Part shown: positions 1 to 54,734 of the stretch, piece after piece
How the letters are laid out: the number at the start of each line of letters is the position of its first letter
Position numbering within the stretch: the stretch's first letter is position 1
Assembly (NCBI GenBank): GCA_002687795.1
Contig: NZBG01000004.1
Span: 1 to 54,734, forward strand
Length of the DNA stretch: 54,734 nucleotides
DNA from: Candidatus Woesearchaeota archaeon
Lineage (GTDB): Archaea > Nanobdellota > Nanobdellia > Woesearchaeales > GCA-2687795
Reading direction: 5' to 3'
Translations under genes and position numbers: made by a program
The notes under the pieces: model-generated
The model's input: the letters and a program-made list of their open reading frames with translations, nothing else
The model's database searches: none
Told to the model about the DNA's origin: nothing

Positions 1-2
1 GT

Positions 3-107
3 TCGGCAGGAAATGTTACTGCTGATGTAATCCAAAATTACATTGCTGAATCCCAGGGATGTTGGGATTTTGGCGGACAACAAAGGAAAGTTACTTCCTT
101 TGCTTAA
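3..107 (+). CDS. 3' end of an unidentified gene (last 34 codons, runs off the window start)
   Basis: Only open frame from base 3 to TAA at 105-107. A GC hairpin follows it. No recognisable motif. Confidence 0.25.
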   Translation, partial: SAGNVTADVIQNYIAESQGCWDFGGQQRKVTSFA

Positions 108-114
108 TATGATA

Positions 115-134
115 CCCCGCACTTTAGTGCGGGG
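115..134. terminator. GC-rich hairpin between convergent genes
   Basis: ccccgcac-ttta-gtgcgggg forms a perfect 8-bp stem. It lies between the + stop at 107 and the - stop at 167. Confidence 0.4.
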
Positions 135-166
135 AGGTTCATCTTAATTATATTTATATTTTAGTC

Positions 167-1102
167 CTATTTGGTTTTCTTCAAAATCTCTGTAACAGCA
201 TCATCGGTGCTCATTCCTTTCCTCTCTGCCTCAAAATTAAGGATAATCCTATGCCTTAATATAGGATATACCATGGTCTCTATATCCTCGCTCTTGACAT
301 GGTTCCTTCCCTGGATAAGCGACCTTGCCTTTGCCGCTAATATTAATCCGATTGTTGCTCTTGGTGATGCGCCATACTGCACTATCTCCTTCTTTGTTCT
401 TGTTGCATTAATGATCTTAACAACCCTGTTCTTAAGGTCATTGGCTATCGGAATCTGCCTTGTAAAGCCCTGCAAGGCTATAATATGGTTCTTGTTCAGC
501 AGTTTCCTTACCTTTGGTTCTTTCTTCTCCATAGCGTACTTGTTAACTATCTCTTTCTCCTCATCAATGGAAGGGTAGCCAACCTTTATCTTAAGGAGAA
601 ACCTATCAGACTGTGCTTCCGGCAAAGGATATGTGCCTTCCTGCTCAATGGGGTTCTGTGTTGCAAGCACAAAGAATGGTGGCTCAAGCTCAAAAGTCTC
701 ATTGCCAATTGTAACCTGCTTTTCCTGCATAGCCTCCAGCAAAGCTGACTGGGTTTTTGGAGTTGCCCTGTTAATCTCGTCAGCCAGAAGAATATTAGAG
801 AACACTGGCCCTGGCTGAAACTTGAACTTCCTCTTGCCATCGCTTTCTTCCACTATATAAGTGCCGGTAATATCAGATGGCATCAGATCAGGCGTGCTCT
901 GGATTCTGCTAAACTTCAAATCAAACAGCTCTGATATTGTCCTGACTGCAAGCGTCTTAGCAAGCCCGGGATAGCCCTCCAGCAATGCATTGCTATTACA
1001 CAGGATTGAAACCATTATCTGCTCAACCACATCATTCTGCCCAACAACAACCTTGTTTACCTCTTTCATTAAGGTATCAAAAGTATTTTTATAGCTCTTC
1101 AT
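167..1102 (-). CDS. MoxR-family AAA+ ATPase
   Basis: 311 aa. Walker A-like GYPGLAKT, Walker B LLADEINR, and MoxR-typical VVGQ..V and ATQNPIEQEGTYPLPEAQ.DRF segments. Confidence 0.9.
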   Translation of the reverse strand: MKSYKNTFDTLMKEVNKVVVGQNDVVEQIMVSILCNSNALLEGYPGLAKTLAVRTISELFDLKFSRIQSTPDLMPSDITGTYIVEESDGKRKFKFQPGPVFSNILLADEINRATPKTQSALLEAMQEKQVTIGNETFELEPPFFVLATQNPIEQEGTYPLPEAQSDRFLLKIKVGYPSIDEEKEIVNKYAMEKKEPKVRKLLNKNHIIALQGFTRQIPIANDLKNRVVKIINATRTKKEIVQYGASPRATIGLILAAKARSLIQGRNHVKSEDIETMVYPILRHRIILNFEAERKGMSTDDAVTEILKKTK

Positions 1103-1148
1103 TTTTTAACCTCCTTCTTTCCTGGTTTATTAGATATTATTAATATAA

Positions 1149-1958
1149 TTATTGCGTGATCTTCTCAAAATAACTCTTAACCAGCTCCTGCTGCTCCTTA
1201 GGGATATTCTCTTGATAAGACTCTGCTGAAGATGAGAATATCTCATCAGGAAACACATTCTGGAATTCCACTCTCTCAGCATCCTCTACATCATCAAGAT
1301 TAACCTCATAACTGCTCGGCTTGATAACCAGGTCAAGCTCTTTTCCACCAAGCTGGGCAATCATCTCTTCTCCATAGATATCCTCAGCAGTGATGCCTCC
1401 TGCTGCTCTTACATCCATCATAGTCCCTTCCTCATCACCGGAATCATTACCAGTCAGAGATGTATATTCTGTAGGCTTGTTATTACCGTTAAGGTTATCA
1501 ATCAACTGGCTGAAATCAAAATAAATATTATTCACAGCCAGGAACACTATCAAAAAAGACATTAATATGGAAGAAAGGATCTTATATGAAACAGCCTTTG
1601 AAGCAAAAAAATGGCCCAAAGACACATTCTTTAAGTCTTTCATAACCTCTTTATGCAGATCATCAACAAACGGGTTCTCAACATAGTCTTTATGGTCCAC
1701 AGCAGTCCTGAGTTTCTCATCAAGGAAAGGAAATTCCTTCTCTATATCCAGATAATATTTTTTCCTAAGCTTAAAAATAGTTGAAACAATGAAATATAAA
1801 ACAGCCGGAACAACAGCATAAAGCATATTATACCTAAACAAAGTAAGAACCAAAGAGCAAAGCAGCAGGATTACAACAGCGTTGAGTATATTTGTAAATA
1901 TAATGATGTTATGGAAATTAAAATCAATGTCCTTAACAGCTTTATCGAAATTTTTCAT
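1149..1958 (-). CDS. Hypothetical membrane protein in the MoxR/vWA cluster
   Basis: 269-aa ORF with about three hydrophobic helices and an acidic C-terminal half. Same strand as MoxR and tightly spaced with it. Confidence 0.5.
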   Translation of the reverse strand: MKNFDKAVKDIDFNFHNIIIFTNILNAVVILLLCSLVLTLFRYNMLYAVVPAVLYFIVSTIFKLRKKYYLDIEKEFPFLDEKLRTAVDHKDYVENPFVDDLHKEVMKDLKNVSLGHFFASKAVSYKILSSILMSFLIVFLAVNNIYFDFSQLIDNLNGNNKPTEYTSLTGNDSGDEEGTMMDVRAAGGITAEDIYGEEMIAQLGGKELDLVIKPSSYEVNLDDVEDAERVEFQNVFPDEIFSSSAESYQENIPKEQQELVKSYFEKITQ

Positions 1959-1974
1959 TTTGCATAATGATATT

Positions 1975-2478
1975 TTAACATGTGCCCTGCAATACGCATA
2001 TTTGGTTGTTTAGGCTACTAATCTCGCTATTTAATGTACTAATATCTGACTTCAGGCCTGTTATTGTTCTCTCTCTTTGGGCAATAGTGTTCTCTAGCGT
2101 AGCTACTCTTTCTATTTTAACCTCCAGCTCTGCCTTCTTTTGCTCCAGCTCGCTCTTTGTATTAAATAGCTCGGTCTCTAATGCTGCCTTATCAACATCC
2201 AACTGCTCCTTTATATTCCTCAAATCATTGTATTGCTCGCTTAATTCTTCTTCTCTCTTGGCCTTGATATCCAACTGGGAGCTTGTTTTGTTCAATTCCT
2301 CTTTATTCGTGCTAAGAGTATCCACCAGCTCATCAATCTTCTTTATCTTTGTTTTATAGTTTGACGTCATATCCACAAAAGTGTTATAATAAAAGGTTGT
2401 AAACCCAACAAATGCTATTAAAATAGCTACTATAAGTATTAAAAGACCAAAATTTACATTCCGTTTTATGTATGACAT
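1975..2478 (-). CDS. N-terminally membrane-anchored coiled-coil protein
   Basis: 167 aa. One N-terminal TM helix followed by heptad-like E/K/L-rich sequence. Confidence 0.5.
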   Translation of the reverse strand: MSYIKRNVNFGLLILIVAILIAFVGFTTFYYNTFVDMTSNYKTKIKKIDELVDTLSTNKEELNKTSSQLDIKAKREEELSEQYNDLRNIKEQLDVDKAALETELFNTKSELEQKKAELEVKIERVATLENTIAQRERTITGLKSDISTLNSEISSLNNQICVLQGTC

Positions 2479-2524
2479 TTTGAATTCCTGAATCTTTTGA
2501 GTTTATAAATTTTTTTCATATTCT

Positions 2525-4891
2525 TTATCTATAAAAGTTTTCCTTTATCCTCCTTATGCATATCTCTATTAATAAAATTACTAATGCAGCTATTATAAAC
2601 GGCCACCTGTAATAGGTTGTATCAGCTTTTGTCCTCTTTGAGGTAGCTTTTATATGCTCAATAAGGGCTGTTGTGTTCTCCAGATCAAACGCCTTACCTC
2701 CGGTTACCTTTATCATATCGCCTAAATCCTGGTTAAGCCCTGTTTTCTCATACTCTTTGTTATGACTGACAGCCAGGTCAGCATCAAAAAATGTAAAAAA
2801 ACCTGTAGCTTCTGGTATAAAGCTTGCTTGGTATCTGTTTTCTCCTATCTTTGAGAACTGAAGCGTTGACTTAGGGACTTCTTTAGAAAAGACCTTTATA
2901 TCAACGCTTTCCCCAAGACTGGTATCTTTTAGCTTTACGCTAAAATCCTTTTTCCTGTCAGGATCGCCGATTGCCCAGTTGATGATTCTTGTGATAATCT
3001 GTGAATTATCTTGGTTTAAAAGCTCTCCGCCCCAGCCAGATCCGTCATCAGTTGAAAGCACAGCTATTCTCCCTAGGCCATAGCGCCAGGTTGTGAGGAT
3101 TGGGTTTGAGTTTTGTGTGGTAATTAATAACCTTGCAGACTGTTTTGGCACAACCTGGTTGAAACCATTGATATTCGCTGTAAGGCTCATCTTATTTGTA
3201 ATAAAATGATGATTGTCCAATATTACCAGGTTATTCTCTTCAGCAGGCTCTTTGCTTTCATTAAACAATAAGGTAAGCTTTTCTGTTTCAGCAGGCTCAA
3301 AAAACACGCCATTGCCTTTTAAGGCTAATTTCCGCATAAAATCCTTATTTGTGTCTTCACCAATGCCTACTGTATACAGCTTTAATCCCCTTAATGACAT
3401 CATCCTGGCATTAGCCAATGCCTGTTGAGGCATTTGAGTAATGCCATCTGAGATAAGGATAACATTCTTGCTGCCTGCTGCATACTCTAATAGCCAAAAG
3501 GCTTTTCTTAACCCTTCAGAAATAAGCGTGCCAGCCTGAGGGTCTGATTTAAGCGAAGCTATGCCTTGCTCTAACAATGGCTGGTCTTTCTTTGGCAGCA
3601 ACTTCCTTGTTACATAATAGCCTTTTGTATCAAACGCAACAACGCCAACATTATCTTTTGGGTCTATATTCTTAAGAATCTCCAAAGCCTGCGCCTTCTG
3701 GATGCTGATCTTTGAAGTTGAGCCAGGGCTAAACCCCAAAGTAGTTGTCCCTGAAATGTCAATAACTATAACAATGTTAATATCAGACTTCTCGCCCTTG
3801 CCAACCCTTCCGATTGTAACAGGCAGCATTGTCTCGAAATATGAGTTCTTGTATTTTCCGTAATCAAAGGAATGCTTGCCTCCAATTACCACAAGGCCAT
3901 TACCCTTATTTATATAATCCCTCAAAGTGTCTGTCCATGGGTTTATGGTGTCGGCATCCAAATTATTCAGGATCGCAACCGGATAGTCGTCTAAGTCCAC
4001 TGGGAGCGTATCTTTCTGGCTGACCACATATGGGAACTCAAGTATTGGCTCAAGTGGAGTATGCTCTTTCGTGATAAAAAGAATCTTTGGCTTTGGCAGC
4101 ACATGAACTGTCTTATAGTATACATTATTCTCCTTGAAGAAGTCATCTGCTATTATCCTGCCCTCAATCCTGTGGTAGCCCACACCAAGCTTCTTATCTA
4201 GAATCTGAGATTCAGCATTCTCCTCGCTTATCACCTTATCACTATCTATTTTTACTTCTAGTTTATAAGGAAGTGGATTGCCAGCTTTATTTATATTGAT
4301 ATGGAAGTTGATTTCAGCGCCATATATTGTTTCCTGCGGTGCATCTATAGTAATACCAACATCATCAGCTTTTGGCCCTATATCCAATGTATTGATTGTA
4401 GTATTCAGGATGCTGGCAAACACCATCATGTCCCATAAGTCCTTGCCTTGGTGGTTATTCCCATCGGTTATAACCATTATGTTATCATCACCCTGAATAT
4501 TGTTCAGGAGAGCGTCTCCTATAGCTGAGTTATTATCATATGCAATTGTCTTTATTGTTACAGGAATCTCTTCCCCAATCCTCTTCTTGAGCTCCTCCCC
4601 CAAACCCTGCTCAAACATCTTAAATGAATTAGACTTATCCTCCAATATAGCCAAAGAATAATCCCCTTTGACAGTCTTTCGTTCTATAGTGAACGGCGAG
4701 GATGCTGCGATAAGAAGCAAAGTGAATATAACTATCCTGGAAAGGGTTATCCATTTCCTTGGGCCCTTGCTTCTCTTTCTATAAAGGTTCTGCTCTGTTG
4801 CATTCTTAAACTTAACAAAATTTCCCCTGATAATAAAAAATAAGATTAATATCATAGGGAATATCAACAGCAGAGCCTTTGGATGCTCCAA
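2525..4891 (-). CDS. von Willebrand factor A (vWA) domain membrane protein
   Basis: 788 aa. N- and C-terminal TM helices and a MIDAS-like VIDISGTT (DxSxS/T) motif. The central segment resembles a GATase1-like fold (LVVIGG). Confidence 0.8.
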   Translation of the reverse strand: MEHPKALLLIFPMILILFFIIRGNFVKFKNATEQNLYRKRSKGPRKWITLSRIVIFTLLLIAASSPFTIERKTVKGDYSLAILEDKSNSFKMFEQGLGEELKKRIGEEIPVTIKTIAYDNNSAIGDALLNNIQGDDNIMVITDGNNHQGKDLWDMMVFASILNTTINTLDIGPKADDVGITIDAPQETIYGAEINFHININKAGNPLPYKLEVKIDSDKVISEENAESQILDKKLGVGYHRIEGRIIADDFFKENNVYYKTVHVLPKPKILFITKEHTPLEPILEFPYVVSQKDTLPVDLDDYPVAILNNLDADTINPWTDTLRDYINKGNGLVVIGGKHSFDYGKYKNSYFETMLPVTIGRVGKGEKSDINIVIVIDISGTTTLGFSPGSTSKISIQKAQALEILKNIDPKDNVGVVAFDTKGYYVTRKLLPKKDQPLLEQGIASLKSDPQAGTLISEGLRKAFWLLEYAAGSKNVILISDGITQMPQQALANARMMSLRGLKLYTVGIGEDTNKDFMRKLALKGNGVFFEPAETEKLTLLFNESKEPAEENNLVILDNHHFITNKMSLTANINGFNQVVPKQSARLLITTQNSNPILTTWRYGLGRIAVLSTDDGSGWGGELLNQDNSQIITRIINWAIGDPDRKKDFSVKLKDTSLGESVDIKVFSKEVPKSTLQFSKIGENRYQASFIPEATGFFTFFDADLAVSHNKEYEKTGLNQDLGDMIKVTGGKAFDLENTTALIEHIKATSKRTKADTTYYRWPFIIAALVILLIEICIRRIKENFYR

Positions 4892-4947
4892 TGAAAACGG
4901 CAGGTTTATCTTTGCAATCAGTTGTTCTATGATATAGGCAAGATTAA

Positions 4948-6738
4948 TTATAAATCACCCCTTCTCTTGATGTAAAATATTTCTACCAGCAACAGCAGAG
5001 AGGTTAAAATAAGCAAAGGCACAACAAGGCTGAGATTAAAGCTCTTTTCTCCCGACCTCAGCACAAAAGCTTTTTCCCCTTTCTTTATACTGTTCTCTAT
5101 AGACACATCAGACTCTTTCTCATTTAACAGGTTTACAGCAACCTTCTTGTCCCCTGCGTCATAGATACCTATCTTCTCATAATTCTCCAGTCCCTTATAA
5201 TCAAACCTTTTATTATAATCAGATATATCCTCGCTCCCCATTAAAAAGTTGATAAGATTCTCCCAGAATATGGGATAATCCTCCTGCGCCTTGAAATCTG
5301 AATACTCATCCATAATGCCATAATATACTATTTTGCCATCCCCTTCATCGTTTATAGTTATAAGGGGGCTGTCATCATCAGCAGCAACCAACACCAAGGT
5401 ATTGTTCTTTGAGCTGGAGGGAAAATACTTATCCATTGTTGTAAAACACCCCCCTCCTTTATTCTCAAACCTTTTTGTGAAAAAGTTAAATATCTTGGTG
5501 CACACCCTTGTTGCATTCCCTGTTCCCTTAAACTCAACAGGATAGAGCTCAGCCAAATCAGACTTCTCAATCTCCTGCTGCGCTGTTATTATAAGGCTCT
5601 TTCCGGAGCGGATATAAGAGGCTATATCCCTTATATCAGAAGGCACAATCTTCTCCTTTACATTATCTATTACAATAATATCATGCGTTAGGTCGAACGC
5701 CTTTACAATTGGAGGCTTTCTCACCTCTATCTCAGTATCCTTTGATGCCTTAATAGCAGACATAAGATATGTCTCATCAGCATTTGTGATTAATAAAACC
5801 TTAATCTTCTTTCTTGGGGGAGTGCTTATAAAAACATGATTATCAATGTTTAAATCATCATCAATATCCAGCTCTATCTTGCTAACAGAAGGCTGTGTCT
5901 CGAATACTGCAGTTTCCACGGAATTAGGCAAAAGCTTAACAGACTTTTCCTTTATTATCTTATCTTCCACAATCAATCTAACCGGCACATCCGCCTCCTG
6001 GCTGTTGAAATTCTTAATAAACACCTTAGTCTCGCGCTTATCAACAAGAAGGTCAACAATCCCTATATTGCTTGCATTGGAAGACACATCTATGAACATA
6101 ACATTATAACCCAAAGCTGAAAGATACCTTTTTGCCTTTAATGGTTGGTCAGCTTCCTGTGTTGTGATAAAATCGCTTATAACATAAATATTTCCTCCCT
6201 TCTTATTCTTCAGCAGGTTCTCTGCCTCTATCATCGCCCCCTCTATATTTGTGGGGGTGTCCTTTGGCTTCATGGAATTCAATATTGCCGATGCATCTTT
6301 CTTTGTTCCGCTCTCTAAAAGTGTGTTGGGAATATTTGAAGTTGATATGATTGATATCCTGCCATCCAGGTATTTCCTTGCCAGGCTTATCGCCCTCTCA
6401 AACCTTGTCGAAGCACCATAACTTGTTTGAGAGCTTGCGCTTTCATCAAGTATGATAACAGTATCCCCTACACTGGCATTATGAGGCATATCTGCAAAAG
6501 GCTCTGTTAATGACAGCGCCAGCACGGAAAGCGTTAATATCTGCAGCAGCAAAAGGAAATTTCTCACAAGGTTCCTAAAAAAGGTGAACTTTCTTTTTGC
6601 TTTGCTCTCACTTATAAGGAACATAAGGGAAGGAATCACCCGATCTAATGGCTTGGGCTTTCTCAAATAGAGGACTATTAAGGGTATTAACGCCAAAAGG
6701 CCGTACAGCCCGATTATATTTCCTATTCCCATCTCCAT
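4948..6738 (-). CDS. BatA-like vWA domain membrane protein
   Basis: 596 aa. BatA-type N-terminal double-TM segment, MIDAS motif ILDESASS and a C-terminal TM helix. Confidence 0.8.
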   Translation of the reverse strand: MEMGIGNIIGLYGLLALIPLIVLYLRKPKPLDRVIPSLMFLISESKAKRKFTFFRNLVRNFLLLLQILTLSVLALSLTEPFADMPHNASVGDTVIILDESASSQTSYGASTRFERAISLARKYLDGRISIISTSNIPNTLLESGTKKDASAILNSMKPKDTPTNIEGAMIEAENLLKNKKGGNIYVISDFITTQEADQPLKAKRYLSALGYNVMFIDVSSNASNIGIVDLLVDKRETKVFIKNFNSQEADVPVRLIVEDKIIKEKSVKLLPNSVETAVFETQPSVSKIELDIDDDLNIDNHVFISTPPRKKIKVLLITNADETYLMSAIKASKDTEIEVRKPPIVKAFDLTHDIIVIDNVKEKIVPSDIRDIASYIRSGKSLIITAQQEIEKSDLAELYPVEFKGTGNATRVCTKIFNFFTKRFENKGGGCFTTMDKYFPSSSKNNTLVLVAADDDSPLITINDEGDGKIVYYGIMDEYSDFKAQEDYPIFWENLINFLMGSEDISDYNKRFDYKGLENYEKIGIYDAGDKKVAVNLLNEKESDVSIENSIKKGEKAFVLRSGEKSFNLSLVVPLLILTSLLLLVEIFYIKRRGDL

Positions 6739-6739
6739 T

Positions 6740-6946
6740 TTATGGTTTCTCCAGCTCCTTTGTTTTCTTGATTATCTTATCAATGCCTTTAAATGAAGGA
6801 ATCTCAAGCTTTTTCAATATAATCACATCGCCTTCCCCCATAACTATGAACTTCTCCCCTTCCCTGAGGTTAAGGCTATCTCTGACTTCCTGGGGTATTA
6901 CAACCTGCCCCCTTGATGACAATGATGTGATTTCAGGCTTTTTCAT
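6740..6946 (-). CDS. AbrB/SpoVT-family DNA-binding protein
   Basis: 68 aa. SSRGQVVIPQEVRDSLNLREGEKF matches the looped-hinge-helix signature. Its stop lies 1 nt from the vWA gene start. Confidence 0.75.
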   Translation of the reverse strand: MKKPEITSLSSRGQVVIPQEVRDSLNLREGEKFIVMGEGDVIILKKLEIPSFKGIDKIIKKTKELEKP

Positions 6947-7108
6947 TTGGGTTTTCCTTCAATCTTACTTTCTTATTATAAGATTTCTGTATAATAAGAA
7001 TATCTTATATATAAAAGTTTTGGTCAGAAACCGAGAAACTCTGAAAAAACACAAAAAGGCCCTATACAACAACAAAATTTATTAATAAAGAAGTTATATT
7101 ATATTCCT

Positions 7109-7615
7109 ATGGAGAGATTTCAGGAGCTAAGGGATGCTGCAAAGAAGAAACTGAATGTTGCTGACCATATGCTTTTCATGACCTATCCCCTAGTAAAGGA
7201 CACAAAACTGCTCCTGGCAATCATGGAAAACGTGTTTCTTGCAATGTCATATGCAATGAGCTCAGTTTTGCACTATGAAAAGCTGTTTAAAAGGCTGCCC
7301 TCTTTCCATGAAAGCTTTGAAAACAGGTTCAGCCTATTTAGGGAAAAATGTATCAGTAAATATGGGTTCAATAAAGAGCACATAAACATTATTAAAGAAA
7401 TAAAGGATATAATCGTAGAGCATAAGAACAGCCCTATGGAATTTGTCAGGAAAGACAGGTTTGTAATATGCTCCAGCAGCTATAGGGTTAAAACAATAGA
7501 GCTTAACCAGATTAAAAAATATGTTGCTGAGGCAAAATTATTTGTAAAGGAAGTAAATAATGTAACAAGCAGGAATGAGGAAATATTCAAGCAAAGGGAA
7601 TCATTTCGTTTATGA
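7109..7615 (+). CDS. Hypothetical protein (paralog of the next gene)
   Basis: 168-aa ORF. N-terminal L..A.K.L.VADH.L motif is shared with 7626..8099. Confidence 0.5.
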   Translation: MERFQELRDAAKKKLNVADHMLFMTYPLVKDTKLLLAIMENVFLAMSYAMSSVLHYEKLFKRLPSFHESFENRFSLFREKCISKYGFNKEHINIIKEIKDIIVEHKNSPMEFVRKDRFVICSSSYRVKTIELNQIKKYVAEAKLFVKEVNNVTSRNEEIFKQRESFRL

Positions 7616-7625
7616 GGTGTTAAAG

Positions 7626-8099
7626 ATGATGGAAGCATTGGAAGACGCAAGAAAAGAACTAATAAGGGTTGACCACCTGGTTTATGTGAGCTTAAAATAT
7701 ACAAGGACAGTTGATATGATAAAGCATGTGATTGGAAGGCTGATAAGCGCTTATGATTTCTTAAATCATGCGCTTCTACTTTATTCTAAGGAACAGAAGA
7801 AGATTAACGAGATTCCTGATACCCCTTGGCTGAAAAGAGAAAAGCTTATGGAGTTGTTTAAAGATGATGAGACCATAATCAAAAATATTCAGATTTATGC
7901 ATTACTAAGAAAAATAGATAAAGTAGAAGAATACCAATCATCAAGAGAATTTAGGAGGCATGTAACTATGACCTCAGAGATAGATGGAAAAGAGGTTAAG
8001 GTGGATATTGATGCAATTTATGAATGCTATAATGGATTACAGGAATTTAATGAATATGTTAAAAAGATGATAGAAGGCGAGGAAGAGGAAGATGTCTGA
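7626..8099 (+). CDS. Hypothetical protein (paralog of the previous gene)
   Basis: Start moved to ATG 7626, preceded by gaggtg. Shares LEDARKEL.RVDHLVY with the upstream ORF. Confidence 0.5.
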   Translation: MMEALEDARKELIRVDHLVYVSLKYTRTVDMIKHVIGRLISAYDFLNHALLLYSKEQKKINEIPDTPWLKREKLMELFKDDETIIKNIQIYALLRKIDKVEEYQSSREFRRHVTMTSEIDGKEVKVDIDAIYECYNGLQEFNEYVKKMIEGEEEEDV

Positions 8100-8607
8100 A
8101 AGACTGATAAGCAACCTGAAAGAAAAAGGCTGGGAACATCATGATATCCATAGAACCATGAAGATTATTGAAAAAGGAAAACAAAAGAAGCACAAACTTA
8201 TCAAGGCTCTTGATATAGCGGTCTTCTGGATTGCTTTAATCCTGGCAATCATTGGGAATATTGTAATACTGTTTACATTGGTTCCATTCCTGTTAATGCT
8301 CAAAAGCTGGATTTATTATTTGATAATATGTTTTTTAGGCCTATCTTTTGGCTTGTTATTTGAAATACTTATCAGAGATATAGAGCATCTGGAAAGGAAG
8401 CATCATCTTCTTATAGGCTCTCTGCTCCCTGTTATAACCATTGTTAACTTTATCCTTATCACAAAGATACTCAACAGCTTTCTGGTAAATTATAATCTCA
8501 GCATCCAGATTCCTCTATTCGTAGCCATATTCTATACAATAAGCTTCTTACTGCCTTACTTTATATACCAGATGCATTATAGGGTTAGGTATAATATTAT
8601 GAAATAA
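8092..8607 (+). CDS. Hypothetical multi-pass membrane protein
   Basis: 171 aa with about four TM helices. An 8-nt ATGTCTGA overlap couples it to the upstream gene. Confidence 0.5.
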   Translation: MSERLISNLKEKGWEHHDIHRTMKIIEKGKQKKHKLIKALDIAVFWIALILAIIGNIVILFTLVPFLLMLKSWIYYLIICFLGLSFGLLFEILIRDIEHLERKHHLLIGSLLPVITIVNFILITKILNSFLVNYNLSIQIPLFVAIFYTISFLLPYFIYQMHYRVRYNIMK

Positions 8608-8693
8608 GTTCTTAACAGGCAAAGCTTTTAAATAACAAAGATTTCTTTATATTTATTATATATTGAATATTTATCTTTCACAATCACCAATAT

Positions 8694-8765
8694 GGCGGTA
8701 GTAGTTTAATGGTAGAATATACGGTTGTGGTCCGTATGAAGCGAGTTCAATTCTCGCCTACCGCC
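8694..8765 (+). tRNA. tRNA-His (anticodon GTG) with a genome-encoded G-1
   Basis: Hand-folded cloverleaf. G-1 pairs with C73, acceptor GCGGTAG/CTACCGC, anticodon arm TACGG-TTGTGGT-CCGTA, T arm GCGAG-TTCAATT-CTCGC. Confidence 0.9.
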
Positions 8766-8770
8766 CTTTT
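8748..8770 (+). repeat. Direct repeat copy 1 (3' end of tRNA-His plus 5 nt), att-like
   Basis: caattctcgcctaccgccctttt is identical to 9885..9907. Its last 14 nt fall within the 16-nt match 8757..8772 = 8872..8887. Confidence 0.8.
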
Positions 8771-8871
8771 ATATCCCTCGTATTGCCAATATAACCAAGT
8801 CGGGCTATTTTGAGCAAAGCGAGAAATAGACCACGGGTTGATAAGGGTGAAACCCTTATGTGGGATTTCCT

Positions 8872-8887
8872 CCTACCGCCCTTTTAT
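8872..8887 (+). repeat. Direct repeat copy 2 (partial tRNA-His 3' end)
   Basis: cctaccgcccttttat is identical to 8757..8772. Confidence 0.7.
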
Positions 8888-9804
8888 TCTTTTTTCTTAT
8901 TATTCTGAGTTTCATGAGGTCCTCTTACTGCTCCTTTCGCTAGATAATTACAAAAACCAAAGAGAGCTATTGAGCCAATAACAATTCCTGCACCCCATAA
9001 AAACTGTTTTGGTGTAACGCCTAGTTCAGTAAGACTAATACAAGATCCATCATAAAATTCAGGTGTCTGAGGAGACTCTTCACAAGTTTGGTCTTCACTA
9101 CATTCACACCCTACCAGGGCTGCTGCTCCTAAAGGAATAAGGTTCTTTCCTTTTGTTGAGCGTATATAATCCCATGCGCCCTTTGCTTGTTGAAGAAGTC
9201 TCCGGCTTTCGAGAGACTCATTATTAAGAACATCACTCATGGTTTGAACAACTCTTTCTCTGGACTCAGAAAACATTTCTTCTGCTATTCTTAAATCAGC
9301 TTGGCTTATCAAAGGATTAAACCTGCCACCAGATACATCAGTAGCTCTGTTGGTGATATTATCATCAAGGCTGGTAAGAACCGCTAAATCTCCTCCTAAC
9401 TCAGCAGCAGCCTTATAATCGCCCTCTCCTAAATATACAATTGCCCTGAAAAAGTCTTCACCGCTCCCCCTGACCAATGAGGTATATGAATCAAGGTTTG
9501 CATGATTAGCTTCATAAGCACCTATTAAATGGTCTGCTTTACTAACGGCTTCTCTTACATTTCTCTGCATTAAAAGCCCCGCAGCCTCTTTACCAAGATA
9601 GCCCATCGCTTTTCTGCCTGGGTTCTCACTGTCTCTTTGAAGATTCCCAAAATGAATATAAGCAGCTCCTGCCAAATATTGAGAGGTTGCAACGGAAGCA
9701 TTTAAAGGGCTCAAGCCAAAACGCTCAAACATTACCCTATCAGGCAGTTTTGTTATGCAATATCTGCTTTCAATCTTGAGAGTATCTCTTAATGCACATC
9801 TCAT
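8884..9804 (-). CDS. Hypothetical C-terminally membrane-anchored protein (cargo of the tRNA-His-linked insertion)
   Basis: 306-aa ORF with one C-terminal TM helix and a Cys-rich stalk. No family recognised. Bracketed by repeat copies 2 and 3. Confidence 0.5.
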   Translation of the reverse strand: MRCALRDTLKIESRYCITKLPDRVMFERFGLSPLNASVATSQYLAGAAYIHFGNLQRDSENPGRKAMGYLGKEAAGLLMQRNVREAVSKADHLIGAYEANHANLDSYTSLVRGSGEDFFRAIVYLGEGDYKAAAELGGDLAVLTSLDDNITNRATDVSGGRFNPLISQADLRIAEEMFSESRERVVQTMSDVLNNESLESRRLLQQAKGAWDYIRSTKGKNLIPLGAAALVGCECSEDQTCEESPQTPEFYDGSCISLTELGVTPKQFLWGAGIVIGSIALFGFCNYLAKGAVRGPHETQNNKKKE

Positions 9805-9884
9805 AGATGCTGTGAACCAATGTTTTTTTATAAAACTTTCTTCCCTTGACTACTTTAGGATAGTAGTGCTCAATTCACCCAAAC

Positions 9885-9907
9885 CAATTCTCGCCTACCG
9901 CCCTTTT
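9885..9907 (+). repeat. Direct repeat copy 3 (23-nt copy of the tRNA-His 3' end)
   Basis: caattctcgcctaccgccctttt is an exact match to 8748..8770. A degenerate extra copy, gctcaattcaccc, precedes it. Confidence 0.8.
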
Positions 9908-9910
9908 TCC

Positions 9911-10495
9911 CTAAACAATATTACGTTTCTCAGCGAAGATTGCTGAGATTGGCTTGAAGCTAACTAAATCTTTTGGAATCTTCAGAGCATTTAAGGCCTT
10001 TTCAATCTCTTCCTTTGCTTTCTTTGGGTCTTCCCCTTCGAATTCAAGTTCTCCGCTCCAGCCCAGACCTTCTATATGTTCAGCTACTGTCTTAAATCCA
10101 TATTTTGGTATATCCCACATGCTTGCATTCTCTTTTCTGACAGAAAACCAGGGTTCAAACCCCAAATCCCTGAGCAATGATCTGCAGATGTTCAGCTCTC
10201 CGCTGAATAATGCTACCTTTCCATCCGGATAGAGAGCTCTTTTAAATTTTATATCCCCAAGTGAAATAACTTCGTTCTTGACAAAGAAGATTGTAGTAGG
10301 CTTCTGTGGGCTTTTCCATTCCCTTATTCTTAGATTCTTTTCAACAAGGTTCCATTTTTCCTTAACCGGCCTGAAATAATAATCAGTGAATTCATAAGGA
10401 TAAACCAGTTTAGCTTCCAGTTCTTTTAACCTATCCTCAAAGCTTTTTATATCTTCAATAGTAAACCTTACTTCACATTCAAATAAAGACGCCAT
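9911..10495 (-). CDS. CYTH-domain protein (CyaB-like class IV adenylyl cyclase / triphosphatase family)
   Basis: 194 aa. N-terminal ECEVRF (ExExK-like) and C-terminal LGWSGELEFEG motifs are typical of the CYTH fold. Confidence 0.6.
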   Translation of the reverse strand: MASLFECEVRFTIEDIKSFEDRLKELEAKLVYPYEFTDYYFRPVKEKWNLVEKNLRIREWKSPQKPTTIFFVKNEVISLGDIKFKRALYPDGKVALFSGELNICRSLLRDLGFEPWFSVRKENASMWDIPKYGFKTVAEHIEGLGWSGELEFEGEDPKKAKEEIEKALNALKIPKDLVSFKPISAIFAEKRNIV

Positions 10496-10540
10496 AATTT
10501 AATATAAAATAAGTTAATCTTATAAGTGTCTTACTATTTT

Positions 10541-11533
10541 ATGAAGAACAAAATGATCTGCCTGGGAATAGAATCAACAGCTCACACCTTTGGAGCAGGA
10601 ATAATTAATAGCAAAGGAAAACCTTTAGCCAATGTTAAAGACAGTTACACATCTGAAAAGGAAGGCATTCATCCTTCTAAAGCTAAAGAGCATCATATCA
10701 AAGTAGCAGACAAAGTAATAAAAGATGCTCTAAAACAGGCAAATCTAACTCTAAAAGATGTTGACATAATCTCATTCAGCCAAGGTCCTGGACTGCCGCC
10801 CTGTCTTGTAGTAGGCATGGAAAAAGCCAAAGAGCTAAGCAAAAAGCTAAACATCCCTTTAGTAGGCGTCAACCACTGCATTGCTCATCTAAGCATCGGA
10901 GAGTTAACAACAGGTTGTAAAAATTCTGTTCTGTTGTATGTAAGCGGCGCCAACACACAAATCATTGCTTATGAAGGCGGGAAGTACAGAATATTTGGAG
11001 AAACCTTAGACATGGGAATAGGCAACTTCATTGACTCATTTGCAAGATACATAGGAATAGGCTTTCCTGGCGGCCCAAAGATTCAAAAGTTAGCTGAAGA
11101 AACTAATAATTATATAGAACTACCTTACTCTGTAAAAGGCATGGATGTTTCTGTTACCGGTATATTAACCAACCTCAAAAATAAGATGGACAGCAACAAT
11201 TATTCAAAAGCTGAGCTTGCTTATTCCTTGCAGGAAACAGTATTTGCAATGTTAACAGAAGTAGCAGAAAGGGCAATGGCGCACTGCCAGAAAAAAGAGC
11301 TTTTATTAGGCGGCGGAGTTGCCTGCAATACAAGGCTGCAGGAGATGTCAAACATTATGTGCAGGGAAAGAAACGCAAAATGCTTTGTCCCGCCCAGAGA
11401 TGTTCTTGTTGATAATGCTCTCATGATAGCATGGCAGGGCATATTAGAAAAAAAGAAGGCATCTAAGGCTTTAAGTAATGTTGACATCAAACCTCACTGG
11501 AGGACTGACCATGTAGATGTAGACTGGAGATAA
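10541..11533 (+). CDS. kae1: Kae1, tRNA N6-adenosine threonylcarbamoyltransferase (KEOPS catalytic subunit)
   Basis: ICLGIESTAHTFGAGI, VNHCIAHL and GGGVACN motifs. Start placed at ATG 10541 rather than the GTG at 10526 in the track. Confidence 0.9.
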   Translation: MKNKMICLGIESTAHTFGAGIINSKGKPLANVKDSYTSEKEGIHPSKAKEHHIKVADKVIKDALKQANLTLKDVDIISFSQGPGLPPCLVVGMEKAKELSKKLNIPLVGVNHCIAHLSIGELTTGCKNSVLLYVSGANTQIIAYEGGKYRIFGETLDMGIGNFIDSFARYIGIGFPGGPKIQKLAEETNNYIELPYSVKGMDVSVTGILTNLKNKMDSNNYSKAELAYSLQETVFAMLTEVAERAMAHCQKKELLLGGGVACNTRLQEMSNIMCRERNAKCFVPPRDVLVDNALMIAWQGILEKKKASKALSNVDIKPHWRTDHVDVDWR

Positions 11534-11534
11534 A

Positions 11535-11702
11535 TCACTTCATCCCATGCGCCTTCTCAAACTTCTTCTCTTCTTTTGGTGCTAAAGGCTCAAAAATAAG
11601 GCCGCAGTCTTTGCATATAACCTGTTGCTTTCTATCGTTATATATTATATTTGAGCTGCCACAATCAGGGCAGTCTTTTATTTCATGTATGTCTTTTACC
11701 AT
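11535..11702 (-). CDS. 55-aa TFIIB-type zinc-ribbon micro-protein (absent from the ORF track)
   Basis: Hand translation gives MVKDIHEIKDCPDCGSSNIIYNDRKQQVICKDCGLIFEPLAPKEEKKFEKAHGMK. CPxCG...CxxCG spacing matches the TFIIB N-terminal ribbon. Confidence 0.6.
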   Translation of the reverse strand: MVKDIHEIKDCPDCGSSNIIYNDRKQQVICKDCGLIFEPLAPKEEKKFEKAHGMK

Positions 11703-11852
11703 ACTGTAGGGTTCTTCTTCCTTACTTTATAAAATTTGTATACACTAACCTGTATATTTCCTGATGAAAAACTCTAAAATTCTAAAAATAATATACATAT
11801 TGCTGAATTAAAAGAAAAAGTTTTTATATCTTAAACGCCTTGCAGGTATAAA

Positions 11853-12560
11853 ATGCACTATCTGAATAGTGTAAAAGAGAAAATCTTTGCTGTTGATTGT
11901 TTGAGGTTCTTAAAAGAAAGCAAAACATTCAGGGAGCTATCCAAGGAACTAAATCTGCCTATTGGCGTTTTAAACAGATACATAAATGGTTATGTTCTCC
12001 CAAAAAGCCAAAGGGCTTCTGAAATAATAGACTTGTTTTACAAGAGCTACTATAAAGGTTTTATCCAGGATTTATCTAAGAATGGCTCTAACAAGCTTTT
12101 CATCACTTATACTATTCTTTCAAGGCCAAAACTTCTTAACTTCATAGCAGGAGATGCAGCAGGGAAATTTAACACAAAAATAGACAAGGTAATAACTTCT
12201 GCAGTTAACGGCATTCCTTTGGCTGTTAAAATAGCTGATTACTTGGATTGTGACTCTGTATATGTTAAAAAGAAAAAGGAAATAGCGTTATCTGACTATT
12301 ATGTTTCAAATAATGTACTGGAAGATAAGCCAACCACAACACCGTTTTACCTTCCAAAGCATCTCCTTAAAAAGAAAGATGGTGTATTAATAATAGATGA
12401 TGTTATAAGGAGTGGCTCTACCGTATTATCATTGATAAATATCTGCGAACAGGCGAATGTAAATATTGTAGGGATTTTTGCTGTTTTTATAACTAAAAGC
12501 GCCTACCAACGATTTAAGAAAGACTACAAGACAGAATATGTTATAATAGGAGAAGATTGA
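11853..12560 (+). CDS. HTH plus phosphoribosyltransferase-domain protein (PurR/GfcR-like regulator)
   Basis: 235 aa. N-terminal HTH-like segment (FRELSKELNLPIGVLNRYINGY) and PRPP-binding loop VLIIDDVIRSGST. Confidence 0.55.
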   Translation: MHYLNSVKEKIFAVDCLRFLKESKTFRELSKELNLPIGVLNRYINGYVLPKSQRASEIIDLFYKSYYKGFIQDLSKNGSNKLFITYTILSRPKLLNFIAGDAAGKFNTKIDKVITSAVNGIPLAVKIADYLDCDSVYVKKKKEIALSDYYVSNNVLEDKPTTTPFYLPKHLLKKKDGVLIIDDVIRSGSTVLSLINICEQANVNIVGIFAVFITKSAYQRFKKDYKTEYVIIGED

Positions 12561-12596
12561 GAAAGATTTTTATACTGATAATAAATACTTCTCTGT

Positions 12597-12854
12597 ATGC
12601 AAGCTGTTATCGTAAATTTCAGGAGAGGAAGGCATACTCAGACATGCAACCAGATGGTTATAAAACCAGCTGAGGTTAACGATAAAGATAAGGCTAAAGA
12701 GCTGATAGGCAAGACTGTTACATGGAAAAGCCCTGCAGGAAAGCAGATAAAAGGCAAGATAACAAAAGAGCATGGAAATTCTGGAGCAGTAAGGGCTTTG
12801 TTTGAAAGGGGCATGCCAGGGCAAAGTATTGGGAATTCTGTTAAGATAGAATAA
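12597..12854 (+). CDS. rpl35ae: Ribosomal protein L35Ae (eL33)
   Basis: 85 aa. The RRGRHTQ..NQ...K and G..V.W..P.G pattern with HG.SG.VRA.F is characteristic of eL33. Confidence 0.85.
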   Translation: MQAVIVNFRRGRHTQTCNQMVIKPAEVNDKDKAKELIGKTVTWKSPAGKQIKGKITKEHGNSGAVRALFERGMPGQSIGNSVKIE

Positions 12855-13157
12855 TAATACTTACATTCTAACTCGGAAGGTAATAAGCAACATTACTTAC
12901 AAAATATAGAAAGCAAACAAATCCAATCAAATGCGCAAAAAGGTTAACCTTCCCAGTAAAAAGAAACCATAAATAAATTACCCAGTAAAAGTTCATTGCA
13001 AATCTATTAGCTTCATAAAATAGGATTAATAATCCCCTTATAGCGCTCATTAATCAGCCTCCTTGGCTATATTAACCAAAGGATTCTAATTAGATTTATA
13101 TAGTTTGCTTTTAAATCCAAAACCTTAAAATAATAAAGCCTAATACTTAGTCTTAAA

Positions 13158-13874
13158 ATGAAAACCTTCATCATGATCCCAACCTATAACGAGAAAGAGA
13201 ACATAGCCAGTCTTATAAAAGAGATTCTCAGCCTGAACATAAAAGATATAGAAATTGTGGTGGTTGATGATAACAGCCCTGATGAAACATGGAAGATTGT
13301 AGAAGATATCTCTAAGAAAGATAAAAGGGTTCACCTTCTGCTAAGGAAAGAAAACAGGGGGAGAGGCTATGCAGGCCGTGCTGGCTATAAATACAGCCTT
13401 GAGCATGCAGCAGATTATATCATAGAGATGGATGCTGATCTTAGCCATAACCCTTGTTATATACCAAGGCTCTTAGAAAAGGTAAAAGAAGCTGATTTAG
13501 CGATTGGCTCCAGGAGGATAAAAGGCGGCAAAGAGGAAGGAAGAGGTTTAGTAAGAAAAATAATAACAATCTTTGCAAACCTCTACATAAGAATAATGCT
13601 TGGTTTAAAGGTAAAAGACTGTAATTCAGGGTTTAGATGCTTCAGAAGGAAAGTTCTGGAAACAATCAATGTTGATAAATTGACTTCTAAAGGGCCTTCT
13701 ATTGTTCAGGAGGTTTTATTCAAGGCGAAACTGAAAGGCTTTAGAATAGAAGAGGTTCCCATTGTGTTCAAAGACAGGGAGCTTGGAAAGAGCAAGCTCG
13801 GCTTAAAACAGCTTGCTGCAGGCTATTGGATGGTTTTAAAGCTTAAGGTAATGCATTTATTTGGGGCTATTTAA
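13158..13874 (+). CDS. GT2 glycosyltransferase, dolichyl/polyprenyl-phosphate mannose synthase-like
   Basis: IMIPTYNEKENI, VVDDNSPD and EMDADLSH motifs. Confidence 0.85.
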   Translation: MKTFIMIPTYNEKENIASLIKEILSLNIKDIEIVVVDDNSPDETWKIVEDISKKDKRVHLLLRKENRGRGYAGRAGYKYSLEHAADYIIEMDADLSHNPCYIPRLLEKVKEADLAIGSRRIKGGKEEGRGLVRKIITIFANLYIRIMLGLKVKDCNSGFRCFRRKVLETINVDKLTSKGPSIVQEVLFKAKLKGFRIEEVPIVFKDRELGKSKLGLKQLAAGYWMVLKLKVMHLFGAI

Positions 13875-13925
13875 ACAATATTAAAACAAAAAACTTATAA
13901 GTAATAGTTACTCTCTAATAATAAA

Positions 13926-14456
13926 ATGATGCCCTTTAAACCGGTGAATTTAGAGGATCTTGTAGCCCATGAAACATTATATGTAGTTCCTAAACAAAAA
14001 ACTTGGTGGGAGTATACTGGGTCTAAGCTTGATAAAGTAGCATACCATGCTGCTAAAACTAAAGAACAAATACAGAGGGCAAGGGAACCACAATATGAAA
14101 GACATTCTGGACCAGGTGCTGTGTTCAAGAGATTTGATCCTCCAGAAGACTTCTCTGAAGGCTCGATTGAGAGGGTGGACGATAATACCTATAAAATAAC
14201 CTATGGTGAGGAAACAATCTACAGGGCTATGAGCAAGAATGGCAAATGGACATTTGTGTATGCTAAACACCAGGATGATAAAGGCAATGAGATAATGAGG
14301 TCTACTTGTAAAGAGCTAAATGAAGAATACAGAAATAATGAAGAGCATCTGGAGAGATTAGCGTTTGATGATTACTGTAAACTTAAAACACATGTGTTGA
14401 AGGAATATAATCTTATATCAGATGCTGTTCCTTGTTTGGTTAAAAGGGCTGCATAG
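13926..14456 (+). CDS. Hypothetical protein
   Basis: 176-aa ORF with an AT-rich promoter-like upstream region. No motif recognised. Confidence 0.45.
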   Translation: MMPFKPVNLEDLVAHETLYVVPKQKTWWEYTGSKLDKVAYHAAKTKEQIQRAREPQYERHSGPGAVFKRFDPPEDFSEGSIERVDDNTYKITYGEETIYRAMSKNGKWTFVYAKHQDDKGNEIMRSTCKELNEEYRNNEEHLERLAFDDYCKLKTHVLKEYNLISDAVPCLVKRAA

Positions 14457-14544
14457 GTAGCTTAAAAACCTTTTTTAAAGTATCTTCTAGTAAAAATAGA
14501 AAGGTTTATATATAATGAATTAATACTTACTAATAAGTGATAAA

Positions 14545-16392
14545 ATGGCAAAAAATTCACTAAATGGAACAAATGCTCAAAGGACAGTATGGCCTTATAT
14601 AGGACAATTTGATACTTTTGGTCAGATTGATGAGTCCTTAAGATATGTAAATGGTATAAGGTTGTTGTCTACTAAAACCGAAGACATGGAAGATTTATGT
14701 GAACTTGGCAGGCATCTTCTGGTTTTGGCATATAAAAATGCAAGATATAAGCAAGTAGGGGGAAAAAGAATTCTCAGAAAAAAAGAAGATATAGATGATA
14801 TTCTTAATGAAAGGGTGTCTGATCTTAATCTTATTTTATACGATGAAAAAACTAAGAAATCAAATACTCGTAAGGTCAGAATTGGAAATTTAATTATTCA
14901 GGAATATCTGAATAATGCCTCTGAAGAAGAGAAAGAAGATATGGGATTAAGAGAAAGAGGTGGTTTGATAAGAATGATTAGAGGTCTTGAAAGAAAGTTT
15001 CATATGACTTACTTAACAACTTATGATAGCTCTAAAATTACTCGTTTGAAAGATATCAAAGAAGGCATTGATGATGAAAGTATCCAGGGAACATTAGATG
15101 ACATAATCGCAGAAAACAAAAGAGAGCTGGAAGAGCAGAAAGAAGAAGATAAAATTGACCAAAAGCTTTCTGTTGGCCAGTTGATGAATACTTATTTTAA
15201 TACTATAAAGGGAAAAATTGATGGTATCTTATTAAGTACTGAATTATATGGCGAATCAGAACATGGAAAAGAAGGTGAAAACAAAAAACCAGAAGATAAA
15301 AACAAATATAACTTTCTTAAAGGATTAGGAAATGACTTGGTTAAAGTATTAGCAGAAACTTTGCCAGAGATTGCAACCCAGGCTTATAGAGGGTCTGGAG
15401 AACCAAGCAAGAAACTGCATGAAATGTTATATGGTTTTGGTGCTGCATTCGAGCAGATCCCCAGTTATTTGGAGGTAGCTAAATATGAAGTTGCTATGAA
15501 CGACCTAAATAAGGGAATAACAAATATATTAACAGCGCTTAAAGGAATGGATGTTGACAAAGCAATAGACACCTTAGCAAGGTTAAATACAACTGTGCAG
15601 GAAGACCCTGGGAAACTGAATGGCCGTCCCTTACTTAGATTTTTCCTTAAGTTTTTCTTATCAAAAACAAAATATAGCAGAGGATATCATAAGTATGATG
15701 AAGATACGCCAAGATACAGGGAACTTGCAGTAGAAAAGAAAGAAGAATATAGAAAAGAAGCAACAACTGATAGTTTTAGAAACAACTATAGGAAATTTAT
15801 AAACCATGAACAGCTTATGTTAAAACATAAATCTCTCAGAAACAAGTTAGAGCTCTTAAGCAAGGAAACCATAACAGAAAATAAAGAGAACGGCGGTGAT
15901 GACCTTGAAGGATGGGTAAACATTGCAGAAGGCGAATTCGCAGATATATTCCATAAAAACCATTATGTTATGGAAAGAGTTAGAGGAGATGCTCAGTTTA
16001 GAAAAGAAATAACACATTATGCAGGAAAGATCTATAACTCAATATGTGGAAATATCAATGGAATAGCCGATGAAAGAGAATTAAGACATTCCTTAAGAGA
16101 AATCAGGTATCAGCTTGAACTCAGGAAAACAGGAGTTCATAGAGAAGATACAGAAGATTTCAAAAATATCTTAGCTGGGATTGCTTATTATTCTACTAAA
16201 CACAATGTTCTAGAAATGACCAGCCAGTCATTGTTCGATTTCTTATTGGAAAAGACAGATAAGCATAATGCCTTAAGTGTTGAAGAGCGAGACCAGGCAG
16301 AGAAGTATAGAGAGAGATTAAGGATATATGAGGAAGGTCCTACTAAACCTGAAGTAACCAATGTAACAGAAGGGTTAGCAAATACAGGTTAA
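14545..16392 (+). CDS. Hypothetical K/E-rich protein
   Basis: 615-aa uninterrupted ORF, predicted mostly helical. No motif recognised. Confidence 0.5.
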   Translation: MAKNSLNGTNAQRTVWPYIGQFDTFGQIDESLRYVNGIRLLSTKTEDMEDLCELGRHLLVLAYKNARYKQVGGKRILRKKEDIDDILNERVSDLNLILYDEKTKKSNTRKVRIGNLIIQEYLNNASEEEKEDMGLRERGGLIRMIRGLERKFHMTYLTTYDSSKITRLKDIKEGIDDESIQGTLDDIIAENKRELEEQKEEDKIDQKLSVGQLMNTYFNTIKGKIDGILLSTELYGESEHGKEGENKKPEDKNKYNFLKGLGNDLVKVLAETLPEIATQAYRGSGEPSKKLHEMLYGFGAAFEQIPSYLEVAKYEVAMNDLNKGITNILTALKGMDVDKAIDTLARLNTTVQEDPGKLNGRPLLRFFLKFFLSKTKYSRGYHKYDEDTPRYRELAVEKKEEYRKEATTDSFRNNYRKFINHEQLMLKHKSLRNKLELLSKETITENKENGGDDLEGWVNIAEGEFADIFHKNHYVMERVRGDAQFRKEITHYAGKIYNSICGNINGIADERELRHSLREIRYQLELRKTGVHREDTEDFKNILAGIAYYSTKHNVLEMTSQSLFDFLLEKTDKHNALSVEERDQAEKYRERLRIYEEGPTKPEVTNVTEGLANTG

Positions 16393-16399
16393 TGTTTTC

Positions 16400-16981
16400 T
16401 TAGACCTTTACAACATACTCAAAATAATCGTCCCAGGGATTCTCAAGTTTCATCATCTGCTTTATAGAAAGCTTCTCAAAATGCTTTCTGAAAGGTCTCA
16501 TAGAATTCCCATGCGCAGAAATAGCAACATTAACCTTTTCCTTTTTCATCTTTTTCAATAAATCTTTGATAAAAGAATTAACCCTTTTCTCTACCATCTT
16601 CACGCTTTCCCCCTTAGGCGGGGGGACATCATAACTCCTATGCCATATATCAAACTGCTTTTTACCATGCTTCTCGATTATTGTTTTATGGTAATGTCCT
16701 TGCAGTCTTCCATAACATCTCTCAATCATCCTGTTATCTGTGATCACTTTCTTGCATTCAGGATGATATTCTAGAACAGGCTTTAATGTATCCTTTGATC
16801 TAGAAAGTCTTGTCTTATAAGCAACCTGAAATCTTTTATTCTTCAGTTTCTTAGCAACCTTCTTAGCGTCTTTTATACCTTTAGGAGTTAGCTTAGAATC
16901 CTTCCATCCGGTAAACCTTTTATCCCTGTTAAAATATGTCTGGCCATGCCTGAATAAATAAATATGAAGTTTCATACACAC
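16400..16981 (-). CDS. Histidine phosphatase (phosphoglycerate mutase family)
   Basis: LFRHGQT..N...R.TGW.D..LT..G catalytic RHG motif plus a distal H in SAHGNS. The true start is probably the Met at 16975. Confidence 0.8.
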   Translation of the reverse strand: MCMKLHIYLFRHGQTYFNRDKRFTGWKDSKLTPKGIKDAKKVAKKLKNKRFQVAYKTRLSRSKDTLKPVLEYHPECKKVITDNRMIERCYGRLQGHYHKTIIEKHGKKQFDIWHRSYDVPPPKGESVKMVEKRVNSFIKDLLKKMKKEKVNVAISAHGNSMRPFRKHFEKLSIKQMMKLENPWDDYFEYVVKV

Positions 16982-17140
16982 AAAACTCCTTTTCCATTAA
17001 TATAAATCTTTCTTTTATATGTTAGTCTTTTAATGTAGTATCAAAAAATATATATAGGAGTATATACAAAAATAAGCTTAATATTTGATAGATCAGGAAA
17101 TATAATAAAAAAAGGAAAGAAAAAAGGAGGTGTTTAAAGA

Positions 17141-17503
17141 ATGCAGAAAAAAATAGGACATTATTCTTTTGTTGTGGGTGTTGTATTAGCCCTGTTATTA
17201 GGTTTAGCTTCTCAGCCACTATTAGGAACTGGCTTGATTCCATGGCTAGCCTCGTTATTGGTTGTATGCGGGCTGATAGTAGGGTTCTTAAATGTTACCG
17301 GAAAGGAAACAAAAGAATTTTTGGTTGTTGCAACAGTACTGATAATTGTAGCTGGCTTAGGCGGAGCTTCTAGCTCAATAGCAAGCGTTGCTATTATTGG
17401 GCCTTATATGAATGCAGTATTTATCCAATTACTGGCATTCCTTGTACCAGCCACTGTTGTTGTTGCATTAAAGGATATCTGGTATCTTGCCCAGAGTAGC
17501 TAA
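17141..17503 (+). CDS. Small multi-pass membrane protein
   Basis: 120 aa with four hydrophobic helices. aaggagg lies upstream of the ATG. Confidence 0.5.
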   Translation: MQKKIGHYSFVVGVVLALLLGLASQPLLGTGLIPWLASLLVVCGLIVGFLNVTGKETKEFLVVATVLIIVAGLGGASSSIASVAIIGPYMNAVFIQLLAFLVPATVVVALKDIWYLAQSS

Positions 17504-17624
17504 ATTCTTTTTCTTTTATTTTTCTTTTTTAACAAGAAAATTAAGAATTTTCTTTAGTTGAGTAAAGTTATAGACTTTATCAACAATCCAAAATTATATA
17601 TATACCCTAAATAATTAAATTTCT

Positions 17625-18476
17625 ATGGTTCTGGAATCAATACTCAATCCTTTAAAAGCTGAAAGAAAGCCGGGAGAGGTTTTCTTTTTAGGATTCTTAT
17701 ATTCTTCAATCGCTGTACTTCTATCCCTTTGGATATTTGAAAGGTATGCAAGCCTGGTATTGGTGTTCTTGACAGTAATATCTACTATTCCCCTTATTTA
17801 TGGAGTAATAAGGATGGAGGAAAAGAAGGATATAAAGATTGAGAAAGAATCTTTGTTATTAAAAGAGCATGGGAAGGCATTGCTGTTTTTCATTCTTTTA
17901 TTTCTTGGCATAACACTCTCCCTTACGTTATGGTATGTTCTTCTGCCCACAGATGTTTCTACCAGGCTCTTTAATATCCAGCAGCAAACTATACTTGATA
18001 TAAACAACCAGATAACAGCTAACATGACGTTCCAAGCCAGCCTGCTCCTTAAGATACTCTTTAACAACCTGAAAGTTTTAACCTTTGCAGTATTGTTTGC
18101 CTTTATCTATGGCTTTGGGGCAATCTTTATATTAACATGGAATGCCTCAGTTATCAGTGTTGCCATTGGCAACTTTATAAGATCAAATTTAAGCAATCTG
18201 GCAAACAGCGCAGGATTTATTGGAATCGGCTCTTATCTTAGCATATTCTCATTAGGGGTTCTAAGGTATATGACTCATGGCATATTTGAGATACTGGCAT
18301 ATTTCACTGCAGGTCTTGCTGGGGGGATTATCTCTGTGGCTGTGATACGGCATGACTTCAGAACAAAGAAGTTTGAGCATATTGTCTTGGACTCTGCTGA
18401 CATGTTGATACTGTCAGTGGTTATACTGGTAGTAGCAGCCTTTATAGAAGTGTTTGTTACACCAGCCTTGTTCTAA
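17625..18476 (+). CDS. SpoIIM-like (DUF95) membrane protein
   Basis: 283 aa, multi-TM. The THGIFEILAYF motif matches the HGxxExxA signature of the SpoIIM family. Confidence 0.6.
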   Translation: MVLESILNPLKAERKPGEVFFLGFLYSSIAVLLSLWIFERYASLVLVFLTVISTIPLIYGVIRMEEKKDIKIEKESLLLKEHGKALLFFILLFLGITLSLTLWYVLLPTDVSTRLFNIQQQTILDINNQITANMTFQASLLLKILFNNLKVLTFAVLFAFIYGFGAIFILTWNASVISVAIGNFIRSNLSNLANSAGFIGIGSYLSIFSLGVLRYMTHGIFEILAYFTAGLAGGIISVAVIRHDFRTKKFEHIVLDSADMLILSVVILVVAAFIEVFVTPALF

Positions 18477-18477
18477 A

Positions 18478-19128
18478 CTAAGCATTCATTATTATGAGCT
18501 TCCCTGCTCTGGGCTCAAATATCTCCCCTTGCTTGATTAAGCTGTCAATAATCTTATCTGTTTCCTTGCTATCCACGAGCCCCAGAACATCATCAAAATT
18601 AGCGCCTTCTCCCTTATCAAGCAGCCTAATAGCATCAAGCACTTTTTGCGCAACATCCCTTGAATTATTTTCCACTTTTTCCTGAGAACCTTCTTCCTTA
18701 GTGCTTTCTTTATTAATATCTTCTTTTACCTGGTCTTTTAACTCAAGCTTCCTTACCATAAGCCACTTTGAATCCTCCAGTCTTTTAACTATCTCAGGTA
18801 TTATATAAACATCAGAGCCATACAGCCTTGGCCTGCCTATTAATAAGATAACATTGCCCACCCCTATATTGCTTATATATGAAGTTTCCTCAAAAACTCT
18901 CACAGAGACTCTTTCTGTGCTGTCATCTATTGTAAATCCTTTATAATTTGGATTATCATCAACAGAAATAACAACCCCTATCAGGTTTATTCTGGACACC
19001 TTAAGGTTATTTGGAGTGATAATATAATTCGGCTGCCAGCCTTCATTCTTGATATAGTTTCCCATAACCAAGTCTTTTATCCTTACTTTGTAAGCTATCT
19101 GCCTTTTTTGTATAGTTTTATCTTCCAT
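18478..19128 (-). CDS. OB-fold plus C-terminal winged-helix protein (RPA2/Stn1-like), co-oriented downstream of mcm
   Basis: 216 aa. An RPA32-like OB segment (VSRINLIGVVISVDD..GFTIDDSTERV.VRVF), an acidic linker, and a wH tail (QGEIFEPRAGKL) resembling the MCM C-terminal GDVFEPRRGF. Confidence 0.55.
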   Translation of the reverse strand: MEDKTIQKRQIAYKVRIKDLVMGNYIKNEGWQPNYIITPNNLKVSRINLIGVVISVDDNPNYKGFTIDDSTERVSVRVFEETSYISNIGVGNVILLIGRPRLYGSDVYIIPEIVKRLEDSKWLMVRKLELKDQVKEDINKESTKEEGSQEKVENNSRDVAQKVLDAIRLLDKGEGANFDDVLGLVDSKETDKIIDSLIKQGEIFEPRAGKLIIMNA

Positions 19129-19149
19129 CTTTTATAGTGAGAAAAAATA

Positions 19150-21168
19150 TTATAAGCGGGATATGAAACCCCTTCTCGGCTCGAACACATCACCGCTCCT
19201 TCTTAACCTTTCAATAACCTCTTCTACCTTATCCTCCTCTATCTTCTGCTCTTTGGCCTCTTTTACAACATCTTCAATTGGAATGGTCTTCCCGATTGTT
19301 TTCTCCAGGTCATTTATGATATCTTTGATAATAATAATAACATTTCTTTGAGAAGCAGTGATTCCTGTTGTGATTCTGTCGATATCAATCTTGCCGGTCT
19401 CCTTATCAAATCCAACCTGCATCAGGCAATATTCTAATTGCTCAATACCTCTTACAGCATCCCTTTTAGTTACCCTGTTTGACAACCTTACCTTTGCAGA
19501 AGCTTCCGCTAACCTTACCAAAGCTTCCAGTTGTCTTGGCGAGATAGGGATTGTCTTAACGCTTCCCTCTGTTGATCCGCTTGCCCTCATCCTGAGATAA
19601 TACTCTCTAATCTCTTCCATCGCTGCGGTTGTAAGTTTTGGCTTAAACCTTTGCTTTGCGTAAGCAATATATTTCTTCAGCAGTTTGGTAGGGATTTCAG
19701 GTACTATCTTATCCGGCTCCTGATGAAGGCTTAATATATGGGAAGCCATCATAGTATCCTTCTCTTTATCAGGCAGATCCTTAATAGGGAAAATCAAATC
19801 AAACCTGTTGATTAAGGTTGGTGGCAGGTCTATCTGCTCGCCAATAACTCCGTATGGGTCAAACCTTCCAAACTTTGGGTTGGCTGCAGCTAACACTGTA
19901 GTCCTTGCTAACAAAGTAGCCTGGATATTAGCCTTGCTGATACTAACTGTCTGCTGCTCCAATGCTTCATGCATAGCGCTCCTATCCTCCGGGCTCATCT
20001 TATCCATCTCATCAATCGCGCAGATTCCATTGGAAGCCAGAACTAAAGCTCCTGCTTCAAGGCTCCAGCCTTTTAAGAATTCATCCTTTACAACTGAAGC
20101 GGTAAGGCCTGCTCCGCTTACTCCTCTCCCGGTTACATACCTTCCCTTTGGCGCAATAACTCCTACTCTCTTTAATAATTGGCTCTTGCCAGCACCAGGA
20201 TCTCCAACAAGAAGAACATGCATATCACCCCTTGAGATAGCGCCATCAGACCTTACCTTTGGCACTCCTCCCATTAACTGTAGGATAAGAGCCTCCTTTA
20301 TCTTCTCATAGCCGTAAATAGAAGGCGCAATTGAATTAATTATTCTCTTATAGACATTCTTATCTTTTGCAATATCTTTTATCTGCTTCTCCTCTTTCTC
20401 TGAAATGTCTATCTCATAAAACGTTTCTTCCATGGCAGTTAAGCTATTGGCTTCTATAAGAAGATCAAACCTTGTTGACTTCCCGCCTGACTTTAATATT
20501 ATCGGCACTTCTTTAATAATCCCTACAATATTGATTTTTGAGCCGGGTGAACTCTTTCTCTCACTCAAAGGGCTTACAAGGTCTCCCTTCAGGAAAATAT
20601 TCATCCTCTTTGGCTGCTCTCCGCCTTCTATATTCTCAGGCGACTCCTCCAACACAATGCCCTGGGCGTCTATCAGCTCCTTGTTAATAAGCTTAAACTT
20701 TCCTTTTCTTCCGCAGCCGCACCTGGAAGGCTCCTTAAACTGGGAATCCAGCTGAAGCACAGAGATTATATTGCCGCATGAAGGGCACTCAAACTTGGCT
20801 GCTGTAACCTGGGGCCTTACATCACTCTTCTGCCTTACAATCCCTTCCACCACCACCAGCTTGCCGATATGCTCACTTCTGATATTCCGTATCATTATCT
20901 TCTGGGAAGGAGGAAGGTTCTCCAGCCTTAGCTTAAAATCCTTGACTTCAGCAGGCAGGTCAAACTGCTCAATTGAAAGCTCAGCTGCCTTAATAACCTC
21001 TTCAGGCTGTTCCAATAGAATATCTCCTAACTCTGGGTCAAACTTTAAAAGTTCAGTAAAGTCAATAACAATAGATTTAGCGCCGGTCCTAACATTCTCT
21101 AACAAAACTCCCTGGTAAACATCTTCAAAGAACTGATGAAACCTTTTAATCTGTTCAGTTACTTCCAT
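19150..21168 (-). CDS. mcm: MCM replicative helicase
   Basis: Zn finger CPSCG...CGCG, Walker A GDPGAGKS, Walker B CAIDEMDK, arginine finger SRFDL-like NRFDLIF and a C-terminal wH. Start trimmed to MEVTEQ at 21168. Confidence 0.92.
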   Translation of the reverse strand: MEVTEQIKRFHQFFEDVYQGVLLENVRTGAKSIVIDFTELLKFDPELGDILLEQPEEVIKAAELSIEQFDLPAEVKDFKLRLENLPPSQKIMIRNIRSEHIGKLVVVEGIVRQKSDVRPQVTAAKFECPSCGNIISVLQLDSQFKEPSRCGCGRKGKFKLINKELIDAQGIVLEESPENIEGGEQPKRMNIFLKGDLVSPLSERKSSPGSKINIVGIIKEVPIILKSGGKSTRFDLLIEANSLTAMEETFYEIDISEKEEKQIKDIAKDKNVYKRIINSIAPSIYGYEKIKEALILQLMGGVPKVRSDGAISRGDMHVLLVGDPGAGKSQLLKRVGVIAPKGRYVTGRGVSGAGLTASVVKDEFLKGWSLEAGALVLASNGICAIDEMDKMSPEDRSAMHEALEQQTVSISKANIQATLLARTTVLAAANPKFGRFDPYGVIGEQIDLPPTLINRFDLIFPIKDLPDKEKDTMMASHILSLHQEPDKIVPEIPTKLLKKYIAYAKQRFKPKLTTAAMEEIREYYLRMRASGSTEGSVKTIPISPRQLEALVRLAEASAKVRLSNRVTKRDAVRGIEQLEYCLMQVGFDKETGKIDIDRITTGITASQRNVIIIIKDIINDLEKTIGKTIPIEDVVKEAKEQKIEEDKVEEVIERLRRSGDVFEPRRGFISRL

Positions 21169-21262
21169 TTTTAGTACTGATTTTACCCCCAAAAAGACAC
21201 TTACATCTAACTCAATAAAAAACTGAAGCAGAACTCCTTTATATTCTTTTATCTTTTGTGAA

Positions 21263-21354
21263 GTATAGTAAATGACATAACTAATTGACCAGCGAGTCAT
21301 TTACTATACCAGGAAAACAAATCTTTAAATTTGTTTTCCGCTGTATAGTAAATG
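21263..21354. promoter_or_regulatory. 12-mer triple repeat plus 28-nt palindrome upstream of mcm
   Basis: gtatagtaaatg occurs at 21263-21274 and 21343-21354, with its reverse complement at 21298-21309. ggaaaacaaat-ctttaa-atttgttttcc spans 21312-21339. Confidence 0.5.
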
Positions 21355-21397
21355 CTGTAGGTATTGGAAAATAACTAATGAAAAGAATCTAATACCT

Positions 21398-21889
21398 TTA
21401 TATCTCTCTTCGCATTTCAATCTTATAATCAAAGAATCCCTTCTTCTTATAAACAGAATGCGCGAACTCATTATCTACATACAATCCTATGGATATATGA
21501 TTCATATTATTCTTCTTTAACCACTTTATTGATTTATCCATCAATTGTGAACTAATTCCTTTTCCTCTATGTTCTTTTTTGACGAATAAATCACTTATAT
21601 ATCCAATCTTCTCAATCTTAAATACGGGGATTTCATCTTTGATAATCACAAGCGTAAATCCAATAATATTATCATCTACTTCAGCGAAGAATATAGCTCC
21701 TTTCCTTGATTTAAGCTGTTCTGTAATGAAAGCTCTATAATTGTCTGCTGCATTCTTCTTCCTTGGGGTATATAGTCTAAGCCTTTCATTCCTTTCTAGA
21801 ACTATTTTATCATGGTCTTTCATAAATTCCTCCCATAATTTAACAATGGAAGAAATATCCTTGACGTTAGCTTTTCTAATCAGTACCAT
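21398..21889 (-). CDS. GNAT-family N-acetyltransferase
   Basis: 163 aa. The acetyl-CoA loop HRGKGISSQL fits R/Q-x-x-G-x-G/A. Confidence 0.85.
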   Translation of the reverse strand: MVLIRKANVKDISSIVKLWEEFMKDHDKIVLERNERLRLYTPRKKNAADNYRAFITEQLKSRKGAIFFAEVDDNIIGFTLVIIKDEIPVFKIEKIGYISDLFVKKEHRGKGISSQLMDKSIKWLKKNNMNHISIGLYVDNEFAHSVYKKKGFFDYKIEMRREI

Positions 21890-22110
21890 ACAAATAGATT
21901 AAGAACATTATTATATAAAATTATCTACTGCCAGAATCAACTATTAGCATTTCTACAAAACCCTCATTTCACATCACCAAGAAGTTTTACTGATGTTAAA
22001 TCTCGAAGAGATTTATGGATTTTTTAGCAAAACTTCTTCTCACCCAAAACAGTAAGAACTAAGAAACAGTTATTATAAAAAAAATAAAATAAGAATAAAA
22101 AAGGCTTTAT

Positions 22111-22746
22111 CTAAGCCCCAGTCTTCTTCACTCCAACCTTCTTCAGATTCTCAACCAGCTTGTCAAGAGCCTCATGCACTTCCTCTTCGCTCTTAGTTCC
22201 AGTGCAAACAACCTTTCCATTGCTGAACAATAAGAAAGTTGCCTTTGCCTTTGGCAGCTTATAAACCAGACCAGGGAACTGCTCAGGCTCATACTCTGTG
22301 TTATCAAGCTTCATTGTCAATGTATTCAGGTTAAGATCCATGCCTATTGAGCCGCTTGCCACAATGTTCTGAATCTTTATCTTAGGCTCAACAGTTATCT
22401 TAATCTTGATCTTCTCAAGGCTCTTTATAATCTTCTTTATAGACTCATGAACCTTCTCCATTGACCTTGCCCCAGTGCAGACAACCTTGCCTGAGCTGAA
22501 TATCAATGCAGATGTCTTAGGCTCTTTAATCCTTATAACAAGCCCTGGAAACTGCTCAGGGTTATATTCTGTATTAGAAAGCGTTGCAGCCATCTTTTCC
22601 AATGGTATATCATGCTCTAATGATGTTGAAATAACGATATTTACAACTTTTATATCTTTAGCTTCTTTATCTTCTGTTTTAACAGGCTTTTTAACATCAG
22701 CCTTCTTTCTGCTAGGTTTCTTAGTAGTTTTTTTAGCTTTAGGCAT
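22111..22746 (-). CDS. tbp: TATA-box binding protein with a Lys-rich N-terminal extension
   Basis: Two TBP repeats (NIV.S..L....L.......EY.PEQFPGL. and ..FSSGK.V.TG). About 35 basic residues precede the first repeat. Confidence 0.9.
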   Translation of the reverse strand: MPKAKKTTKKPSRKKADVKKPVKTEDKEAKDIKVVNIVISTSLEHDIPLEKMAATLSNTEYNPEQFPGLVIRIKEPKTSALIFSSGKVVCTGARSMEKVHESIKKIIKSLEKIKIKITVEPKIKIQNIVASGSIGMDLNLNTLTMKLDNTEYEPEQFPGLVYKLPKAKATFLLFSNGKVVCTGTKSEEEVHEALDKLVENLKKVGVKKTGA

Positions 22747-22841
22747 TTTATAGACCTCCAGACCTATTTTAAATGAATTTCCCCCAAAATATCCTTTATA
22801 AATAGAGTAAGCTTTATAAATGCTTTTATTTTTAAAGGGTA

Positions 22842-23666
22842 TTATGATTTCTGTAGAAGCCTTCTAAGCTCCTTTATCTCATTTACCATGTCACCTGCAA
22901 TATAAGCAAAACCCTTCTTTTTCTTAAGCAAATCCCCAATAGCCCCATTAATATAAACAGCATTAACTGCGCTCTGCAATAAATTCCCGCTCTGCGCTAA
23001 GAAACCAACACATAAGCCAGCCAAAACATCGCCTGTACCTGACTTTGTCATGCCTTCATTGCCGGTTTTATTATAAAAAACCTTATCCTTACTAATAATC
23101 TTATCAACAGCTCCTTTAACAACAATTATGTTATTATCAATAATATCCTTAACATCTTTAACCTTAGAATTCTTCAACAAAACCTCAAACTCCCTTTTAT
23201 GCGGCGTGAATATTGCATTATGCACATCCTGCACTCTAAGAGCTTTAACCCCTTCCGCATCAATAACCAAAGGCTTTCTAACACTTCCAACAACATCTTT
23301 CACAAACGCCTTTGTCTCATCTCTTAAACCCAATCCATTGCCAATAAGAACAGCATCAAACTCCTTAGATAATTCAACTATCCCTTTGCTCTGTTCACCT
23401 GAGAAATAACCGCAATCAAACTTCTTTGTTATAAGCTCAGGCGTATAACAATTAACAGCCCAGGCAACTTTCTCAGGAGCAGCCACTGTAACCCAATCAG
23501 CACCAGAACGCAAAGCTGCCAGGCCAGCTAACACCAAACAGCCAACATAATCCTCAGAACCCCCTACAATCAAAACCCTTCCATTATCGCCTTTATGAGA
23601 ACTCTTTTTTCTATTTGGAAATCTCAGGCTTTCTTTTGTTAGGATTGGCTTTTTCTCTTTTTCCAT
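22842..23666 (-). CDS. nnrD: ADP-dependent NAD(P)H-hydrate dehydratase (YjeF C-terminal family)
   Basis: HKGDNGRVLIVGGSEDYVG, GADWVTV and GTGDVLAG motifs. Confidence 0.85.
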   Translation of the reverse strand: MEKEKKPILTKESLRFPNRKKSSHKGDNGRVLIVGGSEDYVGCLVLAGLAALRSGADWVTVAAPEKVAWAVNCYTPELITKKFDCGYFSGEQSKGIVELSKEFDAVLIGNGLGLRDETKAFVKDVVGSVRKPLVIDAEGVKALRVQDVHNAIFTPHKREFEVLLKNSKVKDVKDIIDNNIIVVKGAVDKIISKDKVFYNKTGNEGMTKSGTGDVLAGLCVGFLAQSGNLLQSAVNAVYINGAIGDLLKKKKGFAYIAGDMVNEIKELRRLLQKS

Positions 23667-24919
23667 CTTCTATAGACAACCAGCCCTGCAACCACTATAA
23701 TAATCACAATAAAGATACCAACTCCCTTGCTGCCTGTCTTAAGCCCAAGCTTCTTTGCTTCAGATTTAGAATAAATATCCAGGATTAAGTTAACATCTTC
23801 ATTAAATTCCTTGTTATTAGCATCCCTATACTCAAGCGAAAGCGGCAATAATACTTCAGGCTTTGCTGTCTGTATATGAAGATTAAAATCAGCAGTTTCA
23901 TAATCATCAGAGTCAATATTCCCTACGTACACATTATCAGGGGAAAGAAGCTTATAATCAGAGCATCCCTTTAGTTTAACATCCAGGAACTTAAGGTCCG
24001 TTACACCTTTATTAACAAACTTTATTACAACATCACCAGTATCACCATTTGTATAAACCTCTGAGTTGTCTATAGTAACAGTAAGCTTTGGCTCTTCTCC
24101 TACTATTAAGCCAATTGTATTGTTTTTTGTATATTTACTTCCCATACCGTCTCTGTAATCTATTAACAGAGGAACTTTATATATCTTTGACTCAGCATCT
24201 GACTCAGCTGTAAGGCTAAATTTGAGCAAAGATTCTTTTCCTGAGCTAAGCCTTAGAATATTCTTTTCGTTTGCTATCCCAATAGGCACAAAAGGAACAT
24301 CAGCAATATCAAGCTTAACCCTTATATCCTTAATAGGAGAATCTGCAATATTCTTCAGCTTAAGCTGCAGTTCTGCATTCTCCCCCGGCACTATCTGGTC
24401 TGGAACAGTAACCGCAGACAGAATGCTTAATATAGCATCATGGGTTCTTACCCTTATATTAAAAGGATCCAGTTTTGTCCATATTTTACCTTCATCATTA
24501 CTATATCTCAGCATTATCGCATTATCCCCTTCAATAGCATCCTTATGTACTCTTAGCTTATAATAGACCATCATGCCTTCATTGCCCATCTGGTTGCCCC
24601 AAACAGTTCCAACTTTCCTTATAGGAGAATCTCCTGCCTCAAGCGAGAAAGGAAAAGCAGGAATCAATTCAACCCTTAAGTCCTTTACCTTTTCCCCCCC
24701 AAAATTCTCAACCTTCCATCTTACCTCTACATACCTGCCTGGCTCAGCGGGGTCTGGATTCTGGTTTACGAACGTATTATTCACATTATACTGGTAAATG
24801 TTTGAGGCATTAGAAAACCTTAACCTGGCCTGGTCAATAGCGCCATCATTAACTACAGCAAAAGCTCTTATAGAAACTAAGACAATAAACAATAAGTAAA
24901 TCAGGTTCCTCTTTTTCAT
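23639..24919 (-). CDS. Secreted, C-terminally anchored cell-surface protein with CARDB/COG1361-like beta-repeats
   Basis: 426 aa. N-terminal signal-like helix, repeated beta-rich modules, and a C-terminal TM helix plus a basic tail. Confidence 0.5.
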   Translation of the reverse strand: MKKRNLIYLLFIVLVSIRAFAVVNDGAIDQARLRFSNASNIYQYNVNNTFVNQNPDPAEPGRYVEVRWKVENFGGEKVKDLRVELIPAFPFSLEAGDSPIRKVGTVWGNQMGNEGMMVYYKLRVHKDAIEGDNAIMLRYSNDEGKIWTKLDPFNIRVRTHDAILSILSAVTVPDQIVPGENAELQLKLKNIADSPIKDIRVKLDIADVPFVPIGIANEKNILRLSSGKESLLKFSLTAESDAESKIYKVPLLIDYRDGMGSKYTKNNTIGLIVGEEPKLTVTIDNSEVYTNGDTGDVVIKFVNKGVTDLKFLDVKLKGCSDYKLLSPDNVYVGNIDSDDYETADFNLHIQTAKPEVLLPLSLEYRDANNKEFNEDVNLILDIYSKSEAKKLGLKTGSKGVGIFIVIIIVVAGLVVYRRWKKRKSQS

Positions 24920-24977
24920 TTCCGTATAGATAAGATAGTAACTTATATATAAGAGTTTTGAATTAATTTATGTCAGA

Positions 24978-25211
24978 ATGTCAGGCCCAGGGGAAGGAAA
25001 GATTGAACTAAAAAAGGCGAAGGTTTATATTCATGTTAAAGGCAAAAGCAATGCTAGAATCACTCATGTTGATATAGAGCATCCTTTAATAAATAAAATT
25101 ATAAAGGATAAGGAAGCAACTTATTGCGCAGGCAAGCCTAGTGGCTGTTTTATTGGTCTAAAGAAAGAGATGATTAAGAGGGCTGAGAACCTTTTAAAAA
25201 GGATATCATAA
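24978..25211 (+). CDS. Hypothetical small protein
   Basis: 77-aa ORF whose stop overlaps the ABC ATPase start (taATG). Confidence 0.3.
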   Translation: MSGPGEGKIELKKAKVYIHVKGKSNARITHVDIEHPLINKIIKDKEATYCAGKPSGCFIGLKKEMIKRAENLLKRIS

Positions 25212-25888
25212 TGAAAAACATAATAATCAAGCTTGAAAACGTCTGGAAAATCTATAAGATGGGCAATGTAAACGTAAATGCGCTAAGAGGCATTGACCTC
25301 AGCATAAAAGAAGGCGAATTTGTTGCTATACAAGGTCCCAGCGGCTCCGGCAAATCAACTGCGGTTAACATGATAGGCTGCCTTGATATCCCCACAAAGG
25401 GTGAGATATTTCTTGATAGGAAAAATATTGCTCATTTATCTGAATCAGACCTTGCCCAAATCAGGGGAAGAAAGATAGGGTTTATCTTTCAGACCTTTAA
25501 CCTAATCAACACATTGACAGCAATAGAAAATGTTATGCTGCCAATGGTTTTCCAGGGGATCAGCAAAGAGGCAAGGCTAAAAAGAGCAGGCTCTCTGTTA
25601 GACCTCATGCAATTAGGAGACAGGAAAAATCACAGGCCAACCGAGCTTAGCGGAGGCCAGCAACAGAGAGTAGCAATCGCCAGATCTTTAGCTAACAACC
25701 CAAACGTTGTGCTTGCTGATGAGCCAACAGGCAACCTTGACTCAAAAACAGGAAGAACAGTTATGGACTTTCTAAAGAAGCTTCACAAAGAAGAGAACAA
25801 GACCATTATAATGGTTACACATGATGATAAATTAGCCAGAGAAGCAGACTGGGTTGCTTTCCTGAAGGATGGGAAGATTGTTAAGTGA
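25211..25888 (+). CDS. ABC transporter ATP-binding protein (MacB/LolD/FtsE-like)
   Basis: Walker A GPSGSGKST, signature LSGGQQQR, Walker B VVLADEPT and an H-loop VTHD. Confidence 0.9.
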   Translation: MKNIIIKLENVWKIYKMGNVNVNALRGIDLSIKEGEFVAIQGPSGSGKSTAVNMIGCLDIPTKGEIFLDRKNIAHLSESDLAQIRGRKIGFIFQTFNLINTLTAIENVMLPMVFQGISKEARLKRAGSLLDLMQLGDRKNHRPTELSGGQQQRVAIARSLANNPNVVLADEPTGNLDSKTGRTVMDFLKKLHKEENKTIIMVTHDDKLAREADWVAFLKDGKIVK

Positions 25889-25957
25889 TGGACATAAATG
25901 AAAATAACAATATTTAAGAGTAAGCTTTAAAAATAAAAACCCACTTTTATTGGTATT

Positions 25958-26743
25958 ATGACTAACGACGAATCAATTGACAACAGTATTGATGAAGAAG
26001 CTGTAGGGATTAATAAATTAATTGAAGAGAGCAAGGTTCCATTTGATCAGATACCTAACCATTTCTTGACTGGAGAAGATTCAACAATAAGATTTCTATT
26101 TGAAAGCATGCCTTATTTCGGATGTGGTCAATTAGCAGAATTATTAAGCAAGGTACACTTAGATGATAAAGGACAACCATACATTCCTAGCGCATTAAGA
26201 GGAAGGGATAGTGATATTAGAGATCTTGTGAGGAAACCAATATTACAATCTGCTGATAGTCTACTTCATTATGTGTTTGGACCATCTCCTAAAGTCATAA
26301 AGAAACATCAAAGGGTCAGAGACAAGATAAGAAGGGAACTCACTGATGAAATAGTATATGCCTATTCTGTAAATAACCTTTTAAGATATAATCCTTTAAG
26401 AGAAGAGGGAGGTATAAAATCCTTTGAGAGATTCCTGAATACACAAGTAAGGCATCATCTATTTGAAGTATTAGAGTATAAAAGGAATAGAGAATCATCT
26501 CCTCGCTATGATTCAGGAAGACGTTTTAATAGACATACTAAAGATGATTTATCAAGGAATAAACCAACACTTGTAGGTTCAATACAATCAAATGGAAGCA
26601 TAGGTTATTCTGCTATTGGAGAAAGGTTTGAAGAACTCTGTGTTGCTAAAGATATAACAAGGTTTATTCATTATCAAGAATACAGGAAGAGCATGGATAG
26701 AAAGTATGGAACACTAAACAGAAAAAGAGTTACTAATTTTTAA
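25958..26743 (+). CDS. Hypothetical protein
   Basis: 261-aa ORF. No motif recognised. Confidence 0.45.
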   Translation: MTNDESIDNSIDEEAVGINKLIEESKVPFDQIPNHFLTGEDSTIRFLFESMPYFGCGQLAELLSKVHLDDKGQPYIPSALRGRDSDIRDLVRKPILQSADSLLHYVFGPSPKVIKKHQRVRDKIRRELTDEIVYAYSVNNLLRYNPLREEGGIKSFERFLNTQVRHHLFEVLEYKRNRESSPRYDSGRRFNRHTKDDLSRNKPTLVGSIQSNGSIGYSAIGERFEELCVAKDITRFIHYQEYRKSMDRKYGTLNRKRVTNF

Positions 26744-28447
26744 TTAAGCCTCTTTCTTCTTTTCTCCCTCTTCTTTCTTCTCTTTTACTTTCTCTTTCTT
26801 CCCTATCTTAGCAAACTCCTTATCATACTCAGGGTTATCAATCCTGATCTCCTCAAGCTTGCCCCTCTTCTTCTCCAGAATATTCTTTAACAGCTTCTCC
26901 ACCCTATCCTTCTGAGAAACTTTTAAGTCAATAATATCTTTCAGGGCATCGCTGATATGAGGAATATAAATCTCTATATAATCCCTCTTCTTTGACTCAT
27001 CCTGGATCCTTTTCTTCTTATGTATATAAAGCCCTAACTTTCTCCCGCACTCCTGCAAGGCCAGCTTAATCTCCTTAATAATCTCAGGGTAATGGGCAAT
27101 TGCCTCCTTGCTCTCTGAAGTATAAGGAACCCAGACCGAAGCAAGATGAACCACTAAAGTTAAAGGGCCTGCAGGCAAAGCTCCTGAGCTCTGGCTCAGT
27201 CCGTAAGAGCGCCAGTTAGTTGTCAAAACACTCTTTGTAACGCTGCAAGCTCCCTGCTGATAAAGCAATGGAACCCTGTTTGCAAACCTGTACAATGTGA
27301 TTGACTGCTCAGCCGGCTGCTCCCCTCCATAAGCGCAGGCAACCTCAACAACAAAAGGATTTCCTCTATAAACATTAGGCGGCCTTGTTGAAGCAGCATA
27401 AAACTCTGCATTTACCTCCTTCCTCAAACCCTTCTCTAAAAGCTCAGCTCCCAGAGGAGAAATGCAGTCAGTGGGAGGAGAGATTATCTTGGTTCCATTA
27501 ATACCCTTCAACAAGCTCTCAGCCATCTCCCTGCTAACTGAATGAGGCTTTGTTTTAGGCAATAAAGCAGCATTCTCGCAGATCTGCTTGGCTGTGCCTG
27601 AGCCCACCCTTGAAAACTCGTTCATCAAAAAGCTCTGCAATGTTCTGGACTCTGTCCATTTCAGCATGTTCATCAGCCTTCCAATTTCAACGCCATAAGG
27701 GTGAGGCTTAATCTCAACAGGCTTCTTAGGCATAGAATCAGTTGCCCTGGCAAAAATAAGCTGCTCTCCCTTAGGAGGCTGGTAGATTAAAGTAATATGA
27801 GGGTTAACAATAGCAGTCTGCTTCAAATACTGGTCAATGCTCTGGTCCCCTTTCTGATAGCTGCCTTCCAGGTCAAGCTCAACCTTGGTTCCATGCTCTT
27901 TCTCCCATTCTATAACCTCTTCTTTAACTATCTCAGGCTTATTCTTCTGTGTATCAATCTTTAACTCATAAAAATGCGCGGGATGCTTAGGATCTATCTT
28001 AGAGATTATCCTTGCAGCTTTTCCTGTTGTTAACTGTGCATACATAACAGAAGCTGAAATCCCTATCCCCTGCTGCCCCCTCGACTGTGACAGCTTAAAA
28101 AACTTAGAGCCATAAAGCAGCCTTGCAAAAATATGCGGTATTTGCTTCTTAACAATACCCGGACCATTATCCTCAACAATAACTTTAAACCGATTCTCGC
28201 TCATCTCTATGACTTCAACACTCACCTCAGGCAATATATCTGCCTCTTCGCAGGCATCAAGGCTGTTATCAACAGCTTCCTTTATAGTTGTCAGCAAAGC
28301 TTTCCTCTTATTATCAAACCCAAGAAGATGCCTGTTTCTCTCAAAGAACTGCGAGATTGAAACCTCACGCTGCTTCTTAGCCAGTTCTACGGCAATAGGC
28401 TCCTCTGCGTTATCCACTTGGTCAAGCTTGTTTTGTTCTTCTGCCAT
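26744..28447 (-). CDS. top6B: DNA topoisomerase VI subunit B
   Basis: GHKL Bergerat fold (KEAVDNSLDA, DNGPGI, GQQGIG) with the ISQFFE..RHLLGF N-terminal signature. K/E-rich C-terminal tail. Confidence 0.92.
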   Translation of the reverse strand: MAEEQNKLDQVDNAEEPIAVELAKKQREVSISQFFERNRHLLGFDNKRKALLTTIKEAVDNSLDACEEADILPEVSVEVIEMSENRFKVIVEDNGPGIVKKQIPHIFARLLYGSKFFKLSQSRGQQGIGISASVMYAQLTTGKAARIISKIDPKHPAHFYELKIDTQKNKPEIVKEEVIEWEKEHGTKVELDLEGSYQKGDQSIDQYLKQTAIVNPHITLIYQPPKGEQLIFARATDSMPKKPVEIKPHPYGVEIGRLMNMLKWTESRTLQSFLMNEFSRVGSGTAKQICENAALLPKTKPHSVSREMAESLLKGINGTKIISPPTDCISPLGAELLEKGLRKEVNAEFYAASTRPPNVYRGNPFVVEVACAYGGEQPAEQSITLYRFANRVPLLYQQGACSVTKSVLTTNWRSYGLSQSSGALPAGPLTLVVHLASVWVPYTSESKEAIAHYPEIIKEIKLALQECGRKLGLYIHKKKRIQDESKKRDYIEIYIPHISDALKDIIDLKVSQKDRVEKLLKNILEKKRGKLEEIRIDNPEYDKEFAKIGKKEKVKEKKEEGEKKKEA

Positions 28448-28496
28448 GTTATTATTTTCTTTCTAATTAATCAGCAATAAGTATCATTTTATAAAC

Positions 28497-29054
28497 TTAT
28501 TTCTTTAGCTCGATTTCATCATCTAACATCTTTCTTCCCTTTTGCTTCTCCAGCAATGCATAAACGCTGCTATGCTTAGAACCATTCAGCAAACTTTCAA
28601 TAGCTTTCTTGCACATCATCACATTCCCAACCTCGCCTATAATGCCGATAGTTTTACCATAAATAGAAATCTGGGTATCAGTCAAATTCTCAATAATCCT
28701 CCTGCTCTTGCCCTCTTTCCCGATAGCCCTTCCCTTCAGCCTCAACAAACTCTTCTTTCCCTTAATATAATCATTAATATCAATTAACTCAAAAACATAA
28801 TCGCTCTTCAAAAGCAGCAGGGCAGTCTCAGGATTAAACCCTCTCCCAATTGCTTTGATAACATCCTGTGTTGTATAAAGCTTTAAGCTGTCTGTCCCTG
28901 AAACAAAAACATCACCCTCTTTAGAATCTACATTGATCTTTGTGTCGGTTGCCGCTTCTATCTTGTTCTTAACACAGCCATCCTTGCCTATCAGCACAGC
29001 TATCCTGTCCTTTGGAATCTTTAAATCATACTTATATTCTGCCATATTAATCAT
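28497..29054 (-). CDS. KH-domain RNA-binding protein (aDim2/Pno1-like)
   Basis: Two KH modules, with IGKDG and IGKEG (GxxG) loops. Confidence 0.8.
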   Translation of the reverse strand: MINMAEYKYDLKIPKDRIAVLIGKDGCVKNKIEAATDTKINVDSKEGDVFVSGTDSLKLYTTQDVIKAIGRGFNPETALLLLKSDYVFELIDINDYIKGKKSLLRLKGRAIGKEGKSRRIIENLTDTQISIYGKTIGIIGEVGNVMMCKKAIESLLNGSKHSSVYALLEKQKGRKMLDDEIELKK

Positions 29055-29110
29055 TCTTAATACCTAGTTGTTTATTAAGATTTCCTATGTTTGCGAGAAT
29101 TAGTAATTCG

Positions 29111-29182
29111 GAATGTTGTTTAAAAGGGGTTGTTAAGTTCTTTTCCCCTACGAAGTAGGGGAGGGAAGTATGACGGAGGGAC
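29111..29182. repeat. Conserved intergenic element, copy A (partner at 53707..53782)
   Basis: By-eye alignment gives roughly 75 percent identity. It includes the shared gaagtatgacg core and the c.cta.gaagta.g and aatgtt blocks. Confidence 0.55.
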
Positions 29183-30031
29183 TCGCCGCAATAAAGTGCT
29201 TAGCACCATTAAGCAACAGAAGAAAGGAGTAAATCTAGTAGAAGTGAATTATATTTTCTTCTTAATTTTTTCATATATCCAGGTTAATATAATTATTATA
29301 AAACCATGAAATAAGTTATATATTAAATATTTATTAGTAACAATAGTTAATTCACCAATAATAACAGAATTTAGAATTAAAAGGATTGGATGAAGACTAA
29401 AAATAAAAACAAAAGGAATAATTTTTTTTAAATTAATTTCTGTCTTAGAGTATTTCCATACCCAAGCAATTAAGACTAAAATGGTAAATACAACTAAAAT
29501 AAATGATATTATCCAAAGATGACCAAATATGTCCTTGTATTTGATTAAAAAATATATATCACGAAATCGAAATATGATGGCTCCTATTAAGAATAAGATA
29601 ATGGTTATTCTCGCAAAAATTATAAAATTTTTTTCTATTTATATTAAGTTGGATAGCGATCTTTGGATTACTATTTACTGATGAATTACCATTAGATTAT
29701 ATTGTTACTGGAATGTATTTTTGTTATTCAGTTTTATTTTTATGTCAATCATTTATTTTCTTAACCACTAAATATGTTGGCTATTATACATCACCATTTA
29801 AAAAAATGAGCCATAATAAAATTGCTGGAATAATACTCCTTTTAATTGGACTTGGACTTTTGATTACTACGTTAGTTTCTTATGTAATTGTTTAATTAAG
29901 CCCTGAAATTATAATTGTGCATAATATCTTTTAAACGAACCTTTAATAAGAATAAATATCTTCCCAAACACCATCTTTTAAATATAGAAAACTATTTAAA
30001 CAAAATGCTTTAAACTATTCAGTGAGGGTTA

Positions 30032-30664
30032 ATGATAAATCTTGTAAAACAATTTATTAATAAGGTTCTAAAGAACATCTTTAAAAAGAAAAAGCACCTT
30101 AAATTAGGAATATATGGTGCGCCAAATAGTGGGAAAACCACTCTTGCAAACAAAATATGCCAGGACTGGCTGGGAGAGGATATGGGAAATGTTTCCAATA
30201 TAGCCCATGAAACAAGAGAAGTCCAGATAAAAGAGCAGATTAATATCAAACATAAGGGAAAAGAACTGTCATTTAACCTTGTAGACACGCCGGGAATAGC
30301 CACAAAGATTGATTATGAGGACTTTATCAAGGTTGGGCTAAAGCAAAGCGAAGCAAAGAAAAGAGCCAAAGAAGCCACTAAAGGCGTTATTGACTCAATC
30401 AAATGGCTGGATGATATGGATGCTGTTGTAATTACCCTTGATGCAACTAAAGACCCTTACTCCCAAGTCAATATAACCATTGTCGGCAATCTTCAGGCAA
30501 GGAAAATACCAGTTTTAATAGTTGCAAATAAGATAGATTTAAAAAAGGCAAATATTAAAAAGATAGAAGCTGCGTTTCCTCAGTATGATGTAATAGGAAT
30601 CTCAGCTAAATATGGCAAAAACGTTGATAAGTTTTATGAAGCATTGTTTGTAATAACAAGCTAA
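30032..30664 (+). CDS. Small GTP-binding protein
   Basis: G1 GAPNSGKT, G3 DTPG, G4 NKID. Confidence 0.8.
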   Translation: MINLVKQFINKVLKNIFKKKKHLKLGIYGAPNSGKTTLANKICQDWLGEDMGNVSNIAHETREVQIKEQINIKHKGKELSFNLVDTPGIATKIDYEDFIKVGLKQSEAKKRAKEATKGVIDSIKWLDDMDAVVITLDATKDPYSQVNITIVGNLQARKIPVLIVANKIDLKKANIKKIEAAFPQYDVIGISAKYGKNVDKFYEALFVITS

Positions 30665-30705
30665 ATACATAAAAAAAGGAGGTTTAGAAAGTAAATCTTT
30701 GGAAA

Positions 30706-31098
30706 ATGCTTACACTACAATTTATGGCTTACTCAGAGATAGAGAACCTGAACTCATCTAATAGGATTAAGAAGATATTGGATATAGTTAAAGAGAATAA
30801 GATTGTGCTGCTTGAAGGAAAGCTAAAGAAGGAAGAGGAAGCCAGCTTAATACAGGCAACCATGGAAGAAATCAACAACAAATTCAAAGGCATAGAGCTA
30901 AGCGCCTTTGACTATGCAAAAGGAGAAGAGGTTTTTATTAACAAGCTGAGAAAGAACTTTGCAAGGTTCTTATTAGGGCATAGAAATGGGATGACTATAA
31001 TCGGGCCTGCATCAATTGTCAAAGAAATCAAAAAAGATCCTAATAAAATAGAACTGCTAACCAAAGATGGAAATAAAAAAAGGTCAAAAAAGAGGTGA
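30706..31098 (+). CDS. Archaeal conserved protein (DUF2073-like, from recollection of the GTPase-linked family)
   Basis: 130-aa ORF between the GTPase and the Zn-ribbon gene. The assignment rests on gene order and is unverified. Confidence 0.45.
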   Translation: MLTLQFMAYSEIENLNSSNRIKKILDIVKENKIVLLEGKLKKEEEASLIQATMEEINNKFKGIELSAFDYAKGEEVFINKLRKNFARFLLGHRNGMTIIGPASIVKEIKKDPNKIELLTKDGNKKRSKKR

Positions 31099-31101
31099 AT
31101 A

Positions 31102-31485
31102 ATGCCACACCAATGTGTTGTCTGTAGTACCTTTTATGATGATGGCGCACAGGAGATTCTAAAAGGCTGCCCTTGCGGCGGCAAGCTCTTTTTTTATATT
31201 AAGAAGTCTAACATTGAAAAAGCAAAAAAGATAACTGAAGAAGCTAAATTAACAGAAATAGATAAAAAACAGATAGAACAGGATGTAAGGGAATTAGCAG
31301 GTGAAGAAGACAATGAAACACCTGTTGTGCTGGACTTAGAAGCTGTGAAGGTTATAAAGCCAGGCAAGTATGAACTTGACTTATTGCACTTGTTCAAGGG
31401 TGAGCCTTTGATATTCAAGCTGGAAGAAGGAAAGTATATAGTTGATTTGATTCAAAGCTTTAAGAACCTAAAAAAAGAGGGCTAG
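31102..31485 (+). CDS. Zn-ribbon protein (DUF2072/COG3364-like)
   Basis: N-terminal CVVC...CPCGG ribbon followed by a charged helical region. Confidence 0.55.
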   Translation: MPHQCVVCSTFYDDGAQEILKGCPCGGKLFFYIKKSNIEKAKKITEEAKLTEIDKKQIEQDVRELAGEEDNETPVVLDLEAVKVIKPGKYELDLLHLFKGEPLIFKLEEGKYIVDLIQSFKNLKKEG

Positions 31486-31491
31486 TAAAAG

Positions 31492-31848
31492 ATGGAAAAG
31501 AGGGCGGTTTATAAAGGCAAATCAGTAGTCGGATTAGTGGAAGACGTAACTGTTTTTGGAAAAAATAAGGGAAAGAAACTCAGGGCAAGGATAGATACAG
31601 GCGCAACAAAAAGTAGTATTGATAAAGATTTGGTGAAAGAATTGGGTATAGGCCCTGTTATAGGAAAAAGGTGGGTTAAATCTGCTCATGGCACAACGCT
31701 GAGGCCCGTTGTAAAAATAAAAATAAAGCTATCCAAACGGAAGATGAATTATAAGTTTACTATTGCAGACAGGAAGCATATGAGATATAAAATCTTAATC
31801 GGGCAGAATATACTCCAAAAACATTTCTTAATAGACCCCTCAAAATAA
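31492..31848 (+). CDS. Retropepsin-like aspartic protease (RimB / PF05618-like)
   Basis: 118 aa. The RIDTGATKSSI active-site-like DTGA motif, and it sits directly upstream of a RimK ligase. Confidence 0.6.
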   Translation: MEKRAVYKGKSVVGLVEDVTVFGKNKGKKLRARIDTGATKSSIDKDLVKELGIGPVIGKRWVKSAHGTTLRPVVKIKIKLSKRKMNYKFTIADRKHMRYKILIGQNILQKHFLIDPSK

Positions 31849-31849
31849 G

Positions 31850-32956
31850 ATGAAAGCCGCATTAATCAGCTTGGGATCAGAAAGTTCAAAATGGATAGCC
31901 AAAGCTATGAAGAAATATTTTGAGGATGTAGATGAGATAAACCTTAAAAATATTGAAATAGACCTTTCCCATAAAGAGCTGGAGATTCTTTACAAAGGAG
32001 ATCCTTTAGGGGAATATGATTGTGTATATGAAAGGGGCTCTTTTAAATATGAGCCAGTGTTGAAATCCATTGCGGTTGCATTGTCTGAAACAACATACAT
32101 TCCAATACAACCAGCAGCTTTCTACCTGGGCCATGATAAGCTTCTAACACAGCTGGAGCTCCAGAAGCATAATATACCCATGCCTAAGACATACCTGACA
32201 CCCACTCTGGGCTCAACAAAAGCAATACTGGAAAAAATAAATTATCCCATTATCATGAAATTCCCTGCAGGTACAGGTGGAAAAGGCGTGATGTATGCTG
32301 AAAGTCTTCCAGCAGCTTCTTCCATTCTTGATGCATTAACCGCGTTAAAGCAGCCTTTTATAATCCAGGAATATATAGAGACTGAAGGCGTTGATACCAG
32401 GGCAATAGTCGCTGGCGATACTGTTGTAGCTGCAATGAAAAGGAAGGCTGTGAAAGGAGAAAAAAGGTCTAATATACATGCTGGCGGTGTGGGAGAAGCC
32501 TGTGTTCTGGATAGATACACAAAAAAGATTGCAATAGAAACAGCTAAGATCATTGGCGCGGAAATCTGCGCAGTTGATATCCTTGAAGGTGCTAAGGGTC
32601 CAATGGTAATCGAAATAAATCTTTCTCCCGGACTGCAGGGTATCACAAAAGCCACAAAGATTGATGTTGCAGACAAAATGGCCAAGTATCTCTATAAAAG
32701 AACAAAAGAAATCACAGAAAAGGGCAAAAAAAAGGTTGCTTCAGAGATACTTGAAGACCTGGACATTCTAAAACCAGGCAAACTAAAAGAGATAATCACA
32801 ACATTAGACTTCAGGGGCAATAGAATCCTGCTCCCTGAACTGGTAACCAATGTCAGCAAATTTGATGAAAAAAAAGAAGTAATAATAAACATAGACAAAG
32901 GCAATCTGTCTGTAAGGGAATCAGAGATAGGCAGGGAAAAAGAGAAGAAAAAGTAG
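31850..32956 (+). CDS. rimK: RimK-family ATP-grasp alpha-L-glutamate ligase
   Basis: ATP-grasp motifs (P.IMKF..GTGGKGV, IQEYI, AVDILE...GP.V.EIN.SPG). Confidence 0.85.
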   Translation: MKAALISLGSESSKWIAKAMKKYFEDVDEINLKNIEIDLSHKELEILYKGDPLGEYDCVYERGSFKYEPVLKSIAVALSETTYIPIQPAAFYLGHDKLLTQLELQKHNIPMPKTYLTPTLGSTKAILEKINYPIIMKFPAGTGGKGVMYAESLPAASSILDALTALKQPFIIQEYIETEGVDTRAIVAGDTVVAAMKRKAVKGEKRSNIHAGGVGEACVLDRYTKKIAIETAKIIGAEICAVDILEGAKGPMVIEINLSPGLQGITKATKIDVADKMAKYLYKRTKEITEKGKKKVASEILEDLDILKPGKLKEIITTLDFRGNRILLPELVTNVSKFDEKKEVIINIDKGNLSVRESEIGREKEKKK

Positions 32957-32968
32957 TGCTTATTGCAA

Positions 32969-33880
32969 ATGAGCTTAAATCTTATTCTGGAAACTATAAA
33001 GAAGCTTTCAAGCCATAAATATGTTATATTAACCTCAAGAGGCAATTCTGCTATCTATATAGCGCTTTCTTTGGCAAAGAAATTTTCTAAAGGCAGCATC
33101 CTTATACCTGACCAGGCTGGCTGGCTGACTTATAAGCAGTATTCTAAGAAGCTAAAGCTTGGGGCAAGTGAGCTAAGGACTGATTATGGAGTTATTCAGT
33201 TAAATGAACTTAAGTCGAAACTAAAAGAAGCCTCTGCTTTGATATGTCAAAATGCTCGGAGAAATCTCCAAGCATTTTTTCCAGATAAGTCACACCACAA
33301 GTCAAAGAATTATGGTGCGATTATCTACCAGAACCCGGCAGGCTACTTTGCTGAGCAGCCATCAAAAGAGATTTATAGTTTATGCAAAGGAAAATGCACT
33401 GTTATTTGCGATGTTACAGGCGCAGTTGGAACCAGTATGTGCAATGGCAACTCTGTTGATATCATGGTATGCTCTTTTGGCAAATGGAAGCCGATTAACC
33501 TGGGCTATGGAGGGTTTATATCCTTTAATGACAAAGCATACCTTGAATTCACTAAAAAGCTTATGGAAGAAAAGCCAAACCTGTCTTTTGACGATAGTTC
33601 TGGGAGATATAGTCAGTTGCTTAATAAGCTAAACACATTAAACAAAAAACAGAAGTTATTCTCTGAAATAAACAAAAAAATTAAAAATGATTTAAAAGGC
33701 TTTGAGATTATCCATAAGGATAAGAGAGGCGTTAATGTTATTGTTAAGTTTAATGATGAAGCTGAAAAAGAAAAAATTATTAAATACTGCAGCACTAACA
33801 ACTATGATTTTGTTTTATGCCCAAGATACATAAGGGTTAATGAAAAAGCTGTTAGCATTGAAGTCAAAAGACTGGGGTGA
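32969..33880 (+). CDS. Putative PLP-dependent (fold-type I, DegT-like) enzyme
   Basis: LTSRGNSAI and CSFGKWKPI..GYGGF resemble the DegT SF..KxxxxGEGG lysine region. Start moved to ATG 32969. Weak call. Confidence 0.35.
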   Translation: MSLNLILETIKKLSSHKYVILTSRGNSAIYIALSLAKKFSKGSILIPDQAGWLTYKQYSKKLKLGASELRTDYGVIQLNELKSKLKEASALICQNARRNLQAFFPDKSHHKSKNYGAIIYQNPAGYFAEQPSKEIYSLCKGKCTVICDVTGAVGTSMCNGNSVDIMVCSFGKWKPINLGYGGFISFNDKAYLEFTKKLMEEKPNLSFDDSSGRYSQLLNKLNTLNKKQKLFSEINKKIKNDLKGFEIIHKDKRGVNVIVKFNDEAEKEKIIKYCSTNNYDFVLCPRYIRVNEKAVSIEVKRLG

Positions 33881-34140
33881 TTAATATGAAAAAGCTGTTT
33901 TTGTTTGTGGTTGTTTTCCTGGTAATAGGCGCATACCTTATTATCCAGAATAATAATCTTGATATAGAGGAAGAGGAAGGTAGGAAGAAGTTTCTTACAA
34001 GCTTTACAGGCTGGCTCTTTAAGGTTGGCAAAAGCACAAAGAATGTTGCAAGCTATGCAACAGAGCAGGAATGGCTGCCAGATGAGGAAGCTGTTAACCA
34101 GACAAACACAAGTGTATTTATTTTTGAGGAAACAAAATGA
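33877..34140 (+). CDS. Small N-terminally anchored protein
   Basis: 87 aa with one TM helix. Overlapping start and stop link it to both neighbours. Confidence 0.4.
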   Translation: MINMKKLFLFVVVFLVIGAYLIIQNNNLDIEEEEGRKKFLTSFTGWLFKVGKSTKNVASYATEQEWLPDEEAVNQTNTSVFIFEETK

Positions 34141-34547
34141 GCCTTAGGATGCCTGAATCAATGGAAGAATGCATTTACTTTACTAAGAGGACTATTGACG
34201 ATGGCAGGGTAACTGCCTGGGTTTTCAAAGAAAACTGCTCAAAATGCGGGAAAGCATTGATGGGCAAGCCTATAGAGAAAGGTAAGGTTAAGATTAGGGC
34301 AAAAGAATATGTATGCCCCGAATGCGGCTATACAGTTGGCAAAGAGGAATATGAAGAAACGCTAACTGCAAATATTAGCTATACCTGCCCCCACTGCAGC
34401 TTTGAAGGCGAAATCCAGGTGCCTTTCAAAAGAAAAAAGATTCAGCTTGTTAATGAAGAGACTGGAAAAAAGAAGGTGGTTGATGCTTTAAGGTTCCAGT
34501 GCGAGAAGTGCGGAGAGGATATAGATATAACGAAGAAGATGAAGTAA
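34137..34547 (+). CDS. Double zinc-ribbon protein
   Basis: Four CxxC pairs: CSKCG, CPECG, CPHCS, CEKCG. Confidence 0.6.
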   Translation: MSLRMPESMEECIYFTKRTIDDGRVTAWVFKENCSKCGKALMGKPIEKGKVKIRAKEYVCPECGYTVGKEEYEETLTANISYTCPHCSFEGEIQVPFKRKKIQLVNEETGKKKVVDALRFQCEKCGEDIDITKKMK

Positions 34548-34570
34548 ATCTTATTTTTTGGGGGTAGAAT

Positions 34571-34927
34571 ATGAGCGATGGCCAATATGTTCCAAGTACA
34601 ATAGATGAAGAGGTAAAGGCCGTTATGGCTGATTCACACGCTAAAAACATGGTAAGGATGATGATGGTTAGCGGTAGAGAACCAAGCGAATATCATTTAA
34701 GGGATGGTGAAAAAGCCATTGCAGAAGAATTGGGCAAATTAGGCGTTATTAGGGTTGCCAGCATAGGCGATGGGGAAAGGCCTGTTCTTAATGGTGTTCT
34801 TGGGGATGATTATCAAGAGGAAGGCAGATATAGGACAGAAATGGAATCTTTATGTGGATATGAAAATAAGATTTTATCATCGGAGAATACTAGATTTCTG
34901 TTAGCTTTCTTGGGTATTGAGGCATGA
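34571..34927 (+). CDS. Hypothetical protein
   Basis: 118-aa ORF. No motif recognised. Confidence 0.4.
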   Translation: MSDGQYVPSTIDEEVKAVMADSHAKNMVRMMMVSGREPSEYHLRDGEKAIAEELGKLGVIRVASIGDGERPVLNGVLGDDYQEEGRYRTEMESLCGYENKILSSENTRFLLAFLGIEA

Positions 34928-34942
34928 CCAACAAGAAGCAGT

Positions 34943-35380
34943 TCACTTATACTCTCCAAACTCTTTAGGATTAGCAATATCAGTATAATTATCCTTAAGC
35001 TTTCTCTCAGGGAAATCCTCTTTTCTAAAGAATTTGTTTTCAAAAAACTCCTTTAGCTTTCTCATCATCTCTGGTATTTTCTTGTTAAGCTCAAGCCCTT
35101 TTATCTTATCTATGTTAAATATTACTGAGGCTGAAACTATCCCTATCATTATAATTAAAGAAGGGCCCATAAGCTCGTTCTTAACAACCACTTTCTCCAT
35201 AACCTTTATCTCATGGCACTTGAAATCAGAGCCGCAATAGAATCCCTCACCGCAGTCAGCATCTGTATTACATTCCCTTGAAAGATAGCTCATAGCCACA
35301 AACACCACAACAACTATCAAGAAGGTTGACAGCATAACAATAGCTGCGGATGCTTTTTTGTTGTTGAGAAATATTGCCAT
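34943..35380 (-). CDS. Membrane protein with a Cys-rich ectodomain knot
   Basis: 145 aa with two TM helices and CNTDADCGEGFYCGSDFKC. Confidence 0.45.
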   Translation of the reverse strand: MAIFLNNKKASAAIVMLSTFLIVVVVFVAMSYLSRECNTDADCGEGFYCGSDFKCHEIKVMEKVVVKNELMGPSLIIMIGIVSASVIFNIDKIKGLELNKKIPEMMRKLKEFFENKFFRKEDFPERKLKDNYTDIANPKEFGEYK

Positions 35381-35432
35381 AAAGTGACTAGGGAAGTAGG
35401 TTCTTTTTTTAAACTTTTTCTCTTAAATAAAA

Positions 35433-35472
35433 CGGGCATTCACCCACTATTTAAAAGCAGGGTGAATGCTCG
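35433..35472. promoter_or_regulatory. Inverted repeat in the divergent region upstream of gyrB
   Basis: cgggcattcaccc and gggtgaatgctcg are separated by 14 nt. The arms are 13 nt with one mismatch. Confidence 0.3.
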
Positions 35473-35706
35473 TTCTTATTTGCTCAAAAATAGGGTTGAA
35501 CCCCCGATTTTTTTCAATTACTGCAAAGTTAAAAAGTAAAAAATTCTTTAACCGTTCTTCAAGCTTTAAAACCCTAAAATTCTTAACCTTCAAATACCAA
35601 AATTTTAATGGTAGAGGGCCTGTAACCCCATTTTACAATCGAAACCTTTATATAGTTTTTACCATTATTTTTTAATGGAAATAAGCTGATTTTCTTATGA
35701 TTTTAG

Positions 35707-37650
<1,944 letters not shown>

Positions 37651-37736
37651 ACCACAATAACCTTTAAATATAACCTGATATTCCCCTTTTCTTAGATTAA
37701 TCATTCTGATAATAGCATGAACGGGGGGATTAGAAA

Positions 37737-38003
37737 ATGATGATAAAGCCATTAAAAGACAGAGTGCTCATAAAGCCAAAAGAGGTTGAAGAAAAAACAG
37801 AAGGCGGCATATATGTGCCAGATTCTGCAAGAGAAGACAAGATACAGGAAGGAGAAGTCATAGCAGTAGGAGACAGTTCTGAGGTCACTTTAAAGCCGGG
37901 AGACAAAGTGCTGTTTGAAGATGTTGGCTGCACAGAACTGAAAGTTAACAGCAAAAGGCATGTTATAATGAATATCAAGGACATATTAGCTAAGATAGAA
38001 TAA
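37737..38003 (+). CDS. groES: Co-chaperonin GroES
   Basis: IKPLKDRVLIKP...EEKTEGGIYVP is the canonical Cpn10 signature. Confidence 0.9.
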   Translation: MMIKPLKDRVLIKPKEVEEKTEGGIYVPDSAREDKIQEGEVIAVGDSSEVTLKPGDKVLFEDVGCTELKVNSKRHVIMNIKDILAKIE

Positions 38004-39662
<1,659 letters not shown>

Positions 39663-39757
39663 GGTTTATATTTTCTTAATTTCTATGATTTTATATCTAA
39701 TCAGTAGTAACAAAACCGAAAGCTTTATAAAGCCTTAATATTATCTAGTTTACTATT

Positions 39758-40771
39758 ATGGATAATAATTCAAATAATAAGCAGCACTTACAGGATATTA
39801 TTAAACATTTCTCTGTTCCTATAGTAGTTGCAAAACTCGTTCTTGGCCCAATGGTGCCAATAGCGCCTGTAGTATTAAGCAATTGTGATCTTGGATTTGG
39901 TCCAAATATACCTGAACTTGTTGAAGGGGAAGAGGACGGTTCTGATGAGCCTCCTATTGAACTAGAGCCTCCAAGAGAGCCTAGAAATGTATTATGGATT
40001 GCGGGAGATGACATCGCTCAAAGATATGCAAAATCTTATGCACAAGACTGGGAATCGATTAAGGACATAGTTGTAGAAAAAACCTTGAATGCAGAAATAT
40101 GGAATGTAAGCAAACAAGAGTATCTAGATGAAGCAAGGCTTTTGCTTTTTGAAGCGAAGCAGGCATGGTTAAGAGATGAAAGTAATCGGAAAGAACAAAT
40201 TGCATGGAAAGATGAAGAGCTTTCATTTGAAAGAGATAATATTTATCCTTATAAATTATCAGATCCAGATGGTATCTTAGAAAAGATTAAAGAATTTGAT
40301 GGCAGAATCGACTATCTTTTTGTCGAGGTTCATGGAAGAAGAGAGGATATAGGAGTTGACATTGAAGATAGTCCGAATGAATACTTATCAATAGAAGAAC
40401 TTCTTAATTTATCTGAAGAGGACAAAGAACTAATTAGAAGCAAGTTTGATGAGAATTCAAGAATTCTCTTGCATTGTTGCGAAGTTGGGGAAGATTATGA
40501 AAAAGGTCATAATACATTTGCAGAGGCTCTTGCAGATGTTCTTGGTATTCCTGTTTATGCATCTGAAATAACAGTATGGGGTTCTTCTAGAGGAGGCACA
40601 ACAATTGGATATTTCAAAGAAGTTCAACCAGACAGAATAGAAGACGTCCTGGCATATAACTACCAATTACTCAATCAAGATACTTATTCCGCAAGAATAG
40701 CAAGGGGGGCACTAGAAAATGGCTCAGAAAGATTCTTTTCTCCTACATGTGATATACACATATACAACTGA
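39758..40771 (+). CDS. Hypothetical protein with a DUF4347-like His...Cys domain
   Basis: The C-terminal half (FVEVHG...ILLHCCEVGE...LADVLGIPVYASE) resembles the SHG...YGCNVA...VAAS pattern of DUF4347. From recollection only. Confidence 0.4.
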   Translation: MDNNSNNKQHLQDIIKHFSVPIVVAKLVLGPMVPIAPVVLSNCDLGFGPNIPELVEGEEDGSDEPPIELEPPREPRNVLWIAGDDIAQRYAKSYAQDWESIKDIVVEKTLNAEIWNVSKQEYLDEARLLLFEAKQAWLRDESNRKEQIAWKDEELSFERDNIYPYKLSDPDGILEKIKEFDGRIDYLFVEVHGRREDIGVDIEDSPNEYLSIEELLNLSEEDKELIRSKFDENSRILLHCCEVGEDYEKGHNTFAEALADVLGIPVYASEITVWGSSRGGTTIGYFKEVQPDRIEDVLAYNYQLLNQDTYSARIARGALENGSERFFSPTCDIHIYN

Positions 40772-41024
40772 AATAGAAATTGATGGTGTTCCTTATACAG
40801 CTATAAATAGAGCTAATTTATTTATTAAATCAGATGACCCAGAATCTGATTTAAATTATTTAGAAGTAACTCTTTATCCACAATCTTACTCTGGAGATTA
40901 TAAAAAACATACTTTGCTTTTTCCTGAACTAAAAAATACAAAAGGAAGATATAATAAGGAATCACAAGAATTCGCAGATATGGTACTTGGGAAAATATGC
41001 GAGAAATTACCTGATGTTGCATAA
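40719..41024 (+). CDS. Hypothetical protein (53-nt out-of-frame overlap with the upstream ORF)
   Basis: 101-aa ORF. No motif recognised. Confidence 0.3.
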   Translation: MAQKDSFLLHVIYTYTTEIEIDGVPYTAINRANLFIKSDDPESDLNYLEVTLYPQSYSGDYKKHTLLFPELKNTKGRYNKESQEFADMVLGKICEKLPDVA

Positions 41025-41037
41025 ATGCCTTTTAAAC

Positions 41038-42177
41038 TCAAAAACTCTTCAACACTTCCCTTATCTCCTTAACAGTCTTCTCCCAGGGAAACCTTTCCTT
41101 TATTGTCTTTCTTGCCTGCTCTCCCATTCCTTCTCTAAACCCATCATCCTTCAGCAAAGAATCCAGCTTTATACTTAAAACATAAGCATTCTTCACAGGA
41201 AAGAAACAGCCATTTACCTTATCTTTGATATACTTCTTAGGATAGCCTATCCTTGTGACCACAGGAGGGACACCGCATGACATTGCCTCCATTGTTGACA
41301 ATGAACTGGTCTCTGTTAAAGAAGGCAGAACATAGATATCCATTGCCTGAAGATAAGGAACTATATTATCCACCGCGCCTATAAGCTTAACATTCTTATC
41401 CTTCTTAAGAATTCTTTCCTGTTCTCTTATGCCCTTTCCTGCAATCAGCAAAATTAAGTTGGAATACTCTTTCTTCAGCCTTAAAAAAGCCTTATACAAA
41501 GTCATTAAATCCTTTTCCCTGCCAATCCTGCCGCTAAATCCGATTACCTTAGTTTTTGGCTTAATACCTATCTTAAGCTTTGAGGCTGACTTATCTTCTG
41601 AAGGGACAAACTTGCCTGTGTCCACACCAAGATGAACCACCCTTTTCCTGGTCTTTACTCCTTTCTCATTCAGTTTTTTACCCACATCTTTGGAAGGAAT
41701 CAGCAACAGATTGCACTTATTATAAAGAGAAATTCCTAATGTTCTGGTTAGATAATAAACAATACTTCTTTTAAAAAAGTTTTTTAAGGCTTTCTTTGCA
41801 AGCTCTCCTTCTAGGGAATGCACATAGGCAACCAATGGCTTCTTATGCTTAACTGCATAATGGTTCACGAACCATACTATTGGTCCTATCGTATGCGTCC
41901 ATACAATATCCGCTTCTCTCACCTCCTTTTCAATCTCTTTTATCTTTGGGATGCATGGGTATGTATCTCCAAACCTGATAATCTTCAACAAAGGGAACCT
42001 GATAACCTTTACACCTCTATATTCAGGAGATGCCCCCTTAAACCTTGGCGCTAAAACTGTTATATCATAATCATTGCTTAAAGATGGTATTACCTCTGAC
42101 AAAAACCTTGCTATCCCGTCCCATCTTGGGAGGAAACAATCAGATGCAATAAGCAGTTTCTTCATCTTATCTTGCAA
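41038..42177 (-). CDS. GT4-family glycosyltransferase
   Basis: The C-terminal GRIGREKD...LPSLTE..S...MEAMSCG.P.V signature (E-x7-E region). Confidence 0.85.
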   Translation of the reverse strand: MQDKMKKLLIASDCFLPRWDGIARFLSEVIPSLSNDYDITVLAPRFKGASPEYRGVKVIRFPLLKIIRFGDTYPCIPKIKEIEKEVREADIVWTHTIGPIVWFVNHYAVKHKKPLVAYVHSLEGELAKKALKNFFKRSIVYYLTRTLGISLYNKCNLLLIPSKDVGKKLNEKGVKTRKRVVHLGVDTGKFVPSEDKSASKLKIGIKPKTKVIGFSGRIGREKDLMTLYKAFLRLKKEYSNLILLIAGKGIREQERILKKDKNVKLIGAVDNIVPYLQAMDIYVLPSLTETSSLSTMEAMSCGVPPVVTRIGYPKKYIKDKVNGCFFPVKNAYVLSIKLDSLLKDDGFREGMGEQARKTIKERFPWEKTVKEIREVLKSF

Positions 42178-42857
42178 AAAACCTCAGCAAACCTGCAGTT
42201 ATTCTTCAACCCATTGGAAAAATCCTTCCTTATAACATTCCATAACAATGAAACCATGGTTATCTTCTGGCTCTTATGGCACCTTAATGCCCTGAGCTTA
42301 GTGTCATATTCCCTGCTTATATCAACAACAAGCTTAGGTAATTTACCTTGTTCTATATCAATAGGGTTCCAGACACCATAGGAATACACATCATATTTCA
42401 TCTCATTCTTGTCTAAAACCTCCAGTAAAACATTAGTAACAGCCTTATGGTCAGGATGAGGGTCTTTGCTGGAATGTGTAAATATCTTAACAGGCTTATA
42501 TTTTCTGATTGTTTGTCTTATTTTATTCTTTAATGTTTTTTTATTCTTTTCAATATCATCTCTCATCCCTGGATCCTTGAGCCCTAAATAGATAATCTCT
42601 CCGCCGCCTATAATCTTATTAGCCTCTTTGCATTCCTTTTTTCTCATCTCTTTAGTAACATGCTTCTTCAGCCATGGATGGCTGCTTTCCCCATAACAAA
42701 ATATAACCGTAATAATATTCAGGCCTTCTCCTGCGTATTTTATCATAGTGCCCCCTGCCCCAAACAGGTTATCATCATTATGCGCGCAAAAGATTATGAT
42801 GTTCTTGCTCATTATGTTATAGATGATTATTTGTTTTATAAAGGTTTTTATAATCAA
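42162..42857 (-). CDS. PIG-L/LmbE-family N-acetylglucosaminyl deacetylase
   Basis: The AHNDD..FG.GG and HPDH zinc-binding motifs. Confidence 0.85.
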   Translation of the reverse strand: MIIKTFIKQIIIYNIMSKNIIIFCAHNDDNLFGAGGTMIKYAGEGLNIITVIFCYGESSHPWLKKHVTKEMRKKECKEANKIIGGGEIIYLGLKDPGMRDDIEKNKKTLKNKIRQTIRKYKPVKIFTHSSKDPHPDHKAVTNVLLEVLDKNEMKYDVYSYGVWNPIDIEQGKLPKLVVDISREYDTKLRALRCHKSQKITMVSLLWNVIRKDFSNGLKNNCRFAEVFCKIR

Positions 42858-42908
42858 ATCGAAGATTTTAAATACCTGTTTAGCTTCCCTCTTTTTAGGG
42901 GGTAAAAA

Positions 42909-43649
42909 ATGAAATTGTCTTTAGCAGAACCAACATACCTAAAAGAGAGTATTTCTATAATTTCTGACTTAGTAAGCGAAGCAAGGTTCAAGGTAACCCC
43001 TGACGCAATTGAGCTCGTTGCCATGGATCCTGCAAATGTTGCAATGGTTGTATTTAAGCTATTATCTTCAAGTTTCACAGAATATAATGTTCAAAAAGAG
43101 CAGAATTTAGCAATAAATCTAAGCAACTTTAAACAAATTCTCAGGAGAGCAAAGCCGGAAGATATACTAACGCTCGAGTTAGAGGAAAATAAGCTTAAAA
43201 TCCAGTTGAAAAGCAACACAACCAGAACATTCTCATTGCCTATAATTGATTTAGAAGAAAAGGAGCAGAAGGTTCCTGAGCTGAAATTCCCTGTGAACAT
43301 AAAAACAACAGCAGCACTTTTAAATGATACAATTGAGGATGTTGACATTGTTGCAGAATCAGTAACATTCCAGACAGAGCCAAAGAAATTTATTGTTTTG
43401 GCAGAAGGAGACCTCAGCCAGGCTAAGATAGAGGTTCCTGAAGGAGAAGACACAAAGATAACCGCAGGCTCTGACACTGTAAAATCAAAATATTCCATAG
43501 AATACCTTAAAAAGATGATAAACGCCTCAAAACTGGCTAATGAAGTTACTTTACAGTTTGACAAGGATTATCCGCTTAAATTAGAGTACACAGTGGTTGA
43601 CAAACTGCAGCTGGCTTTTATACTGGCGCCAAGGGTTGAGAACGAATAG
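42909..43649 (+). CDS. pcn: PCNA sliding clamp
   Basis: 246 aa. The pattern ....I..L..EA.F.V...GI.L.AMD...VA.V matches archaeal PCNA. Confidence 0.9.
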   Translation: MKLSLAEPTYLKESISIISDLVSEARFKVTPDAIELVAMDPANVAMVVFKLLSSSFTEYNVQKEQNLAINLSNFKQILRRAKPEDILTLELEENKLKIQLKSNTTRTFSLPIIDLEEKEQKVPELKFPVNIKTTAALLNDTIEDVDIVAESVTFQTEPKKFIVLAEGDLSQAKIEVPEGEDTKITAGSDTVKSKYSIEYLKKMINASKLANEVTLQFDKDYPLKLEYTVVDKLQLAFILAPRVENE

Positions 43650-43731
43650 TGAAATATTAATTCTCTCTTTTTGTGTTATGTTCTATCTAACCATAAACTA
43701 TATATATGTGGCAATAATTATTAGATCTTCG

Positions 43732-44676
43732 ATGTTAAGAGATATCAAAAATATGTTTAAAAGAATTTTCTTTAGAATTCATAAATTAGGTTTACGGATA
43801 GGTATATGTATTCTTCCAACCCATTTTTATTCTTCCGCTTGTAATATTTTGGAACTTGAAGCAACTAAACCTACTTGGTCAAAAAGATCTGAAATGCCAG
43901 GTGTTCAAATAGATTTGGATAAACAGATTAGAAATCTAAAAAGTGTATGCTTACCATTCCAGAAGGAATACCTAAGTAATAAAGTCTATTTAGATAGTGT
44001 TAAATCTAAATGGGGTCCAGGCTAGGGTTATATTGAGGTTCAGGCTCTTCATTCAGTCATTCGCTATTTCAAACCAAAGAAAATTATTGAAGTTGGATCT
44101 GGAGTTTCTACTTCTTGTAGTTTAGCATCCATTAAGTTAAATTTTAAAGAAGAAAATATAAAACAGGAAATTGTATGTATTGAACCGCACCCCTCATACC
44201 AGCTTAAAAATTCAAAGGAAATAAAACTAATATGTAAAAAAGTGCAAGAAATACCTTTTGAATTCTTTAAAAGGTTAAAAAAAGGGGATCTACTTTTTAT
44301 CGACTCTTCTCATGTTGTAAAATCCGGAAGCGATGTAAATTATATTATCCTAGAAATACTTCCTAGGTTAAATAAAGGAGTAATAATCCATTTTCATGAT
44401 ATATATCTCCCTTATGATTATAATAGGTTTGTACTGAAATCTTTCTGGGACTGGAATGAGACTTCTCTCTTAAGAGCTTTTCTTATTTTTAATAAAAAAG
44501 TAAAAATTTTGTTCTGTTTAAGTCATTTGCATTATGATCGTAAGAGCGTCTTAAAACAAGTATTTCCGGAGTATAACTCCCAGTCAGATCTTGATGGGCT
44601 TTGCAACGAAGAATGTAAAACATTTGAGTATCCCAAAAAACATTTTCCTTCATCAATATATATCCAAAAAACTTAA
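43732..44676 (+). pseudogene. Class I SAM-dependent methyltransferase (Methyltransf_24-like) interrupted by an in-frame TAG at 44023-44025
   Basis: ORFs 43597..44025 and 44242..44676 share a frame. Readthrough gives ..KWGPG*GYIEVQALHSVIRYFKPKKIIEVGSGVST..FIDSSH.., a contiguous methyltransferase fold. Confidence 0.6.
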
Positions 44677-44766
44677 GATTTTCCTGTGATTAAAAAGACA
44701 AATCCTCAACTCAAAAATCACATTAACTCCATTTATGTAAGGTCTATATCCCAATTTAGAGTAACC

Positions 44767-44774
44767 TTTATAAA
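44767..44774 (+). promoter_or_regulatory. TATA-like box for RNase P RNA
   Basis: tttataaa lies 22-29 nt upstream of the predicted RNA 5' end. Confidence 0.35.
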
Positions 44775-44795
44775 CAAAACCCACTTTTTTCTATA

Positions 44796-45127
44796 ATGTA
44801 GGGCAAGAACTTAGCTTTCGCATCTAATGTGAGGAAAGTCCACCCACACAGCTGTTTTCAGCTGAAAAGAGCCACTCTTGAGAAAGAGTTCCTGAGAGGG
44901 AAGGCAACCCATTCAGAAAATAAACCACTTATTAAGAGTATGATGCTGCGAAGCCTTGAGGCGACTTGGGGCGAGTTAACCAGCTGACGTTTTAGTAAGA
45001 AAGGATGAAACATGGGACCTGGTCTGTGCAAGTTCATTGCAACGCTTAGTTAAATGCTAAGGCAGGCTATCGCAACATCTGTTGCACAAAAGGGCCTGAC
45101 AGAAGGTGGCTTATTCCTACCCTACAT
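44796..45127 (+). ncRNA. rnpB: RNase P RNA
   Basis: Universal CR-I GAGGAAAGTCC at about 44833 and CR-V ACAGAAGGTGGCTTA at about 45099. P1 pairs atgtaggg with ccctacat. A T8 run follows the 3' end. Confidence 0.85.
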
Positions 45128-45216
45128 TTTTTTTAGTTTGTTACTATTCTCCAATCCTACAAAAAGTTTATAATATACAAGTAGTTTAATTTATGAATTC
45201 TAAAAGGGGGTGTTTA

Positions 45217-45915
45217 ATGGGATTTTTAAATGTCTTTGGGAAAAAAGAGGCGAAACCTAAGCAGGAGGTAGATATACCACCCCCTCCGCCACTTCCTTCT
45301 ATGCCGTCAGTCAAAGGAAAAAAAGGAAAGGAGATAGAACTGCCTCCTTTACCGCCATTAGAGCCTATTACCTTAAAACATGAAAAGCATAAGCCAAGAG
45401 AGGTTCATGAGATGCCTAAGCCTCCAGGGCCTCCTGCATTTGAGCAGACCCCTGAATTCGAGGCTCCAAGATTTCCTCCACCAGGTATAAAGCCCAGGGC
45501 AGGAAAACTGCAAATGCATCCAAGGCAGGGATTTAAGATACCAGAAGCGTTCAAGAAACAGGCTGCGCCAAGGCATGCGCCGCCGCCAAGACATATGCCC
45601 CCACCACCAAGGCAAATGCCACCGCCTCCAAGGCACAGGGAAGCCAGCCCTTTTGTGCCTCCTGTGAGAACAAGGGAAGAAGAGATGATTAAAAAGGATA
45701 TCAAAGGCCCATTATTCGTAAAGCAGGATTCCTATAAAGCCATCCTGGAAGGTGTTTCTATAATCAGGAATAAGCTAAAAGAATCAGATGATCTGGTTTT
45801 AAACCTTAACAATATTAAGAATAGCAAGGATAAAGAGTTTGAGAAATGGAGAGCCAGTTTAGAAGACATACAAAGAAAATTGATATATGTTGATAAGGCA
45901 TTGTATGAAAAATGA
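45217..45915 (+). CDS. Pro-rich protein with a C-terminal coiled-coil domain (paralog 1 of 3)
   Basis: Start at ATG 45217 after aggggg. N-terminal amphipathic MGFLNVFGKK, a long P-rich linker, then PLFVKQDSYKAIL...W...LEDI..KL..VDKALY. Confidence 0.55.
   Translation: MGFLNVFGKKEAKPKQEVDIPPPPPLPSMPSVKGKKGKEIELPPLPPLEPITLKHEKHKPREVHEMPKPPGPPAFEQTPEFEAPRFPPPGIKPRAGKLQMHPRQGFKIPEAFKKQAAPRHAPPPRHMPPPPRQMPPPPRHREASPFVPPVRTREEEMIKKDIKGPLFVKQDSYKAILEGVSIIRNKLKESDDLVLNLNNIKNSKDKEFEKWRASLEDIQRKLIYVDKALYEK
45565..45636 (+). repeat. Tandem Pro-rich coding repeats (APRHAPPPRHMPPPPRQMPPPPRH)
   Basis: Imperfect cc(n)cc(n)ccaag(r)ca(n)atg units are visible at the DNA level. Confidence 0.5.
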
Positions 45916-45931
45916 ATTTCAGGTGAACAAA

Positions 45932-46168
45932 ATGCAAGAAAATGTTTCCAAGCCCCCAATGTTTATAAGGATAGATGAGTATGAGGATATACAGGATATA
46001 ATGAGAGTGGTCAAGAAAAAGCTGGACCAGGCAAAATCTATATTAAACCGAATTTACAGCTTAAAAACCGATGAGGATGCAGAGATTGACAGATGGAATT
46101 CTATATTAGAGGACGTAGAAGGAAAGATGGATTCTATAGAGAGAGCTTTGTTTGAACAAGAGGGCTGA
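45932..46168 (+). CDS. Coiled-coil protein (paralog 2 of 3)
   Basis: Start at ATG 45932 after aggtga. PMFIRIDEYEDIQ...W...LEDVEGKM..IERALF aligns with the C-terminus of 45217..45915. Confidence 0.5.
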   Translation: MQENVSKPPMFIRIDEYEDIQDIMRVVKKKLDQAKSILNRIYSLKTDEDAEIDRWNSILEDVEGKMDSIERALFEQEG

Positions 46169-46170
46169 AA

Positions 46171-46518
46171 ATGAAAGAAGAAGGAGGTGAGTTCAGTTAT
46201 ATAAGGATTAGAGATAATCTTGAATTCAGAAGGAATATTTTAGGCTATTTAAAAGGCGTTATCCAATTATTGCAAAGGCATGAGCAGATAAAGAGCATAA
46301 GAGAAGAAAAGATAGAAAGGGTAATGCAGCTCAAAGGTGTTCTCCTGGAATTGTCAAAGCTGAACATGCAGTTAAGGTTAGAGATGCCAAAGGTTAGTGT
46401 GCCCAGCAGAAAGGCAGGGGGATCTTCTAAGGTTATTGGAGCCGGAAAAGCAAACCAGCTTGAAATGCTGGAGGAAGAGTTAGGTGACATTGAGTCAAAG
46501 CTGAAGGGTTTGGTTTAA
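46171..46518 (+). CDS. Coiled-coil protein (paralog 3 of 3, more divergent)
   Basis: FSYIRIRDNLEFRRNIL... followed by helical segments. Starts 2 nt after the previous stop. Confidence 0.45.
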   Translation: MKEEGGEFSYIRIRDNLEFRRNILGYLKGVIQLLQRHEQIKSIREEKIERVMQLKGVLLELSKLNMQLRLEMPKVSVPSRKAGGSSKVIGAGKANQLEMLEEELGDIESKLKGLV

Positions 46519-46697
46519 ATAATAATTATCTGTTTCTGTTATCTGCACATTCTGGCTGAAAAAGAATTTTTTATAAAAAACTTCTTTGCTGAAATGAATC
46601 ATCCTAAGATTAGTAAGGCTGTTTTGGAACAAAACAGCTTAACAGCTGAAAGAATAAGATTAAAGAAGTAATTATTATAAAGCTCTGATTTAGGAAA

Positions 46698-46707
46698 ATA
46701 TTTAAAA
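46698..46707 (+). promoter_or_regulatory. TATA-like box upstream of tRNA-Leu
   Basis: atatttaaaa lies 32-41 nt upstream of the tRNA 5' end. Confidence 0.3.
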
Positions 46708-46738
46708 GACTGTTTCTTTTCTCAGTTCTATTTGATAC

Positions 46739-46925
46739 GCGGGGATGCCGGAGTGGCCAAACGGGATAGAGTTTAGTCACAGAGGTACTAAATATCCACA
46801 CTCAAGTCATTTGAGTTATGAGGTCTCACAAAAGACCAATGAATTGCTCGTGAGCCATCTATTGGCTTAGTGCCTACTAGGGTTCAAAACAACTGAGGAA
46901 GTTGATGAAAGTCCCTATCCCCGCA
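46739..46925 (+). tRNA. tRNA-Leu (anticodon CAA), class II, with three introns (46770..46799, 46807..46856, 46889..46911)
   Basis: Acceptor GCGGGGA/TCCCCGC and A73. After removing three BHB-bounded introns, the 84-nt product has anticodon arm ATAGA-CTCAAGA-TCTAT, a 15-nt variable arm and T arm TAGGG-TTCAAAT-CCCTA. A T-run follows. Confidence 0.8.
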
Positions 46926-46983
46926 TTTTTTCTGCCATAAAACAAAAACATTAAAATAACATCTCCTCTTACCCATCATTTTA

Positions 46984-48291
46984 ATGAGCCTATCAATAAA
47001 AAACTGTAAAATTCTCCAGGCAGGGCGTTTAGTTGACACTAATATCTATATCGATGACGGGAAAATAAACCATATAGGCAGCTTTGTTGATGCAGACAAA
47101 AACATAGACGCTAACGGGAAGATAGTTATCCCCGGCCTGATTGACTCTCATGTGCACTTCAGAGAGCCTGGCATGGCTCATAAAGAAGACTGGAAAACTG
47201 GCTCTGTAAATGCTGCTTCAGCAGGGATCACAACAGTGCTGGACATGCCAAACACCTCACCCCCCACTATATCTCTAAAAGACCTGAAAAAGAAGAGAAA
47301 ACTTGCCTCTAATAGTCTTGTGAACTATGGGTTCCATTTCGGAGCAACAACAAACAATGTAGACGCCATTAAAGAGCTTGAGAAAGAGATAGCCTCTGCA
47401 AAGATCTTCATGGGCTCCTCAACAGGATCGCTATTAATAAACAAAAGCAGAGAGCTGTTTGAGACATTATCCCACCTTGACAAGCTGATAACAGTGCATG
47501 CAGAAGATGATTTCCTTATAAAACATTTCTCAGAACAAAACAGGGATGAAGACAATCCCGAGATACATCATGAGGTAAGGACAAACCTATGCGAAGAGCT
47601 TGCCATCACAAAAATAATCCTATTCTCAAGGCATCTAGGCAACAGCCTGCACATCTGCCATGTAAGCACAAAAGAAGGCCTTGACCAGATCATAAAGGCA
47701 AAGAACGAAAGGCTGAACCTTAGCTGTGAGGTAACCCCTCATCATTTGTTCTTAACAAACGAAGATGTTAAAGATTTAGGCAACTATGGCAAAATGAACC
47801 CTCCTTTGAGGTCAAGGCAGGACCAGACTGCCCTATGGAACGGCTTAAGAAAAGGCTGGATAGACACAATCGCAACCGACCATGCTCCTCACCTCAAAAA
47901 GGAAAAAGAGCAGTCTTACTGGAAAGCGCCTTCAGGCGTTCCCGGGGTCAGCACAATGCTTCCCTTATTACTGGACGCTGTGAACAAAGGAAAGCTGGAG
48001 CTTGATGATGTTGTAAGGCTCACAGCAAACAACCCAGCCAGTATATTCAGGCTCAAAGACAAGGGCTTCATAAAGCCCAACTATGATGCAGATTTGGTTA
48101 TTCTTGACATGGAGCTTGAGAAAGAGGTTAACAATGAGCAGCTTAACAGCAAATGCGGCTGGAGCCCTTTCCATGGCAAGATTCTTAAAGGCTGGCCCAT
48201 CACCACAATCATCAACGGGAACCTTGTATTTGATTCAGGGCAGGTTTATGATGAGGAAAAGGGAAAAGAGGTAGAATATATGGATGAATAG
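46984..48291 (+). CDS. pyrC: Dihydroorotase
   Basis: The amidohydrolase signature PGLIDSHVHFREPG, plus later H and D ligands (HICHVS, ATDHAPH). Confidence 0.88.
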   Translation: MSLSIKNCKILQAGRLVDTNIYIDDGKINHIGSFVDADKNIDANGKIVIPGLIDSHVHFREPGMAHKEDWKTGSVNAASAGITTVLDMPNTSPPTISLKDLKKKRKLASNSLVNYGFHFGATTNNVDAIKELEKEIASAKIFMGSSTGSLLINKSRELFETLSHLDKLITVHAEDDFLIKHFSEQNRDEDNPEIHHEVRTNLCEELAITKIILFSRHLGNSLHICHVSTKEGLDQIIKAKNERLNLSCEVTPHHLFLTNEDVKDLGNYGKMNPPLRSRQDQTALWNGLRKGWIDTIATDHAPHLKKEKEQSYWKAPSGVPGVSTMLPLLLDAVNKGKLELDDVVRLTANNPASIFRLKDKGFIKPNYDADLVILDMELEKEVNNEQLNSKCGWSPFHGKILKGWPITTIINGNLVFDSGQVYDEEKGKEVEYMDE

Positions 48292-48304
48292 GGGGTAAAA
48301 TAAA

Positions 48305-48961
48305 ATGGCAAAAGAAAAAGAAATTGCAAAGATTCTGCTTGAGAAGAAAGCAGTTACATTAAACACCAAAGAGCCTTATACTTATGTATCAGGCATAAGA
48401 AGCCCTATTTATTGCGATAACAGGGTTATGACCTTTTTTCCTGAACAAAGGAAAATGATCTCCAATGCTTTTAACGAAATTGTTGAAGGGCTTGAGCCGG
48501 ATGTTATAGCCGGGACAGCCAGCTCAGCAATATCATGGGCTGCCTGGGTCAGCCAAAGACTGAGCAAGCCAATGGTTTATATCAGAAAAAAGACCAAAGA
48601 CTATGGAAAAGAGAAGCTTATTGAAGGTGGGGATGTAAACGGAAAGAGGGTTGTTGTAATTGAGGACCTTGTAAGCACTGGAGGAAGCAGCCTGAATGCT
48701 GTAAACGCCTGTAAAGGGGCTGGAGCGGAAGTTATTGCAATGGTTGCAATATTTACCTATGAATTCGAAAAAGCCAGGAAAAGCTTTGAAGAAGCTGGCT
48801 GCAAAGCAGTCTTTCTCACCAATTTCTCAACCTTAGCGAATGTTGCAAAAGAGATGAATCATCTTAACGAAGATGAATTAAAAGTTGCCTTAGAATGGAA
48901 CAAAGCACCTTCAGAATGGGGACCAAAGCATGGGTTTGCTAATGCTGAGGGTAAATCTTAA
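48305..48961 (+). CDS. pyrE: Orotate phosphoribosyltransferase
   Basis: Y.SGI.SPIYCDNR and the PRPP loop VVVIEDLVSTGGS. Confidence 0.88.
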   Translation: MAKEKEIAKILLEKKAVTLNTKEPYTYVSGIRSPIYCDNRVMTFFPEQRKMISNAFNEIVEGLEPDVIAGTASSAISWAAWVSQRLSKPMVYIRKKTKDYGKEKLIEGGDVNGKRVVVIEDLVSTGGSSLNAVNACKGAGAEVIAMVAIFTYEFEKARKSFEEAGCKAVFLTNFSTLANVAKEMNHLNEDELKVALEWNKAPSEWGPKHGFANAEGKS

Positions 48962-49074
48962 CAAAGATTGATATGGTGTAAAGTAATTAATGAAAAATAG
49001 AAATGTTTATAATGTAGTAGTGAATGAGTATGTAAATAAATATTTTTAAAATAAAACAAGAAGGTGATTTAAAA

Positions 49075-49722
49075 ATGACTGAAGCTGATAAATCTTTTGA
49101 AGAGCATTTTGCAGAAATGGAAGAATATTATTCTGATAAAAAGGGAGTCAAAAAAAAAGAGAAGGATAGGAAGGGCGCCCAAAGGGATCTTGATGCAATA
49201 ACCAAAGATGCAGAAGATAAAATCAAAGAAAGCGGCGATGATGCTTCCCAGCATGCCTATAACATGGTCTTGGAGCATGCTAAGAAATTCTTAAAAGATT
49301 ATGAAGGAGTTAAAGGTCTTGATGGCAAATCAGAAGATGAAATCCTGAATATGTTTAGTAAACATGTTCGTGGCGCAACTAGAGGTGAAATAAGAGACAG
49401 TTTTGAGCTGATACAGCACATAGCAAGCCATCCGGATGCTTTTGACCAGTTTGATGCCTGGAATAGTTACCAGACAAATATAGGAGCTACAGTAACTGAT
49501 AAGATGACTGAAAAGGAACCTGTCCTGAAGCTTGCTCATTACCATGAGGCTGCTAAGGATTTTGCTGTTGGAAAATATGGCGAAGAGGGCATTAAACTGA
49601 AGACAACCCTTGACAGAGGACGCTATTTTAGGCACATAGAAGCAGTAGCAAAAGGCGAGCATAAGGCAAAGGCACATAAAACAAGAGCTGATTTCAGGGA
49701 TGATTATGCTAAAACAGCTTAA
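49075..49722 (+). CDS. Hypothetical protein
   Basis: 215-aa ORF with aaggtga upstream. No motif recognised. Confidence 0.45.
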   Translation: MTEADKSFEEHFAEMEEYYSDKKGVKKKEKDRKGAQRDLDAITKDAEDKIKESGDDASQHAYNMVLEHAKKFLKDYEGVKGLDGKSEDEILNMFSKHVRGATRGEIRDSFELIQHIASHPDAFDQFDAWNSYQTNIGATVTDKMTEKEPVLKLAHYHEAAKDFAVGKYGEEGIKLKTTLDRGRYFRHIEAVAKGEHKAKAHKTRADFRDDYAKTA

Positions 49723-49755
49723 TTTTCTTTTTTATTTATTTTCTTTTAATTTTAG

Positions 49756-49841
49756 AAAGAATCAAAGCTCTACCTTCTTCTTCTCTTTCATTGCAGTTGG
49801 AGCCTGGCCTCCATGCCAAGTAAACCTTGACCTAATCCTCA
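49756..49841. repeat. 86-bp direct repeat, distal copy (orphan copy of the ATPase gene 3' end)
   Basis: 80 of 86 nt match 51052..51137. The minus strand encodes RIRSRFTWHGGQAPTAMKEKKKVEL*, against RVRPRFTWHGGQAPTAMKDKKKVEL* at the intact gene end. Confidence 0.85.
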
Positions 49842-50147
49842 CAACAACATCTCATCCATACTCTCCTCAATAAGCTTCAGAACCTCTTTCTCACTAAAAC
49901 TGAACTCCGGATAGTTCTTAATAAGATGCTTAACTCTATTAACCGCTTTATCTTTAATCTCTTCCTTCTCCTCATCAGTCCATGTAAACTCCTGGGCTTT
50001 CTCAAACACATCTGCGCTGTAATCTCTTATCTCATCGCTAAGATGCTTCTCAGATTCAGGCTTGTTTGTATGTTTAACTAATATCTTATGCAGAACTATG
50101 TTTCCTATACATTTGCCTAGGGATTTGATATACTTATTTTTGCCCAT
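49839..50147 (-). CDS. Hypothetical protein (cassette gene 2)
   Basis: 102-aa ORF. Its stop lies inside the distal repeat copy. Confidence 0.4.
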   Translation of the reverse strand: MGKNKYIKSLGKCIGNIVLHKILVKHTNKPESEKHLSDEIRDYSADVFEKAQEFTWTDEEKEEIKDKAVNRVKHLIKNYPEFSFSEKEVLKLIEESMDEMLL

Positions 50148-50962
50148 CTTGCTTGCTTTATTCTTTTTAATGTATCCTTCAATAACTGCTCCAGATATAA
50201 TAATCCAATTTTTTTATCAGTCCTGGAATAATTATTTGATCTAAGCCTGTTCACTAAATTTATTCCTAACTCATCCTCAATAATCTTATTCAATTTTATA
50301 TTATCAATTATTCCATCCAAAGCCAGGTTTACCAGCCATGAGTTTCTAATAGCTCTATAGAGCTCTAACCCAGACAAATCCTCCTCATCAACTATACTGA
50401 AATCAACCTTCATTCTTAACTCTAACCTTGGAATATTAACCTTTGAAGGAAGCTTTAGAGCACCATATATTGTCTTCCTGTTCTTTAATTGATACACTAA
50501 AGATATATTTATAGGATAAGAGTTGCAGAATGTTTTCTCATCATATACCTCTAAATCCAGATTCAAGCCATGCCTTTTAGCTTCCTTCTTAATCTGAACG
50601 ATTCTCTGATATTTCTCAGCCAGTTTCTTCCAGAACTTCTTTTTAACAATAACCAAGACATCTATATCATTATAATCATGATAGTTGTTATAGACAACAG
50701 AGCCATAGATGGTAATCGAACTTACATTCCTTAGATTCTTTAATACAAGCTGCTTTAGCCTTTTCTCAATTGCCTTGGCTTTTGGATTATAATCCAGCTT
50801 ATTTAACAAGCCTCTGCTATCTATCGAGTTCATTTCCCTTAGCTTAGGCCTTACAAATCTGCTTAGATAGTTTGAATCCTGCTGCGTAAGCTTAGCGCTA
50901 CTTAGTTTCTTGTTTATTACTTCAGTTTCTCTTTTAGTTAATAACAAACTTTCTTGTACCAT
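50117..50962 (-). CDS. HTH plus Pol-beta-type nucleotidyltransferase domain protein (cassette gene 1)
   Basis: LTKRETEVI is LuxR-like. IYGSVV....H...DIDVLVIV is the minimal NTase motif GS-x(n)-DxD. The C-terminal helical region is YRAIRNSW. Confidence 0.6.
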   Translation of the reverse strand: MVQESLLLTKRETEVINKKLSSAKLTQQDSNYLSRFVRPKLREMNSIDSRGLLNKLDYNPKAKAIEKRLKQLVLKNLRNVSSITIYGSVVYNNYHDYNDIDVLVIVKKKFWKKLAEKYQRIVQIKKEAKRHGLNLDLEVYDEKTFCNSYPINISLVYQLKNRKTIYGALKLPSKVNIPRLELRMKVDFSIVDEEDLSGLELYRAIRNSWLVNLALDGIIDNIKLNKIIEDELGINLVNRLRSNNYSRTDKKIGLLYLEQLLKDTLKRIKQARWAKISISNP

Positions 50963-51051
50963 ATAATGACTGTGGTTATTAACTTGTATATAAGCTTTTC
51001 TCTTTTAATAGATTAATATAGCTTCTATTATAATTAAGATATACAAAACCT

Positions 51052-51137
51052 AAAGAATCAAAGCTCTACCTTCTTCTTATCTTTCATTGCGGTAGGAGCC
51101 TGGCCTCCATGCCATGTAAACCTTGGCCTAACCCTCA
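51052..51137. repeat. 86-bp direct repeat, proximal copy (functional 3' end of the ATPase gene)
   Basis: See 49756..49841. Confidence 0.85.
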
Positions 51138-53679
51138 TTGCATACATTCTTTCATTCATGTCATCTATAGCAATAGCTGAGCCTTTAACCCTTGGCAGGT
51201 TATCAAGCTGTTTGTCTAAACCTTCCCTCATATAGCTCTGCATCAGCATTCCCAATGCTTCGGTGTCAAGCTTTGCGGTGATCCTATGGCTAAGGATAAC
51301 ATCTGACTGCGTCATAACATCTGTATGTATCTTGCCAGGCTGCTGTGTTGCCAGGATTAAAGAAACACCAGGTTGCCTACCTTCTCTAAGAATTGTAACA
51401 ATAGCATCAGTTGCAGCTGTCTTGCCCTTCAAAGGCGCAAACTCATGCGCTTCATCAATAGCCATCCATACCAAAGGCATCTCCTGCTTTTCCTCTTTCT
51501 CTTCAGCAAAATACTCTGTTGCTGTGGAAACAGCGCCATACTCTTCCTTCTTTCTTGCAACCATCCTTTGTATAAACAGTTTCTGGGCTACGATCCCAAT
51601 AACCAATGCTTTTACCTTCCATCCTCCAGGGGCTGTTGCATAACAGCTCACATCAAGCACAGTAACCTGGCCAGGGGCAGCAAGCTCACTAATTTCTGTG
51701 CCTTTCTCGCTAAAAACTCCCCAGTCTTTTGTGGCCTCAAACCTGTTCTCAGCAGCATCCTTAACAGCCTTCTCCACTTTAGTATCCTTCCTGATAACAT
51801 CAAGAATATCATCCATGGAAAAATTCTTCTTTTTCTTTTTCAGGTCCAGAATAATTCTTTCAATAAACACACCTAAAGGGTCAGTGGATTTCAACTCAAA
51901 GGTCAGCCACCAGTCCTCAGGATTCAACTCAGAAGGCTTGATGGAAAAGGGAAAATCTGTGGGAATGCCCTGCTCTTTATACTTCTTATAATACCCAGTA
52001 GGTGTATAAATCTGGATATTAAGCCCTTTAGGCTTTAAGCCCCATTCATTCAAAAGCTCCTTATCCTTCATATTAGGATACTTCATAGTCCAGTAGATGC
52101 CCATTGTATCCAGTAATATTATAGAAAGATTATTTGAGATTTCCTTTGGGAGGTCTGTCATGCCTTCTGCTATGACGCCCATGGTGTAGCTATTATGCAC
52201 GATAATGTCATTCGCAACAAAATTATGGTTTTCTGGGACAGATATGTCGTAAACAGTGAAGTTTCCTTGCAATTTCTCCATATAAACTATCTCATCCCAG
52301 AATATGTCAGATGCTGCTAGATTCTTAATGAAAGTGTTATTATCAGTAATAGCCATCTGGAGAAGTTTTTGCCTTGAAGGAGCATAGTTAATGCTACTTC
52401 TAGCAGCTTTTGGGCTGGAGTATCCTAATCCTTTACCAACTTTTACCCAGCTTTCAGGTCTATAAGAATCCCATAATTCCTTAGGGACTGTGTCTATGTT
52501 AGGATTTCTTTTACTCGATTCGGTTTCTCTTAAAGCTTTATTTTGTCTTTCTTCCTTCTCTCCGAAGAATCCTATCTCTTGTATGAATTTATACACTTTC
52601 TCCCCTTTGATTTTAATTTCGTAAGTACTAAAACTTTTTTTATTTAGTTTCATAGTTTTAGTTCTTATTTTGGATAAAACCTCAAATCGTAATAATAAAT
52701 GCTGTACTTGATGGATAAGTTCTCTTGAAGAAGAGCAATAGGAAATTCTCCAGGATCTACTATCTTTTTCAAAGTATAAAGAGCCATCACAACTAAATAA
52801 CCTGTTTAAGAATAACTTCATATTGGACTTTGAGGATTTAAACATAATCTTTGGAATAATCTTTTCTTTAGATTTTAATCCATAAATACCTGTTTTATCT
52901 AGCCATAGCCTTAGAGAACTTTTATGGTGGAATTTACTGCCCTTTTCAAATTGTCCTTTTTCGTTTCTTATAGCTTTTTCTGTGCTCCTTTTGTTGTTTG
53001 CAGATATTCTGAAGCAGAATTCATTGCTATGTTGTTTAATTGTTAGATTAGAGTCAAAATCGTTCACAGCTCTATTAAAATCGTCTATGATTATCTTATC
53101 TTTGTTTGTGAATAATACAAATCTATTTCCTAAATGGCCTTCAGCAATAAGATAAGCTAGGAGCTTTATCTTATGCTCTTCAAGACTATCTTCTCCAAAT
53201 GCACTTATTATCCTTGGTGTAGCAATCCTTGAACCTGCGTTTAGCTCTTCAGCTGGAATCCAACCATTAATTGTTAAAAGAGGATGCTCAGGAGTTAGTT
53301 TTATCTCCTTTCCACTCCTTAGTTTTATATGTAAGAGTTCATTAACATTTCTTTTAAAGAAACCAGATTTCTGGGCTTTATTTATCTTAAGTTCCTTATT
53401 AAGGCTTAAAATATCATGGTCATCATATTCAAGGTCTTTAATGGGAATAGTACTACCATCATTTAGCGTTATTAAAGTATCACCATCAAGACACTTCCCG
53501 CCGCCTCTCTTACCGCAGACAAACACAATATGAGAATTTGTAACATCCATATAAATATTATTAGAAAGCGAGGTAACCTGGCCCATCTTAACATAATGCC
53601 TGCCAAGAAGCACTGCTCCCTTTTTACCATACTTCACCCTATCTTTCTCATTCCTTCCAAGAATAATATCATAGACCAT
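51058..53679 (-). CDS. HerA/DUF87-family P-loop ATPase containing an intein
   Basis: The exteins join to give Walker A GKRGGGK|S. Walker B is WMAIDEAHEF. The extein totals 439 aa, typical of archaeal DUF87 ATPases. Confidence 0.85.
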   Translation of the reverse strand: MVYDIILGRNEKDRVKYGKKGAVLLGRHYVKMGQVTSLSNNIYMDVTNSHIVFVCGKRGGGKCLDGDTLITLNDGSTIPIKDLEYDDHDILSLNKELKINKAQKSGFFKRNVNELLHIKLRSGKEIKLTPEHPLLTINGWIPAEELNAGSRIATPRIISAFGEDSLEEHKIKLLAYLIAEGHLGNRFVLFTNKDKIIIDDFNRAVNDFDSNLTIKQHSNEFCFRISANNKRSTEKAIRNEKGQFEKGSKFHHKSSLRLWLDKTGIYGLKSKEKIIPKIMFKSSKSNMKLFLNRLFSCDGSLYFEKDSRSWRISYCSSSRELIHQVQHLLLRFEVLSKIRTKTMKLNKKSFSTYEIKIKGEKVYKFIQEIGFFGEKEERQNKALRETESSKRNPNIDTVPKELWDSYRPESWVKVGKGLGYSSPKAARSSINYAPSRQKLLQMAITDNNTFIKNLAASDIFWDEIVYMEKLQGNFTVYDISVPENHNFVANDIIVHNSYTMGVIAEGMTDLPKEISNNLSIILLDTMGIYWTMKYPNMKDKELLNEWGLKPKGLNIQIYTPTGYYKKYKEQGIPTDFPFSIKPSELNPEDWWLTFELKSTDPLGVFIERIILDLKKKKKNFSMDDILDVIRKDTKVEKAVKDAAENRFEATKDWGVFSEKGTEISELAAPGQVTVLDVSCYATAPGGWKVKALVIGIVAQKLFIQRMVARKKEEYGAVSTATEYFAEEKEEKQEMPLVWMAIDEAHEFAPLKGKTAATDAIVTILREGRQPGVSLILATQQPGKIHTDVMTQSDVILSHRITAKLDTEALGMLMQSYMREGLDKQLDNLPRVKGSAIAIDDMNERMYAMRVRPRFTWHGGQAPTAMKDKKKVEL
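52192..53493 (-). mobile_element. 434-aa intein with a LAGLIDADG homing endonuclease domain, inserted in the Walker A loop
   Basis: Begins with Cys (CLDGDTLI). Block B is LTPEHPLL. LAGLIDADG motifs are LLAYLIAEGHL and FLNRLFSCDGSL. It ends IIVHN, followed by the +1 Ser. Confidence 0.85.
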
Positions 53680-53706
53680 GCAATAACCACAGCTTAAATA
53701 GAATAT

Positions 53707-53782
53707 AAATGTTTTGCTTTAATGGGTGTTAAATAGCTTTACTCTATGAAGTAAGTATGGCGAGAGAAGTATGACGCAGGAC
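53707..53782. repeat. Conserved intergenic element, copy B (partner at 29111..29182)
   Basis: See copy A. It lies 28-103 nt upstream of the ATPase start codon on the minus strand. Confidence 0.55.
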
Positions 53783-53787
53783 GAAAA

Positions 53788-53949
53788 TTATTTCTTAAGA
53801 ACAAGTTTTAATAAGTATCCAATAAATCCACCTACAGCACCAGCTATGGTAGTATAGATCAAATTATAATTTGTAAATGTTCCCACACTAACAATTAATA
53901 TTATTACGGGGATTAGTACAATTAATTCAGTTTTATTTTTTTTCTTCAT
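53788..53949 (-). CDS. 53-aa hydrophobic micro-protein (absent from the ORF track)
   Basis: Hand translation gives MKKKNKTELIVLIPVIILIVSVGTFTNYNLIYTTIAGAVGGFIGYLLKLVLKK, with two predicted TM helices. Confidence 0.35.
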   Translation of the reverse strand: MKKKNKTELIVLIPVIILIVSVGTFTNYNLIYTTIAGAVGGFIGYLLKLVLKK

Positions 53950-54071
53950 GTAACTTTATACTCATTACCTATATTTAATACTTTCTTATAATTTTTCGAG
54001 AAAATTGTAACTAATATCTATTTCCACTACTCATTGCAGAGAATGGACCCAGTTTACAGAGATATCAAGAC

Positions 54072-54734
54072 TTAATACTCCCTCTCAACAACATAATCAG
54101 CCAATCCTAACAAGAAATCTTTACCTTCCTTCTTAAAATCTCCATTAACTAAGCAGGATTTTGCTTCCATCACCATCTCCTTTGCAAGCTCCTTACTATA
54201 ATCCAGAGAGCCAGTCTTAACTATAATCTCCTTAACCTTCTCTATATCTTTCTTTAAAATATTTTTATTCCCCAAACATTTCATAATAACCTTCTTATCC
54301 TTATTATTAGCCTTATCTAATGCCTTCTTAATCAGCAACGTCTTCTTGCCTTCCCTTAAATCATTCCCAACCTGTTTCCCTGTAGTTTCAGCTGTTCCAA
54401 ACATGCCAAGGATATCATCCTGGAGTTGGAACGCCTGGCCTAATGAAATAGCAAATTCAGTTAGAACATTTAGCTGGTTTTCATTCGCTTCCCCAAGAAT
54501 TGCGCCAATATGCAAAGGCCCTTCTATTGTATATATTGCAGACTTTAATTTATGAATCTTGGCAATATCTTCTTCTTTAATATCAGTGCTTGTTTCTGAA
54601 AGCACGTCAAGCATCTGGCCAAAGCATGTATTAATAATCACCCTATTAAACTTATCCAAAGCCTTAACCTTTAACTCCGGAGGAAAATCAGTGTTCATAA
54701 TAGCTTCTGAGCCAAGTACTGAGACAATATCGCC
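54072..54734 (-). CDS. Polyprenyl (geranylgeranyl) diphosphate synthase, N-terminus beyond the window
   Basis: Second aspartate-rich motif FQLQDDILG and KT..L. The frame stays open to the window end. Confidence 0.85.
   Translation of the reverse strand, partial: GDIVSVLGSEAIMNTDFPPELKVKALDKFNRVIINTCFGQMLDVLSETSTDIKEEDIAKIHKLKSAIYTIEGPLHIGAILGEANENQLNVLTEFAISLGQAFQLQDDILGMFGTAETTGKQVGNDLREGKKTLLIKKALDKANNKDKKVIMKCLGNKNILKKDIEKVKEIIVKTGSLDYSKELAKEMVMEAKSCLVNGDFKKEGKDFLLGLADYVVEREY

Follow-up and report, generated by a model that had tools for sequence, protein, structure and literature searches.

A tRNA-Leu(CAA) gene of a marine Woesearchaeota archaeon with three predicted bulge-helix-bulge introns and a candidate kink-turn guide in its anticodon-loop intron

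Introduction

Multiple-intron tRNA genes of the Thermoproteales carry up to three introns with bulge-helix-bulge (BHB) or relaxed-BHB motifs (Sugahara et al. 2008, as cited in PMC4033280). For DPANN archaea, the survey by Kaneta et al. (2018, PMC5829648) describes a loop-bearing alpha4 splicing endonuclease (EndA with an L3 loop) along with many disrupted tRNA genes, multi-intron ones included, and takes the incomplete tRNA sets of DPANN genomes to suggest disrupted genes that have gone undetected.

Archaeal tRNA introns can also carry a modification guide. The intron of Euryarchaeota pre-tRNA-Trp contains a box C/D guide (Clouet d'Orval 2001; Singh 2004; as recounted in PMC11408192 and PMC7994747) that guides the modifications Cm34 and Um39 (PMC7994747, PMC7668247, PMC11408192), and C34 of tRNA-Leu(CAA) is a predicted target of a Pyrococcus box C/D sRNA (PMC7994747, PMC7668247). 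Fibrillarin and Nop5 are listed among the near-universal single-copy marker proteins of archaea (PMC9258230).

Here we analyse a locus within a 54,734-nt stretch of DNA (the window). Positions 46739-46925 of its forward strand are almost certainly a three-intron gene for tRNA-Leu(CAA), and the fuller account, in which a marine Woesearchaeota archaeon makes a functional tRNA-Leu(CAA) from this gene by protein-mediated splicing of BHB introns at 30/31, 37/38 and 59/60, is very likely as well.

Results

A sequence-only reading of the window had proposed this tRNA gene with its three introns, and all of its coordinates and sequences proved correct, base for base. Removal of 46770-46799, 46807-46856 and 46889-46911 leaves exons of 31, 7, 32 and 14 nt that join into an 84-nt class II tRNA, which ARAGORN calls tRNA-Leu(caa). 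The acceptor stem is perfect (GCGGGGA/TCCCCGC, 7 bp) with A73 at 46925, in-silico splicing creates the anticodon loop CTCAAGA and the T loop TTCAAAT, and CCA is not encoded in the gene. The gene and its flanks comprise:

46699..46707, + strand: putative TATA-like promoter element TATTTAAAA, from a reading of the sequence only, about 36 nt upstream of the mature 5' end
46739..46769, + strand: exon 1, with the acceptor 5' strand, the D arm and anticodon-stem positions 27-30; its first 26 nt fit a clade-wide tRNA-Leu 5' pattern
46770..46799, + strand: intron 1, 30 nt, position 30/31, relaxed HBh' motif with central helix 46764-67:46794-97
46800..46806, + strand: exon 2, the 7-nt micro-exon ACTCAAG (A31-G37) with the anticodon CAA at 46803-46805
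46807..46856, + strand: intron 2, 50 nt, canonical position 37/38, central helix 46801-04:46851-54, 3' bulge CC-A (hyphen at the junction), sequence conserved in orthologues
46857..46888, + strand: exon 3, with A38, the anticodon-stem 3' strand, the variable arm TGGCTTAGTGCCTAC, the T-stem 5' strand and T-loop positions 54-59
46889..46911, + strand: intron 3, 23 nt, T-loop position 59/60, near-strict hBHBh' motif whose outer helix is the 5-bp T stem
46912..46925, + strand: exon 4, with T60, the T-stem 3' strand, the acceptor 3' strand and the discriminator A73
46926..46931, + strand: T6 run directly 3' of A73, by its sequence a probable archaeal transcription terminator

Scored with a profile built from 27 uninterrupted relatives, the spliced product reached 74.7 bits over positions 1-84, within the range of the training genes themselves (66.7-84.9 bits), and retention of any single intron truncated or lowered the match. 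The 84-mer aligns end to end with the relatives' uninterrupted 84-nt tRNA-Leu genes and is identical to them in variable arm and architecture.

The host is a marine Woesearchaeota archaeon (DPANN, Nanobdellati) from a marine metagenome, with 37% G+C, and RNaseP_arch, MCM, TBP and Topo VI show the archaeal origin of the DNA. The 26-nt 5' exon pattern hits almost exclusively MAGs of Woesearchaeota, Pacearchaeota and Nanoarchaeota, with more than 120 tRNA-Leu loci in this one clade, and a Woesearchaeota MAG has a syntenic locus that is 74-91% identical. A placement in the Thermoproteales or the Crenarchaeota, the direction in which the sequence-only reading had looked for parallels, did not hold: 5'-pattern matches and synteny lead to the Woesearchaeota (DPANN) instead. 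A 401-nt stretch spanning the locus is 100% identical across four independent assemblies, and the gene for RNase P RNA lies 1.6 kb upstream of the tRNA-Leu(CAA) gene. Two other genes of the window, those for tRNA-His and RNase P RNA, have A/T-rich boxes like that of the tRNA-Leu(CAA) gene at comparable distances, and likewise end in T-runs.

A census of 103 distinct tRNA-Leu genes from Woesearchaeota, Pacearchaeota and Nanoarchaeota MAGs contained 27 genes with no intron, 36 with one, 35 with two and 5 with three (the window gene, L062, L074 and L123 among the last). Introns fell at 37/38 (n=72), 30/31 (n=33) and 59/60 (n=12), and 100 of the 103 spliced products were called tRNA-Leu. A site in the D loop is also among the recurrent intron positions. 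ARAGORN in intron mode recovered none of the three-intron genes and 4 of the 35 two-intron genes. The three sites are thus recurrent in the tRNA-Leu genes of this clade, and the gene is therefore typical of its lineage rather than an oddity. Orthologues with and without introns exist, and the insertions fall at exact points. The syntenic orthologue L091 (gene order PCNA, RNase P RNA, tRNA-Leu) has introns 1 and 2 and a continuous T loop, its alignment ending at 46887 where intron 3 is absent, and 23 metagenome relatives show the same pattern, with introns 1 and 2 kept and intron 3 missing.

The central helices GGAT(46764-67):ATCC(46794-97), CTCA(46801-04):TGAG(46851-54) and TTCA(46883-86):TGAA(46906-09) and the bulges AGA/ACA, AGT/CCA and AAA/AGT are all present as the sequence-only reading had described them. 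Intron 1 has bulges at 46768-70 and 46798-800, the 7-bp inner helix GTTTAGT:ACTAAAT (46771-77:46787-93, one G-U pair included) and an outer helix limited to 1 bp; the minimum free energy (MFE) fold of 46760-46803 is exactly this structure. The 30/31 site is interrupted in 26-33 relatives, with covariation between the intron and exon strands, and the central helix of intron 1 (G25-U28) competes with the D stem and anticodon stem of the mature tRNA. For intron 2 the anticodon stem serves as outer helix and cannot be completed until intron 1 has been removed, and a constrained fold gives this intron a 5' bulge of 7 nt, not 3. In intron 3 the central helix is flanked by bulges AA-A and AG-T (hyphens at the junctions), followed by the inner helix 46890-94:46900-04 with a 1-nt offset (A46905); the predicted structure is the MFE fold, with an ensemble frequency of 0.65. 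A CTGA-N6-TGATGA stretch in intron 3 was considered as a D'/C' K-loop and set aside as a coincidence: other 59/60 introns do not conserve it, and it shares nucleotides with the conserved inner helix.

Folding z-scores for the single sequence, at -0.9 to -1.8, are weak, and the real support for the BHB motifs is comparative. For an unbiased statistic we used junctions derived from homology only, and the rule of a 4-bp helix with 3-nt bulges, calibrated by the sequence-only reading on the T-loop intron, predicted these independently derived junctions in the relatives. A 4-bp helix stood at the rule register in 12/12 introns at 59/60, all 12 with the identical 1-nt offset, in 21/26 at 30/31 and in 30/65 at 37/38, where another 31/65 had 3 bp; at shifted registers the frequency was 1-2%. 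The best parse and this register test thus bear out BHB-type introns at all three positions of the tRNA-Leu(CAA) gene.

Within intron 2 lies a further element, absent from the sequence-only reading:

46810..46817, + strand: antisense 'guide' TTTGAGTT, able to pair with A31-A36/G37 (46800-46806)
46818..46843, + strand: predicted kink-turn hairpin with the D-like box ATGA (46818-21) and the C-stem GGTCT (46822-26):AGACC (46833-37)

Canonical boxes read RUGAUGA (C-type) and CUGA (D-type) and form tandem sheared G-A pairs, and canonical box C/D sRNAs have two kink-turns, C/D and C'/D', that bracket two guides. In the intron 2 hairpin, a 3-nt loop (AAT, 46838-40) precedes G-A 46841-42, which lies opposite G-A 46820-21, with A46843 opposite T46819. 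Both boxes are degenerate, the D-like one reading AUGA in the window and CUGA in some relatives, the C-like one RAUGAA, and they resemble box C'/D'. The strict motif occurred in 29 of 45 long 37/38 introns, versus 1.8 in shuffles, and in 39/50 CAA introns, with an invariant GA/GA core, a G-C pair at -1 and covariation at stem pairs 2 and 3. These sequence comparisons make it likely that the kink-turn is real. Each intron holds a single one, with no second CUGA/RUGAUGA pair at the intron ends, and the element is no more than a 'half-mer' analogue and falls short of a canonical box C/D member. By analogy it is likely a single-kink-turn counterpart of the tRNA-Trp intron guide. In the literature searched, kink-turns were not described for any DPANN tRNA intron.

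The antisense strand is positioned such that G46813, fifth in the 5' direction from the D-like box, faces C34 (46803), and this register recurs with fixed spacing and 5-6 of 6 pairs in 35 of the 39 CAA introns. In the MFE fold of 46796-46862, guide and anticodon loop pair in this duplex, which is short (6-8 bp) and arises in cis behind a loop of 3-5 nt. Where this kink-turn occurs in Leu(TAG) introns, the guide is another one, AGGTGT, directed at C39 in 4/7 and at A38 in 2/7. Whether kink-turn and guide direct 2'-O-methylation of C34 (Cm34) is a question on which these patterns leave us only slightly on the sceptical side of even. Two other readings of the element were rejected. C56 in the T loop was the target first pointed to, with the anticodon masked, but energy rescoring with the anticodon unmasked consistently gave C34; moreover, C56 is pairable through G-U wobbles only, and isoacceptor-specific guides argue against a T-loop target. 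An H/ACA-type reading fails on the lack of an ACA box and of an upper stem between pocket and kink-turn.

A kink-turn without guided methylation is the alternative that survives best, and we consider it a serious if somewhat doubtful one. The kink-turn would then be a structural or chaperone element on which L7Ae aids folding, presents or masks the BHB motif or marks the excised intron, and the complementary stretch would be an ordinary helix between anticodon and intron. The single kink-turn, the degenerate boxes and the short duplex all suit such a role, as does the pairing of the guide strand with the 3' part of the intron in an extended non-canonical stem (fold of 46807-46856). The BHB and guide conformers are nearly isoenergetic (-12.5 versus -13.5 to -15.0 kcal/mol), and a duplex so close in energy to the BHB helix could act as a folding or timing switch. 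What a purely structural element does not explain is the fixed spacing between guide and D-like box, which always places the fifth nucleotide opposite C34. Nor does it account for the direction of the Leu(TAG) guides to C39 or A38, 34 and 39 being the targets of the tRNA-Trp intron guide (PMC11408192), and the box C/D prediction for C34 of the same tRNA in Pyrococcus (PMC7994747, PMC7668247) likewise speaks for a guide.

A decayed tRNA pseudogene, with insertions that are never removed and a functional tRNA-Leu(CAA) elsewhere in the genome, is very improbable. It would fit the silence of standard finders at the locus: the unspliced DNA draws no ARAGORN call with or without intron mode, and Rfam gives no match at gathering or permissive thresholds (its tRNA model matches uninterrupted CAA genes at 54.7-57.2 bits). 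Such misses are expected because the gene is triply interrupted, however, and are not evidence against it. Against decay, 22 of the 23 scored cloverleaf pairs form after splicing, the same count that most uninterrupted genes show; the loops match the consensus, and neither the promoter-like box nor the T-run is missing. All three insertions have exact BHB geometry, conserved and covarying in relatives, and the locus is the same in the four assemblies. Decay would also not preserve introns 1 and 2 with their internal structure in the syntenic orthologue and 23 relatives.

Equally remote is the idea of a real gene that is spliced differently, with the micro-exon elsewhere (for example at 46817-46823, anticodon GAG) or with junctions shifted by at least 1 nt. 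The cloverleaf alone constrains a 7-nt exon weakly, and the sequence-only profile barely discriminates, giving 73.9 bits to the GAG parse and 71-74 bits to 1-nt shifts; the 30/31 junction is sequence-ambiguous with 31/32, an A flanking both sides, although the BHB register favours 30/31. Our final parse required U33 and a Leu anticodon and used BHB fit as tie-breaker, parsing without anticodon information having been worse and discarded. Among all parses with U33 and a Leu anticodon, that of the sequence-only reading was best (score 166 versus at most 156), and no other gave every one of the three introns a 4-bp central helix. Exon 2 is held in place by the BHB fit, the 5-bp anticodon stem and the Leu anticodon together; alternatives score lower, with one anticodon-stem pair fewer and central helices of 1-3 bp versus 4, 4 and 4. 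ACTCAAG is, moreover, common to all CAA orthologues, uninterrupted ones included, and the alternative 7-mers fall within the conserved guide/kink-turn element.

Chance resemblance in A/T-rich intergenic DNA, for which one could cite that 4-bp helices are common at random and individual z-scores weak, is practically out of the question and already refuted by the comparative sequence data, given that 200 shuffles reached at most 3.8 bits against the same 27-gene profile that scores the spliced product at 74.7, that the 5' pattern leads to tRNA-Leu loci of a single clade, that synteny with an orthologue supports homology and that the rule register reaches 81-100% in the BHB test versus 1-2% for shifted registers.

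Discussion

The three-intron tRNA-Leu(CAA) gene truly belongs to a class already known, as multi-intron tRNAs had been reported for DPANN archaea before (Kaneta 2018). What is new is the conserved, covarying kink-turn predicted in its 37/38 intron together with the candidate guide to the anticodon loop.

Transcription would start from the A/T-rich box about 36 nt upstream and stop at the T6 run after A73, and the ends would be trimmed by RNase P and a 3' nuclease. EndA would cut each 3-nt bulge beside a 4-bp helix between its second and third nucleotides, an RtcB-type ligase would join the four exons into the 84-nt class II tRNA, and CCA would be added post-transcriptionally. The three motifs are never all in their best form together, and splicing therefore probably proceeds via successive refoldings. 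Neither the window nor 1 Mb of relatives' DNA yielded EndA, RtcB, fibrillarin, Nop5 or L7Ae in searches that used approximate probe sequences for EndA, fibrillarin and L7Ae. The sequence-only reading had suggested a broad-specificity endonuclease in this lineage, which agrees with the published DPANN EndA (PMC5829648). Relaxed specificity would be demanded only by intron 1, which lacks an outer helix, and by the enlarged 5' bulge of intron 2; the hBHBh' motif of the T-loop intron is nearly strict.

In the guide reading, L7Ae would bind the kink-turn and Nop5-fibrillarin would 2'-O-methylate C34 before splicing or in competition with it, as in the pre-tRNA-Trp intron of Euryarchaeota. Tentatively, and with rather more doubt than trust, we extend this into a 'modify, then splice' switch: 46810-46843 would act as a self-acting minimal guide, on which L7Ae, Nop5 and fibrillarin methylate C34 with the anticodon loop still paired to the guide; only after release would the BHB motif form and splicing follow. 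The sister element in Leu(TAG) introns would serve C39 likewise.

Because such genes are missed by Rfam and ARAGORN, DPANN genomes will seem to be without tRNA-Leu isoacceptors, and hidden tRNA-Leu genes bear on claims of genome reduction and host dependence. The recurrent sites (30/31, 37/38, 59/60 and the D loop) are polymorphic for presence or absence of an intron even between syntenic orthologues, and such polymorphism within one tRNA family offers a clean system for BHB intron gain and loss and for co-evolution with the loop-bearing alpha4 EndA. If the guide is active, intron-guided tRNA methylation extends beyond tRNA-Trp, and the element is a natural minimal box C/D substrate. If the self-guide model is true, tRNA-Leu would become the second tRNA family with an intron-borne methylation guide, and DPANN would gain their first such case; the element would also show that one kink-turn suffices for a half-size guide to function in vivo.

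As in the Thermoproteales, a gene has up to three introns, at the canonical position or elsewhere, and standard finders do not detect such genes; removal there is by EndA. Unlike in the Thermoproteales, the host is a DPANN Woesearchaeota archaeon and the introns occupy few recurrent sites in one tRNA family rather than scattered positions, and in place of the (alpha-beta)2 EndA with a Crenarchaea-specific loop an alpha4 enzyme with the L3 loop is to be expected here, by analogy (PMC5829648). The disrupted DPANN tRNA genes of N. equitans, ARMAN-1/2, one Woesearchaeota and one Pacearchaeota genome, as described in PMC5829648, belong to the same superphylum and include multi-intron tRNAs. The present analysis goes beyond that survey in gene structure, recurrent sites, three-intron cases and intron interiors over about 100 genomes, some overlap with the survey's tables being possible. 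None of these is described in the literature searched. A eukaryotic nuclear three-intron tRNA gene likewise has a T-arm intron and a BHB-recognising endonuclease, but the positions differ and the lineage is unrelated.

For the intron 2 element the closest parallel is pre-tRNA-Trp, as portrayed in the later accounts cited above: both have a 37/38 intron with kink-turn boxes and an antisense to their own anticodon arm, and in pre-tRNA-Trp (targets 34 and 39), as predicted here, guide pairing and BHB are mutually exclusive. Unlike pre-tRNA-Trp, the host is a tRNA-Leu, one hairpin-closed kink-turn (D-like box, stem-loop, C-like box) stands in place of a full C/D plus C'/D' set, the boxes are the degenerate AUGA and RAUGAA, and one guide of 6-8 bp is predicted. 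The trans-acting C34 sRNAs of Pyrococcus share the predicted target nucleotide in the same tRNA species (PMC7994747, PMC7668247), but they are stand-alone sRNAs with two guides, whereas the candidate guide described here sits in the intron of its own target.

A tRNA-Leu(CAA) gene interrupted at three sites

The DNA at 46739-46925 (+) agrees exactly with its description in an earlier sequence-only reading, which had proposed a tRNA-Leu(CAA) gene cut by three introns: it is closed by an acceptor stem (GCGGGGA...TCCCCGC, then A73) and, unspliced, has neither its anticodon arm nor its T arm in one piece. An A/T-rich box precedes the gene and TTTTTT follows immediately 3', a framing like that of the tRNA-His and RNase P RNA genes in the window, and the ORFs overlapping the locus are all short (63, 41 and 51 aa).

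The tRNA-Leu(CAA) locus
46699-46707, TATA-like A/T-rich box upstream of the gene
46739-46925 (+), tRNA-Leu(CAA) gene
46770-46799 (+), intron 1 (site 30/31), 30 nt
46807-46856 (+), intron 2 (site 37/38), 50 nt
46889-46911 (+), intron 3 (site 59/60), 23 nt

Removal of the three introns leaves an 84-nt product, GCGGGGATGCCGGAGTGGCCAAACGGGATAGACTCAAGATCTATTGGCTTAGTGCCTACTAGGGTTCAAATCCCTATCCCCGCA, with a 3-bp D stem, a 5-bp anticodon stem (ATAGA/TCTAT) closing the loop CTCAAGA, a long variable arm and a T stem (TAGGG/CCCTA) closing the T loop TTCAAAT, and ARAGORN called this product tRNA-Leu(caa), the identity that had been predicted. ARAGORN made no tRNA call at the locus in unspliced window DNA, with the intron option on or off, nor did an Rfam scan at gathering and permissive thresholds detect it; an uninterrupted tRNA-His(GTG) at 8695-8766 (+; Rfam, 63.3 bits) is the sole tRNA in the window seen by standard tools. 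Among all parses retaining U33 and a Leu anticodon, the proposed one scored best (166 versus at most 156), and it alone places 4-bp helices at all three sites. Scoring of the spliced 84-mer gave 74.7 bits over positions 1-84 with a profile of 27 uninterrupted relatives (training genes 66.7-84.9 bits, shuffles at most 3.8), and retention of any single intron broke or lowered the match. Single-sequence folding statistics for the gene are weak; the case for three introns rests on homology, covariation and register tests.

Source organism and gene neighbourhood

The window has a G+C content of 37%, codes for MCM, TBP, Kae1, Topo VI-B, GyrB, a thermosome subunit and PCNA, and carries an archaeal RNase P RNA (44801-45122 (+), Rfam RF00373, 121 bits) 1.6 kb upstream of tRNA-Leu. 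Marine metagenome contigs of Tara Oceans and JGI carry the neighbouring dihydroorotase gene with an identical product. With a degenerate pattern of the first 26 nt of the tRNA gene, more than 120 loci were recovered in a species-representative genome collection, nearly all labelled Woesearchaeota, Pacearchaeota, Nanoarchaeota or Nanobdellota. The syntenic orthologue L091, from Woesearchaeota ETNP3_MAG_14, shares the order PCNA, RNase P RNA, tRNA-Leu with the window, with identities of 74-84% for the flanking DNA and 91% for the tRNA gene. This synteny and the clade labels identify the organism as a marine member of the Woesearchaeota (DPANN) and not of the Thermoproteales.

PCNA also lies near tRNA-Leu(CAA) at six further loci (L010, L019, L028, L032, L088, L114). 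A DPANN-type tRNA-Leu gene is likewise borne by many TPA bins labelled 'uncultured Methanosarcinales' and by loci labelled Candidatus Woesebacteria bacterium GW2011_GWA1_38_8 (L030) and Candidatus Binatia bacterium (L054), probably mislabelled or contaminated bins. Elsewhere in the window, OapB and OapC (origin-associated protein) genes (30706-31485 (+)) adjoin roughly 1 kb of gene-poor DNA that lacks long ORFs (29055-30031), with the MCM gene (19150-21300) nearby, and may mark a replication origin region. Subunits B of Topo VI (26744-28447 (-)) and DNA gyrase (35716-37650 (+)) are both encoded, gyrase being noteworthy in a DPANN archaeon, and an 873-aa protein (51058-53679 (-)) whose C-terminal part is similar to a HerA-type helicase contains an intein with a LAGLIDADG homing-endonuclease domain (residues about 63-497).

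Intron sites recur in related archaea

Mature length is exactly 84 nt in all retrieved tRNA-Leu genes, and the 27 uninterrupted ones have the same architecture as the window gene, including the variable arm TGGCTTAGTGCCTAC. Uninterrupted CAA genes reached 54.7-57.2 bits with the Rfam tRNA model, which missed the relatives' interrupted genes. Insertions in relatives, placed by homology and cloverleaf pairing alone before any splicing rule was tested, fell overwhelmingly at 30/31, 37/38 and 59/60. The rule of the sequence-only reading, a 4-bp helix whose end lies two nucleotides before each junction, predicts these junctions, and the exon and intron strands covary (e.g. GGAT:ATCC, GGAC:GTCC, GGTA:TACC, GGCA:TGCT).

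Genes with a 4-bp helix at the register of the rule
Site 59/60, 12/12
Site 30/31, 21/26
Site 37/38, 30/65 (3 bp in another 31/65)
Control, shifted registers at any site, 1-2%

A refined parse of 103 distinct genes assigned no intron to 27, one to 36, two to 35 and three to 5, and ARAGORN called 100/103 spliced products tRNA-Leu. The Leu(TAG) genes L062, L074 and L123 share all three sites of interruption with the window gene; L076 is a doubtful fourth case. Multiple-intron tRNAs of DPANN archaea have already been charted, including those of one Woesearchaeota and one Pacearchaeota genome, by a survey whose authors took incomplete tRNA sets as a sign of undetected disrupted genes (PMC5829648), and the window gene is thus a further case of a known phenomenon.

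The T-loop intron is a lineage-specific insertion

In L091, introns 1 and 2 are clearly homologous in sequence to those of the window and the T loop is continuous; the BLAST alignment ends at 46887, two bases ahead of the proposed start of intron 3. Another 23 metagenome relatives with the same intron 2-exon 3 junction all carry introns 1 and 2, and none (0/23) has a 59/60 intron, which together with L091 argues that intron 3 is a lineage-specific insertion. Within the window's own population, four independent assemblies agree at 100% identity over the 401-nt locus. Elsewhere in the clade, the 59/60 site is a repeated target of insertion.

Three of the 23 tRNA-Leu(CAA) relatives (L129, L138, L143) have an extra D-loop insertion after GGCCAA; the D loop is a fourth intron site of the family and gives another three-intron set (D loop, 30/31 and 37/38). 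In L129, L136, L141 and L147 a second copy of the tRNA 3' part, GTGCCTAC, spanning the T arm, 3' acceptor strand and T-run, lies 40-100 nt downstream of tRNA-Leu(CAA), with a conserved hairpin, GGTTGATAAGGG-N5-7-CCCTTATGCGCG, in front of it. This copy is degenerate in L140 and has no counterpart downstream of the tRNA gene in the window; an integrating element may have left it as an att-type duplication, or it could serve as a spare 3' half.

Splicing motifs and endonuclease

The bulge-helix-bulge motif of intron 3 is near-strict (hBHBh'), with the 5-bp T stem as outer helix, a central helix TTCA:TGAA, bulges AA/A and AG/T (slash, cleavage site) and an inner helix CAACT:AGTTG shifted by one unpaired purine common to all twelve 59/60 introns. 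A sequence CTGA-N6-TGATGA in intron 3 (46893-46908), considered as a box D'/C' K-loop, is probably a coincidence, as it is not conserved in the eleven further introns at this site and shares nucleotides with the conserved inner helix. Intron 1 has a relaxed motif (HBh'), with a central helix GGAT:ATCC, a 7-bp inner helix and an outer helix of one base pair; its central helix takes up G25-U28 and therefore competes with D-stem pair 10:25 and anticodon-stem pairs 27:43 and 28:42. Intron 2 has a central helix CTCA:TGAG, a 3' bulge CC/A, a 5' bulge of 7 nt in the constrained fold and, as outer helix, the anticodon stem, itself interrupted by intron 1. Since the three motifs are never all optimal in a single conformation, the precursor would be spliced in steps, with refolding between them.

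Intron 1 and, in part, intron 2, and no others, need an enzyme tolerant of relaxed motifs. This need would fit the published picture of DPANN EndA splicing endonucleases, from which the enzyme step is taken: they are alpha4-type with an added L3 loop and have been linked to increased disruption of tRNA genes (PMC5829648). The window and 1 Mb of DNA from relatives yielded no EndA gene.

A probable kink-turn and a putative guide in the canonical intron

The sequence of the 37/38 intron is conserved among CAA genes, with the consensus (5'->3') TTTGAGT - N - (A/C)TGA - stem - loop - stem - (G/A)ATGAA. This consensus is of predicted kink-turn geometry: GA lies directly 5' of a helix on one strand, and on the other the helix is followed by a 3-nt loop and GA.

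Elements within the core of intron 2 (46810-46843)
46818-46821 (+), D-like box ATGA
46822-46826 (+) with 46833-46837 (+), kink-turn stem GGTCT:AGACC
46838-46840 (+), 3-nt loop AAT
46841-46842 (+), GA of the second strand

The strict motif occurs in 29/45 long 37/38 introns (at least 35 nt) versus 1.8 expected from shuffles, and in 0/27 short ones; it matches 39/50 distinct CAA introns, and in most others one stem pair is mismatched. The GA/GA core never varies; stem pair 1 is G-C, a consensus kink-turn feature, and pair 2 (G-C, G-U, C-G, U-G, A-U) and pair 3 (U-A, C-G, G-U, G-C) covary; in several relatives the D-like box is a canonical CUGA.

Directly upstream of the D-like box, at fixed spacing, lies a stretch antisense to A31-A36, in which G46813, the fifth nucleotide from the box (N+5), faces C34 (46803); this C34 register holds 5-6 of 6 pairs in 35/39 introns. 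A serious rival to a guide is a purely structural kink-turn with an L7Ae-binding role. Kink-turn and antisense stretch occur together in L009, L025, L029, L032, L046, L051, L058, L066, L080, L091, L099, L110, L112, L125-L147 and others. Seven Leu(TAG) introns with the same kink-turn (L008, L016, L017, L026, L096, L115, L116) have a different putative guide, AGGTGT, that pairs with the last two intron bases and A38-U41, its N+5 target being C39 in 4/7 and A38 in 2/7; because it pairs across the 3' splice junction, it could act on the precursor only. In the window gene either the guide duplex or the splicing motif can form, with similar energies (-13.5 to -15.0 versus -12.5 kcal/mol). No fibrillarin, Nop5 or L7Ae gene was found in the window or in the relatives' DNA examined; both fibrillarin and Nop5 count among near-universal markers listed for archaea (PMC9258230), which bears on their presence here only indirectly.

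Within the searchable literature, the clade-wide recurrence of tRNA-Leu sites 30/31, 37/38 and 59/60 (plus the D loop), the presence or absence of a T-loop intron between orthologues, and the conserved kink-turn and guide element in canonical Leu(CAA) and Leu(TAG) introns appear to be new, the last being the most novel aspect of the window gene. Canonical box C/D RNAs have two box sets, a defining feature that the intron 2 element fails, and we therefore describe it as one that would work like a box C/D RNA and do not class it as a member. In Pyrococcus, a stand-alone box C/D sRNA is predicted to act on C34 of tRNA-Leu(CAA) (PMC7994747, PMC7668247). The box C/D-containing intron of euryarchaeal pre-tRNA-Trp directs methylation at its two targets, 34 and 39 (PMC11408192), and in our reading intron 2 may be a minimal, single-kink-turn analogue of this intronic guide.
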